A stretch of 64,000 bases of DNA, taken from assembly GCA_001179505.1 (NCBI GenBank), contig CDMY01000483.1, positions 4,099 to 68,098 of the forward strand. The letters run 5' to 3'. Source of the DNA: Vitrella brassicaformis CCMP3155. Its lineage: Eukaryota > Protista > Chromerida. Positions 1-64,000 of this stretch are shown here, piece by piece. Each line of letters begins with the position of its first letter. Position 1 is the first letter of the stretch. The notes under the pieces were generated by a model. It made no database searches and was not told the DNA's origin. It saw nothing but the letters and a program-made list of their open reading frames with translations. The translations under genes were made by a program, and so were the position numbers.

Positions 1-163
1 GAGATGACGAGAGCAGCAGCCATCGACACAGACAAAGACGGACGAGACAGCTTCAAGACTTCCCAACTGCGAGCCAACGATGGGGGCTTGTGTGGGGTCA
101 TGCATTGTGGTGTGCTGTTGTTGTGGTGGCAGGTCCTTGTGTTGTTAGTGTTTATCGCACCCC

Positions 164-2434
164 TTGTCCTGTCGCCATGCCGGGCAGCGCCGAACTGCTG
201 CTGGAGCACCTCAGGCAGCAGTGTGGCCCAGTCGGCATCTCCTGGCAGGACAGGTCACATCAAAACAGGCGGAGCCCAAGGTCGATAGCCATGATTTGAC
301 GAATTCCCAGTCCCCGCCCCTCGCCAGCAAGGAACGAGCCAGACACATCTCACAAGTACGGATGCACACACACCACACACACCACAGACCCGCATGCTCA
401 CATGACGGTTCGTTCTTTTGTATGCGTCACACCGAGGTTGACCAGGGGAGTACAGTAGCAAGGCCTGAGGGGAATCTAATGAGACTTCAGGTTCCCACCA
501 AGCACTTACACACACATACATACATATACAGACGCGTCCTCTGTGTATGTTCTCAGTCCGACAGCTGCATTTCCCATATGGAGGAGGAACTTATGGAGCA
601 GCGAAGGAGGAAAGAGGAGGAAATCAACAAGAGGATATTCGAAGCACAACAAGAATCTCAGCGACATTTATGTGCATATTCTTGGTGGGCTCCGGCAGGG
701 GTCGTGCCCGCGGGGGACACATGGGGCGAGATGCTCGACGCGCTCCGCAAGGCCATCGACAACCGCAACAAGCTGGCGGAGAGCCTCAGGATCCCCAGCC
801 GAGTGGATGCGGCGGCCCCGACAAGAGAGGGAGAGCGGAGAGAAGGGCGACACCGCCGCAGTTGCCAGAGCGGCCGACGAAAGAGCCGGTGAGCTAAAGC
901 ACGTGATGTGGTGAGGGTATTCCATTCATGTGTCTGTGCTGTGGTGATATGTCTCTGGCTTTTCAACCAGCAGACGAGCCCGTCAAGGTCACTGAGGAGA
1001 GATGCGCGGGGGCATCTGACTGTCTCTCTGTGGCGTGTGTGTTCAGGTAGACGCCGACCCCCGGTTCCAACGAGGACAGAAGAATGTATAGTGAATGCAC
1101 AGCACAGGATAACACAACACGACACAGACACACACCCCATCTCTCTCACGGGTATGCTTTGTGTGGGCTGCGCCAACAGGAGTTTCACTATTTGGGCCAC
1201 TAATCGCATGAAGATCGACCTCGATTTCTACAGACGCAGCACAGAAGAGCTTGAGACGAAAGTCGCCAGATTAGATCTGGACAAGGTACGCATGGATGGG
1301 GACGGCCACACTAATAAATTTATCTTACCGCTCTGCAGGAAAAACTGCAAGATGACATAAGACGACAAGAGGTCCGACACCACAAAGATATCCACGAACT
1401 CAAGGTAGTTGAAATTCAGGCACATGAGGACGTTCCAGCTACTGCTGTGCGATATCCTGATGCATCCACCTCACAGGACGGCTGTCTTTGAAGGACATCG
1501 ATGGAGGCAACCGAAAAAGAAAACCCCCATACGAAAGGTAAGTTGGAGACGGAGGAGAAGAGCGGCAGGCATGTGGAGCGTGACTTTCTCTGTGTCAGAC
1601 CTGCACGAGGCCATGGTCGAAGTCGACCTGCGCGACGAATTCCACCTTGATGAGGAGGTCGTCAAGGAGGAGAAGAACGAGGAAGGGGAGACGGCCGACG
1701 AGAGAGAGGAGGAGACGGCGAGCGAGGAGGAGGAGCACCAGCCGGCGGCAACAGAGGGCTGCCGAACGCCGCCCGCACCTCTGGTGACCCGGCGCAGCAC
1801 CTCCAGCGGCGCCCTGGTGCTCCAGCCGGAGGAGGACCCCGAGGAGAGGCTGCTGGCGGAGATGCTCGAGGTGACTAGGAGAGTCGGCCAGTTCATGCAG
1901 GAGGTGAGCTGCACCGTCAAGGCCACCGTCATGTTGAAAGCTTTTGACTTTCGATGGTGTCCTGGTGGCTTCTCAGTTTGCGGCCAAGGGCAAGACGTTC
2001 CGGGAGCGCCTGCAGAGGTTGCGCCACAACCACCTGAACCAGGCGACTGGGAGCCGCCTCAGGGTGGCTTCTCGGGACAAGAAGCCCTCTCTGCCGCCGG
2101 TGCCCGAGAAGACGCCCGGTATGCTAAGAGGGTGTGTGCAGGCAGCGTTGCGTCTTGCCATGAGTCATTCACTGTCTGCTTATGTGTGTCTCTCTCAGCG
2201 AAGAAGGAGACACTGTCCAAGCAGAAGATGCTGGACGGCAAGACCCCGCTCCCAGGACGGCGCCCACCCTTCCTCGTCGGCATCCCCCGCCGCCCCATTG
2301 ACGGAACATTCGGACCACCCCCGACAGTCACGCGGCCCAAGCCGCCCAAGCGGCCCGAGAAGAGATCAAGTACGTCCGATTACGACATCTGCAGATACAA
2401 ATCTCTTCACAAACGGTTTCTGCATGTCTGGTGA
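164..2434 (+). CDS. Multi-exon hypothetical protein with charged coiled-coil segments and a Pro/Lys-rich C-terminus; true 5' end may lie upstream
   Basis: Exon-like blocks joined by GT-AG introns: MEEELMEQRRRKEEEINKRIFEAQQ, KIDLDFYRRSTEELETKVARLDLDK, KLQDDIRRQEVRHHKDIHELK, DLHEAMVEVDLRDEF..., and a final exon KKETLSKQ...HKRFLHVW* ending at 2434. No family motif recognised. Confidence 0.55.
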
Positions 2435-2975
2435 TCAGAGAAAGCCCTTGACAAGGAACAACCCAAGACGGGCCACGTCTGATGCTGTGGAGGAGGGTTG
2501 AGTGGGGAGGGAGGGTGGGGGGGCTGTGTTGTTTCTGTCTGTGGTGGATTTCAGCCGTCCAGGGGGCGTGGCGTGTCTATGTGATGCGGTTCGAGGGTGT
2601 GAGGGTGGATGGATGGACGCGGAAGGCGGAGGGTCGCCGCATGGAGGGAGTGGCTGTAGTGTGGAGGAGGGGTGGGTGGGTGGGTGGCTTATGGGTTGTG
2701 CGGAGAGGGCGTGGATGCTGTGTGGTGTGCTGGTGTGGGGCCGTCTAGGGGGCGCGCCGCGCACCAGCACCGGTGCGGTGCGCGAACTCGCCTGATCGTT
2801 GTCTACATTTCATATCTTGCTGGGGTTTGACATCATCGCTTTCGCTTTCTCGGGGTCATGACATGGATGTGGACACTTGAAATGTCCGTGTCGCTACGTA
2901 GCGCGCTCGACAGAAAAACATTCATCTCACCCCAATGGTGTGTGAGGGTGCGCGTGTGCGGGCGATGATGATCAT

Positions 2976-5900
2976 CTATCGCACGATCTCCCCCTCCTGC
3001 TTCATGTGCTCCACCTCCCCGTTGCACTGTGGGCACCGCAGCGGCTCGCCCGTCTGCTTTGCCCGAGCACACCAGCCCTCCTTGCATGGGTTGCACAGGC
3101 AGATGTGCAGACAGGGGAAGAACCGCCACACGGCATAGGTATCGTCACCACACACCAGACACTTGGGCTGGCTGAGGTGGCGGGCGTGCTTGGTGGCGGC
3201 GGCGAAGATCTGAGCTAGGTTGGTCTGCTGCTGCGTCGCCATGGCCATGAAGGCGTCCAGCTCCTCGGTGCTCTGAGTCTCCAGCAACGCATCCACCGTC
3301 AGACTGACACGACAGACACCACGATTACAACACATGCACAGTGGGTGGGTGTGTGGGGCACTCGTTGCTGCTCACTTGGGTCGTTTCTTGAGCTCGTTCC
3401 TGAGTGCATCGATTTGCGTGACCTGTGCGGCGTAGCTGTCGCGCTCATCCTGACGACGCTGACACTCGTTTGCCAACCTGCACACACATGGCACGGAGGA
3501 CAGAGGGATGCTGTGGCGGGTGACCGATTCGAGTGTCCCTCTCATCCCTTTCCACTCACCGGTCGATCTTGGCCTGCATTTGCTCTACTTGCATGCGATG
3601 GACAGCCGCCTGCTGCTCCAGCTGGGCAGACACACTGCACACACCGCATCATAACATAATGAACACCGAGACATCTGTGAAAGTGGGTGGATNNNNNNNN
3701 NNNNNNNNNNNNNNNNNNNNNNNNNNNNNNNNNNNNNNNNNNNNNNNNNNNNNNNNNNNNNNNNNNNNNNNNNNNNNNNNNNNNNNNNNNNNNNNNNNNN
3801 NNNNNNNNNNNNNNNNNNNNNNNNNNNNNNNNNNNNNNNNNNNNNNNNNNNNNNNNNNNNNNNNNNNNNNNNNNNNNNNNNNNNNNNNNNNNNNNNNNNN
3901 NNNNNNNNNNNNNNNNNNNNNNNNNNNNNNNNNNNNNNNNNNNNNNNNNNNNNNNNNNNNNNNNNNNNNNNNNNNNNNNNNNNNNNNNNNNNTCCTGCTC
4001 GCGTATGTGCTGGCCGTGCACCGCCTCGAGAGATCGCAACCTGACAGTGGATGAAGAGGCAGACACAGATGAATGCATAGCCATCACAGATCTGCCTTAC
4101 TTGTCCTCCTGTGCGGCGAGTGCATCCCTGAGGGCCTCCTCAGCCACACTGGCGCGCTTCTCGCACTCCACCTCGGCCTCACGCAACCTGAATGTAATGA
4201 ACCCTCAGGCAGGCAAGAGAGAAATGGACAGCCAGCCATCCCATGCGCATTGCCCTGTGTGCTGCTCACCGCTTCTCCGCATCAAACGCCCTTTGCTCAG
4301 CAGCAGTAGCCAGCTGCCCCAACCTGCCCAAGAAGGCACAACACAACACAACACAACACAACACAGACACTTGTGTGTCAGCGGACCATTGCATGTATTG
4401 TGCAGCCGTACGTGTCGTTGTGTGCCCGGAGCTCGCCAACAACGCTGCAGACACGAAGAAGGAAGAACACAGACATGCAACAGGTGTTAGCGGATCCATC
4501 CATCCATCCATCCACACGCACCTGTTGAATACGCTGAGTGGTACGGTGTCCGGCGGGGGCTGCATGGCTGTCCCACCGTCGCTATGGCCGGCTCGTAGCG
4601 TCTCGTCATCGGTCGACAGCGATGGGCTTGGAAGCAGACCAGCCTGGGCTGTCGAGCGCACCTCGTCGGCGTCACACACACCAGCTGGCGGAGGAGCGGA
4701 CGACGAACAGGACGCCACACCGCCGGCTCCCTCGCTTCTGTGGTGCTCGTGGGTCGTCACCTGGACCGCCTTGGGAGGTGAGCGGTGCTCGTGCTGGTGA
4801 GTCGATGAGGGCGGCTTGACTGCACACGGGTCCTTGGTCAGGGGGCTGGCCTTCGTGCGCTTGGCAGGTGGTTTGTTGGGGTCCTCGCGGCGGGTGGTAG
4901 TGGTGGCGTTGGAGCTGAGGGCGGCGAAGGGGTTGTTGAGCAGACAGCTCTCCTCAGGAAGGTCATTATCGTCAGCAGCGGGCTCGGCATCGCTGGCCTC
5001 AGCCCCCTCCTGCCCCACCCCATCGCCACCCTCACGCCCACCGCTCCTGCCTTGGGTCTTGCCCTTGCTCTTGTTCCTGTGTTTCTTCTGGGTCCCTCCC
5101 TTGGCCTTGGCCGCCGCCTGTCGCATCTTCTTCGCCTTCTCCATGGCATCCTCTGCGATGAGTTGCCGCGCCATCGCCGCGGCCTCCTTGGTCCTCCTCC
5201 GCAGCGTCGCCGGGTCATCCTCTTGCTCCTGATGCTGCTGTTGGTGCTGGGTGGTGGGGGCCGAGCGCTTTTGGTGGCAGCTCTTGTTCTTGCTCGCTGC
5301 GGCAGAGCGGCCACTGGCAGACACCGATGGCCGGGACTCTGCTGGCAGGGAGAAATTGGCTCGAATCGAAGCCAGGATCGTGCTGGACCCGATGGCGAGC
5401 ACAGAAAGGATCAGGTCGCCAGATTTGAGGTTGCTGTCCTCGACGGTGTCGGCATCCTTGAGCTGCTCGTCGTCCTTGAAGAAAAGCATGTGCCCACGAG
5501 GGAGTAGCTTGGTGCCCGTCTCCTTCTGCAGCTTGCTCTTGACCGCCGCTATGGTGTCAGTGGCCGCGACCTCCAAAGTGTGGCGCTTCTCTGAACAGAC
5601 AACGGGCAGCGAGCACAAGGGCAAGCACACAAGCCACCTCACGAATGCATGCAATGCAGCCCTTTTGTCTCTTCTGGGCACTGCGGACCGGCGAAGTTGA
5701 TGCGGCTGTTCACGCCTAATAAGCTGAAGTTGAGCGTGATGCGCGGCATCTTAGCCACCACGTCGTCCCCACATGCCTTGAAGTGCTCACTGGCGGCTGA
5801 CGGTCCACTGGATCCGGCTGGGGCGCTGCGAGGACCAGACATCATGTTTGGTTGTGTCCTAGCCCCATTCCTCCCTCACTCCCTGTTTGTCTGTCTGTCT

Positions 5901-6745
5901 GTCTATCTGTCTACCTGTGTGTGTTGCCTGGCGCTGCAGTGGCCTTTTTGCTGCTGCTGCTGCTGCTGCTGCTTGCTCTACGTATGCACACATATGGAAG
6001 CATGAGGATATAGGTGTGGTGTGTACCTGGCTGACGGGGATGGGAACAGAGCTTGCAGGGGCGGTCGGCCGTCGTCACACTCGGAGATCCGGCTATCGGC
6101 ATCAAACAGCAGCACACACTCGTGCGGGTAGTCTGGTGGAGCCGGACCCAAAAGACTGCCACGCGATCCGATCCATGCCCCCGTGCCAGGCCAGGATATG
6201 GCATCGATATGTATGTTTGTAAGTGTGCGGTTCGCAAACGCGAACTCCGCCCTCAGCGCCTTGCCTCCTTCCATCCGATACAGCTGCACCACACCACACA
6301 CGTGACTGGTGAATGGCGTGGCGTGGCGTGGCTGTGCTGACCTTGCCCGGATGTCCTGCAAAGGTATTCGCCACAACTGCCGCGATTCGCTGATCCGTAT
6401 CTCGGTCTTCGATAATCCAGGTAGAATATTCATGACTCTGATACAGACTGGGGATCAATGAATGCACTGTGTGAGAGATCAGCGGCGCCTCCCTACTTAC
6501 TCCGCGACGACTCTCGCCATGATGGTCACGTCATCCGCACCGGGAATTATGTCGCAAATGCGAACCAGACAGCTGCACACACACCACAAAGAAACACACA
6601 CACACACACACATGCACCATGTTGCTGGGCGTGTGTTGGGCTGCCCTGCTTCTTTCTTCTAGCATGCAGCTCACCCATCATGTTGGTCATATGAGGATCT
6701 CCCGCCCGGGCCTCCATCAGGCGCTCCACCTGTCCGGCTGTCCAT
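2976..6745 (-). CDS. Predicted E3 ligase: RPA-like OB fold - poly-Ser - ubiquitin-like domain - low complexity - coiled coil - C3HC4 RING (spans an assembly gap)
   Basis: Phase-consistent GT-AG splicing from ATG 6745 (MDSRTGG...HDG|CLVRICDIIPGADDVTIMARVVA|DLYQ...) through MPRITLNFSLLGVNSRINFA|EKRHTLEVAATDTIAAVKSKLQKETG...LKDADTVEDSNLKSGDLILSVL (Ubl). Coiled-coil exons lie on both sides of the gap, followed by CLVC-x12-CLHICLCNPC-x16-CPQC (RING) and a stop at 2976. Confidence 0.75.
3693..3992. other. Assembly gap (300 N)
   Basis: Run of N; exactly 300, so likely a placeholder size. Confidence 1.
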
Positions 6746-7578
6746 GTCGGCGACTGATGGCGTTTCAACAGATCTCCGACCAGAGGCAGATCTGCGCGAT
6801 TCGCAGAATCCGCAACCGATGAACGGAAGAGAGAACTTGAAGAGGAAGGCCTTCGAAAGGAAGGTTTCTTCTTTCTTTTCCGTTTCTCCTTTTCCTTCGT
6901 TTCTATTCTCTTCGTTCGGCTACGACCGAAGTCGCCTCATCACACACATATCTGCAGGCAGGCAGGCAGACACACCGACACAGCACGGAATGAATGAACG
7001 AGTGGAATGGATGGCGTGTGCGGACCTAGCAGCGTCTTGTGTAAGTACGCTATGATCTTCCTGTCTGGCTTATGCTCATCTCCATGTATGTGTTAGTACC
7101 TGTTTGCTTGCGTGTGTCGATGCATTGCATGGCTGGTGTGCTGCAGTGTGGCAAAACGGGGGCCTGCATACCATCAGCACACACACACAGGTCGATTGCC
7201 TCTCCGCCTCTCCTTGTGAGTGATGTGTCGAGGTCTCTCCGCACCTGTGGATGGTGGTGTGACGCCCTTGACGCCCTTGCCGCCCTTGCCGCCCTTGTGG
7301 TGATGCCAGCTCGCAGATCGACATCGCCGCATTACCTCACTTGCCTGGAGGGTTTCCCGCCCCACTCCCCTTTCCCGAGGCGTGTCCCCTTGTGCAGTCG
7401 AAGCCGTCCGGGATCTGCCTTGGGATCTGCGAGCTTGGGTGGTGACTCATTCGAAACGGTCAGTGCGAGCTCGAGCGCGCGACTCCGAGATCTCGGAGTG
7501 TGTCTTCCCTCTGTGTTTGTTTGACGGCGTGCAGACCTCAGCCTGTTTGCCTGCAGCAGTTGCGCGATATCTGCGTCG

Positions 7579-8831
7579 ATGGGTCACATTGAACGTGCGG
7601 CGCAGCTGCTGCGCACGTGTGACGGGGTCCTGATCATGGCCGGAGCAGGGATGGGCGTCGACTCAGGTACTCAGATTCACTCATTTGAAGAAAAGATGAT
7701 TCTCACACAGACGACGGGAGGTGGCTTGGATGGATGGGTGTGTGTCGTTTCTGCCTGTCGTGACCTGACCCAGGTTTGCCTGATTTCCGTGGGCCGGAAG
7801 GCTTTTGGCGTGCCTATCCGCCGTTCCGGTCGCTGGGTCTGCATCTGGAGGACATGTCCAATCCCCAGTGGTTCTATCAGGACCCACCGCTCGCATGGGG
7901 ATTCTTCGGACACAGGCAAGTGAAGTGGCGGGCGTGCACATGCACCTCCCATACAGCCAGCACACTGCCTGCCGTTGGTTGGGATATATGAGCCAATCGT
8001 GCAGCAAGTGGTCTGTGTGTCGGTCTGTGTGGTGCCGGGGTGGCCTGGCAGGTATGGCCTCTACACCAAGGCGACGCCCCATGACGGCTTTCGGATACTG
8101 CTCGACATCGGGCGGGCCAAGGAGAGGGCGCGAGAGGGCAACAAACCCTCTTTCTTCGTCTTTACAAGCAATGTAACGACAGACAGACAGGCAGGCAGAC
8201 AGACAACGCTGTGTGCGTGAGTGTGCGTGTGCGTGTGTATGTGTGTCCTTGATCAAAGGTGGATGGTCAGTTCCAGCGTCAGGGGTTCGAGGAGGACCGC
8301 ATCGTCGAGTGAGTGAGTGAGTGAGTGAGTGAGTCGTGGAGATGACCGCAGCCAACCGACATCCAAACACACCACATGTGAGGTGTACCTGGTTTGTTTC
8401 TTGGTTGTGTCTGTCAGGTGTCACGGGTCGATCCACTTCATGCAGTGCACCGACTGTCGTCTGCCGCAGTGCCGGGAGATCTACCCCGCTGAAGACCTCG
8501 ACAAGATACAGGTCCGTGACTGCAGTGCACACACTCGCCTGGCGCGCGCGTGTGTGTGTGCGTTGACTGGTGGTTGGTTGGCCTCGTGTATGTGTGTGCA
8601 GGTGGACGAGACCACGATGCGTGCCTCCTCTGTGCCGCAGTGCCGTGGCTGCGGCACAAACGTCGCCAGACCGGTACACGACTGAGTGAGTGAGTGAGGG
8701 AGTGGATCAAAACCAGAGACTCACACGTGGGGTGTGGTGTCTGCCTGTCGGCGGCTCTGTCAGAACATCTTGATGTTTGGTGACTACGGGTGGCTGAGCG
8801 AACGGACAGACGTATGTGCGCAGCCAACACA

Positions 8832-8863
<32 letters not shown>

Positions 8864-9469
8864 TGCAGGCTCCCCCCACACAGCACCGTGTCCGTCTTTG
8901 CCAGGCTCAGTACGAGCGGTACGAGGCCTTTCTTGCCGCACAGAAAGGTACACACACGAGAGAAGAAGCCACGTACTCTACTCGCACACAGAGGCGTGTG
9001 CTGTCTGTCCTGCTGTGCCTGTCTGTCTGTGTGTAGGTTCGAAGCTGGCCGTAGTTGAGTTCGGTGCGGGCCTGCATGTGCCGACCGTGAGAAGGCAGAG
9101 TGAGTGAGCTAGGGACACCAAACCACTCTGATGTGTCAACTGGCCTGTGTAAATGTAATGTGTGTGCGTCAGGCGAGTACATAGTCTCCCGCGGCCGGTC
9201 GACGGGCGAGTACGAGGCATCGCTCGTACGCGTCAACCCACGAGAATCGCAGACACCAAAGGGGTGAGGGACAGCACACAAACAGCCATAACACAACCAA
9301 CACACTAGCGGGTGTGCTCCATCTATGTATGCTGTTCTCTCTCTCTGTGTTCAGCGATGAGTACCTGGGAGTCGACATCGGGGCTCTCGAGTTCATGAAG
9401 TCCGTCGAACCACACCTGCAAGACGTCCTCACTGCGAGCAGCGGCGGGTCAGTCTACACATATGACTAG
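7579..9469 (+). CDS. Sir2-family NAD+-dependent protein deacylase (sirtuin), about 10 exons
   Basis: GAGMGVDSG|MPDFRGPEGFWRAYP, FVFTSN|VDGQFQ, E|CHGSIHFMQC..C, C..CG.VARP|NILMFGD and VVEFGAG.HVPTVR: all canonical sirtuin motifs in order. Stop TAG at 9467-9469. Confidence 0.93.
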
Positions 9470-9968
9470 ACAGACAGACAGACAGACAGCCAGGCAGCAT
9501 CTCTCGAGAGCCATGCGGGCAATTGCCTACCCTCATCGGTTCCAACGGGGTGCGATACGGCGAGCTGCGGCCCATGACTGCAACAGGGCGTGCAGCACCC
9601 CCACCTGACCGACAGCCCCACCGTACCTATGGGGCTCATCGGCCACACACGGGGGAAACACATCCAGTCCACGAATGTGTGTGTGTCGTGTCATGCCTGT
9701 CATGTATTGTATGCGAGTGTTCGTTTGGCTATACATACCGCTGGCTTGGCTGACTAATCGTTCGTGTGTGTTTGTGTGTGTGTATGTGTGTGTGTGTTTG
9801 CAGGTGATGTGAGCGGCCTGAGAGAGAGAAAGCTTGTTTTGTCAATGTGCTTCTTGTCCGTTGGTCGGACTTGCCACCTGCCTTGCCGGCTGCCTTGCCT
9901 GCCTGTCGGTATCTATCGTATCGCTGTCGTGCCTGCCTGCCTGTCTGCCTGCCTGCCTGCCGGTGTCC

Positions 9969-11005
9969 TCATTTCCCGAGGTGTGTGAGATGTGTGGTTG
10001 TTGAGTCCACTGCTCTGTAAGAGTGCCACTGCCACGTGTCGGCATCGATTTGGTGAATGAGATCATGTTTGTCACTTGAGAGAAGGAAGAAGAAAAGTAG
10101 ACAGACAGATGTGCAAGTAAGTGCATGCATGGATCTGTGGGACTTACACCATTCCATCACCACATAGGACATTCCGAGTAAGGGGCACCCACTGTGTGGG
10201 CACCCCGGGCCGCGAATTGGGCGGGGATCGAAAGCAGCGTGCGAAGTGGCGGTCAATTATGCGTCACAGAGACGTGCACAGCAAAAGTGGTGGCGAGAAG
10301 CACACCGACGCATGCAACAATAGCGAGAGTGTCAAAAACATGCAGACAACAACGGCGGGAGCTTGAAAAACATGCAGATCTCGAAGACAGACGTGGCGAT
10401 AACACGCAGGTACTCAGAGGGCTGCAGTAAGAACACAAGACACGCCCTTGTTGAAGACGTGCTTCGCAAAGTATATCAATGCATCGCTGGATGCAATTGG
10501 ATGTGCCTGTTGAAGGGGATATCGAAGACTGCNNNNNNNNNNNNNNNNNNNNNNNNNNNNNNNNNNNNNNNNNNNNNNNNNNNNNNNNNNNNNNNNNNNN
10601 NNNNNNNNNNNNNNNNNNNNNNNNNNNNNNNNNNNNNNNNNNNNNNNNNNNNNNNNNNNNNNNNNNNNNNNNNNNNNNNNNNNNNNNNNNNNNNNNNNNN
10701 NNNNNNNNNNNNNNNNNNNNNNNNNNNNNNNNNNNNNNNNNNNNNNNNNNNNNNNNNNNNNNNNNNNNNNNNNNNNNNNNNNNNNNNNNNNNNNNNNNNN
10801 NNNNNNNNNNNNNNNNNNNNNNNNNNNNNNNNGCGCAAGCGGGAAGCAGCAGACAGTCGATGGTAACCGCATTTGCAGAGAGGAGTCTTGCAAGCATATC
10901 CACTACCAAGTCCATTGCACGATAGTCGGCGAGATCTCTTTCGTTAAGCGCCAGAAGCTCGACAAAGTTGATGCGGCACTGAGGGACCTGCGAAAAGGCA
11001 CCCAA
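9969..11005 (-). CDS. Possible fragments of an unidentified multi-exon gene interrupted by the gap
   Basis: Exon-like pieces with plausible splice sites (ttttcgcag|VPQCRINFVELLALNERDLADYRAMDL|gtag; ctctcaag|..DKHDLIHQIDADTWQWHSYR). No motif recognised and the frame cannot be closed. Confidence 0.3.
10533..10832. other. Assembly gap (300 N)
   Basis: Run of 300 N. Confidence 1.
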
Positions 11006-12096
11006 GAAGGACCAAGCTCAACCAGCTGCATGAACGGACAAGAGAAACATCCCATCCACCACAAACTGGCGCGTTCGTGCGTTGTTCATTCAGTGGATGC
11101 TTCTCGTTACGGATCTTGCTTTTTTTAAGAAGTTCGCGCCCAGAGAGACCCTTATTCGTTGATTTTCTCCGCGCAAAAGAACCGCGATCTTTTTCAAGCT
11201 GCAGCGGTTTCAGGGAACACCCTAGACGGCCTGACGGCCAAGCTTTTCTTCACTAACGTGCCGCTTTAGGGTACATCAGTTTAACGATTACTTGTCCAAA
11301 CGTGACAAAAAAACACAGAAGCTGTTCGACATATTCACGTGTCTGTAGTAGTGCGAGCAACACACCACCGCTACCGATTTTCCTTTTTTCTTCCATACGA
11401 TCGCGATCGAACGTTTTGTCTGCCGGACGTGTTGTTTCTTAAAGACGCAAATCGGGCACTAGCCCAATTCGCGGACACAGCCATTCGTTCTCATTGCAAA
11501 GGAAGCTTCGCGTGCAGGCCTAGACGCATGTGTGGCCTGGTGACCTGCCCCACGCATGACTCACAAAGCCTCCGCTCCTTCCGGAGGCTCCTCCATCCGC
11601 AGCCATCCATTTGCGAGCTACGCGAAGATCTGGAATTTCAGTCGGGAAACGACACGCCTGGAAGCAACGACCAAGACAGTCCCCATCTCGCGTCGAAGAC
11701 AGTACTGCTCGAATTTGTGCCCCTTGGCCACTGCGAGTGAACGGACATCCCTCTGGATCTCCCTCTGGATCTCCCTGAAATCAGTGGTGGTGATGGTGGT
11801 CTTCATCAGCGGCTTATCATGATGCATGTGGCCGGAGCAAATCTCTTGTCGGGGAATGGCTTGGCTGACGAGATCGCCGCGGCTCTACGAGAGAAGCAGC
11901 GACCCACGGTGCGGTGAGGAAGCTGAGGACCGCTGAGGCAGCCACTGGCACGACAAGCCAGCATCGGAGACGGTGTATCTGGCGGCCGGCTGAACGACGG
12001 ACGGCAAACGGAGCTGCTCGCTGCACCGCACGTGTGTGTGTGATAACATCTTTATCTCTTACGGTGATGGTGCGGTGAATTGCGGCCGTTGGTGAG

Positions 12097-15000
12097 ATGA
12101 TGCAGCGTCCTCTGCCTCCGCCGCCCCCCCGTTCGGCCATCCACCAGCACCCGCCGGCGCCCTTGCAAATCGATACCCGCACGCCGCCACAGCCGGTGGG
12201 CGGGGTGGCCACATGGCAGGGCACCAGGGACAGGCAACGATTTGCCTCCATGCCCGCATCCTCTCCGCCACCCTTCCCGCCGCCCGGCCACAATGTATCC
12301 GGCGACCAGTCTCAGCCACACCCGCAGCAGAACTATCATCTCCACGGTGTGTCTGCCAGTGGTGGGTCGTCTCGAGAGAGGAGGCGCGATCGAGATAGAG
12401 ATAGAGAGAGGGAGAGGGAGAGGAGGGCCGATGAGGTCATGGAGATGGCCAACCAGCACTCCCACATCAAGAGTGAGGGGAGCTGCCTGAGCACTAACTG
12501 GACCACAAACGGCTTGTCATCTCATCTTCCTGTGGCTGTGTGTGTGTGTGTGTGCAGATGCCCCTGCCCATTTCCCGGTGCCCTCTCCTCCGTCGAGCAC
12601 GCCGTCATCGGGCAACCGCGATAGGGACCTCGACCGGCGCACCACGGCCGTCCTCAGCGGCGTGTACCACCACCCGCTGCCCCTCCCTCTCGACCGCAAT
12701 ATCAGCGATCCATATGACGCCGCAGCAGCGGAGATGGCCCACTCCTCCTCCGCTCCCTATGCCCATTCTTACCAGCAGCAGCAGCAGCAGCACATGCAGA
12801 TGCAGCATCATCCATTCCCCCATCCGCCCCCTCCGCCCCACCCTCCACCCACATTGCCATCACAGCAGCAGCAGCACCAGCCGATCCCCCACCACCATCC
12901 TCACACCCGCAACGTGGCGGCCGAGCATGTCGTGATGCCTTATCCTGTGGACGAGGAGGCACAAGACATCGATACACCATCAGCAGCCGCGGCAGGGAGG
13001 GCGAGGGCCCGCTGCCGCATCGCCAACAAGGCCATGAAGGCCTCGCCCTCACCCGAGAGAAGGCAGCAGCAAGACGCCTCCACGTCCACGCCATCCCACC
13101 ACCAGCATCAGCATCAGCAGCAGCAGCCCCCAGACCCCCCCCAGTCGCTGCAGGAGGGCCGCATGAGCCGCAAGAAGATCCAGAACCAGCCCATTCGAAG
13201 GCGTCCATCGCCTGTGGACACATCGGCAGCGGCTGCACGACCACACATGCCCCCTTATCCCCACGCGGCCGGGGGTTTCTTCGCCACCATGCTCAACGAC
13301 ATCCGCGACAGGATGGCCGACAGTGTGGGTCGGTATACCGGGACCGGGGGCTGGGAGGAGGGCATGCAGGGCGGCGGGGAGAGGGTGGTGTGCACCGACC
13401 CGGCCACATCGGGCAGCCCCAGGCTGCTCGACGTGCCGGCAGACACCCTCAACATCAACCAAGTGAGCGAGAAAGAAAGGAGGCATGGACAGCACACCAC
13501 ACGGTTCCCTCATCTGTCGCTCTTTCACAGATTTTCGAGAATGCCTATCGTGTGGCTCAGCGTGAGATCGCCGCCCTCCGCAAGGCCAGGGGCCGCAGCG
13601 TGTCACCAGTGCGTGGGCCGCGTGATGGTGACGGCGATGCTGGCCACGGCGGGAGCGACGCAGCCGCAGCAGCCGCAGCAGCTGAGCCGCCCTTGCCCGA
13701 GTGGGGGCCGACGGGCGACACCACATACCTCCAGATGCTGTAAGAAGCGCCACGCCACACCGAGCAACATCGCAGCACACATGTGTGGGTGTGTCATGGA
13801 TACCGCAGGGACGAGGAGGTGCGACGCAGCAACCAGGTGGCCTCTCTATCGTATGCGAGCGACTCCGTCGATATCGAGGAGGGCGACTCGGCAAATGCGG
13901 ACGAGCCGGTGGCTGATGGCGAGGGCGACACTCCAGCAGCAGCAGTGGCTGCACCTGGTGCAGCTGGTGAGACATCCGCGGCATCAGACCCCTTGCCCGA
14001 CACCGATCGCATCACGAGCCTGCGGCCCAATCGGCCGGAAGAGGACCCCTCGCTGCCCAGCCTCGAGCTGGTAATGCACACTCATCCATCCATCCATCCA
14101 TCCATTTATCCGTCCCTTCTTGTGCTGTGTTGTGTTGTGGTTGTGTTGTTGTGTGTCAGTTCCTGGACCGTTGGTATCAGCTGACGGTGAGCCGACCCGT
14201 GGCCCCATCGGACGAGACGGAGGACTGGCCGCACGCCGACGGCCCCTCCTACCTGGAGCTGCTGGCGCAGGACCTCGAGTCAGCCACGGCCGCCATCCCG
14301 CCGGTCCCACCAATACACCCGGTGTTTTATGGCGCGAGGGCGGCCTACATCAACCCTAGCGCCAGCCAAAGGTGGGTGGGTGACCACAGAGAGATGGAGA
14401 GACGGAGGGAGGGAGGGAGGGAGGGAGGGAGGGACAATGGGTCGATCACGTGTCCACACACCTTGCACCTCTCTCTCTGTGTCTTCGTGTGTGTGTGTGG
14501 TCAGCCTGCCGTCATCTCCCTCGTCTGCCCCAAAGGGCCCCCCACAGGCGATCCCTTTCCCAGTGCTCGCAGCCGCAGAGGCCCCGCTGCCGGCCGGCTG
14601 GGCAGTGGCGATGCCCGCCGCCATCCACCCGGACACCGGACACCCCTCCCGGCCCCTCGCACGGACGCTCATCCAGCTGCAGCACCAGCAGCGGCTCTCG
14701 ACCATCCCTCCGCACCCCGTGTTGGCGCAGTCGCCGGATGAGTCGGTCGCACATGACGGCAGGAGGGTGCAGCGGGTGGAAATGGGGACAGCCATGCAGT
14801 GGCCGCCCGTCTGCAACGGTGAGTGAGCGAGGCAGCGGACAAGACACACACAGAGAGGAAAGGACTGCAAGCCCGATGGGGTCTGTCTGCCTCTCTCTCT
14901 CTCTCTCTCTGTCTGTCTTTCCGTCTCAAGGCGTCCGCCCTCATATGGGGACTCCGTTCGACACGCCCTACCCCGAGCACTACGCCGGTCTCCGAGTGCG

Positions 15001-17241
15001 GCACCACACGACCGCCTCATCGACAGGCAACAAACCCTCCCGCCCTCCCACAGACGAGTGTGAGGCCCTCATCGCCAATAACAACAATGTTAGCGATCCG
15101 GAGCAGCCCGCCCCGCCCCCCACTGACCCGGAGGTGCCTGTGCTGTCGGTGGGCAGTGGCATCACACCAGACAGAGAGGGTGGTGGTGGTGGTGGTGAGA
15201 AGGAGAGCCAGAGGGAGAGGGGGAGGGTGGAGAAGGCGACGTCGCCCATGTCGATTGTCGGGCCTGTGGACACGGCTGTGGGTGTAGGAGTTGCGGAGCC
15301 GTTCGTGCGGTCCCAGTCGATGCACGGCGGGGGAGACGGTGGGGGAGGGGGAGGGCACCCCAACTCCTCCACACTGCCCCGACAGACACCGGCAATCCTC
15401 CCCCCTCTCAATTGGGACTCCCCCGCTATCCACGCAACATCAGCAGCAGCACCAGCAGCATCAGCCCCGCAGCACCCATTGCGACAGCACGGCCATCCCC
15501 TGCCCGTGTATGACCCCATGGGCGACAGGGGGCCGCCCTCTGCGAGGAGGAGGATATCGAATCAGCCGCATCGGCGCGATGCTGCTGATGCGGCCAATCA
15601 GGCGTCTGTGTCAATGTCGCCGACTGAGGGCGATCGCGTGTCTGACCGCGGTGGGAGGGAGAGGGAGAGGGAGAGAGGGGGGCGGCGGGGTGCTGGGGGC
15701 GTCGTTGGTGGTCTGTTCCAGCTCTATTTGTCGCGCACACCTGCTGACCTCACCGACGAAGAGGTCAGTCGATTCGTCCGTCAACACATGAGTGTATGTC
15801 TCTCCCTCTGTGTCGGTTGGTCAGTTGGTGCATCACGTGAGTCGTGTGTTGGAGCCGGTCGGCGGCCACGCCAAGCTCATCAACCGCCCGATGCTCGCCT
15901 CCCACAACCAGATGAGCTCCAACCGCACCAACAGGACCACGCCCACCGACCGGCCCCTCTTCGCATTCCTCACCGTCGACTGCGCCGCCAGTGCTGCCCA
16001 TCTCGTCAGGACCGGTCTCACCTGGCCAGACGGCACGCAATCACGGGTCGAGTATCGCAAGGAGCGCCCCAGCCGCTCGCACAATCCCTCCCAGAGCCCC
16101 TCATCGTCCGCCCATCCCCACCCGGCAGCCCTGCCCTTGTTGAACATGACGACAGGCAGCCAGACGAGCCTGAGCCAGCACTCTCTGTCGGTACACACAC
16201 CGAGTGGCGGAGACGACACCACGTCGCACCTGATCGCGGCCTACCCGCCCCCGCCGCCCCATTTTCCCGGCATGGGCATGGCCATGGGCGTGGGCGTCCA
16301 CGGCAGGCGCATGTCGGATGTCAGCGTGGGCATTGCCCCAACAGCGGCGTCCCATCCCCATCCCCATCCCCACCACGCCAGCCTGGATTTCCCCAACAGG
16401 CCGGCCGCGGCGATGATGGACCATCAGCTGTACATTCCCTCAACGAGCTCGTCATTATCCAACCTTCCCATGGTTGGCGGTGTTGCAGGGCTGGGTGGCG
16501 GGACCATGTCGCCATCGAGCACGCCGACGCACGAGATCGACGCGGCCACCATGGGCATGGGCATGGGAATGGGAATGGGCATGGGAATGCCTGGCGGTCG
16601 GCCGTCGTTCCACCCGCCCCCGCCGCCACCACTGCAGCAAGTGCACGCGCACAGCTCGCCATCGACTTCCCAGAGCGGTGGTGGTGGTGGTGTGGGTAAG
16701 AGGGGCCGGCGGCCTAGGGAGGACCCTCATGCAGCAGCGGTCATGCACACGGGCATCAACCACCACCAGCAGGTCAGTAACTGCACACGCGGATGGATGG
16801 CCAAGTGAGAGGTTGTTCCTGTCTTCTGTGTCACACATGCAGATGGTGATGGTCCCGAGCTACCCGTCTGCCCCTCTGCCCGACCTCACCGCGATGCCCT
16901 TTGGCATCCCTGCCCCCCATATGGTGCACGCGCCGAGCATGCACCATTCGGTCGACCATGCCGCAGCAGCAGCGGCTGCAGCAGCAGCTGCTGCAGCAGC
17001 CATGGACCCGCACGCACACCCGCACCACCCTTACATGCCCACACAGCACCACCACCAGAAGATATCGCCCCATGCGTCTGTCGCCCATTCCCACCACGGG
17101 AGCGGCACCATAGATGCGGCGAGAGCGATGGGCAGGGGCCTCGGGGTGGCACGGCATGTGTCGGGTGGGTATCCGGGCCATGGCGGTGGTGGTCATGGTG
17201 GGCAGCCGGGGATGCCGCAGACACACAGCTTCTATCGGTGA
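12097..17241 (+). CDS. Large Pro/Gln/His/Gly-rich protein with one divergent RRM
   Basis: Exons splice in phase from MMQRPLPPPPP to ...QTHSFYR* (17241). Around 15718-16075 the spliced sequence LYLSRTPADLTDEE|LVHHVSRVL...LFAFLTVDCAASAAHLV...SRVEYRKER gives RNP2/RNP1-like motifs. Confidence 0.7.
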
Positions 17242-17249
17242 TTGATCGA

Positions 17250-18338
17250 TCGACTGATTAGCGGTGCAAGCGGTCTTTTTCTGTCGTCTTGTGTGTGGGG
17301 CTGTGGGAAGGGGTGGAGGGAGGGAGGGAGGGAGGGGAAAGGGCGTACGTAGCCGGGTAGAAGGGTATGGGCAGTATCTCGCCTTTGTCTGTGGCTGTGT
17401 GTGGAGGCATCCTCAGGTTTTAAGAGGCTTGCTCCCATACCTTGGCAGAGGCAACACAGACAGAGACGTCGACAGACAGACAGACAGACAGACAAGAGTG
17501 TCATTTTGTATCCATCCCTGCAAGCGTGCCGGTGTGGCCGCGTGGGTGTGTGTCGTGTGTCGTGTGTCGCTTATCGTGTTCCAGAGCCCCTCTGCCCCCC
17601 AGACAGACAGACAGACAGACAGACACACACTACAGAAAGGCAGCAGCGACATTGTCGATCGGTGGTCCCCTTCGTACGCCCTCGTGGCTATATACCATAA
17701 CACTACATATACATTACTTACATCCAGTGCGACTCATTTAAGCGAGCGCATGACCACTCACTCAGTCACTCAGTCACTCAGCCGATGAGATCATTAGTGC
17801 CTTTCTGCCTTCCTCCCTCCCTCCCTGGCTGAACGATCTGCTAGAGTCATTTTTCTCTCGGTGGTGTGGTGTGGTTGGTGTGGTGTGGTGGGCGATTGGC
17901 CAGCTGAGTGGCGTGATTGATCAATCGAGTAGCCTGCATCGACCGACCTGCCGAGGGGCGACTGAGTGGGTGAGTGAGTGAGTAGTAGAGAGGGAGACGG
18001 GGCGGTGTGCTGTGTGTCGCTGGCCGCCCTTTTTTGGGAGATGTTTTGTTGCGCTGTGTTGTGTTGTGTTGTGTTGTGGCTGTGGCTGACGGGAGAGGCC
18101 GGGCCGTGTGTAAGCAAAGAAAATGGTTGTCAATTCGACAGGGTGTCGTGTGGTTTGGTGTGTGTCCGTGAGGGTGCCAATGCGCTGCGTGGGTGACTGT
18201 ATGGCAATATCGCATACACGATCACACACATCAGGCGTCCATCCATCCATCCACTTACTCACTCACTCACTCAGAATCACGGACGGACGAGCAACGGAGG
18301 GAGGGAGGGAGGGAGGGAGGGAGGCATGCACCAGACAG

Positions 18339-18372
<34 letters not shown>

Positions 18373-18900
18373 TACCGACACTGTTTGACAGGGGGTATTT
18401 TTCTGAGTGAGTGAGTGAGTGAGTGTGAGTGCGCCGTTTTGTGTGTCTTGTTCGTTCGTTCCTTTCCCTGCATGGCTTGATTGAGTGCTCCAACCTTACT
18501 TAAGTACTTTGGGCTACTGACTGACTGAGTGATGCGTTGCAATGCGCTCAAAGCTGATTTTCGTGCGAAAGTGGAGTGAGTGTGCGCCTGCATGAGTGTG
18601 TGTGTATGTATGTGTGTTTCCATAGCTGTTCGTTCATTGCAGTGAGTGTGTGGCTGTGAGTCGTTTTACAAGTGTCAGAGTGGCCGGGGCGGGTTTGGTG
18701 AGAGAGTGCCCTGTGTGTCTTTCTGTGTGCGAGTGGGCGTGGGCGTGGCGGTCGGTGTGTGTCCGGTGCTATCTGTGCGATGCATCGGATGGGTGGCGTC
18801 TTGCCTTGTGGGCCTGCTTGTTTTCCTACAGTGACGCTGATTGATTGATGTGATGCGCCCGTGTGTGTGTGTGTGTGTGTGCATGTCGTGTAGACACAGA
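17250..18900. repeat. Microsatellite-dense intergenic region: (GACA)n, (GAGT)n, (GGGA)n, (GTT/GTG)n, (CA)n(GA)n
   Basis: Direct inspection; only repeat-derived ORFs are present. Confidence 0.8.
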
Positions 18901-18996
18901 ATTGACTGAATGTCACCTCTTTCGACACTCGTGTCATTCATCCACCGTTGCGAACTCGTTGAGAACTCATTGTTGCGAATGAATGCGAGCTTAGAG

Positions 18997-20415
18997 AGGA
19001 GAAAACGATCGCAATTTCGCGATAAATCTCGACTAGTATAGTCTATCCGCGCTCTTTCTCCCGTTGTAGCTTCTACGGCAATCGCGAGTGACAGAGCAGC
19101 TGTCGGAAACCCCTCTCTCTCCCCCCGGGTGACCCCCACTTCACGACTTCAGGACTGGGAGCGGGCGAACTTTGCAACTTTGCAACCACCACAACAGCCG
19201 GCATGATGAGTTCGCGCGATGCGTCGGCCCCTGCGGCCAACAACAAATTCAACAGCAGTCGAGGGCGTGGGAGACGCACTCTCGTTCGGGCGTCTTCATC
19301 CCCTGCTCTCCCCGGGACGACCACTGACCACATGCTGAGCCTCGAGTCGCCCGATCACCAGCCCGAGGCGTCCGCCCCAACGCCCACCCTTAGCCTAGCA
19401 GGACTGGCAGAGCGGAGCAGCGGCGGGTCTGCTCCTTCTGACTCCTTTCGGCCCAAGCGCGTCACGGTCGGCTCACCCAAGGTGGTGCCCCCCACTCTCG
19501 AGGGCCTTCTCCCCGAGCGAGCACTGAAGGGCAGGCCATCGACCCTCAGCCCCTCTGAACGAGAGCCCCTCACCGTCTCGACAGCAGGCAGCCCCTCGCC
19601 GCGAAAGGGTGTTCGACTGAGTCTGGGAAGGAGTGGCAGCGACATCGGGGCAGGGACGAGTGAGGTCGTGTCCCCCAGCAGTCAGCACGGCGGCGCCTTC
19701 CCTTTCGTGGATTCCAGCGGCCACAGCGACCTTGATGCCATGCGCAGGGCTATCACCAGTGTGCTGTCTCGGCAGGCCAGCGGGGCTTCGCACGGCGGCC
19801 TCTCGCAGTCCTTCACGTCGTCTCAAGAAGAGTCAGCCGCAAGCCGCCGAGAGTCGGCAGCCTCTGCCTCTGGTGCTGCCAATGAAGAGATTGTCACGGC
19901 AGCCAAGATCGGCGCGCAGCTGCTGAATGAGAATGAGCAGCTTCGCCAACAGGTGCGTCGTCTTTCCATTCAGGCATCTAGGCAGAGAATGAGCGTCAGC
20001 AAGCAGCAGCAGTCCATCGAAGAACTGCAGGAGGAGGTGGATCGGCTCCAGAAGCAGCTGCGAAATGCGAACGAGGTACGCACACCTTCCAACAAGCCAC
20101 ACACGAGTGAGACACGAGTCTGCTGGCTGTTTTGGTCCGTCCCCTTAGGTTGGTCGGTGTCAGAACTTGAGGGAGCTGAGCAACACGATGGACACAGAAG
20201 AGTACAAGAAGTTGCAGGAGCGGTATGAGGAGAAGGATGCTGAGCTCGCCGCTGTGAAGCGGCAAGTCAACGAGCACAAGCGGGGCGAGGAGAACGCCAA
20301 GCGAAAGAACACCGAGTTGCAACAGGTCGGCGCGTGAAGATTGAGTGACACACCAATCCTCTCCGGTCCACACAACATCCATCTCTGTTGTCTACAGGAT
20401 ATCGCTGATCTGTCT
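18997..20415 (+). repeat. Inverted partial duplicate of the promoter and first exons of the 28651-32765 gene
   Basis: ggagaaaacgatcgc...gcgagtgacagagcagctgtcg...gcatgatgagt matches the reverse complement of ~32980-32760, and the coding sequence matches 32765-31080 apart from internal deletions. Confidence 0.9.
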
Positions 20416-22507
20416 TCATCCCCTGCTCTCCCCGGGATGAGCACTGACCACATGCTGAGCCTCGAGTCGCCCGATTACCAGCCCGAGGCGTCCGCGCCAA
20501 CGCCCACCCTTAGCCTAGCAGGACTGGCAGAGCGGAGCAGCGGCGGGTCTGCTCCTTCTGACTCCGTTCGGCCCAAGCGCGTCACAGTCGGCTCACCCAA
20601 GGTGGTGCCCCCCCCCCCCCCCCCCCCGGGNNNNNNNNNNNNNNNNNNNNNNNNNNNNNNNNNNNNNNNNNNNNNNNNNNNNNNNNNNNNNNNNNNNNNN
20701 NNNNNNNNNNNNNNNNNNNNNNNNNNNNNNNNNNNNNNNNNNNNNNNNNNNNNNNNNNNNNNNNNNNNNNNNNNNNNNNNNNNNNNNNNNNNNNNNNNNN
20801 NNNNNNNNNNNNNNNNNNNNNNNNNNNNNNNNNNNNNNNNNNNNNNNNNNNNNNNNNNNNNNNNNNNNNNNNNNNNNNNNNNNNNNNNNNNNNNNNNNNN
20901 NNNNNNNNNNNNNNNNNNNNNNNNNNNNNNGAGCGAGCATTGAAGGGCAGGCCATCGACCCTCAGCCCCTCTGAACGAGAGCCCCTCACCGTCTCGACAG
21001 CAGGCAGCCCCTCGCCGCGAAAGGGTGTTCGACTGAGTCTGGGAAGGAGTGGCAGCGACATCGAAGCAGGCACGAGTGAGGTCGTGTCCCCCAGCAGTCA
21101 GCACGGCGGCGCCTTCCCTTTCGTGGATTCCAGCGGCCACAGCGACCTTGATGCCATGCGCAGGGCTATCACCAGTGTGCTGTCTCGGCAGGCCAGCGGG
21201 GCTTCGCACGGCGGCCTCTCGCAGTCCTTCACGTCGTCTCAAGAAGAGTCAGCCGCAAGCCGCCGAGAGTCGGCAGCCTCTGCCTCTGGTGCTGCCAATG
21301 AAGAGATTGTCACGGCAGCCAAGATCGGCGCGCAGCTGCTGAATGAGAATGAGCAGCTTCGCCAACAGGTGTGTCGTCTTTCCATTCACGCATCTAGGCA
21401 GAGAATGAGCGTCAGCAAGCAGCAGCAGTCCATCGAAGAACTGCAGGAGGAGGTGGATCGGCTCCAGAAGCAGCTGCGAAATGCGAACGAGGTACGGACA
21501 CCTTCCAACAAGCCACACACGAGTGAGACACGAGTCTGCTGGCTGTTTTGGTCCGTCCCCTTAGGTTGGTCGGTGTCAGAACTTGAGGGAGCTGAGCAAC
21601 CCGATCGAGGAGGAGGTGGACATCGAGCAGAGACGGCGAGTGCAGATCAGCGACCTGCAGACGCAGGCTGGCGAGGAGGGGATTCGAAGAGAGTGGATTA
21701 GCCGTGACGCAGCCCCGCCCACAGGTACCAGAGGAGGTGGGAGCAAAGAGTGGCAACTCAGCAGAGAGGGAGTGCAGAATCGTATCAGCTCTCTTTGCTT
21801 CTTTGTGCGCGCATTCAGAGAGGTTCCAGCCCCCCGACATCCCACCCGGCCACGCACCACCCACCACCACAGCCCCGCCCCATCGCAGCCCTCAGCACCA
21901 GCACTTCATCCCCATGCCGCCGCTCGCCCTCGCCTATGTCCCGCCTGTGGTCGCCCAGCCGGCTGGCGAGGAGTCGAATGAGGGAGACGGAGTACCATCA
22001 TCGTCCTCGTCTCCCTCAACCGCCCCCCTCCCCTTGCCGGCCGGCTGGACCGAGTACTTCACCAACGACGGCCGCCCATACTACCACAAGGCCGCAACAG
22101 GTGTGACCACGTGGTTCCGGCCCAGCTTTGCCACAGAGGCGGCTGAATTCCTGCGCCACCACTGCCGTCCGGAGGCTTGGACCGAGTACTTCACCAACGA
22201 CGGCCGTCGCTACTACCACAACGCCGCAACCGGTGTCACAACCTGGGATCGGCCGACTTGCTTCCCCCCGCCGCCCCTCCCACACATAGCCCCCCGCCCA
22301 CACGCCCCTCGTGTCGCTGCTCACGGTGATGGTGCCGAGGTGGTCATTGGGTACCACGTGCGGACAGACACCAAGGTGTCCGACGGGCGCGGCGGATGGC
22401 GGGTGGTGGCCACCACGCCACACATACCGCCCGTTCGAGTGCTGCTGTGGCGGACTCGGAGGGAGGGGAGGGAGCGGTGGCCGAGAGGAAGAGGGAGAGA
22501 GGGATAA
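19203..22507 (+). CDS. Chimeric protein: duplicated Ser-rich/coiled-coil N-terminus (internally repeated) fused to two tandem WW domains
   Basis: MMSSRDASAPAANNKFNSSRGRG start shared with the 32765 gene. Final exon contains LPAGWTEYFTNDGRPYYHKAATGVTTWFRP and PEAWTEYFTNDGRRYYHNAATGVTTWDRP (22034-22256). The gap at 20631 lies within the gene. Confidence 0.68.
20416..21600 (+). repeat. Second tandem copy of the 19299-20190 unit
   Basis: tcttcatcccctgctctccccggg... restarts at ~20416 and the sequence continues after the gap. It is a few percent diverged from the first copy (e.g. gactccgttcgg vs gactcctttcgg; gacatcgaagcaggc vs gacatcggggcaggg). Confidence 0.85.
20631..20930. other. Assembly gap (300 N), probably only ~20-30 nt in reality
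   Basis: Its flanks (gtggtgccccc / gagcgagca) are ~25 nt apart in the two paralogous copies. Confidence 0.9.
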
Positions 22508-23903
22508 GGCAGGCTGCAGCCTACATGATAAAGAGGGCGGGCGTGTGGGTGGAGATCTCGTGTGTTGTGTCTGTCCGTCATGCCGTGCGGTGGATGTCTG
22601 TCTGTCTGTCTGTCTGTCGCCTGCTGCCTTTCTGCAGCTCCTGCTGCTGCTGAAGCCGATACCTTGGTTGGTCGCCTTAGTGTGACTGTTTCCCAGTCGG
22701 TGTGTGTGTGTTTGCGTTGACGTCCGTTGCCGTTGTCACACACATACACACACACACACACACACACATGCCTGGCTGCATGTCATCTGGGGACGGACGA
22801 GAGAGAACTTGGAGGGGAGGAATGGCCGAGCCGGGGTGGGTGGGTGGGTGGGTGGTTGGATGGATTGTCTGGGTGACCGACTGAGTGACGGCCGGCCGGC
22901 TGTACCTGCCTGTGGTGGGTGGGGGTGACGTGTTACGAGAGAGAGGCCTGTATGTCTCTGCTGCCTCCCTGCCTGCCTGTTTTGATGCCTGCCTGGCTGC
23001 CTATGGTGTCTTGTGCTCAACAGACGGATGGATGGATAGATGGGACAAGGAAGAGAGTCGGCCTTCCTGCCTGCCAGCTTTGCCCACCATCCCTCGTGGT
23101 GATGGGATGTGATGCCAACCGACCGACTGCCCGACTGCCCGTCTGTCTGCCTGCCTGTCTGTCTGCCTGGGGGTGTCACTGTCACACACGTCTGGCTGAT
23201 TGTGCTGTTGTGCTGTGCTGTGTTCCAACACGCCTTTTGCCCACACACCCATCGCACGCACACACGCACACACGCACACACACGAGCACCTTTTTATGTT
23301 CTCGGAGGGAGGGAGGGGAGGGAGGGATCAAGTGCTTCTTCCTTTCCCCACCACCAGTCAATCAAGCAACCACCTCTGCTGGCGGTGTTTTTGTCAGGGC
23401 AGGCAGGCACATAGCTCACTAACACGAATGCGTGTGCACTCACTGGTGAAGAGGCAAACGTGGCAGTCAGGTCTTTTGCGTCGGCGGGGTGGAATGAATG
23501 GAGGGGGAATGGGTGGATATGGTGGACTGAGAGAGAGCATCTGTGTCGCCATTCTTTATGTAGGAGGACACACACACACACACACACACTGGGTGGCTGG
23601 TGGGAGACGATGGGTGGGCGGTGGATTGACATGTGACGTGCCCCCAGAACTTTCTTTGCCAGCCTCACCTACTTGCTACTGCTGCTGCTATGCTCTGTCT
23701 GTCTCTGTGTCGGTCGCTGAGAGGGAAGAAGAGAGAAATGCGCACAGCGGGGCACCCGCGCGATTTTCTAACCGTGTCTGCCTGTCTGTCTGTCAGTGCT
23801 TGTCCATGTCCGTCCACTCGTCCCTACTTCTCGCTCGCTATCACTCCGCTCGTCAGCCACGGGGCCGGTCATGACGGTTTGCTTTGTTTCTGAGGGCCGC
23901 CTT

Positions 23904-23935
<32 letters not shown>

Positions 23936-24114
23936 CCCACCATCACATTGGATCTGTCTGCCGCTGGCCCTTTTTTGCGGGTGTCTCTCCTCTGTGGTGG
24001 GCCTGGGGCCTTTCCTCTCTGTCTCTGTGGATTTGTGGGTGTGGATATGGCGACGTGGGCCAAGTACACACCTCAGGTGAGCAACGGACGGACGACGGAT
24101 GGACGAATGCACTA

Positions 24115-24151
<37 letters not shown>

Positions 24152-24160
24152 TGTGGCGCG

Positions 24161-27100
24161 TCAGATTGCTCACATGTGATATTTGGCACGCCATTTGGCT
24201 TCGTCGATTACCGCAACAAGGCTGGCGACCCCATGGATGACGCCGGGCACGGAACACATGGTTTGTAGCACTGCAGACACAGACAAAACAGACACACACA
24301 GACACACACAGACACACACAGACTCACAGACAGACAGACCTACCGATTGGCCGATATACCAATCGACTGACACCACACCTGTCTGTCTGTCTGCCTGTGT
24401 GCATTTGTTTAGTTGCTGGTGTCATTGCCGCCAAGGGCAACAACGGAGCCGAAGTCAGCGGCGTTGCGTGGAAGGGCCAAATCATGGCACTCAAATTCCT
24501 CGCGGCTGATGGCAGTGGTAGGATACTGACCCACTGATACTCTTTGTGAGTGAGGCTGCATGTCTCTGTGTGCCCCATCTGTGTGTGTCTCTCTGTGTGT
24601 GTTTGTTGTGCGTCTGCATTGTGATCAGATCTAATGTCGGATGCCATCGAGGCCCTCGAGTATGCGGTGGACCACGGGGCGCACGTGACCAGCAACTCCT
24701 GGGGGGGAGCCCGATTCAGCTCCGCACTCTACAACGCCATTGTCGCCAACATGAAGGTCAACCAGCTGTTCATCTGTGCCGCAGGCAGGCAACAGGACGA
24801 CGTCATGCCCGACTTCCCGGCGACCTTCGGCATTCCCAACATGGTGACGATCACGGCGCATGACGAAGTCGGCAATAAGACCATCCACCTCGCAGCGCCC
24901 GGTGCTAACATCATCTCGACAGTGCCACCCAGCCTGTTCAATGAATCGTAGGCGACGTGCATGACGGAAACAAAGAGAACCCCTCTGTCTACGGGCGTCT
25001 GTCTGTCTGTCTGTCTGGGCTTGTAGGCTGTACACGGCCAACGGCACATCGATGGCCGTGCCGCACGTGACGGGTGCTGTGGCGCTCATGCTGGCGGTCA
25101 ACCCGGACCTGACGAGCGGCACGTCCCTCTCTGAAAACGACACGTTCCTGACCGTCACCGAGAAGAGACTCAACGTCAGCAAGGCCCTCCCCAGGTAGCC
25201 CTTCCTGACCGAGAAGAGACTCAACGTCAGCAAGGCCCTCCCCAGGTAGCCCTTCCTGACCGAGAAGAGCCGGTCGTCTGTCTGTGGGTGCCCCCATAGC
25301 CAACGGTGGCACTCGTGTCCTGATCGTGCAAGTGCAGGACGTGACGGGAGACCACGCCAACGACTTTGAAGTGCTGCCGCCCAAGGGCATGATAGTCTCC
25401 GTCTCGCCCAACCAGGAATCCCACCTTGTCAAGGTCAGCCAGCCCACACTCACCAACAAGCCGTCCTACATGGCTCGCTGAACGTCTGCCTGTCTGTCTG
25501 TCTGTCTGTCTCTCTCTCCTTCTTTCCCTCTCTGGTCTCCTCAGGTCCGTTGCATCCCGTCCAAGAGCGGCACCCGCACCGCCACGCTGCACCTGGCCAC
25601 CAACGAAGGCTCTCCCGCCGGCAGGGACAAGACACTCACACTCCAAGCATCCGGGATCGCATCCTATTCAACACAGCCAACACCTACAAAGTCAAGGTCA
25701 GTCAGCGACGCGAGAATTGGCAGCAGCGATCATCCAACTTCTTGGTTGTTTCTCTTCTGGCGTGGCGTGCGTTTTAATGCGGGCGTGTCGATCCGTCGAT
25801 TGGTCATCAGAGAGCTAATGAGGATGCGGTCAAGGGACTCATATACTGCGTGCAGCTGGGGATGGACACCCAGATGACCACCGCCCCCGACTACGTCATG
25901 ACCACCGGTAGGTAGAAGCTGCTGAGAAGAAGTAGTGAGTGAGTGAGTGAGTGAGTGAGCGAGGGAAATCATCCAGGAAGGGTATTTGTTGTCTTGTCCA
26001 TTCAGGTGACTTCTTCTTGTTCGGGAACAAGACGGCTGAGAACAAGCTCACATTTGAATCTGGCGAGAGGAAGACGGAGGTGGCTCTGCCCTTCCCTGTC
26101 CCGTACTTCGGTGGCATCTACTCGACCATGAAGGTTTCACTCGACGGCTCAATCCTACTCGACTACGACGTGGTCAGTAGACGCGCGCTCATCTATCCAC
26201 TTGGCGTCCATCCTCTGTGTGTGTGGCCGCGTTGACTGGTTTTTTTGGTCAGGTGATCAACGGGTACGCATCGTCCGAGTTGTCGACGACGGATGGCGTG
26301 TACGTGGAGGTCGATGAGTACACCGGCGCGGAACCATCAACTTCCAGGTGGTGCTCGAGGAGAACGTCCATGGCATCACGCACGCCGACGCTTTCAACCC
26401 GCAGAGCGACAAGCACATCAAGGTCGGACTCAAGAGCGCCACCACACAAGGCCGTTTCGGCCACTTCGGCGTACCCCACCCACGGGCACCGCTATCCAAT
26501 ACATGCCCATCTCAGCACACCACTGGATGACCATGGCCGGCACGCCCCACGGAATCATCCCGCCCAAGGGGCAGACCGAACTCAGAATCAACCCACGGAA
26601 ACCGACGGACTCCAGGGTACGTACCTCGCCAACACACACATATACACACATACACGGCCAACATCCATCCATCAAGCAGCTCCTTCTCTGTGTCGCTTTC
26701 TGTCTGTCTGTCTGTTTGTTTGTTTGTTTGTGTGTCTGTGTGTGCTGCATTGATTATTCGGACAGTGTGCCACACGGACCCCGACGCGTGCGATCTGTCG
26801 CGCACTTTGTGGCAGGGCGGCCAACGCGTCCTGTACCTCAACACCAACGACACCTTCATGAGACTTCCACTCGAGTTTAAAGTGAGGGAGCGGAGATCAC
26901 CGCCGAGGGCGAAAACCCCCTGCTGCACTTCGACAGGTACGCGAACCGCCACACAGATATGTGCTGTCCATGTCCCTTCCCGATGCATCAATCGCATCCT
27001 TTCTGATGTGTGTGTGTTGGCTGGTTGGTGTGGCTACTCACATGCATGCAGGTACTCGGAGAAGGAGTTGTTGGTGTCGGGTGACTTCCCAGAATGCCGC

Positions 27101-27409
27101 CACATGCGCCCGCCAGTGTCCGGAGGAGACCATCTGCAAGTCCTTCGACTTTGAACAGCTTTCCTCGTGCAAGATGACCCGATCGACCAAGGACGACGAC
27201 CCCACCAAGTTCGTCACGCCCACAGGCCGGTACGAACCAAGACACACACACACACACACACAGATGTCCTCAAGAGACACGCATCAATTAAGATAATACT
27301 GTCTTTCTGTGTCTTTCTTGGTTCTCCCTCCAAACGCACAGCTGGGGACCAGTACGAGGTCAAGGCCGCTGCGCGTCGGCTGCAAACGAAGGGCAGCAAG
27401 GGCGCCTAG
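24161..27409 (+). pseudogene. Decayed S8 subtilisin with C-terminal Ig-like (ASH-type), NIDO-like and PAN/Apple modules
   Basis: DDAGHGTH|VAGVIAA, SNSWGG, HLAAPG, NGTSMAVPHVTGAVALML and RLNVSKAL are present. The oxyanion AAGN reads AAGR, the ASFSNYG-type segment is missing, no catalytic-Asp exon was found, there is a stop after KALPR, and downstream exons have frameshifts. C-terminal modules: TRTATLHLATNEG..TLTLQASG; VALPFPVPYFGGIYSTMKVSLDG; CARQCPEETICKSFDFEQLSSC. Confidence 0.8.
25157..25269 (+). repeat. 51-bp tandem repeat (2.2 copies) at the end of the S8 domain
   Basis: accgagaagagactcaacgtcagcaaggccctccccaggtagcccttcctg repeated at 25157 and 25208, with a partial copy at 25259. Confidence 0.95.
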
Positions 27410-28650
27410 AGCCTCCTTCCTTTGTCTGTCTCGTGTGTATTACGGTTGGCTTTGCCTAGTGTGCTAGGGGGGAGGGCCTGTCTGTCTGTCTGATCGGTTT
27501 TGGTCGTGTGTGTGCTTTTGGGCGGTGTTCCTTTCACACCGACTGGCAGTGCACGAGTGTGGGGTTTGGGAGTGTGTGATAGGGTGAGTGGGTTGGGCTA
27601 CTTGGGGGTAGTGTAATACGGTCAACTTCGCAGTCCCTCCCCCCGCCAGGTTCACATGTGTGTGTGTATGGCACAACAGCAGACAGAAGTGGAAAAGGAA
27701 CCACGGGACAGGACAATATATCAGATATACAAATGCATCGATCTACATAAAGCATACGGCCGTTGGCTGGTCCTGGCCCGGCTCAGACGGCTGATGAGTG
27801 TGTGTGAGTACTCTTCTCGCAATGGGATGGGGCTGGGCAATGGCATAGGGGTGGGTGTGAGTGATATTAGTGATATTTTGCACTGGAAGTTAATGATTGC
27901 AATCATTGCATGGGCGTGTGAATGCGCATAGTGCAGACAGGCAGAGTGCGAAGATCAATCCAAGATCAATGTACCGGCACAACTCGTACAAACGAGACAG
28001 TGGATGCATGAGCTCTGACTGTCACCTCTTTGGGCGGTCTGTGTAGGGGAGTGTCATCCATCCACACACATGTACACGCGATGCATCTCTCTCTCTCTCT
28101 CTCTCTTCGTTGCCTATCACCAATGTATTGATCACCCCATGCATCGGTCAGCCATACACAGATGGGGCGATGGGTGGAGGCATGGAGACGTACATGCGTG
28201 GGACAATCACGCACGCGCTTGGTATCATACATACATTATAGGTAGGCTGGCTGGCTCGCTCTCGGCGAAATCCCTACCTACACGCCATCACGAGACGACA
28301 TGCACGTGTACATCTCTCTCTCCGTCCATCCACACACTCATCAGCAATCGCCCCACACCATGTTCCTGCACCCAATCAAACACCCATGATCAGTCCAGCA
28401 ATGTCTCCCTCCACACCTTTGTGTCTCTGTCTCTCTCACCATTCCACGACAGTGGACAGATGACACAAGTCACCTCCAGACGCTGATGCGCCAGTCGTGC
28501 ACCCGGCTGCCTCTCCCCCTCCCAGCACCCGTCGTCACGCCGACCCCTGCCCCATCCACACGCCTCCGCGCGTTCGTGTTTGGAAGGGACGCACACGGAC
28601 TGCCGACGGCACACGCGTCAATGCCGCAGCCCTTGTCTCTCTTCTGCGAC

Positions 28651-31600
28651 TCACCCATGGCCACAACAGGCTGTTTTGCCGACGCGAAATAAGTGGCGTG
28701 CGGCCGCTTCACGGTGGCCGGGCCGGCCGGGGGCCGATACGGTGGGCGGGTGGAACGTCGATGAAGGCCTCTTGCATGACGTTGCTGCTGCTGCTGCTGC
28801 CGTTGGTGTAGGCGGAGGCACAATGGCCGGCGGGGGGCTGCGAGAGCGGATGCCGGGCATGAGTGTGGCCGTGAGCCTGCTCTGCAGAGTTTCTTCTCGC
28901 TTCCTGGCCGCCTCCCTCTCCTCATGCAGCAGCCTCTGTGTCGCTGAGCGCACCAGTGGGCCATCTGGCAGCCGAGGCGCCTGCGGCACTAGCAGCTGCG
29001 CGGGAGGGGGCGGGGGCGCGATGACATGGCCAAATCCTGGACGCGGCAGCGCCAAGAACGAGCGTGTGTGGTGACGGCGATCTGGCAGAGGGCTGGGCAA
29101 TGGCATCTTTGCCAAAGTGACGGTGGGTGGAGACGGGCTGCGGGCAGCGACCAGCCGAGGCGTGGCGAAGAGGGTGACTGGATGAGGGATAGGGGGAGGG
29201 GGATGGACTGTCGTGTGGTAGGCGAGAGGAAGGGGTGACATCCGCAGCCGCAACGAGGGAGGCGGCAGCGAATGTGTCTTCCTCTCCGGCTTATTTCTGT
29301 CTCGGCTGCTACCTCCACAGGCGGACGCGCAAGCCGCTCTCTTCTGGACCACGCCGTTCTTATCCTCGTCTCCTTCGGACGAGGCAGCCGACAAGACACC
29401 CTGTGACTGCATCTTGGGCGACAGCAGGTAGCTCAGCCTCCCCTGGGCCGGGTCGGGATCTCGAGTGAATGCGCAGCAGGGGCTGACTTCCTTTTGTCTC
29501 GCTGCCCGCTGTGTGTGGCGGATCATCAGAGGCGGCATGCGTGTCTCGGGGGGCGGGGGCGCGGAGTACGGCCGGGGTTGATGGATGGGCACGATGGTGG
29601 CGATCTTGGCGCGCGTGAAGGGTGGACGGCCCTCTCGGCATTTCGCGTCTCGCTCCTTGATCGTCTTGAGCAGAGAGGCCAGCGACCGTGCGTCGGGGGA
29701 GCTGATGTCGACGGATGGCGCCGACACGACGCCTTGAGGCGAATGGGTAATGCGCTGTGTCTCCAGGCGGCGCTTGAGAGCTTCGTTGTAGGCCTCTAGA
29801 TCGGTCAGCTGTTCCTGTAGCTGCCGATGCACAGCGGTGAGGGCTGAAACCTGCAAAGGAAAGAAGTACACGTGTCTCTGTGTGGGTGGTGTACTGTCTC
29901 CTCACCTCTTTGACAAGGTCTTCGTTCACGGTCTGCAAATGCTGTCTCTCTTCGTCCGACATAGGCGGCTTCATGCCCTCGCCCTCCGCCATGCCCACTG
30001 CAGCAGGCAGATCCTTGAGGTATTCCTCCAGCTTGTCCTTCTCCGCTTGAAGACCTTCGAACTCGCGCCGCTGTGCCTCGAGCTGAGATTTGAGCTCCTG
30101 GTACTCCTGCAGCTTGGCCATTAGCGACTGACACTCAGCCACAAGGGAAGTATTGATGCGCTCCAGCTCAGCAATTCTCTCGAGCGTCTCGGCGGACGCC
30201 ACCTCCCTCACTGTCGGCTCCATGGCGTCGGTCTGCATGGCTTCCTCACGCAGTGTGCGGGTCCTGACGATCTCCTTTGGCCGGATCTTGAGAGTGGACA
30301 AAGAGTCCTGGAAGTCACTCAACTTGCTCAAGACGAGACGCCACATTGACTCGTTCCTATCAGTCTGACGTTCCTGTGGCACTCCAGGATCTCTGATCTG
30401 CACCCGCCTTCTCTGCTCGATGTCCGCCTCCTCCTCGACGCCAAGTTCCTCTCCACTGCCGAAACCGCCAGAGATGCCGGAAGACCTGATACGGCTGGGA
30501 GTGGCTGGCGGTGTTACGGATGTGCCCATTTCCTGTTGCTTGGGGTGGGCGGGCGCTGCTGCGGCTGCTGCTTGCGTGTCTGTGGGGGGTCCCTCTCCGT
30601 TTTCATCCTCGGATTCCTCCTCTGCTTGCAGCAGTTCGTCTTGTAGGGTGCGGGCCTTGTGCGGTCGAGGGGAGGGCTGGGCGGCGTCTGTTGTCTCCAT
30701 CATTCCCTCCAGCTGGGCCAACTCGTTGGTGAGCTTCGCGGCCTTGGAATTGTAATCATCTGACAGACAGACAGACAGACAGACACACGGACAAAGACAA
30801 ACGAAGGTTGTCTGGTGAATGATTCATGCTGTGATGCTTTGCTTACCAAGGACGGATTTGAGTGTGTTGAGCTCTTCTTGCAGCTGCAGGGCCTGCTGAT
30901 TGGCCTCGGCCCACCGCTGCTCCGCTCGCTTGACGTCGTCGGTCATTTCGCGCTCCTTCGCCTCGAAGACAGCCTTGAGACGCTGCAGCTCCTCGGTGAC
31001 CTCGTGTGCCTTCCGCTGCGCCTCCACCACCTCGGGACGCTTGCGATCGAGGGCTCGCTCGTGCTCCTCCTTCAGATCAGCGATCTCCTGTACGTACACA
31101 AGCATGTGTACAACAGAGATGGATGTTGTGTGGACCGGAGAGGAGTTGGTGTGTCCCTCAATCTTCACGCGCCGACCTGTTGCAACTCGGTGTTCTTTCG
31201 CTTGGCGCTTTCCTCGCCCCGCTTGTGCTCGTTGACTTGCCGCTGTGAAGCGGCAAGCTCAGCCTCCTTCTCCTCATACCGCTCCTGCAACCTCTTGTAC
31301 TCTTCTGTGTCCATCGTGTTGCTCAGCTTCCTCAAGTCCTGACACCGACCAACCAAAGGAAACGAACCAAAAAGAGCCAGCAGACTCGTGTCTCACTCGT
31401 GTGTGGCTTGTTGGAATGCGCGAGTACCTCGTTGGCGTTTCGCAGCTGTTTCTGCAGCCGATCGACCTCCTCCTGCAGTTCCTCGATGAACTGCTGCTCG
31501 CCGACGCTCATTCTCTGCCGAGAGCTGGTGGTCAGCGACCCTCTGCGAGAAGAAGGGCCTTTCTCTCTGGGCTCCTCCTCCTGACGTGCCTTGTCACTCT

Positions 31601-32765
31601 CGTCGTTCTCTGGCCCCTCCGATATCTCGTCGAGGCTTCCCATTGAGAGTAGTCCGCTGTCCATTGTCGCGAACGCACTCTTTCGTCGCTGCTGCGAGGA
31701 CCGACCTGAGGCGTCAAGTCTCTGCCCGGGGCTGCGGTCCATCGCTGATACGTGATTGGAAAGACGGCGCACCTGTTGGCGAAGCTGCTCATTCTCATTC
31801 AGCAGCTGCGCGCCGATCTTGGCTGCCGTGACGAGCTCTTCATTGGCAGCACCAGAGGCAGAGGCTGCCGACTCTCGGCGGCTTGCGGCTGACTCAGACG
31901 TGAATGACTGCGAGAGGCCGCCGTGCGAAGCCCCGCTACCCTGCCGAGACAGCACACTGGTGATAGCCCTGCGCATGGCATCAAGGTCGCTGTGGCCGCT
32001 GGAATCCACGAAAGGGAAGGCGCCGCCGTGCTGACTGCTGGGGGACACGACCTCACTCGTCCCTGCCCCGATGTCGCTGCCACTCCTTCCCAGACTCAGT
32101 CGAACACCCTTTCGCGGCGAGGGGCTGCCTGCTGTCGAGACGGTGAGGGGCTCTCGCTCAGAGGGGCTGAGGGTCGATGGCCTGCCCTTCAACGCTCGCT
32201 CAGGGAGGAGACCCTCGAGAGTGGGGGGCACCACCTTGGGTGAGCCGACCGTGACGCGCTTGGGCCGAACGGAGTCAGAAGGAGCAGATCCGCTGCTGCC
32301 GACGGATGGCCTCCTTCCCCCCGCCTGAGACGACAACGACAAGCTGCCTCTCTGTCCGCGGCTGTTTTGCCGCTGTTGCTGTTGCTGTTGAGGTGTCCTC
32401 GTCCTTCGTTGCGATGGTTCGCCGCCGAGCTCCAGTGTCAGCCCGCCCCTGCCATTTCCCCTTCTGTGGGTTGGGCCAAGATCCATGGTTGCCTGTCGTC
32501 CGAGGCTCAGCGTCAGTCTTCCTCTGCCGCTCCGCTCTGCCAGTCCTGCTAGGCTTAGGATAGGCGTTGGGGCGGACGCCTCGGGCGGGTGATCGGGCGA
32601 CTCGAGGCTCAGCATGTGGTCAGTGCTCATCCCGGGGAGAGCAGGGGATGCCGCAAACGAAGACGCTCGAAAGAGAGAGCCGGCGCCCCTGCCTCTCCCA
32701 CGCCCTCGACTGCTGTTGAATTTGTTGTTGGCCGCAGGGGCCGACGCATCGCGCAAACTCATCAT
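28651..32765 (-). CDS. Large coiled-coil protein with Ser/Arg-rich N-terminus and Pro-rich C-terminus (parent of the 19203 gene), about 5 exons
   Basis: MMSLRDASAPAANNKF...LRNANE|DLRKLSNT...ELQQ|EIADLKEEH...SVLG|DDYNSKAAKL...|VSALTAVHRQLQEQL...; in-phase GT-AG introns and heptad-rich exons. No family recognised. Confidence 0.75.
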
Positions 32766-33099
32766 GCTGGCTGTTGTGGTGGTTGCAAAGTTCGCCCGCT
32801 GCCTGAAGTCTTGAAGTCGCGAAAAGGGGGTCAACTGGGGGGCTGGAGAGAGGGTTTTGCGACAGCTGCTCTGTCACTCGCGATTGCCGTACAAGCACCT
32901 ACAACGGAAGGAAGAGAAGGATGGAGGGCGGAGTGATAGTCGAGATTTCGCGAAAACGGAGACGGCGATCGTTTTCTCCTGCTCACCGGCCATTTTCTCC
33001 AGAGTCTGAAGTCCAGCACCCACCGCCCTTCGCAGGCAACATCGACAGCGGTAAGCTACTTTCTAAGCCGTTTGCAGGCATGTAAGTGTGGAGCGTGTG

Positions 33100-34500
33100 T
33101 GTTTTTCATCGTCAGGCCTCCCGGCACTGTGCCGGCGCTCCCAGAGAAATGCATCTGAGGCATCAGACCTTCACGCAATCTGACTTCGTCTGCGGCGCCA
33201 GCCATCTTTTGGCCCTCTTGTGTCTTCCTGTTGTCCGTAGGGACGGGGAATCCACGTGTGCGAGATTTTCCGTGATGAGACGGCGAGAGCCCGCAAAGTA
33301 ATTTCCGATTTGAGAGGCAGTTTTTCACAATTTCCGTCCGCGTTCGGCCTTCCAGCCTTCTTTCAGCCACAGATCCTCTGTTTTTCCTCCTGTTAGCCTG
33401 GTGTTCGGCTTGAGTGGTCCGCCTCTTCCCCTCCCACGCCTTGCAATTTGCCCGGACGTAGTCCTTGGAGACAGGTGCGGCCACAGTCACTGATATGATG
33501 GACGCACGAGAGGCACGAGCTGCTTTCGTCATCGTAGCTCTCGATTCATGCCTCTTGTCTTCCTTGTATCAGAATCACAAGACCAGTCTGTGGAGGGCAG
33601 CCATGGTGGACCGTCTGGGAGAGGAGCCTACGTAAGGCCAATTCATTCTTCATCTTTTTCTCCAGATTCCAGGATGCCCGGCTTGCATGGCTACAAGAAC
33701 TCTACGTCGAGAAGGTGCACCAGCCCACGTTCACTTATTACATGTGCGCATTGTCTGTATGTGCCACGTAAGCAGTTTTTGAAGGAGATGGCCTGCAGCT
33801 CTTCCGAACCGGCCTTCACTTGTGTCGATGGCGCTCTGCAATTGCTTGCCAAGGCGGATGTCTCCCGTCTCCTCTTCCTCCACCGAACGAGGTCTTGGGA
33901 GCGGCCCAGCGTAGCGACAGAGGCAGCTGACATGCTTCAACAGGCAGAGACAAGGAAGACGGCCCAATTGCGGCGTCTTGATGCCGTGGGCAAGAGAGAC
34001 ATGGGCAAGAGAGAAGATCGGTGTTCAAGGTGAATTTTCTGTGTCGATTCAAGGCCCGCCAAGCCGGGCTATAAATGCATCCACTTATTCACTCACTCAC
34101 TGTCTGTCCTTTTTTGTGCTGGTGGTTCTCTCAGGCAGGCTGCCAAGGACACGGCAGCACACAGGAATCCCAAGAGGAATCCATTGAGCAGGAGGTGAGA
34201 CATACGATTCACATGCCCATTGATGGAGAGGTACAATCGGTTGTCTTCCCTTTTGGTTTCTGCAGAGGGAGGTTGGCGAGGGGGAAATCCGGCTCAGAAG
34301 GTGATTGCCTTTCGTTGTTCCAACCTTTTTCGTTTTTTGCTGTTCCCTCTTCGGTGGCCATGGTGCTGGTCAAGACAACATTACTGATGAAGCTGGGGGC
34401 AGCGAAGGTTGCTGCTCGGGGGGGTGATGCGTCACCATCCCGGCAGCGGCAGTGTGGCTCGTCAACGCGGGCATCAGATGGGGTAAGGAGAGGGTTTGAC
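33100..34500 (+). pseudogene. Possible degenerate gene fragments in microsatellite-poor DNA
   Basis: Short exon-like pieces with splice sites (ctccag|..FQDARLAWLQELYVEK|gtgc; ccgtag|..GIHVCEIFRDETARARK|gtaa), but intervening pieces contain stops. Identity unknown. Confidence 0.25.
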
Positions 34501-34943
34501 CAGGCCTGACGCCGAGAGAGTTCCGCCCACGAATAATAGAGAAGGTGGGAAAGAGTGGGTATCCTGGTCAGAACAACCATCGAAGAGCTCAAGGAGGCGG
34601 TATCGCACCAAATGCATTGGAGTGCGTTGTGTTCTGTTTCAGCGACAGGACGACGTCATCCACCTCCCCGGATACGCATGCCCTCCCGCCCGATGCTCCT
34701 GGCGGTACAACAACCATCGCGAACAGGCTATGGCAGGGAAGGATAGTGGTGAGAAGGCGAAGTTAGAGATCGATTGAGGTGTGTTGGTGTGGTGAGTGAC
34801 TGTCTCTGCATGATTCATGTGTGTTTTTTGGACATTCCATCACTCAAGAGCTCAGGAGGCGGTAACGAGAGAGCCACAACAAGAGAGCAGAGAGTCAGGG
34901 AGAGAGGCGAGAGAGATGGGATGGATGTATGGCACATCGGGTA

Positions 34944-35046
34944 GCCATCCAGGTAGCCCTTGACCAGACTCAACGTCGGCAAGGCCATCCAGGTAGCCCT
35001 TGACGAGACTCAACGTCGGCAAGGCCATCCAGGTAGCCCTTGACGA
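34944..35046 (+). repeat. 40-bp tandem repeat (~2.6 copies) derived from an S8 subtilisin C-terminal segment
   Basis: gccatccaggtagcccttgac(c/g)agactcaacgtcggcaag period 40, encoding RLNVGKAIQVALD. Preceded by ggcacatcgg, resembling the GTS motif DNA at ~25044. Confidence 0.85.
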
Positions 35047-35589
35047 AAGTCAAGGATGCATCTGTCGTTGTGTCTCTCTCTCTTCCTGTGGATTCCCTGT
35101 GTATCAGTGTTTGCTGCCTGGCAATAACATCGTTGCCTACATTTTATATTGGATGGCAATGTACTCGCTGCGCACCTGCTGGACGCCAAAGAAGAGGTAG
35201 CGCGAGGAAGCCAATTGTTCAGCCAGCCAGGCGGAGAGAGCCACGCCTGGCTGGCTGGCTGGCTTGCCGGCGTGTAGGCGTGCGTAGGGGAGGGGATTGG
35301 TGCCTACATTTTATATCGGTTGCTTCATTTTCTGTCTGTCACGTGTGGCTCTGCTGTCTTAAGCTGACTGCGTACATGCTGTGGGTTCCAGTTGGTGGGA
35401 CACATTGCTCATCTTATATCAAGTGGATTCAGTCATTCCCTGATTTCACCGATCGTCAACCACCTCCGCACATCATCATGCAGCGCCGATCGATTCGCCT
35501 ATGTGTGCCACCCGAACTCGAGCAAGGAAGGGGCTCAATAGGAAAGTAGGAAGCTCATCCGTCCGTCCATCCATCCATCCATCCATTGA

Positions 35590-36497
35590 TCACAGGTGCT
35601 GCAGGTGGTGGTACCACCGGGTCTTCTGCGCCACGATGGACTTGTTCATCGACTGCAGACCTGATCAATGACATCAGGAAAACAAACCAGCAAGCGCAGA
35701 CATGTGTGTCCGTGAGGGGTGATGTAGACACCGCCTTCGACCTGAGATGCCCCTGTAGTTATTCTGGTTGGACGTCATGAACTGCCTGGGATCCTTGTTG
35801 CCACCAAACCTGCATGGTACACGCAACCAACACAAGCAGCTTTCAGCATGGCCCCGTTGTGTGCTGCTCTGTCCCTTACACAATCTGCGACCGATTTGGC
35901 TTCGGCGGCACGAATTCATCAGTCTTCAGGCGATTCCTCTGACTCATACAGACAGACAGACAGACAGACACAATGAGAGAGGGGGAGAGACAAAGAGAGA
36001 GGAAGCCGCATCTGCCCACCTCACCATGGCATTGGGATTGTATTTCTCCAGGGGCTTGTTCTTGGCCCCTGCAGACGTCACGGGCTTGGGAGCAAACTTC
36101 TCGTTGTAATCACTGCCAGACACTCAGAGAAAAAGAGAGACAGACAGACTAAGGGGCTCTGCAGGAGAGTGCGGCACACACATTCTCAGCATACGCATTC
36201 ACCTCCTTTTCAGCTCTCTGACGGGCGGCGGGATAAACTTGGGGCATGGATGCGGCGCAGCCATCAAAGTGCCAGCGTGAACCAGAATCTGCACACACAC
36301 ACACAAAGCACACTGCAAAGCTACACCCCCATGGCCAGCAAGCACACTCACACGGCGCTGCTCACCTTGGTGGCACTCTCCCCCGCCCCTTTGCTGAAAT
36401 CGAGCATCCCCATCTCCTTTTCAGCCTTGGTTGGCTTACACATCTTCTTGGTGGCAGCCTGCTGCTGCTGCTGCTGCACTTGCGGAGGTCCCGCCAT
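35590..36497 (-). CDS. Small intact 6-exon hypothetical protein
   Basis: Clean in-phase splicing: MAGPPQVQQQQQQAATKKMCKPTKAEKEMGMLDFSKGAGESATK|ILVHAG...RELKRS|DYNEKF...YNPNAM|RNRLKTDEFVPPKPNRSQIV|FGGNKDPRQFMTSNQNNYRGISG|LQSMNKSIVAQKTRWYHHLQHL*. Confidence 0.8.
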
Positions 36498-36701
36498 GTG
36501 GTCAGCTGTGGTCAGTGGATGAACAGGGGGAGGCAGAGAGGATTCGAAATGGGATGTTGACGATTTTATATGGTTTTGCGCGTGAAAGCTTGCTGATGCT
36601 CCCCCAGGCCCCCAGCTCGCATGCATGCAGACTGGCGACCCATGTGGGGCAGGAGAGGGTCTGAACCAGAGCTTGTCGACAGTGAAGACCTCCCGTACGT
36701 C

Positions 36702-38294
36702 ATGGCTCTACAGCGGCCCGAGGGTACGCACGGATGGTGCTTGCTTGTCATAAATACCGGTTGCGTCTCTCTGCAATGCCTGAATGGATGTGCGGCAGCT
36801 TCTGAGGAAGCCCCAGGGGCCAGCGCCCCGCCGCTGTCTCCATCCAGCCCCTTTCGTATGGACGAGTCACACTATGCAGAGTCCTTTCGCAACGCTCTGC
36901 AGGAAAAGGCTGAGGCTGACTGGGCGGCCGCGGGGGTCGGTTCCTCCTTTGCAAGGGCGGCTGAGAGACTGCGAGGTGGCCATGGGGCTTCGGTGCATCA
37001 AAGGCCGTGTGGTGTGTAATGTGCCGTTTCTGTTTGCAGGTGTGCGTCGTCTGAATATCGAGAGGAACGTTGACATCTCCGACCTTAAGAACCTCTTCAT
37101 GTGGGTGGGCCTGGCATCCACACACCGATATCTGTCTGTCTGTCTGTCTGTCTGTCTGTGACGCATGACTGCAGCTACAAAGTTCGAAGCCACTATGCCG
37201 GCAGTCTCCTCTTCAGCGTCAAGGCGCAACCCGAATGCTGCTCGTACGAGCCCTCGCTCTCTGTGCCACTTCAATCAATCGGCGTGTCGTTTGTGTGTGT
37301 CCGCGCGCCTGCAGTCTAGACTGGCAAGAATACTCTTCGTACTTCTTTCTTGGCGAGGTACATGTACATGCCTCTTCTCCCTGCCAATGCAATAAATACA
37401 TCGATGGAGTCGCTCGCTCCGTTGTGTGCGCAGGATGCGACCCATTCGGCGTTTGCGAAGGTGACGCGGCCGCCAACGCGGGGCTGCTGCTGTCTGGGGG
37501 GCGGCGGGTGCGCACATGAGAGGGACGGGAGGGAGGAGCAGACACAGCGAGGGGCAACGGGTGGTGTCTGTCTCTGTCTGTCTCTGTTTTTGGATGGAGT
37601 GCAGGGCGGAGTTCGTTCTCAGCGACTCCGTCACTGGTATGGAAAGGAATGAAGAGGAGGGAGGCACAGAGTGAGATGCCAACAACACAACACACGTGTT
37701 ATGTGCCTCCCTGTGAAGGTTCGCCGATCGGCAGCATTGCCCACCCCTATCAGTGCTGCCACCCAACCCTCACCCTGCAAGACGCTGCGGTGAATGAATG
37801 CACAAACGAGACACGCAGCACAGCACCACAGAAATCGCGTTTGCTTATCTGTTTATGTGTGTGCAGGGCCAGTACACGCTGTGGCTTCGCTCGCCCTGTT
37901 TCATGTGCACGTGGAGGAGCCCATGTTGCTGTGAGAAGGTCAACTACAAACTGGAAGATGCCAACACGGGAGACCCTGTCGCACATATCGTCCATGTAAG
38001 CAACCCCTCGGTCTCGTTATATGTGTGTGTGTGTGGATGTGCGTTGGTAGACTTATGGTCATGGCGGCGATCCGCTCAGCGGGGCGAATATCTTCGCATA
38101 TAACGTGTGAGGATGTGAACGGCGGCTTCATGTGACGTATGTGGTATGCATGATTCACATGCGCAGCGACGTATCGAGCGACGCCATCTCAAGTGATGCC
38201 AACATGATGGCCACCATCGTCGCAGCAAGTAATTGAAAAAGTGACAATACACCAGTGCACCACCCATTTTCGCAGCCATGCTTTTCTCTCTTTC

Positions 38295-38325
<31 letters not shown>

Positions 38326-38426
38326 TGTGTGTCTCAGCTGTGTTGGTTGACCAGCGGTTCACGTGTAAGGATTCGGCCACGCGCAACACAGAGTGCATGG
38401 GGGCCACGGGATGCATCATTGCCTGA
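36702..38426 (+). CDS. Phospholipid scramblase-like (PLSCR/tubby-fold) protein
   Basis: Spliced segments LFSVKAQPECCSYE; PIGSIAHPYQCCHPTLTLQDAA|GQYTLWLRSPCFMC..PCCCEKVNYKLED..VAHIVH|TYGHGGDPLSGANIFAYN|..DANMMATIVAA|TVLVDQRF parallel the Cys-rich, IG.I, F.I.F and KA..IGA.FLID motifs of PLSCR. Start codon uncertain. Confidence 0.72.
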
Positions 38427-38754
38427 CGTGACTGCTGATACATGTATGTGGAAATCGATGGCCACACACACGGGAAGGAGATCGGCCGCGTCACGTGGCT
38501 GGATGGATGGATGTGGCATCGATGTGACTGTCGACCTGATGTATGTATGTGTCTTTTGTGGGTTCATTAGATGGAGACACACAGAGGGATGGGACCGATG
38601 GTGCTACATACTGACAGACTGATGTCTGTCCATCGTACAGGGAGTGCACACACGCCCACGACATAAATTAAGGGTACCCCACCTTCCATGTGCACACAGA
38701 CATTCACCGGTGCCGCACACACATCCACACCCTCCCCCTCTCTGATTTTGCCAA

Positions 38755-40035
38755 TCAGGGCTCTGTTTTGATGGCGTGTGCCGCGTCAGTGTCGTTTCTC
38801 CTCAGCCGATCGATGGCAGACAGAGCCAAATAGGGATGCAAGGCGGCTGTGCACACACATATGTGGCGCACATACACAGAGAGGGGGGGGAGAGATGAAT
38901 AGCCGTGTGCATATGTGTGTGTGTGTGTGTGTGTGATGTGTGTGCGTACCACCAAGGTCGAGGACTCTCTCATCGATGGCGAATTTTGGGTTGTGAACGG
39001 TGACCGATGTGCACGGCTGACCTGCGACACCCTCGCCGTCACTGCACACCCACACATGCGCAGCAAGGCAGCATTACCAGCCCATATTCGTTCGAGTTTC
39101 GTCTGTGTATCTGCCTGCCCTGCGTGCCGACCCCTGGCCAAGGAGGACAAAAAGTCCGGGCACACTCTCAGCAAAGAAGGCAAAATCCTGACACACACAC
39201 ACAGACAAGCACAGCGCAGAACAGCCTTCTTGGTGAATGAACGCTGTGTCGACAGTCACATCGATGCCACATCGATCCATCCATCCATCCATCTCTCTCC
39301 CTCTGTGTGTGCCTCTGTGTGTGTGAAGGCAAGTACCTCTCCGCCCATTGTGGGCGGCACCTCACTGACGGCCAGTGGGAGGTCCATCGCATCGACCGGC
39401 AGGGACCGCTGCGCCTCAGACATCACCTGCACAACACACACACACACACACACACATGCATACACAGACAGACACGTGTGTCTGTCTGTCTGTGCGCATC
39501 GATGCACACGCACCTGCTTGAACCACTGCCACAGCTGGCCGTCGTTGACGGTCGCCGGGTAAAAGTCCTTCGAGAAACCCACTGTGCACAAAACACACAC
39601 ACACACACATATAGGAATACACACACGTGGACGAGCGGAGGACACACCAGTGACGTTGAGCCGGTGCGCGTTGGCGACAGACTCTGCCATGGTCTGTATC
39701 CTCTCGCGCAGGTCAATGATGGACGCAGACGACAAAGACCGGGTGGTGCCTGAGTGAACACCACATTGCATCTGATGTGGCCATCCTTGCCGTGTCTGTG
39801 TGTGTGTGTGCAGGCTGACCACCTTGTATGACGGCAGTGGAGGGAATCACATTGTAGGCGTTCGACGTGGCCTGCAGGGCCCATCCATCCATCCATCCAC
39901 ACAAATGCATCACGTCTTGACTGACCCACCTGGAGCACTGTCACGGAGACCACTTTCGCGTTGAGAGGGTCCTCTTCCCTCGACACAAGCGTCTGCAGTG
40001 CCGTCGCCAGCTGAGCGGCTACACACACATGAACA

Positions 40036-40072
<37 letters not shown>

Positions 40073-40594
40073 CTAAGCGCATATCGATCTCCACTCACGC
40101 AGACAAACATGTCTGTGTGTACGTGTGTGTGGGCAGCCATGTGATGTGCATCGATCGCACCGGCAGGCACTGGGTCGATGGCGAGGTGGGGCATGGCCGC
40201 GTGGCCGCCGCGGCCATATAAGGTGATGTCGAATCTGTGCCAGAGGTACACACACATACAAACGCACAGGCGAAAAGGCGCTTGTGTACTTGTGGTTTGT
40301 GGGCGTACATGTCAGTTGCGGCCAGCAGAGGGCCGGCGCGGGCCGCCAGAGTGCCCTGAAGACACAGACTCATCACTCATGGTGTGTGTGTGTGCGCGTG
40401 TGTGTCTTGTCAGGAGTGCGTACGCTGCGCTGCATTGGCCAGATATGGAAGCCGACTATCTCCTGCACTGTAGGGTACTGCGTCAACACGCCCTGCACAC
40501 GCACAGACATACACACACGCAACACGCATATCGCCACTTTGTGTACGTGTGTGTGTACCTCTTCCCTCATCATTTTGGCCCCTGCGCCGCCCTC

Positions 40595-40632
<38 letters not shown>

Positions 40633-41593
40633 ATATGGATGCAGTGCAAAGGTGTGCAGGCAGGTGACACCTGCCGGCTGAAAGATCAGGCGAACGGTTC
40701 CCTGGAAGCACAGCACAGACGCATGCAGTTAAGCATCCATCCATCCACCGATGGTCCTGCCGATGTGATGTGTGCATCACACCTGTATGTCCTTCTCTCT
40801 CCGCTTGAGTATCTTGGCGGCGGCCAGGAGCATCGTCGTGTGCCCATCGTGGCCACACGCATGCCTACACACACACACACACACACTTAGCTAAGTCACA
40901 CGTGCGTGTGTGTACGAGCATCAAACTCACATGCGCCCATCGTGGGTCGATCTGAAATCTGCAAGCACACACACACACAGAGAAGGCGAGAAGCTGGCCT
41001 TGACTGTGTGGGACGTATGTGTGTGTGAGATGTGTCTGTGCGCACCGACGGGGGTCTCTTCGTGGATGGGCAGCGCATCAATGTCCGCTGCACACAAACA
41101 GAAGGGCAGACGCTCGTTCATCCTCTGAATGCACACACGACGTCTGTGAGTGCGGACCTCACCTCTCAGCGCCACACATGGCGGCTGTCCCGTGCCCAGA
41201 TCAGCAACCACCCCTGAATGACGGACAACGCCGCGCAATCCACGCATCTCACGTCTGTCATTCGCACCTGTTTTGCCCTCTGGCCCGTCATGGACGTTCC
41301 TGCCCCACCCCTCGGTGTAATCAATCCCCATCTGCACACACAGAGAGACCCAGACGCACTCACTTTGTTGATCTGGATTGTCAGCCGACCACCTCTGCGA
41401 GAGTCTTTTTGATGTAGGCAGACGTCTTATGCTCGGCGAACATGAGCTCGGGGATCTGATGCAGGTGCCGCCGCCTGTCGATGGTCCACTCATGGATGCC
41501 TTTCGCCTCGCCAAGCAGATCTGCGAACGGCGGTGATGATCCATGAGTCAGCAAGGCACCGGAAAACAGCACACTGACGCTGGCAGTGAGCAT
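38755..41593 (-). CDS. M20D amidohydrolase (ILR1/ILL/hippurate hydrolase-like) with probable signal peptide
   Basis: [22 protein letters not shown]|[10 protein letters not shown]|[22 protein letters not shown]|[19 protein letters not shown]|DFAFF and HNPKFAIDE. An alternative upstream ATG lies at 41698. Confidence 0.93.
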
Positions 41594-41723
41594 GGCGACA
41601 AACGAATCGTTGCGGCACGGACGAGCCGAAAAGTCCAGCTCGCACCGCAAACCGTTTGGAACCAACGGCAGAAAGGCAATCAAAGCGCTGAGCCTCATGT
41701 CGGGCTTGTCCCTGGGGCCGGCC

Positions 41724-41984
41724 ATGACGGGCTGTGAGGCGGCCGACGGGCTGATCCGCCGAGCCCGCAGGTCATTTGACGACATTGTGGCGGCCAAGGA
41801 GAGGGCCCAGGCGGACGTGGAGGCCATCGCCAATGAGATGTCCACCATGGTGGCGGCCAAAGGGGGCGTGTGGCAGCTCCCATACACTCAGGGAGAGATC
41901 ATGGTCAATGCCGGTAAAGACGGGACGGAACAGACAGGCAGAAATGGGCATGTGTGTGTGGTGCGACTGTCCGTCACTTTCTCC

Positions 41985-42015
<31 letters not shown>

Positions 42016-43827
42016 TGTCTGACCAGGCGGTGTGGTCTTCCCAGTGAGTCGGCGCGCCCTGTTGATGCCCTTCATGAAGCACCGCTACATCTCGGTCCTC
42101 CTGATGCACCACGCGGGCGGCCTGCCCAAGGACCCCGACGGCCACCTCTACCTCGAGACGTCATCGGCATACTTCGAGGCCTTCTGGGACGAGCTGATGC
42201 TCTACCAGACTGGCCGCACCGACATCGTCACCCTGCCGGCATCCAAGGCATCAGATCCGCTCTACAATGACTACCACGCCCTCTTCATGAGTGAGATCAG
42301 CTGCTACTCGGCCTCCCAGCCGCCCGCAGCCACGGCCGCGCCGATGGAGGTCGACGGCCACACACCCGACACACAGCCGGCCGACACACTAGATGAGATG
42401 CGGCAGCACATCCATGAGTGTGAGGAGGCCCTCCACGCCCATGGGGCGGCCATGGTGGGGCTGCGGGCGGTGCGGGATGACATCCGGCGGTTCCTGACGG
42501 CCATGGAGCCCTTCTTCGCCAGCCGAGACGCCGACGACAATGCCGTTTTGAGCCTGACCATCCACAGCCGCACTGTGTCGATCATGCGGAAGACACTTGA
42601 GCGGCTCGGCCACAACCACCCCCTGCTGACACGCTTCTCGACGTATGAATGACACACAGACACAGAGAGAGGGGAACGAGGGGATGATGCGCATTGGTGT
42701 TGGTGTCTGTGCTGGTGGTGGTCAGGACGCCCCCGTGTTGGGCCGACCGTTCTGTGCGGCAGACGCCCACCAAGTGCTTCATGGCCGCCGTCGAGTTTGC
42801 GCGCCGCATCGCCATGGCGGCCGCCGGGCGGCTCATCCGCCCGCCACTCGTCGAGGAGGCCGACAACCGTCACTTTGTCGAGGACATCGTAAGTGAGACA
42901 CACAGAGAGGGAGGGCGGCACACGCAGGAAGGAGCAGCTGTGTTGGTATGTGTATGTGTGTGTGTGTGTCAGGAGATGTATGCGTTGAAGTACGAGCCCC
43001 TCTGCAATGGCGTGACGAGTGGCGACTTCGTCATCGAGACGGCCGAGGAGTGGGGCAAAGTCATCGAGATGACCGGCAAACACTCACCCTCAGTAACACT
43101 CATCTAAAAGTGAGCCAGCTACGGCGGGAGGGAAAAAGACACTCAGAGATCGTTGCGGTGCGTGTTGATGTCAGGTCGAGTCGTGACACATTTGAGTATC
43201 CGTCCTTCCTCAACAAGGTGGTGGGCAAGAGCGGCCTCCTCTTCGCCCTTCAAGACGGCGACACTCACCGATTCGGGGCTTTCATTGACGGCCCACTCAC
43301 CCCGCCAGCCAACCCCACACAGATCAACTGCGACAAGGTGCCTGTCTTCTTCTTTTCGCTGTCGGGTGCGTACGAGACGCCCACCAAGATCGAACTGCCA
43401 GAGAACGAGCAGCAGGTGGACGTGGCCGGCACAGAGGGGGTGGAGAAAAACATGGACGAGCGCACTGCCAAGGTGGGCATCGGTGGCGGTGCAGCAGCTC
43501 TCTGGCTGACAATCGCCTTGCCTGGCCCGGCGGCGGACCTCAGCAGCTGCGAGCTGTGGATCAAGAGGGACAAGCTGCCGGACGGCTACATTGACGACAG
43601 CGATTTTGATGACGAGGAGGAGAATGGCCCGATGGATGAGGAGGGCGACGGCACGCTGGCCCACGCAGAAGACTTCACGTGCACTGAGCTGGAGGTGTGG
43701 CACGTCACAGAGGTCAGCGAGAGGCAGCGAGGGCAACAAGCAGAGAGAGATCGGAAAACTGCATTTGATTCCTGTATCCATGTGATGCGTATGTCGCTGT
43801 GTGTGTGTGCAGGAGGTCAACGCCTGA
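41724..43827 (+). CDS. BTB/POZ-like + TLDc protein, paralogue 1
   Basis: EIMVNAG|GVVFPVSRRALL...LPKDPDGHLYLE (KCTD-like BTB) and SSRDTFEYPSFLNKVVGKSGLLFALQDGDTHRFGAF...FFFSLSG...DFTCTELEVW (TLDc). Confidence 0.85.
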
Positions 43828-45220
43828 TGCACTGGGACAGGCGTGAAAGGGGCGGAGGGGTGGGAGGGGTGGGGGTTCCGTGGGGACAGGAGAGGGAGGG
43901 GGCGAGGGCTGCCTCTTTCCTTTGCCTGAAGTGCCTTTTGCGCTGCTCTCACTCTTTTAATTAAGACCTATGTGCCACTTGGCCTTTATGTGGCTCTTGT
44001 GCTGGCGATGCGGTGCTGGTAGATAGCTGATCGGTGCCCCACAGATCCCCACGGTGTATACGTTTACGCTTGTCTGTACTCTGTAGCTATTACTAGATGT
44101 GGTGTCTGTGTGATGCATGGTGCCATGTCGTCATCGATCAGGGGAGGGACAGATGTGTGTGCTGTGCGCCGTGCTGATGAACGGCTGGGTCACATTATGA
44201 GTGACGTGAGCGGCTCTGTATTTGTCTACTGCTTCCTGGGGATGGTCCACGTCGCTGTGATGACAGTCTGCAAGCCGGCGGATCGAGGAAGAAGTTTTCC
44301 TGTGTGACGTACGTGTGTGCAGACATCCGTGTGTGTCAATCTTGCATTGTAGAGGCAGAGAACCAGACAGCCTCGCACTGCCCGTGATCAACTGGTGTGC
44401 CGTTTGTTTGATGACGGACGATTCGCTGTTTACTCTTTGATTCGCTCGCCGTATGCACGCGATTGATTGGCGCCGTGCTGGAAAAGGGTTTCTTGTGTTC
44501 CATCGACAGGGCATGTGGCTGCCGTGGTGCATGTGTGGAGCGTGAAGTCTTTTGATGCATGCGACGATGCAAGCAAGACGGTCATCGTCTGTGTGCCGTC
44601 GATGGACGGGGGGATGGAGGGAGCATCTGTGTGTGTGTCATTCGCTTCGCCTGTCTGTCTGTGTGTCTATCGTGTGCACTGATCACGATCATGGTCCATC
44701 TTGTGCGTATAAACCAATCAAATGTCTAAAGCAATCAGCCCTTTACGCGATACTTACTGTACGTGTCCATCATGGTGGCTGCGTGAGTGAAGGAATGACT
44801 GCCATCTGGCCAGTGGCACACCATGACCGACATGCACAACCTTAACTCTGCCGGCCCTTTTGCGATGTCATGACATCGGTCTGTGCAATGGATGCTTGGG
44901 TGAACAGTGAGTGTTTGCATCGGTCTATTGCGTCTGAGTGTCTGCACAGAACGACCGGTACCTGCACCTGCACAGAACCGTCCGTCCAGGGTGACGACAG
45001 CAAACACAGCCAGAAGCACCGCCTTTTATGAATCAAACAGCCGCCATGTTTCGGGAGTCGCCCACCACACTGCTTGTGAGGATGCCGGCGGGTCCAACAG
45101 GCGACAAATTGCCCAGTCTGTCGGCGAGTGCCGGATCGCACTTCCTGTTTCAGCTCGCATCTCCACGGCTCGAGCGGCTCGTCTGTTGTCCTCCGTCCCC
45201 ATCTCGCATCGCCGGCAAGC

Positions 45221-47047
45221 ATGAGAGGCGTCGACGCCGCCAAGCGGCTGGTGGCCGAGCTGGAGAAGCGAACTCTCATCGTCAACAGACTGATCACTGC
45301 CAGCGGCGGACAGCTGACGGTCACTGAGCCGCTGGATGGCGAGATCGAGGTCAACGTGGGCGGGACGGTGCTGTGTGTGCCTCGCAAGCCGCTGCTGCTG
45401 CCCGGCGTGAGCGACTCGTTCATCGCCTATCTGCTGCTGCACCATCTGGATGGGCTGCCCAAGGACACAGAGGGCCGGCCATTCCTGGATGCTGACCCGA
45501 TCTATATCGACTGGTGAGCCAGTCGACACACACAGAGGGGAGGGAGAGCGGGAGGGAGGGAGGGAGGGCAGACGAACTCAGATACACAATGCATGCTGTC
45601 CTTCTGTTGTGTGTTTCTTGTGTCAGGCTGTTCAATGAGATTGCCAACGTCGGTGCTGCGGATGCGCAGGCCGAGACTCACGAGATCAAGCTGACAGGTG
45701 ACCACAGCACCGACGTGTCATTCCTTTTCTGGCATGAGCTCCTCTTCAACAACAAGACACAGCTGAACACCAATGGCCAAGATGGCCAACAGACAGCCAC
45801 TCCCGACCCGCACGACACCAACACCCTTCTAGCCGCTCTCAGCCACAGCTCCGCGAACCTCACGAAAGCCTTCAAACAGGTGATGGACGAGCACCAGCAG
45901 CTGCTCAAGTTCCACCGAGTGATGGGGCCGTTCCTCAAGTCGGCTGATGGCCAAGGCGATGAAATCAAGAGCGTGCGTGTGATGGGCAGGACGGTGTCGA
46001 CCACCGAGGCCACACTGGCATTCATCGGCACCGACAAGCGACTCTACACCACTTTTGACAAGTGACAGAACGACGAGATGGGATACACGTAGAGGGGCAT
46101 TCATCTCATTGGCCGCTTCTTGTGTGTTGCAGCATCGAGGCGATCTCGTGCATCTCGCCCGCCCACTTCATGAAGGTCGTCGACTTCGCTCGCCGACAAC
46201 GTGTCGCATCCGTCGGCGGCATCGTCAAGCCGCCCACCGCCCCGAATCAGCGACAGCTCACCACCGACTGCGGCATGTACGGCCTCACCATGGCCGACTT
46301 CCACAAGCCCTTGCTGTGGGCCGACGAGCTGCAGTGGATCATCGACAACATAGGCAAGGGCAACGTCACAACCACACTGCTCTTCAAGTGAGTGGCAAAA
46401 GGAGGCGTGTGGGTGCGGGAGGGGCTGCATCGTGTGTGTATGTCGATTAGGTCGAGTCGCGACACGTTTGCGTATGCCTCCTTCCTCAACAAGGTGGCGT
46501 ACAAGAGCGGCCTGCTGTTCGCCATCCGAGACGGCGACACACACCGATTCGGGGCTTTTATTGACGGCGAGCTGACACCGCCAGACGATCCCAGACAGAC
46601 GAGCGGCAGGTACAAGGTGCCCCTCTTCCTCTACTCGCTCTCGGGCGCGTTTGATGCGCTCACCAAGATCGAGATACCGGGGGAGGGTCAGGTGGTGGAC
46701 GTGGCCGTCACACAGGGGGTTGTACCGAACTTGGAGGGGTGGCCGGCTGGGAGAGTGCGCATCGGTCGCTATTCTGGAGTACTCTGGCTGGGCACTTCCC
46801 AGCCTGGTCCTGTGCCCGACCTCAGCAGCTGCCAGCAGTGGATCAAGGAGGGGGAGCTTCCGGACGGATACAATGGGGAGATCAATACGCGCGGCAACGG
46901 AACACTGGCGCAGTCGCACAACTTCACGTGCGATGAGATGGAGGTGTATCACGTGGAGGTAGCCCAGTGAGATGGAAGGGCAACGGGCACAGCTGCACGT
47001 GTGCGGATGCGTGTTGTCTGTGTCTTTTGCAGGTCAACGGCGCATGA
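45221..47047 (+). CDS. BTB/POZ-like + TLDc protein, paralogue 2
   Basis: MRGVDAAKRL...EIEVNVGGTVLCVPRKPLL...PKDTEGRPFLDADPIYIDW|; LLFK|SSRDTFAYASFLNKV...HRFGAF...NFTCDEMEVYHVE|VNGA*. Confidence 0.87.
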
Positions 47048-47811
47048 TCCGACTGTCCATTGCACTCTGTGTCAAGCAAATGGGAGGCCGGCTGTTTGTT
47101 TCAACCAAGGCATGTTTTCCGACTTTCTTTATTCTGTCCGTGTGCGTGCAATTTGTGTGCGTGTATGTGTTTGTGGTTTCTCTTTTCGATGCATGTTGAG
47201 TCCTGGCTTCATATATGCAACGCGGCTTGTAGCCCATCTGTCGCCACGACAGACAAGGAGGAGAGAGAGCTCTGATGCACACCACACAGCAAGCGCCGGA
47301 TGGCCGTGGATGTGGTGATGTGCGTGTGGCTGACATGCATGTCTGACACGTGTGCGTGTGTCGCGTTGCGTGCCTTTGCACGTGTGTCGGCCTGATTGCT
47401 GTTTCACGTTTCATGTGCACCGGACGCATCGACACAGAAATGATGGGATGCTGTCACTTTTTCTCCAGCCTTTGCTGCCTTGTATGATGCGGCGGGGATC
47501 GATCCCTCCTCCCCTTGAGCCTGTTTGACTCTGCCTGCCTGCTCATGGGACTGTACATATTTGTATGAGTGCTACGGTTGATGCAATTGAGTTGTCATGC
47601 TACGCGGGTTTTCTCGCTGACACTGTTGTGAAGTGCATGCAGAGCGGTGCAACCCCGTTGATGGAGCACCGTCCAGGGAGCATCACCACGGCGCAATCAA
47701 TCCGATTTCATGAGCGGGACAGGCCGGGAACAAACCTCAAACCCAGCGTCGCTTGCAGGGTTCCAAACCCTGCGAGCTTAGACGCGCCGCGAGGAAAGAT
47801 TTTCGGCAACA

Positions 47812-50800
47812 ATGGCGGCTTCTGCGGACACGAACAAGCCACTGTCTCTTCCTGTGCTCCAGGTGATGCGAATGACTCACTCACGAGAGGAGATCACCAC
47901 GTCACCTGTTTGCCTCTCTGTGCGTGCGCAGGATCTGATCAAGAGAGATCCTGAAGCATACAGAGAAGAGTACGGACACCGAGAGATGTGCACAGATGCA
48001 CAAAGAGGGAAGGAGGGAGATGTGTGTTATGTGAGTTTGATCTGTGTGAGCAGGTATGAGTCGCAGGAGGCTCACTTCTCGTCGAGTCTGTCCATTTTGC
48101 GGCTGAAGCCCAACAAATATGACAAAGACTTCAACGAACTCACCATGTTCCTCGCACACGTAAGTACACAGACAGATGCACTCACACTGACTGACACACA
48201 CCATCAAATGGCAGGCACCTGTGTGTCTGTGGTGCGTGTGTGTAGGTGACGCCCTGCTACCAGAACCAGCAAAATCAGCAGCAGAACAGTGCCGCCGGTA
48301 AGTCGTTGTGTGTCTGCCATGTGTACAGGTGCAGCTGTTGACTGACACGTGTGTGTGTGTCCACAGGTGCAGCAGCGGCCACTACAGCCCAGCCTTCGTT
48401 CGCCGAGCGTCTGATAGGCCTCTTGCTGGACACGAGCATCGCCGGGCAGCTGCACGCCAACACCAGACAGGGCATCGTCAACGCACTCATACTCCTGCGC
48501 AACAGGGACCAAGTCACATGCACTCGGTATGACGGTTCACACACATGGATGCCCTTGTGGATGGATGGATGGATGGACGTGTTGTGTGTGCGTGTGCAGC
48601 GTGTTGCCTGTGTGGTTTCACCTGTTTGCTCACGTCAATGACAAGGCAAGCAGAGAGAGGGAAAGAGAGACAGAGAGAGAGGCGCACTGCACTCACTGTG
48701 CGTGAATATGTCTGTTCTGCGGCCATTCCATGCAGGCTCTGCGGAAGCAGCTGTTGACCCACATAGTGCGCGACATCACCAAGATGAACAAACGCAACAA
48801 AGACATGAAGGTCAGCCGGCCAGCGCCGCAGACACACACACTGCATGGACATATGTGTGTGTGTGTCTTCACACACAGGTCAACAACGCCCTGATAGCCT
48901 ACCTGAGCACCCACCTCAAGGCCAACAGCAACGCCATGTGCGCTAGGAAGGCCATCGCCGTCATGATTGAAATGCACAGGTATGCATCACACGCAAACAC
49001 AACCACACGCACATGCACACGCATTGGGTATCCATGCAGGCGGTCTGTGTGGCGTGACGCGCGTGTGGTCAACATCATTGCGGGCGCCACCCTGCACACA
49101 GACCTGAAGGTCCGCAGAGCAGTGCACGTGTCCATCCATCCATCCATCCATCCATCCATCTGTGTGTCTGCCACAGGTGTCACTAGCGGCGGCGCACTTC
49201 ATGCTGGGCAACAAGACGAAGGGACAGGTGCCCTCACACACACACACACACACACACATCGATCACTCACACACGCACATCCGTGTTGGTTGATGCAGGA
49301 TGATGACGCGAGCGACGAGGAGCAGACCAAACACGACACTGCAGAGGTGACTGTGGGTGTAGTTGTAGGTGTAGGGAGAGAGTGTGTGTCTGCGTATCTG
49401 CAGGTTGCGCGTGAGATTGTTGGTGCCCGCAAGACAGCCGGGCGCATCAAGAAACTCAAAAAAGCCAAACTGGTACGCCTGGCACAATGCACCACCACGT
49501 ATGTGCTCTCGTGCACCTCTCTCTCTGTGTTGTGTGTGGTGATCGACACAGATGGTCAAGAAACAGGCGGAGAAGAAGAAAAAGAAGGCCAAGGGAGGTG
49601 AGCGCGCCACTCACACACTCAGGAATTCACACACGCATACACCTGTTGTGCACGCGAATGCAGGGTCCGATGGCGTTGTGAACTTCGCCGTGTTGGATCT
49701 GGTCTACGACCCGCAGACACTCGCCGAACAGATATTCGGTCGGTCGGTCGGTCAGCCGATGCACACGCGCACATGGTCATGTGTGTGTGTGGATGATTGC
49801 GTTGCGTGTGCAGCCCGTGTGCGCGGCAACAAGGAGCCCTTCTCGTTTCGACTGGTGCTGCTCAACCTGACCTCACGGCTCATCGGTCAGTGAGTGAATG
49901 CGTGTCTCTTCGTGGGATGGATGGACGAATGTATGGATGTGTGTCTCGTGTGTGTGTGTGTGTTCAGGTCGTCACCAGCTGTTTGTGATGAGTTTCTACT
50001 CGCACGTCATGAGATACCTCAGGCCGACACAGGTGCGTACGCACACAGACAGACAGACAAACAGACATGGGTGCACTCATGTGTCTGTCTACCATGTGTG
50101 TGTCTGTGTGCTTGTGTGGTGTGTGGTGTGTGGTGTGCAGAGGGAGGTGACGCAGGTGCTGGCGTGTGTGGCGCAGGCCACTCACCCACTCATACCGCCT
50201 GACGAGGTGCGCCCGTACAACACACACACATACACACACTCATCTGCTTGCATGCGTGTGTGTCATCTATCCATTCATTCATCCATTCGCCAGCTGCATC
50301 CGCTGAGCAAGTGTCTGATGAACACGTTCGTGTCCGAAAACAACAGCTCACAGGTCATCGCCGTCGGCCTCAACGCGGTAAGGAACAGCACACGGCCCAC
50401 TCACATCCAAACAGACACACAAACACCCATGTGTGTGTGTGCGTGTGTGTGTGCAGATCCGCGAGGTGTGTGCCCGTGCCCCGCTGGCGCTTGACGCCGA
50501 CATGCTCGCCGATCTGTGCGAATTCCGCACATACAAAGACAAAGGTACCCATATACACAGAGAGAGAGAGAGGGAGGCAGCCACATGTGTGTAATGCGTG
50601 TGTGGGTGTAGGTGTGATGATGGCGGCGAAGGGTCTGATCAACCAGTATCGCGACACGTACCCCTCCCTGCTGCCGAAAGCCATGCGCGGCAAAGAGGGA
50701 ACCATGGCCGTCATCGCACACAAGGTACGTACCTTCACCCACCAGACACCCACCACACACGCGCACAACCCTCCATCCCTCTTCGTGTGTCTTGTGTGTG

Positions 50801-51893
50801 CCATCAGGACAATCGTCCCCAGTACGGCCAGTCGACGGCCGCCACTCAGGTGGAGGGCATCGACCTGCTCGCCAAGAAGGCGCAGCAGCATGAACAAGAA
50901 CAGCCCGAAGATGATGAGCAGGAACAAGACGAAGACGACGAGCAAGGAGACGGCCAGCAGCCAGACGAGGACAGCGACCTCGACATCGATGAGGACGACC
51001 TGGACGAGCTGCTAGACGATGACAGCGATGCTGATGAGGGCGAGGACGACCTGCAGGAAGAGGGCGAGCCGCGTGGCAAGGGCACCAAGCGCAAGAGACC
51101 AGACGATGAGCAGCAAAGTACCGACACCACCAGCGCCGCCATGTTTGATCGCGTCCTCGGCCAAGAGGACTTCGCAAAGATCCGCAGGCAAGCACAAACA
51201 CACATACAGGCACCCCACCATAGTGTCATTTGTGTGTCCATTGCTGCATTCGTTAGGTTGAAGCTCAAGCACGACGCCGAGGTGGCCATGGGCGGCAAAG
51301 GCAAGAAGCCGTTATCGTCACAAAGGGCCGGTGGTGACGAGTGGGAGACCGACAGCGACGCTGAGAGCGATGCGAGCGGGTCGGAGGACGAGAAGAGCGA
51401 CGACCAGGAGGTGAGAATGACGCCACATACACACACACAAATGCAGAATGATGTGGTGGTGCAGGCTGACACCGATCGAGTGAATCCCGACGACCTGCGG
51501 GGCGTGAGCAAGAAGAAGCGGACTCGAGCAGAGAAGCTCGCCAGTGTGCTCAAGGGACGCGCTGACAAGAAGAAGAACAAAGGTCCCCTCCCAACACACA
51601 GACGGGAGAGCAATCCATCCATCGCCGTCTGTGACGGGAGAGCAATCCATCCATCCCCGTCTGTGTGCACCGATGCAGGCAAGAACAAGGGCGCTGGTGA
51701 TGCAGCGGCAGCGGTGGTGTCGATGCCGAATGCGGTCAAGAGCCGCAACAAGCCCATCATGATGGTGCGCAACAAGCGGGCCCTCCAGGACAAGAGAAAG
51801 CAGGATTTGCAGACCAAGGTGGCCGGCCTCCGCAAACACATCAAGAACCTGAGGATGAAGACCGGCGGCAAGGCCAGGAGACGCAAGAAGTAA
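47812..51893 (+). CDS. SDA1: SDA1 (60S ribosome biogenesis/export factor)
   Basis: LPVLQ|DLIKRDPEAY...FLAH|VTPCY; AVGLNA|VREVC.R.PLAL..DML.DL.EF..YKDK|GVMMAAKGLINQYRD.YPSLL.K..RG; acidic stretch; KRTRAEKLASVLKGR; KSRNKPIMMVR. Confidence 0.92.
51601..51664 (+). repeat. 32-bp direct tandem duplication in an SDA1 intron
   Basis: gacgggagagcaatccatccatc(g/c)ccgtctgt x2, one mismatch. Confidence 0.9.
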
Positions 51894-52518
51894 ATGCTTG
51901 TGCTTGGTGCTGCATGTGGTGCGAGTGAGAGGCTTTGTGTCGGTGGATTCTTCGTGTGAGCCGTCTGATCTCGATCGCGACGCAATCCGTGGCGTCTCGA
52001 GCTAAGACGCCATGGGTTAGGTCGCGATCGGCTGGGTGCACACACGAAGAATGAACGACACACGCAGACAGACAGAGAAGCAATGGATGGATGGACACTG
52101 CATTCATGTCGTTGGATGTCAGGAGTTTCTGGTGGGTGTCTCAGCGGTTTTCCTGCTCCGATTGTGTGTTGTGAGTGAACGTCGGGATGTTTTTTGATTG
52201 ATTATCAAAGTGACGAGGCCTCAGTGGATAAAGATTGACACGCACACACATGAATGTGTCTGCACATGGACACGAACGAGTCATCAGGCCGTCATGCTGT
52301 CGGGTCTGAGTCAGTCGCTAGGAAGCTGGCTACACACTGCGGCCATCCATCGAGCTGCAGCAATGCTCCTCCGCCCTCCGTATACACATACCACCTGCAA
52401 CATACACAGAGAGAGAGAGAGAAGCGTCGGCTTGCCTCCTGTGTGTGATGCTGTGTGCTGCAGTGTTGTGTGGTCTCACCCTCCCTTGGCCGCTGTCTAT
52501 GAGGGCTGTCAGATCGGT

Positions 52519-54549
52519 TCAGCCGCTCCTCACCTGCACACAGAACACATACAGCAGTGCCATCCACAGCCAGCCAGCCATGTGTGCCCTCCGTTCCCCT
52601 CACACGCCCACCTGCCATATTATATATATATATATTATATATTTCCATCTCATCGCATGTGAAGTCCATGGACTGCGCCAATGTGCCGTGGCCCTGCCCA
52701 GTCTGCCGCCCCTTGTATCCCTCAGGCAAATGGTCTTTGTCGATCCACTGCTGGCAGCGGCTGAGGTCGGCCGCCGGACCAGGCCGAGCAAAGCCCAGCC
52801 AGAGATAACCGTAGCCGATGCACAGATTCCCATGCGGCTCGCCCTTGTTGTCCGTCACCGCCCCCTGTGTGCCGGCCACCTCCACCTGCTGCATGTCCTT
52901 GGGTATCTCGATCTTGGTCGGCGCATCGTACGCACCCGACAGCGCGTAGAGGAAGACCGGAACCTTGTAGAGGTTGGTCTGTGTGGGGTCAGCAGGTGGT
53001 GTGATCTGGCCGTCCATGAAGGCCCCGAATCGGTGAGTGTCGCCGTCTCGGAGGGCGAAGAGCAGGCCGCTCTTGCCGGTCACCTTGTTGAGGAAGGAGG
53101 GGTACCCGAACGTGTCACGACTCGACCTGATTGACACACAGAAGGACAGTGTGGTCTCGTCCTGTCAGCTGCCTTGGCGTGTGAGTGCTGCATCTCACTT
53201 GTACAGCAGCGATGGCGCCACGGCGATTTTCTTGTCCGTCATCTTCATCACCGCCAGCCACTCGTCGGCCGTCTTGATCACAGCGGACGCCCCCGCCGCC
53301 CCACCGACAGGCGGCACCGTGTTGAGGCCGTACATTCCCAGCTCGACGCCAAAGTGGCCTTCTCGTGCGGCGCCACCACCGGCGAATGGACAAAGCGGCC
53401 GGCCAGCATCACGGACAAACGGCGAGCAAAGTCGACAATGAGCTGCTGAAACCGGAGCGACGTCTGGCGCGCCTCCTGGTCGGGCCACTCATCGCTGAAG
53501 AAACACACGCACACACACCCCACACACACAGGCACATGGGACACCACAGAAGATCCCCAGCCTTACGATCCTTACGGATTGTATCGCTTGACGAGGGCAT
53601 GGTTTGGTCCGAAGTAGGCCAGACTGCGACGCAGGATCGACACCTGCTCGTTCTCCACCGTGAGTGTCATCACCTCGGTATCCTCATCGCTGCTATCCCC
53701 CTTGACGAACGACCGCATCGCCGCCAGGAAGGCCTCCATGCCCTCCTTCTGCTTCTGCAGCTCGGCAAGGGCGCGGCGGTAGCTGTTCATGTACTCCTCG
53801 ATCTTCTCAAACGCATCCTCGGCCGACGGCTCATTCGCACGCCCCCCCTCACCCTGCCCCTCCTCGCTGCTATCGCCCTTCTGTCCGCCCTCAACCCCAC
53901 TACTGCCCTCCTTATCGGCCATGTCGACATCCGCCTCGTCGCCGCCCTTCTCGCCTTCCTCTTCCTCGACCACATGCTGCATGAACAGCGGGTGGTACTC
54001 GGCATAAGAGGGGTCGTCGGCCTCCGGTGAATGGATGGCAATCTCGTCCAGGTGAGGGCTCTCGAGCAGCGCCAGCTGGTCACGCAGCCAGCGGAAATAC
54101 GCCGGGTGCATCTCGAGGAATGGCAAGTTGTTCTCGTCCTTTGGCAGCTGGTCGGTGAAGTGCAGCAGCAGCGTCGAGAGGTAAGTCATCTTCATCTTGG
54201 GATGAAGCAGTCGCTGAACTGAGATGAAGAAGACCGTGCCGCCCACGTTGAGCTGCAGCTGGCCGCTGGTCTTGTGCGGCTCCACCGTGCCGCCATTGGC
54301 GGTGAAGAGCTGCTTGATCTCCTCCGCCAGTCGTTCGATTTCGTCGTCTGCCCGGCTCCTTGCTGTCTCAGTGGCCGCTGCCAGCTCATCGAGCGATGTT
54401 GAGGCCTGTCGAATCGCCGAATCGCCCTCCTGCCGCCCAATGGTCACGCCGTGCAGCCGGGATGGAGCCGGCAACTCATCATCGGCTGCTCTGCCGTTCT
54501 GATTCTTTCGCTTCTTGGAACCACCAGCAGCTGCTGCAGCGGCCGACAT
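52519..54549 (-). CDS. BTB/POZ-like + TLDc protein, paralogue 3; C-terminus frameshifted by a TA-tract insertion
   Basis: QLQLNVGGTVFFISVQRLL...LPKDENNLPFLE; LLYK|SSRDTFGYPSFLNKVTGKSGLLFALRDGDTHRFGAF...DFTCDEMEI followed by the AT-only insert. Confidence 0.8.
52617..52643. repeat. AT-only (TA)n-like tract inside a coding exon
   Basis: atattatatatatatatattatatattt within an otherwise GC-rich exon. Confidence 0.9.
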
Positions 54550-54637
54550 CGCTAATCAAACGCTAATGCGCTAATGCTCCCGGAGTTGCGAGCTTTGAGT
54601 GGATCGCCGCAACGCTGAGGCAAAGGGCGTTTCCGTG
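54550..54637. promoter_or_regulatory. 88-bp bidirectional promoter/5'UTR region between head-to-head TLDc paralogues, with 3x CGCTAAT
   Basis: ATGs at 54549 (-) and 54638 (+); CGCTAAT at 54550, 54561 and 54569. Function is inferred. Confidence 0.5.
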
Positions 54638-56690
54638 ATGTTTGCGAAGAAGCGCAAGGCGGAGGAGCCGCCCGAGTCGCCTGCGGACGACAGCGATGAG
54701 TTTGAGCCGCTCCCGTTCATCGGGAGGGCATCAGTCGACGCGCTGTTGAAGGAGGCCGACGAGGCACTCGCCGCCATCGAGCAGTCAGCCAAACAGATGC
54801 GCAAGAAGCTGCGGCAGCAAGCCAAGACGATCAAGGACCTGATCACGAGCAGCGGAGGACAGCCGAGTGTGACGGGCCCGTTGAGTGAGGAGATTGAGGT
54901 CAATGTGGGCGGGACGGTGCTGTGTGTGCCTCGCAAGCCGCTGCTGCTGCCCGGCGTGAGTGAGAGCATCATCGCCTACCTGCTGCTGTACCACCTGGAT
55001 GGGCTGCCCAAGGACACAGAGGGCCGCCCATTCCTGGATGCCGACCCAATCTACTTTGACTGGTGAGCCAAGCAACACGCACACAGACAGGGAGGGCTTG
55101 CAAACTCACAAACAATGCTGCCTGGCGTATCTGTTGACGTCAGGCTGTTTGACGAGATCGCCGGTGTCGGTGCTGCTGATGCGGAGGCCGAGAGCCACGA
55201 GATCAAGCTGACGGGTGACCACAGCACCGACGTGTCGTCCCTCTTTTGGCACGAGCTCCTCTTCAACACCAAGACCGGCCTGGACATCGACATGCCCATA
55301 GACGCAGCGCCGCAAGACGACGATGACGAAATGCAACTGGACGACCAACAGCAGCAGTCCAGCCAGCAGCAGAGGGAGGCGGCAGGAGAGCAAGATGAGG
55401 ATGAGGCTGCCGACCACATGGCGGGACTCGACACCGGCATCGCACGGACGGAGGCGTCACTGCGGTGCCTCGATGCGTCAGTGGGGCGGCTGGGCGAGGT
55501 GCAGCGGGGCCTGCTCAACTTCCACAAGCTTGTCAAGCCGCTGCTAGCGATGGGGGCGACTGACGAGGGAGGGGAGGGCGATCAGATAAGGAGCGTGCGC
55601 GTCCTGGGCAAGACCATATCGACCACCGAGGCCACACTGGCGCGTGTCGGCCGCGACAAACGGCTCTACACGACGTTCCACAGGTGGGTCACACAACACC
55701 AAACAGATGGGCGGGAGAGGCACAATCCTCATGCCTGTGTCCTTCTGTTGTGTCTGCAGCGATTCGAGTGTGTCGTGCATCCGCCCCAACCATCTCATGA
55801 AGGTCATCGACTTCTCCCGCAGACAGCGCATCGCACCGCCCGGCACTTTGGTGAGCCCGCCTACATCGAGCGACGACAGGCAGATGCAGGCCGACACTGA
55901 GATGTATGGGCTGAAGTACGAGCCCTTCTTCAGCGGCGTGGCTGGGGGCGACTTGGTCATCGAGACGGACGACGAGATGGCGGAGCTGCTCAACATGACG
56001 GGCAAGACCTCACCAATGCCGTTACTCGTATACAATTCAGCGAGCCACACACACACAGACAGCAGCGAGGGGGCCCTGAAAGATCTGCCTTCGGGTGTGT
56101 CTGTTCTGTGTGTGTTGTGTGTCGTCCCTCAGGGGTAGTCGCGACATGTATGCCTTCCCCAAGATGCTCGAGTGCGTGGCCGGCAAGAGCGGCCTCCTCT
56201 TCGCCCTCCAAGACGGCCATACACACCGATTCGGCTGCTTCATCGATGGCCCCATACAGACCAACGGCCCCTACGACGTGCCCGTCTTCTTCTTTTCGCT
56301 GTCGGGTGCGTACGAGACGCCGACCAAGATCGAGATACCGGAGAGGGACCAGTGGGTGGAGGTGGCCGGCACACATGGGGTGGTGGAGGACTACGATGGC
56401 GAGTCGCGTGCCGATATGTGCATCGGCTATGGTCGGCTTTGGCTTGGCTTTGCTCGGCGGCCTGGTCCGGCGGCCGACCTCAGCCGCTGCCATCAGTGGA
56501 TCGGCAGGGATGAGCTGTCGGAGGGATACGCGGGGGAGAGGTATGACGGCGATGGCACGTTGGCGCAGTCCGGGGACTTCGCGTGCGATGAGATGGAAAT
56601 CTGGCAGGTGAGTGCACACCCACTCATCTGTGTGGATGTGTCGATCCGCGTGTCTGTGGCTGGCTGGATGTGCAGATTTCCATCGGCTGA
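54638..56690 (+). CDS. BTB/POZ-like + TLDc protein, paralogue 4
   Basis: MFAKKRKAEE...EIEVNVGGTVLCVPRKPLL...DADPIYFDW|; GSRDMYAFPKMLECVAGKSGLLFALQDGHTHRFGCF...DFACDEMEIWQ|ISIG*. Confidence 0.87.
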
Positions 56691-57286
56691 TGTTGTCTAA
56701 CGTCGACGACACCATGCGAGCGGGCAGCAGGTATGTTGCAAAACAGCGAGGCGCTTGATAATGAAAACGATGCGTTTCGCTCTTGTCTCTGTCTGTGTTG
56801 CTGTGGTGCAGGTGGTGGATGTGTTGACGGATTGCAGAGAGCAGAGGCTGAACCGCTCTCTCACAGATGCCATATGCCATTTTTCGACGGACTGACGGTA
56901 CCTGTCTGCATGTCTATGTGCGTGAGATGTGGGCATTCGATCATTCATCTCATGACGAGAGTGTCTGCATCGACCCATGATGAATGTGCAGCCATCCAAC
57001 CAGCCAGCCATCAATCATCCACACGAATCAGTCAGAAGTTATCCCGAAAGGCCTCTGCCTCCGACTTGTGCCTGTCGGCGTCGTGAGTCGCCGATGGCCC
57101 ACAATCTGTGGCCGCAGCGTGCTGCTCTGTTGTTCTGAGCACCTGTCTGCAGCTGCGTGGGCTTAACCTTGTCTTTCCGCCGCTTTATGGAGGCAGCTTA
57201 TTGAATGGGAGACGCACTGAAGCGCGCGGAAAAGAGCCCCCAGGAGAGCTTCGGGCCGGCGCCATTTTCGCTCTCTTCTCGCCGCA

Positions 57287-59200
57287 ATGGGCCGTCTGGG
57301 AGTCCCTTCTCTCGCCCTGTCTGCTCTCGTCATCGTCAGCTGCAAGGCAGTGACCATCGAAGAGACGTGAGACGCTCACAGAAGACCCCAGTGTCACTGC
57401 AAAGCTCATGTCATGATTGTAGCGCATGTGTGTATGTGCAATGCCATGTACGCATGCAGCTCGGGCGCCTCGTCGGGTTTCTTCAATGTCACTGCTGACG
57501 AGCCGGTCTGCTGCCTGCACAGCAAAAAGATGACGGTGGGTATGGCCATGCATGCATGCAATGATGGAGGCAGAGGACAGAGCGAGGCACCATTGGCGAG
57601 GCATTTGTGTACGGCTGTCTCCTCCTTCCTCTGCAGCTCCAGGAGCTCTACGACGACGCCTATCAAACCGCAGCCGTGTACGCACATATCTCACATGAAT
57701 CACTGACAAACGTGACAAACCGCATGTGCTCATTCTTTCGCAGTTTGGTTCAGGACGACCGGAAGACCGGCCGTATCACTGCCTTCGGGAGCCGAGCGAT
57801 GGTCTTCGCATCTGCAGTGAGCAGGACACGTGTGAGAACATAGACACACGAGGGCACGCGTGTTTGTGTGTTTAGAAAGCCGCGGTGGCTGCGGCGCTGC
57901 TGAACACGGCTGAGGCGTACGAGGATGTTGCTGAGGTGACGACACGTTTTGTATGTCTCTGCCGCGTGATGCGGTCGTATCTTTGGTCTGTGTCCCTCCA
58001 GTTGTGTGAGCTTGTGGATGACCTCTACGCCAGAGGATGGTTTGTCACCCAATTCAACGGCCTCAATCCCTTTTACCCGCAGGCGTAGAGAAGGGGTGGC
58101 ATACACTGATTCTCGTCCGTCGACTCATGTGTATGTCAGGTTCAGCCAATACTATAAGGGCCATGTTCATTGGGGTGACACGACTCACTACCTTCGCGCA
58201 TATGCGAGGTGGGCAGCTGAGACGGCCAACAAAGCCAAGGGAGTGGTGCTCAGCAAGAAAGGCAAAGACACCAGCAAGGCCAAGAACGCGATCGAGAAAG
58301 CGCAGGCCAAGGCTCTGGAGGCTGCCGTCAACCTCTTCAATCGGGTTTGTCACTTCATTGTCCTTTCCGGGCGTTGCGTATGGATAAAAGGGTGTGTCTC
58401 TTGAGTGTCTCTGTGCGTGTGTGTGTTTAGGCCGTGAAAGTCCGCAATTTGCAGGATAATCTTGTGGAGAAGATCGGAGACTTGGCATTTTCCATTGATG
58501 GAGGCATATACAAGGTAAGACTAGATCCACAGCGCCGAACCGGATGTCTCTCTCTCCCCCTTCCTACGATTTACTGGCTCCTCACATGTATTCTGTCGCC
58601 AGTGGAGCGAGGAATACGCTCATCTGCTGCACCCCAAACGAGTCTTCGTGCCCAAAGACAAGCTCCCTGAGCCGGACAAACCCATCCTGGAAATCAAAGC
58701 AAAGGACTACTTGCAAACCACCAAAGTCGAGGATTTCATCCAAACCAACGCACCCAAGGCGGCCACTACGGTGACAGGCCCTCATCGCATGACTGCAGAG
58801 GCACTTTGCTTGTCACATCTACCGGCCGGCCACTTTCTGCTGAAGGCCTATGAAGGGGCATGCGAGGCGTTCAACATCCTGGACGAGCCAAGCCATGTAA
58901 GAGGACGTACCGACTCAATATTGCGTTCGCTCTTTGCCTCCCATGTTTTTCATTTGCGCACGTGTGTGTCGGCAGGATGATGTGGCTGCTCTGCGAAAGT
59001 TGCCCTACCGCGTGCCCGAGGACATGTCTCCAAGCACCAACTTTATCTGCCGCGAGAAGGACGTCGAGAAGGGGAGCAAGAAGGGCCGCGGCGGGGCTGC
59101 CTGCAACCTTCTCGGGGCCTGTTTGATGTGTACGGGAGCTGTTCTTCAACTGTTTTTTCATTAGCGCACCCTGGCCATCCGTTGAGGAGGGAATTCATGG
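57287..59200 (+). CDS. Multi-exon predicted secreted protein of unknown family (3' end uncertain)
   Basis: MGRLGVPSLALSALVIVSCKA signal-like start. In-phase exons LQELYDDAYQTAA, LCELVDDLYARGWFVTQFNGLNPFYPQ, FSQYYKGHVHWGDTTHYLRAYARW, KIGDLAFSIDGGIYK|WSEEYAHLLHPKRVF, DDVAALRKLPYRVPED. Confidence 0.7.
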
Positions 59201-59940
59201 GAGTGGTTTGTTCTTCCTTACTTTCTGTCTGCCTGCCTGCCTGCCTGCCTGCCTGACGGGCTGTGAGTGTAGGAGTTGGCGGTGTTGCCTGCCTGCACTC
59301 CAACCACTCCCGCATGTCCTCCTGACTCACTCACTCACTCACTCACCATCTTGCTGGCTGTCTGACGGGAGCAGGAGAGACACGAGACACTCTTTCTTTT
59401 GCGATGCGAAGACTCTTTACTTTTGTCGTGCGATGGACCACCAATGGGCTCATGAACGAGCACATGTGTGTATTGCTCCCCCTGTGGCCGAACGTGAAAG
59501 TGCCTCTTCTTTCGACGAGAGACACGAACGTCCATCACAGGTTGTCCAACGGCGCATGGCAGAGGCCAGCTGGTTGTGTCGTCCATCGACTCACTGATTC
59601 GTCGGCGGTGTGGTGTGTCTGACGTGCGTGCAATGGTTAATCTGTACACACACACAGATGAAGTGTCCACCGACATATGTCCATCCATCCATCCATAAAC
59701 TCATTGACGCACCAGCTACAGCCCCCCTCTCACCCTCATCCGGTCCAACTGGGGCACACCCATCCATCGGTAATACACACACTACACACATGCCCTCCTC
59801 CCCAACTCACTGGCCCGTGTTAGCCACACGCACGTCACGTCAGCTCGCCTAGCCCACCTGCACGCTGCACACAACACAATATACACACCCAACAGAGAGG
59901 GATGGATGAGGGAGTACACTCATCCCACCCACCTTCATTG

Positions 59941-61342
59941 CTAAGTTGTCTCTTTCTGGTAGATGAGCATGTCTGCGATGGTGTTGGTCAGCAGGCCGCG
60001 CACCAAAGGGGCGGTAGTGGGCCGACGGTCCTTCAAGGCATCCGATTCATCACCCACTGGCGGCTCAGTGGTGAAAACACGAACACCCACTGCATTCAGC
60101 GAAAGAGCACGCGTCGAAAGGATGGCTCAGTTGTCAGCAGCAGATCTGCTATTCCTTCCTCACCTGTGTTCATGTCGGCACGCCTGCCGAGAACGACGTA
60201 TGCGACGAAAGGCATGTCGAACGACGTCAGCAGCAGATGCCGACACTCTGCAGGGGGATCTTCATCGTCGAACCTGCTCGCCATGACGGCTGTGCATCCG
60301 GAGGGTGGCTGGTGGGGCGACAGGTTCAGCAGGCCGTCCAGCACACCGCCGTGATCATACCTGAAGAAACACACACAGAACAGAAGAAAAATACCCCCAC
60401 GGATGGATGTGTATGTGTGGTGTGATGTGTAACGGTCCACCGCAACTACAGGAGTTTTGCCCCGATTCGCCAGTGAAGGGTGCCACATGATGATGTCCAT
60501 GATGAACTCCGACGCGGATGCATGAGTGAGCACATCAGCATCGGCCGTCCAGCTGACCCCCTGCAGGTCGATTGAGGATCTGACGGGCGGGTTGTCGTTG
60601 ATGATGTGAGGGTGGTATGGGTGGGTGGGGGGGAGGGGAGGGTTGATGGTCAGCTCGAAGCCCGGCTCGTCACGGAGGGCACGCACACCGCCGCCCGGCT
60701 GGTCGAACAGCTCAAAACGGCCGTAGTTGCCGCCGAAGTCGACGTGCCGACCGATCATCTTCCACAGCGCCAAAACACGCGGCTCAGCCAAATACGCCTG
60801 CAGCAACAGACACACAACACAGCTATTGAGCCATCCATCTCTCCTCGCCTTTCCCCTCCGTCCCGCCCACCTGTTTGGTGGTGTGCCTCTGGATGTCCTC
60901 CAAACTCATCGTCACCGGCAGAGTGCAGAAGCCGCGTTGCTCCGCCAACTTCAGCGCGTTGACCACCTCGGTCCACTGCTGCGTGTCCACCAGCCAGATG
61001 GCCTTCACCAGCAGGTGGCCGTCCAGCTGAGCGTCGAAAGCGATGATGGCGTGGAGTCCCTTGGCCACGAGGCAGCGATTGAGTCGGGTGCGGAGGACAT
61101 ATGGCGAGAAGTCGACTTCCCAGAGGAAATGCGCTGTGGCCCTGAGGCTGCCGACCTCAAACCGGCTGCACACACAGACATCACACACAGACCCAAGTGT
61201 GCTCATCGTCGCATTCCTTGCTCGTGCAGTGCTTGTGCTTCGCATACGTGTGGAGGGCGTCCCTGTCGGCTTTGTGGAGGAAATCGAGCGACTCGTCATT
61301 GATGGTGGCGCCAGATCTGTCCGCAGTGTGGTTATTGCCCAT
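59941..61342 (-). CDS. Lineage-specific family protein, copy A (intact, MGNNHT N-terminus)
   Basis: MGNNHTADRSGATINDESLDFLH...T|RFEVGSL...TTKQ|AYLAEPRVLALWKMIGRHVDFGGNYGRFELF...|...DRRPTTAPLVRGLLTNTIADMLIYQKETT*. Confidence 0.78.
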
Positions 61343-61485
61343 CTTCCGCCGACTCGCTCGTGGATGAAATCAGTTACTCGGCTGTCCCATGGGGAGGGGC
61401 GGCCCGTTTCTTTCCCTTTTTTTCCTTCTGTCACGATCGCACTTTGAGCTCGCCAAGATTTTGAGGCGGTGAGGACAGTGAGGCG

Positions 61486-63190
61486 ATGGGGAATGATGTG
61501 ACGGTGCCCAGCAGCCGGCAGCCCATCCCGCCGGCAAGAGGCAACGAGTCGATAGATTTCATCCATCGCGAGGAGCGAGATGCCATCCACGAACACAGGG
61601 AGGTCGGCATCCTCAGATGCACAGCGACATTCCTCAGGCAGATAGACTTCTCGGCCGCCGTCCTCCGCACTCGGCTGGGGCGCTCCCTCGCGGCGAAACA
61701 GCTCGGCGGCATTATCGCATTTGACACCCAGCTGGAGAGTCCTCTGCTGCTGAAGGCCATCTGGCTGGTGGATACGCAGCAGTGGACCGAGGTGGTCAAC
61801 GCGCTGAAGTTGGCGGCGCAGCTCGGCCGCTGCACTCTACCGCTCACCATGAGTGCACAGCAGCTCCAGAGGCACACCACCAAACAGGTGGGCGGGACGG
61901 ACGGCAGAGGCCAGGAGGGATGGCTCGATAGCTGTGTTGTGTGTCTGTTGTTGTAGGCGTATTTGGCTGAGCCGCGTGTTTTGGCGCTGTGGAAGATGAT
62001 CGGTCGGCACGTCGACCTCGGCGGCAACTACGGCCGTTTTGAGCTGTTCGACCAGCCGGGCGGCGGTGTGCGCGCCCTGCGCGACGAGCCGGGCTTCGAG
62101 CTGACCATAACCCCCCCCCTCCCCCCCGCCCACCCATAGCACCCTCACATCATCAACGACAACCCCCCCGTCATGTCGCGAATCGCGCCGCAGGGGGTCA
62201 GCTGGACGGCCGGTAGTGAGGTGACTACTCATGCATCAATGTCGGAGTTCATCATGGACGTCATCATGTGGACCCCAGTGGCGAATCGGGGTCAAACTCC
62301 TTGGGCTGGGGTGGACCGGTGTGCATGACACCATACACACCCAGACACACAGATCCATGCGAACAGGTATCTGCTCTTTGTGTGGTTCTTTAGGCATGCT
62401 CATGGCGGTATGCTGGACGGCCTCCTAAACCACTCGCCCCACCAGCCGCCCAACGGATGCACCGCCGTCGTGGCGGGCAGGGTGGACGATCACGATCCCC
62501 CTCTCGAGTGTCGGATTCTGCTGCTGACGTCGTTCGACATGCAATTCGTCGCCTATGTCGCTCTCGGCCGCCGTGTCGACACGAACATAGGTGAGGAAGA
62601 AGCAGGTCCTCTGTGCTGATTGAGCCACTCTTTCGGCATGTGCTGTGTCGCTGCATGCAGTGGTTCTGCGTGTTTTCACCACGGAGCCGCCAGTAGGTGG
62701 TGCGTCGGATGCCTTCAAGGACCGCCGGCCGACTACCGCCCCTCTGGTGCGCGGCATGCTGAGCAACAGCATCGCAGACATGGCGCTCAGCAAACAGGAA
62801 GAGGAGGCAGACGATGAGGGTCGGTGAGCACGTCGGTGAGCAGCCGGCCATCGCGTCTCTGTGTGTCGGGTGAATCGAGATGTGTGTGTGTGTGTGTGTG
62901 TTGTGCAGAGGACGGCGCGGACGGTGATGGTGACGATGACGGTGTTAGCGATGAGGGTGAGAGGTGGGGATACGTGTGGGGATGTGTGTGTATGTCGTTG
63001 GGCTCATTCGTATGTCTGCGTGATGTGTGTGTATCTGTACAGATCTGGATGGCAATGGCGATGTCGATCGCGACGATGACCAACAGCAGGAGAAGGAGGA
63101 GGAAGACGGTGAGATGGGCGGAGGAAAAGAGCCAGATCAGCATGACACTCACGCAATCACTGTGTGTCTTATGGATGGATGGACATGAAT
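61486..63190 (+). pseudogene. Same family, copy B (inverted, MGNDVT N-terminus) with an in-frame TAG at 62137 and an acidic tail
   Basis: High similarity to copy A. CCA TAG CAC replaces CCA TAC CAC (HPYHPH). Extra acidic exons at ~62910-63190. Confidence 0.75.
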
Positions 63191-64000
63191 GCGTCAGATG
63201 AGGGTGTGGAGGAGAGGGAGGCTAAGAGAAGGAGGACCGCAGGATGATCGAGGGGACACACGCGCCGTCGGGGTGTCGTGTGGGAGGTGCACTGATTGAG
63301 GATGGACAGGAGGAGAAGAGCAGTCGTATGGACAGACAGCCAGCAGCCCCCTGTGACGCATCCATGCAGTTTTGACACACATCGTACGATGGCATTGATG
63401 TGTCCACGTGTGTGACGAACCTTTTTTGTGTGTGCATACGGTTTGATTGGTGCATGGTGGAACGGCTTTCCGTTTTGGTTTCTGTGTCCACATCAGATCG
63501 GTGTGAATGACTGGACGGGTTCAGACAGCCATTGACCTGATCCATGGGTGGACAGCATACATCAATCACGTGTGTGCGTATATTGCCTGTCGGCAATGAA
63601 CTCTCCGTCTGTCCCGACTAAACCACTCACACTCACCCACGGCCATCGTTTCTTCTGCAGAGGTCACCGACATACTCACCCGACCGATATCGATCGCATC
63701 GACAGAGAGCGGTCATATACAAATGCGTATATATATGTGTGTGTGCAGACAGACAGACATCGGTATACATATGGGCACTCATATGGATCGACCGATCGAT
63801 CGACACAAAACAGAACCACACCAGCGCAACGATGACCTGTCTGACCATGGCCATGGCTCCTCCCCTCAACCAAGCCACCAAAACACTCTTAGATGCAGTC
63901 GTGTCTGTCTTGTCTGAGCATGTGCCTCCGTCGTGAGACGCACGTCGATGCTCATCGTGCTGGGCGGCTGTTCGTGTATCTGTCGCAGAGGCGTGACCTC

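Follow-up and report, generated by a model that had tools for sequence, protein, structure and literature searches.

Gene structure and transcript support

The DNA analyzed here is from Vitrella brassicaformis CCMP3155, and the window is a stretch of 64,000 nt (GCA_001179505.1, contig CDMY01000483.1, positions 4,099-68,098 of the forward strand). A multi-exon gene lies on its minus strand and runs from an ATG at 6745 to a stop at 2976, with GT-AG at every boundary and compatible phases throughout, and the predicted protein has approximately 882 amino acids. The gene is expressed, as RNA contigs from two runs, X4 and X5, match its exons. Seven introns were found directly in the spliced RNA contigs of these runs (6448-6500, 6284-6341, 5591-5688, 4188-4269, 4041-4100, 3478-3559, and 3304-3375). 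For an eighth, at the junction between exons 1 and 2, depth arithmetic placed the last 36 letters of X4 record 12 on 6675-6710.

Exon 1 (6675-6745, 71 nt) starts with the ATG at 6745, encodes a Gly/Asp-rich N-terminal tail of 24 amino acids, and has a GT donor at 6674 and the support of X4 record 12. Exon 2 (6501-6572) and exon 3 (6342-6447), connected by the RNA joint 6447>6501, encode the predicted β1 (CLVRICDIIPGADDVTIMARVVA) and β2-β3 of an OB-like domain, respectively. Exon 3 is connected to exon 4 by the joint 6283>6342 and aligns with repeats A, B, and C of a paralog described below. Exon 4 (6027-6283) encodes the putative β4, an insert of 29 amino acids (6155-6241), the putative β5 with an ...ISECDD motif, and the start of a linker, and X4 record 12 is unspliced over 6057-6283. 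The sequence-only reading, whose start, stop, GT-AG boundaries, and phases are confirmed here, had drawn a single intron at 6026-5826 after this exon, and the RNA refutes that intron. A 63-nt exon, missed earlier, lies inside it (exon 4b, 5915-5977): X4 record 11 contributes 62 loose letters, which correspond to 5918-5977 and are spliced to 5825. This exon consists of (CAG)n, encodes a poly-Ser linker, and resembles the homologous end of the paralog exon pL1.

Exon 5 (5689-5825) encodes further linker and the first strand of a ubiquitin-like domain (Ubl), and is covered by X4 record 11 over 5689-5828. Its joint with exon 6 (5590>5689) is present in both X4 and X5, which sets the corrected borders at 5689 for the end of exon 5 and 5590 for the start of exon 6. 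A donor at 5714, giving ...SLLGKRHTLEV, was ruled out by the RNA. Exon 6 (4522-5590) contains the Ubl (approximately 5400-5590) followed by an Ala/Ser/Pro-rich linker of about 280 amino acids, and RNA contigs extend over 4525-5590. The middle part of this linker is homologous to the paralog.

Next comes the coiled coil, encoded by exons 7-9, 11, and 12. Exon 7 (4412-4444, 33 nt), at the start of the coiled coil, agrees in size with the lengths that X4 record 10 allows, and its joints lie within masked repeats. Exon 8 (4270-4323, 54 nt) is connected to exon 9 (4101-4187, 87 nt) by the RNA joint 4185>4268 (cut +2, 54-letter side); exon 9 has a further joint at 4038>4099 and shares 82% amino acid identity with the paralog. 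Of exon 10 (3993-4040), 48 nt are visible, and it extends into an assembly gap, where RNA and DNA contigs alike read on past 3993 with GTTCACCAT... The counterpart of exon 10 in the paralog is 63 nt long. Exon 11 (3560-3636; 96% amino acid identity with the paralog) is covered by X4 record 9 up to 3636, and its true acceptor is probably at 3634. It is joined to exon 12 (3376-3477) by 3475>3558, and exon 12 to exon 13 by 3303>3376. Exon 13 (2976-3303) encodes a helix and a C3HC4 RING (3006-3170) and ends with the stop codon TAG at 2976-2978. When we calculated GC3, exons 1-4 gave 0.46-0.65, which is below the values of exons 6 and 13 (0.77-0.85).

The assembly gap at 3693-3992, unseen in the sequence-only reading, has a true length of about 320 bp, of which about 145 nt are coding. 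Record 2 of the X3 DNA contigs spans it and supplies 320 letters; among the RNA contigs, X4 record 9 leads from 3636 to 3993 and inserts approximately 145 letters. At the corresponding place in the paralog, the genomic stretch measures 305 letters and the mRNA stretch 130, so that both lengths differ by +15 in the gene studied. Judging from the paralog, exon 10 would continue for 15 nt into the gap and be followed there by two further exons, of 63+15 nt and 54 nt. Taken as 1 + 144, the 145 letters lead toward the RING exon in the one frame that is open, and the gene is continuous and in frame across the gap.

Searches for relatives of the protein gave little. A full HMMER search with exon 4 detected no relative among 1.84 billion representatives, including the proteins of the Vitrella genome; since even Vitrella proteins gave no match, the spliced product has no stored protein id. 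Word searches with exon 4, with exon 6, and with its first 150 amino acids returned zero matches, and none was found among the metagenome loci searched.

Domain architecture

The C-terminal RING matches PF13920 in residues 45-99 of exon 13 with 28.5 bits (cut-off 27), and the translation contains all eight zinc ligands in cross-brace spacing (C-x2-C-x12-C-x-H-x3-C-x2-C-x16-C-x2-C), confirming the zf-C3HC4_3-type RING of the sequence-only reading. Against the PDB, the RING exon showed weak matches to the RINGs of AMFR, XIAP, and CGRRF1 (E 0.02-0.1). Its single-sequence AlphaFold2 model had a pLDDT of 54, too poor to display a fold. The Ubl, also proposed earlier, matches PF00240 with 30.7 bits (cut-off 25.4, E 2.7e-7) and, in phmmer, residues 13-71 of ubiquitin (E 3e-4 for mono-ubiquitin). 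For the Ubl exon, the single-sequence AlphaFold2 model had a pLDDT of 59 and Foldseek returned noise only. After the last strand the sequence continues ...LSVLAIGSSTIL, and a C-terminal Gly-Gly for conjugation is absent; since there is no such Gly-Gly, the Ubl is predicted to be an integral domain and not a modifier.

From the N- to the C-terminus, the order towards which we lean is a Gly/Asp-rich tail, a block resembling DNA-binding domain A (DBD-A) of RPA70, a Ser-rich linker, the Ubl, the low-complexity linker of about 280 amino acids, a coiled coil of about 230 amino acids, and the RING at the C-terminus. The analysis thus supports the one-gene architecture read earlier from the letters. 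No description of an OB, Ubl, coiled coil, and RING combination was found in the literature searched.

A paralog with three tandem repeats

The family has two members in the Vitrella genome. The paralog, located on contig C494, carries the N-terminal block three times in tandem, ahead of the same coiled coil and RING, and it contains no Ubl; the OB-like domain is therefore present in four copies in the genome, one in the window gene and three in the paralog. While the RING exons of the two genes are 96% identical, the repeat copies are mutually only 24-48% identical. The 29-amino-acid insert of exon 4 sits where the paralog repeats have an intron. In this relative of the apicomplexan parasites, the gene pair is a record of domain shuffling: one copy has a Ubl where the other has two putative OB folds, an intron has been exonised within the loop of a domain, and the 3′ end has undergone gene conversion.

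Similarity of the N-terminal block to RPA70 DBD-A

The N-terminal block is probably homologous to RPA70 DBD-A, and we consider an OB fold equally likely for it. When profiles of the four copies were searched against 177,635 PDB sequences, the three best matches of the β1-exon profile (A3) were archaeal Replication factor A (8aa9, 8aaj, and 8aas), on the OB-opening motif. The last strand of yeast RFA1 DBD-A (1ynx, residues 87-114) was matched by the β5 profile at rank 3 and by the paralog exon pC4 at rank 1; the PDB matches of the β1 and β5 profiles had E-values of 0.12-0.3. The two best non-self matches of a local HMM of the four repeats lie in two RPA1-like genes of Vitrella, in each case in the exon that adjoins the REPA_OB_2 match on its 5′ side, at the DBD-A end (E 0.012 and 0.064). 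Altogether the RPA matches of the block are weak, with E-values from 0.01 to 1. The β2-β3 profile had zero matches in the PDB, to RPA or otherwise.

The DBD-A pattern noticed in the sequence-only reading was thus recovered with the four-copy profiles, which put RPA first in the PDB and reach RPA1-like genes of Vitrella, and not with single exons of the window gene. Exons 2, 3, and 4, searched singly against the PDB, gave chance matches only, such as ribosomal S11 on the 29-amino-acid insert. Exon by exon, Pfam detected no OB family in the window gene or in the OB exons of the paralog, and none in the N-terminal extension of the paralog. Genome scans with PF01336 and PF16900 left the locus untouched; PF04057 (Rep-A_N) found nothing in the Vitrella genome, and the control genomes were likewise silent. 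ESM Atlas features of exon 4 scored below 0.9 only and had no family in common. Two MAFFT alignments of short exon fragments (A2 and A4) were misaligned and were discarded.

Proposed function and alternative explanations

The combination of domains suggests a candidate ubiquitin ligase aimed at single-stranded DNA (ssDNA), and its OB-like domain may bind ssDNA, a possibility to which we give slightly less than even weight. It may act in DNA damage or replication stress, as the sequence-only reading proposed. In such a ligase, the OB domains would keep the protein on single-stranded nucleic acid, most likely ssDNA, and the coiled coil would dimerise the protein, bringing two RINGs and two OB domains into joint action. 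The RING would recruit a charged E2, by which nearby proteins would be ubiquitinated. A ubiquitin receptor could serve as a docking partner of the Ubl, or the Ubl could regulate the RING.

Here, we need to consider that the architecture may be as described while the OB-like domain is a fast-evolving recognition module for protein, RNA, or another ligand and has no role in replication stress. Binding to partners of these kinds is known for RPA70N and many other OB folds, and the identity among the repeats is far below that of the RING exon. In addition, the family comprises two genes in the Vitrella genome, and for exon 4 the search above gave no relative elsewhere. The candidate base-stacking aromatics point in two directions. 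F238 and F269 of human DBD-A stack on bases; in the alignment of the four repeats, read by eye, an S/T-F motif with Phe at the end of β3 is kept in three of the four, which speaks for ssDNA, whereas the second aromatic is not conserved across them. Against a module for other ligands, the best matches of the block are to the DNA-binding domain A of RPA and not to its protein-binding N-terminal domain, and the paralog carries its three repeats in tandem, like the DNA-binding core of RPA70. On balance, we regard a module for other ligands as rather unlikely.

It is improbable that the block is not an OB fold at all but some other small β domain, with RPA matches that arose by chance on short motifs (I-x-D-I-x-P-G and a closing C-x-D-D). 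Such a reading would account for E-values that all exceed 0.01, for the exon-by-exon absence of Pfam OB families in both genes, and for a language-model search without a lead. However, the β1 and β5 exons, which are independent, match RPA large subunits at the corresponding ends of the OB fold, and these matches come from three sources, namely archaeal RPA, yeast RFA1, and the RPA1-like genes of Vitrella, although RPA chains form a very small share of the 177,635 PDB sequences. The domain size of about 105-135 amino acids and the tandem repetition also fit an OB fold.

The last consideration concerns the splice that would fuse the OB-like and Ubl parts into one protein. Across 6040-5680, the RNA contains the joints from the 5977-5915 exon to 5825 and 5590>5689 and leaves 6026-5978 uncovered; the splice from exon 4 to 5977 is the sole junction between the OB part and the rest that has no RNA contig in X4 or X5, and 5870-5981 is masked as a repeat. 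An intron of 49 nt at 5978-6026 (minus strand) is nevertheless very likely, judging from its GTACAC...GTAG ends, the phase that it keeps, its intron-like composition (C-rich and then G/T-rich), and the junction in the paralog. There, splicing from the homologous donor CAG|GTACAC joins OB-A in phase to an exon of 297 nt, which is open solely in that phase and whose end resembles exon 4b, and OB-C is spliced in phase directly into the linker, coiled coil, and RING.

Two genes or transcripts, with a small OB protein ending at the TAG at 5978-5980 and a separate Ubl/coiled-coil/RING protein starting from an ATG in exon 5 (MPRITLNF...) after exon 4b as 5′ UTR, are the least probable arrangement, because the 6056-5978 hole that zero RNA contigs cross (X4 record 12 reaches 6057, and record 11 extends about 2 nt beyond 5977 on the upstream side) falls on the masked region and is hence no evidence, the in-frame Met about 14 residues ahead of the Ubl is preceded by about 50 codons that are open in frame, the climb of RNA contig depth toward the 3′ end is inflated by k-mers common to the gene and its paralog, the stop codon of the first transcript would have to be the start point of the second, the 49 nt with GT...AG ends keep the phase and resemble the introns of the Vitrella genome, and the counterpart exon in the paralog is coding and open only in the frame set by its OB exon. 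The lower GC3 of exons 1-4 compared with exons 6 and 13 counts against the one-gene explanation, which we retain.

Comparison with known systems

RFWD3, PRP19, and RAD18 reach ssDNA-coated structures via RPA or other adaptors, and HLTF uses its HIRAN domain, an OB-related module that reads ssDNA 3′ ends within a RING ligase. For Vitrella, we tentatively propose a ligase family built from copies of the RPA70 DNA-binding core, one member with a single OB and a Ubl and the other with three tandem OBs, sharing an almost identical coiled coil and RING and sensing ssDNA directly and not via RPA. The finding so far covers one alga, from sequence and RNA contigs. If the proposal is true, a RING ligase that itself contains RPA-type OB folds would differ from the adaptor-based solutions and be simpler, and it would serve as a compact reagent for studying how direct ssDNA reading is coupled to ubiquitination. 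The two paralogs, one with a Ubl where the other has two more OBs, would then offer a natural experiment on the tuning of such a ligase.

Compared with RPA70/RFA1 DBD-A (PF01336, OB clan), the block shows the same opening (V-R-I-x-D-I-x-P-G...A-R-V), a v-Y-x-f-x-x-G strand, the same closing (H-x-y-x-l-x-f-x-x-x-S-x-I-x-E-C-x-D-D-x-x-I-P), a length of about 110 amino acids, and, in the paralog, tandem repeats. It differs in the 29-amino-acid insert between the putative β4 and β5. Furthermore, the Vitrella protein has no Pfam match to the family, no DBD-C zinc ribbon, and no trimerisation helix, but a coiled coil and a RING instead.

Like HLTF/Rad5, the Vitrella protein would be a RING ligase with a built-in DNA reader. 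The Vitrella RING, however, is C-terminal and of the PF13920 type, and it shares its chain with a Ubl and a long coiled coil and not with a SNF2 motor; the HIRAN and SNF2 Pfam families were found in no exon, and an ATPase would not fit into the gene. UHRF1 likewise combines a ubiquitin-like domain and a nucleic-acid reader in one RING ligase, but its order is Ubl and then reader, while the Vitrella order is reader and then Ubl, and the putative reader is OB-like and not SRA. The SRA (YDG), tandem Tudor, and PHD Pfam families were found in no exon. With the C-terminal RINGs (PF13920) of XIAP, cIAP, and CGRRF1, the Vitrella RING shares the ligand spacing and the C-terminal position, although the similarity is weak in the PDB search given above and the protein has no BIR domains.

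Finally, RFWD3 and PRP19 are E3 ligases that are recruited to ssDNA through RPA. The site of action that we propose is the same, namely protein ubiquitination on RPA-type ssDNA platforms (reviews PMC8210275 and PMC8869861). While RFWD3 and PRP19 bind RPA as a partner, in Vitrella the putatively RPA-derived domain would belong to the ligase chain itself.

Exon chain and transcript evidence

Vitrella brassicaformis is a free-living chromerid alga related to Apicomplexa. The exon chain of the window gene was modelled with scripts from the minus strand of positions 7100-2700, which gave GT-AG at every exon boundary and compatible phases throughout, and contigs of four sequencing runs (X3, X4, X5 and X6) were mapped onto positions 2800-6950. 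In this placement X3 and X6 behaved like DNA, and X4 and X5 were taken as RNA because their contigs show joints with CT..AC ends, equivalent to GT..AG on the minus strand. Direct RNA joints in X4 and X5 contigs cross the minus-strand introns at 6448-6500, 6284-6341, 5591-5688, 4188-4269, 4041-4100, 3478-3559 and 3304-3375. X4 record 12, a contig of 441 nt, spans 6057-6283, 6342-6447 and 6501-6572, and its final 36 letters fall on 6675-6710 by the bin depth figures; coverage and depth together therefore join the four 5' exons, as the sequence-only reading had joined them. By the RNA contigs, exon 5 runs to 5689 and exon 6 begins at 5590, which refutes our first choice of donor, a neater site at 5714. 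In X4 record 11, 5075-5590 is followed by 5689-5828 and then by 62 letters matching 5918-5977, so that a 63-nt exon (exon 4b, 5977-5915), spliced to 5825, lies within 6026-5826. Thus the multi-exon, in-phase GT-AG chain of the sequence-only reading stood, with this exon added to it.

Exon 4b is a (CAG)n run coding for poly-Ser. Microsatellites occur in and around the gene at 5947-5973, 4488-4524, 4330-4371 and 6580-6612, of which the (CAG)n run is coding and the (GGAT)n, (GTTGT)n and (GT)n runs are intronic. At 6861-6950 the contig depth of the DNA runs rises about 20-fold (X6: 2,093 against ~90), and many contigs of all four runs stop there with differing loose ends. A high-copy repeat seems to have its edge here, a short way upstream of the 5' end of the gene.

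The assembly gap at 3693-3992 is bridged by contigs of both kinds. X3 record 2 (DNA, 1,093 nt) covers 2973-3692 and 3993-4045 with 320 letters in between, and X4 record 9 (RNA, 463 nt) lies on 3202-3303, 3376-3475 and 3558-3636 and, with 37 letters, from 3993, with 145 letters in between; depth bins confirmed that 3 letters fall at one edge of the gap and 37 at the other. The 1,997 coding letters upstream of the gap plus 145 make a multiple of three, and the codon then starting at 3636 opens the sole stop-free frame into the RING. The gap flanks are continuous and in frame. The protein has about 882 amino acids.

A collinear paralog

One X4 contig has a loose end at 4190 that is foreign to the window and maps to 17408-17433 of C494, a contig of the Vitrella assembly (G000), near the sole weak genome match of exon 4. 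When we compared C494:11000-27000 with the window gene exon by exon, C494:16071-21551 (loci L005 and L006, minus strand) proved to be a collinear paralog. Amino acid identity is 52% in exon 2 and 34% in exon 4 of the OB-like block, 40-48% in the exon 6 linker, 82-96% in the coiled-coil exons 9, 10 (visible part), 11 and 12, and 96% in the RING exon. At the nucleotide level, window 2973-3692 and C494:16065-16780 are 95% identical over 722 nt, introns included. This suggests either gene conversion at the 3' end or rapid divergence of the 5' end. Between points equivalent to the gap edges, the paralog, which contains no N, has 305 genomic and 130 mRNA letters, and the window gene is longer by 15 in both counts. 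The coding letters of the paralog here are the final 15 nt of one 63-nt exon, the whole of another 63-nt exon and a 54-nt exon.

The modelled paralog, with every junction GT-AG and in phase, encodes an 88-aa N-terminal extension, OB-like repeat A, a 143-aa Ser/Thr-rich linker, repeats B and C, a linker, a coiled coil and a RING. It lacks the Ubl, and two extra OB-like repeats stand at that position. Repeat C splices straight into a linker homologous to the middle of window exon 6; the OB-like/RING fusion is therefore not unique to the window gene. A last-strand profile of the four OB-like copies matched these four only in the genome search.

Nothing in the first 12 kb of the window corresponds to the 88-aa extension (C494:21052-21551, L006; MAASPSLVHGTVKAMLEG...), which also lacks a Pfam match and by eye faintly resembles the RPA70 N-terminal domain. 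In the paralog linker exon (L005, C494 ~17880-17900), the reading frame moves by 1 nt at the A-run CACCAAAAAGACC when compared with the conserved peptide ...SPLLNNPFAAL further downstream, a change that is either a homopolymer assembly error or a disabling shift. X5 RNA contigs show base differences at window 3066-3092 and 3414-3426 that probably come from the paralog, which would mean that the paralog is expressed. Over window 2939-4329, RNA contig depth is ~124 in exons 11-13 and drops in the 5' direction to 26, 12.7 and then 5.6. The overlap between X4 contigs 9 and 10 is exactly 30 letters long (4000-4029) and adjoins a one-base paralog difference at 4030, and the high 3' depth is therefore attributed largely to k-mers common to both genes.

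Probable relationship of the N-terminal block to RPA70

The OB-like domain is divided among three exons, exon 2 (beta1), exon 3 (beta2-beta3) and exon 4 (beta4-beta5). Searched singly, these exons matched nothing in Pfam, PDB, the word search, a full search of 1.84 billion representatives, the metagenome loci or the Atlas, and no relative of exon 4 was found outside the Vitrella genome. Profiles were then built exon by exon from the four repeat copies, one from the window gene and three from the paralog. First, the top three PDB matches of the beta1-exon profile (A3) were all Replication factor A (8aa9, 8aaj and 8aas, E 0.25-1), aligned on MRISELYPGMDPREVNVVGRVL, a motif opening an OB domain. 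Second, yeast RFA1 DBD-A (1ynx, residues 87-111) was the third PDB match of the beta5 profile (A1; E 0.3), and the paralog exon pC4 alone had 1ynx residues 88-114 as its top PDB match (E 0.12), with NILELPHPYVLVLGSDMIVEECPDDPN aligned against QFTNLTHPYELNLDRDTVIEECFDESN. The beta2-beta3 profile had no PDB match. Third, REPA_OB_2 (RPA70 DBD-B) matches were located at C358:46133-46282, C260:50470-50754, C465:48870-48971 and C282:74342-74497; these matches, at no fewer than four separate loci, suggest several RPA1-like genes in Vitrella. A four-repeat HMM was run by local hmmsearch against six-frame pieces of these loci and the whole window, and its best non-self matches were C282:74738-74818 (E 0.012) and C358:46530-46718 (E 0.064), the next having E 1.3. 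In both cases the DBD-B match follows on the same strand about 250 nt further 3', which puts the HMM match at the end of DBD-A.

The single E-values are weak; chance is nevertheless very unlikely, because independent exons and three independent sources point to matching domain ends. Based on these observations, we suggest that the N-terminal block is likely to be homologous to RPA70 DBD-A. The DBD-A pattern noticed in the sequence-only reading, which could not be known from the window alone, thus gains support from the exon-profile and HMM matches. In the alignment, judged by eye, three of the four repeats have a Phe where beta3 ends, and no conservation was seen for the second stacking aromatic of DBD-A. 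GC3 is lower in the OB exons than in the remainder of the gene.

Exon 4 also carries 29 extra residues (AFANRTLTNIHIDAISWPGTGAWIGSRGS; window 6155-6241) between beta4 and beta5. An intron occupies this position in each of the three paralog repeats and the RNA contig retains the insert, which is therefore probably an intron that became exonic in the loop between beta4 and beta5. Weak PDB matches to ribosomal protein S11 fall within the insert.

Ubl, coiled coil and RING

At its 5' end, exon 6 scored 30.7 bits against PF00240 (cut-off 25.4) and matched ubiquitin itself (residues 13-71) in phmmer, and the first strand of the domain is encoded by exon 5. Its translation has no Gly-Gly tail, indicating an integral Ubl. 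Exon 13 scored 28.5 bits against PF13920 (cut-off 27) with all eight ligands present, and had weak PDB matches to the RINGs of AMFR, XIAP and CGRRF1. Both domains had been named in the sequence-only reading and were recovered here. From exon 7 to the beginning of exon 13 the protein sequence is rich in Ala, Glu, Leu, Arg and Gln, contains hardly any Pro or Gly and has heptad-like spacing; by inspection it appears to form a coiled coil. AlphaFold2 models of single exons were poor (pLDDT 54 for the RING exon and 59 for the Ubl exon), and Foldseek with the Ubl exon model returned noise only.

Probable joining of the OB and Ubl parts

Across 6040-5680, RNA contigs contain the 5689>5590 and 5915>5825 splices. 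The splice from exon 4 (end 6027) to exon 4b (start 5977) is in no RNA contig placed on 2800-6950, where 5870-5981 is repeat-masked; X4 record 12 ends at 6057 and record 11 about 2 letters upstream of 5977. We infer a 49-nt intron at 6026-5978 from several features. It has GT...AG ends and phase 2 on either side, and exon 4b has 63 nt, so the phase is preserved. The intron is C-rich in the 5' half and G/T-rich in the 3' half, a likeness to the introns of the genome that was only partly borne out. About 50 open codons precede the first in-frame Met of exon 5. Above all, the paralog has the identical donor CAG|GTACAC, leading to a 297-nt exon open only in the frame of the OB exon, and the exon ends are alike (...SSSS..GNTY|gtag in the paralog and ...SSSS..GNTH|gtag in the window gene). 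Taken together, these features make it very likely that the OB and Ubl parts belong to one gene.

Comparison with known ubiquitin ligases

The sequence and RNA contigs confirm the observation of an RPA-like OB, a Ubl and a RING in one gene, with corrections, and partly support its interpretation, the OB-Ubl splice being deduced rather than read in a contig. We file the gene as a candidate RING E3 that carries its own putative RPA-derived OB module, and its protein might bind ssDNA and act as a ligase. Full-text literature searches found no description of an OB + RING or OB + Ubl + RING ligase, which does not in itself prove absence. The predicted protein is unlike RFWD3 and PRP19, whose access to ssDNA is through RPA binding. 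It follows the same logic as HLTF, which combines HIRAN with a RING, and as UHRF1, which combines a Ubl, a reader and a RING, but it has neither the HIRAN or SNF2 of the former nor the SRA, Tudor or PHD of the latter, and is thus a member of neither family.
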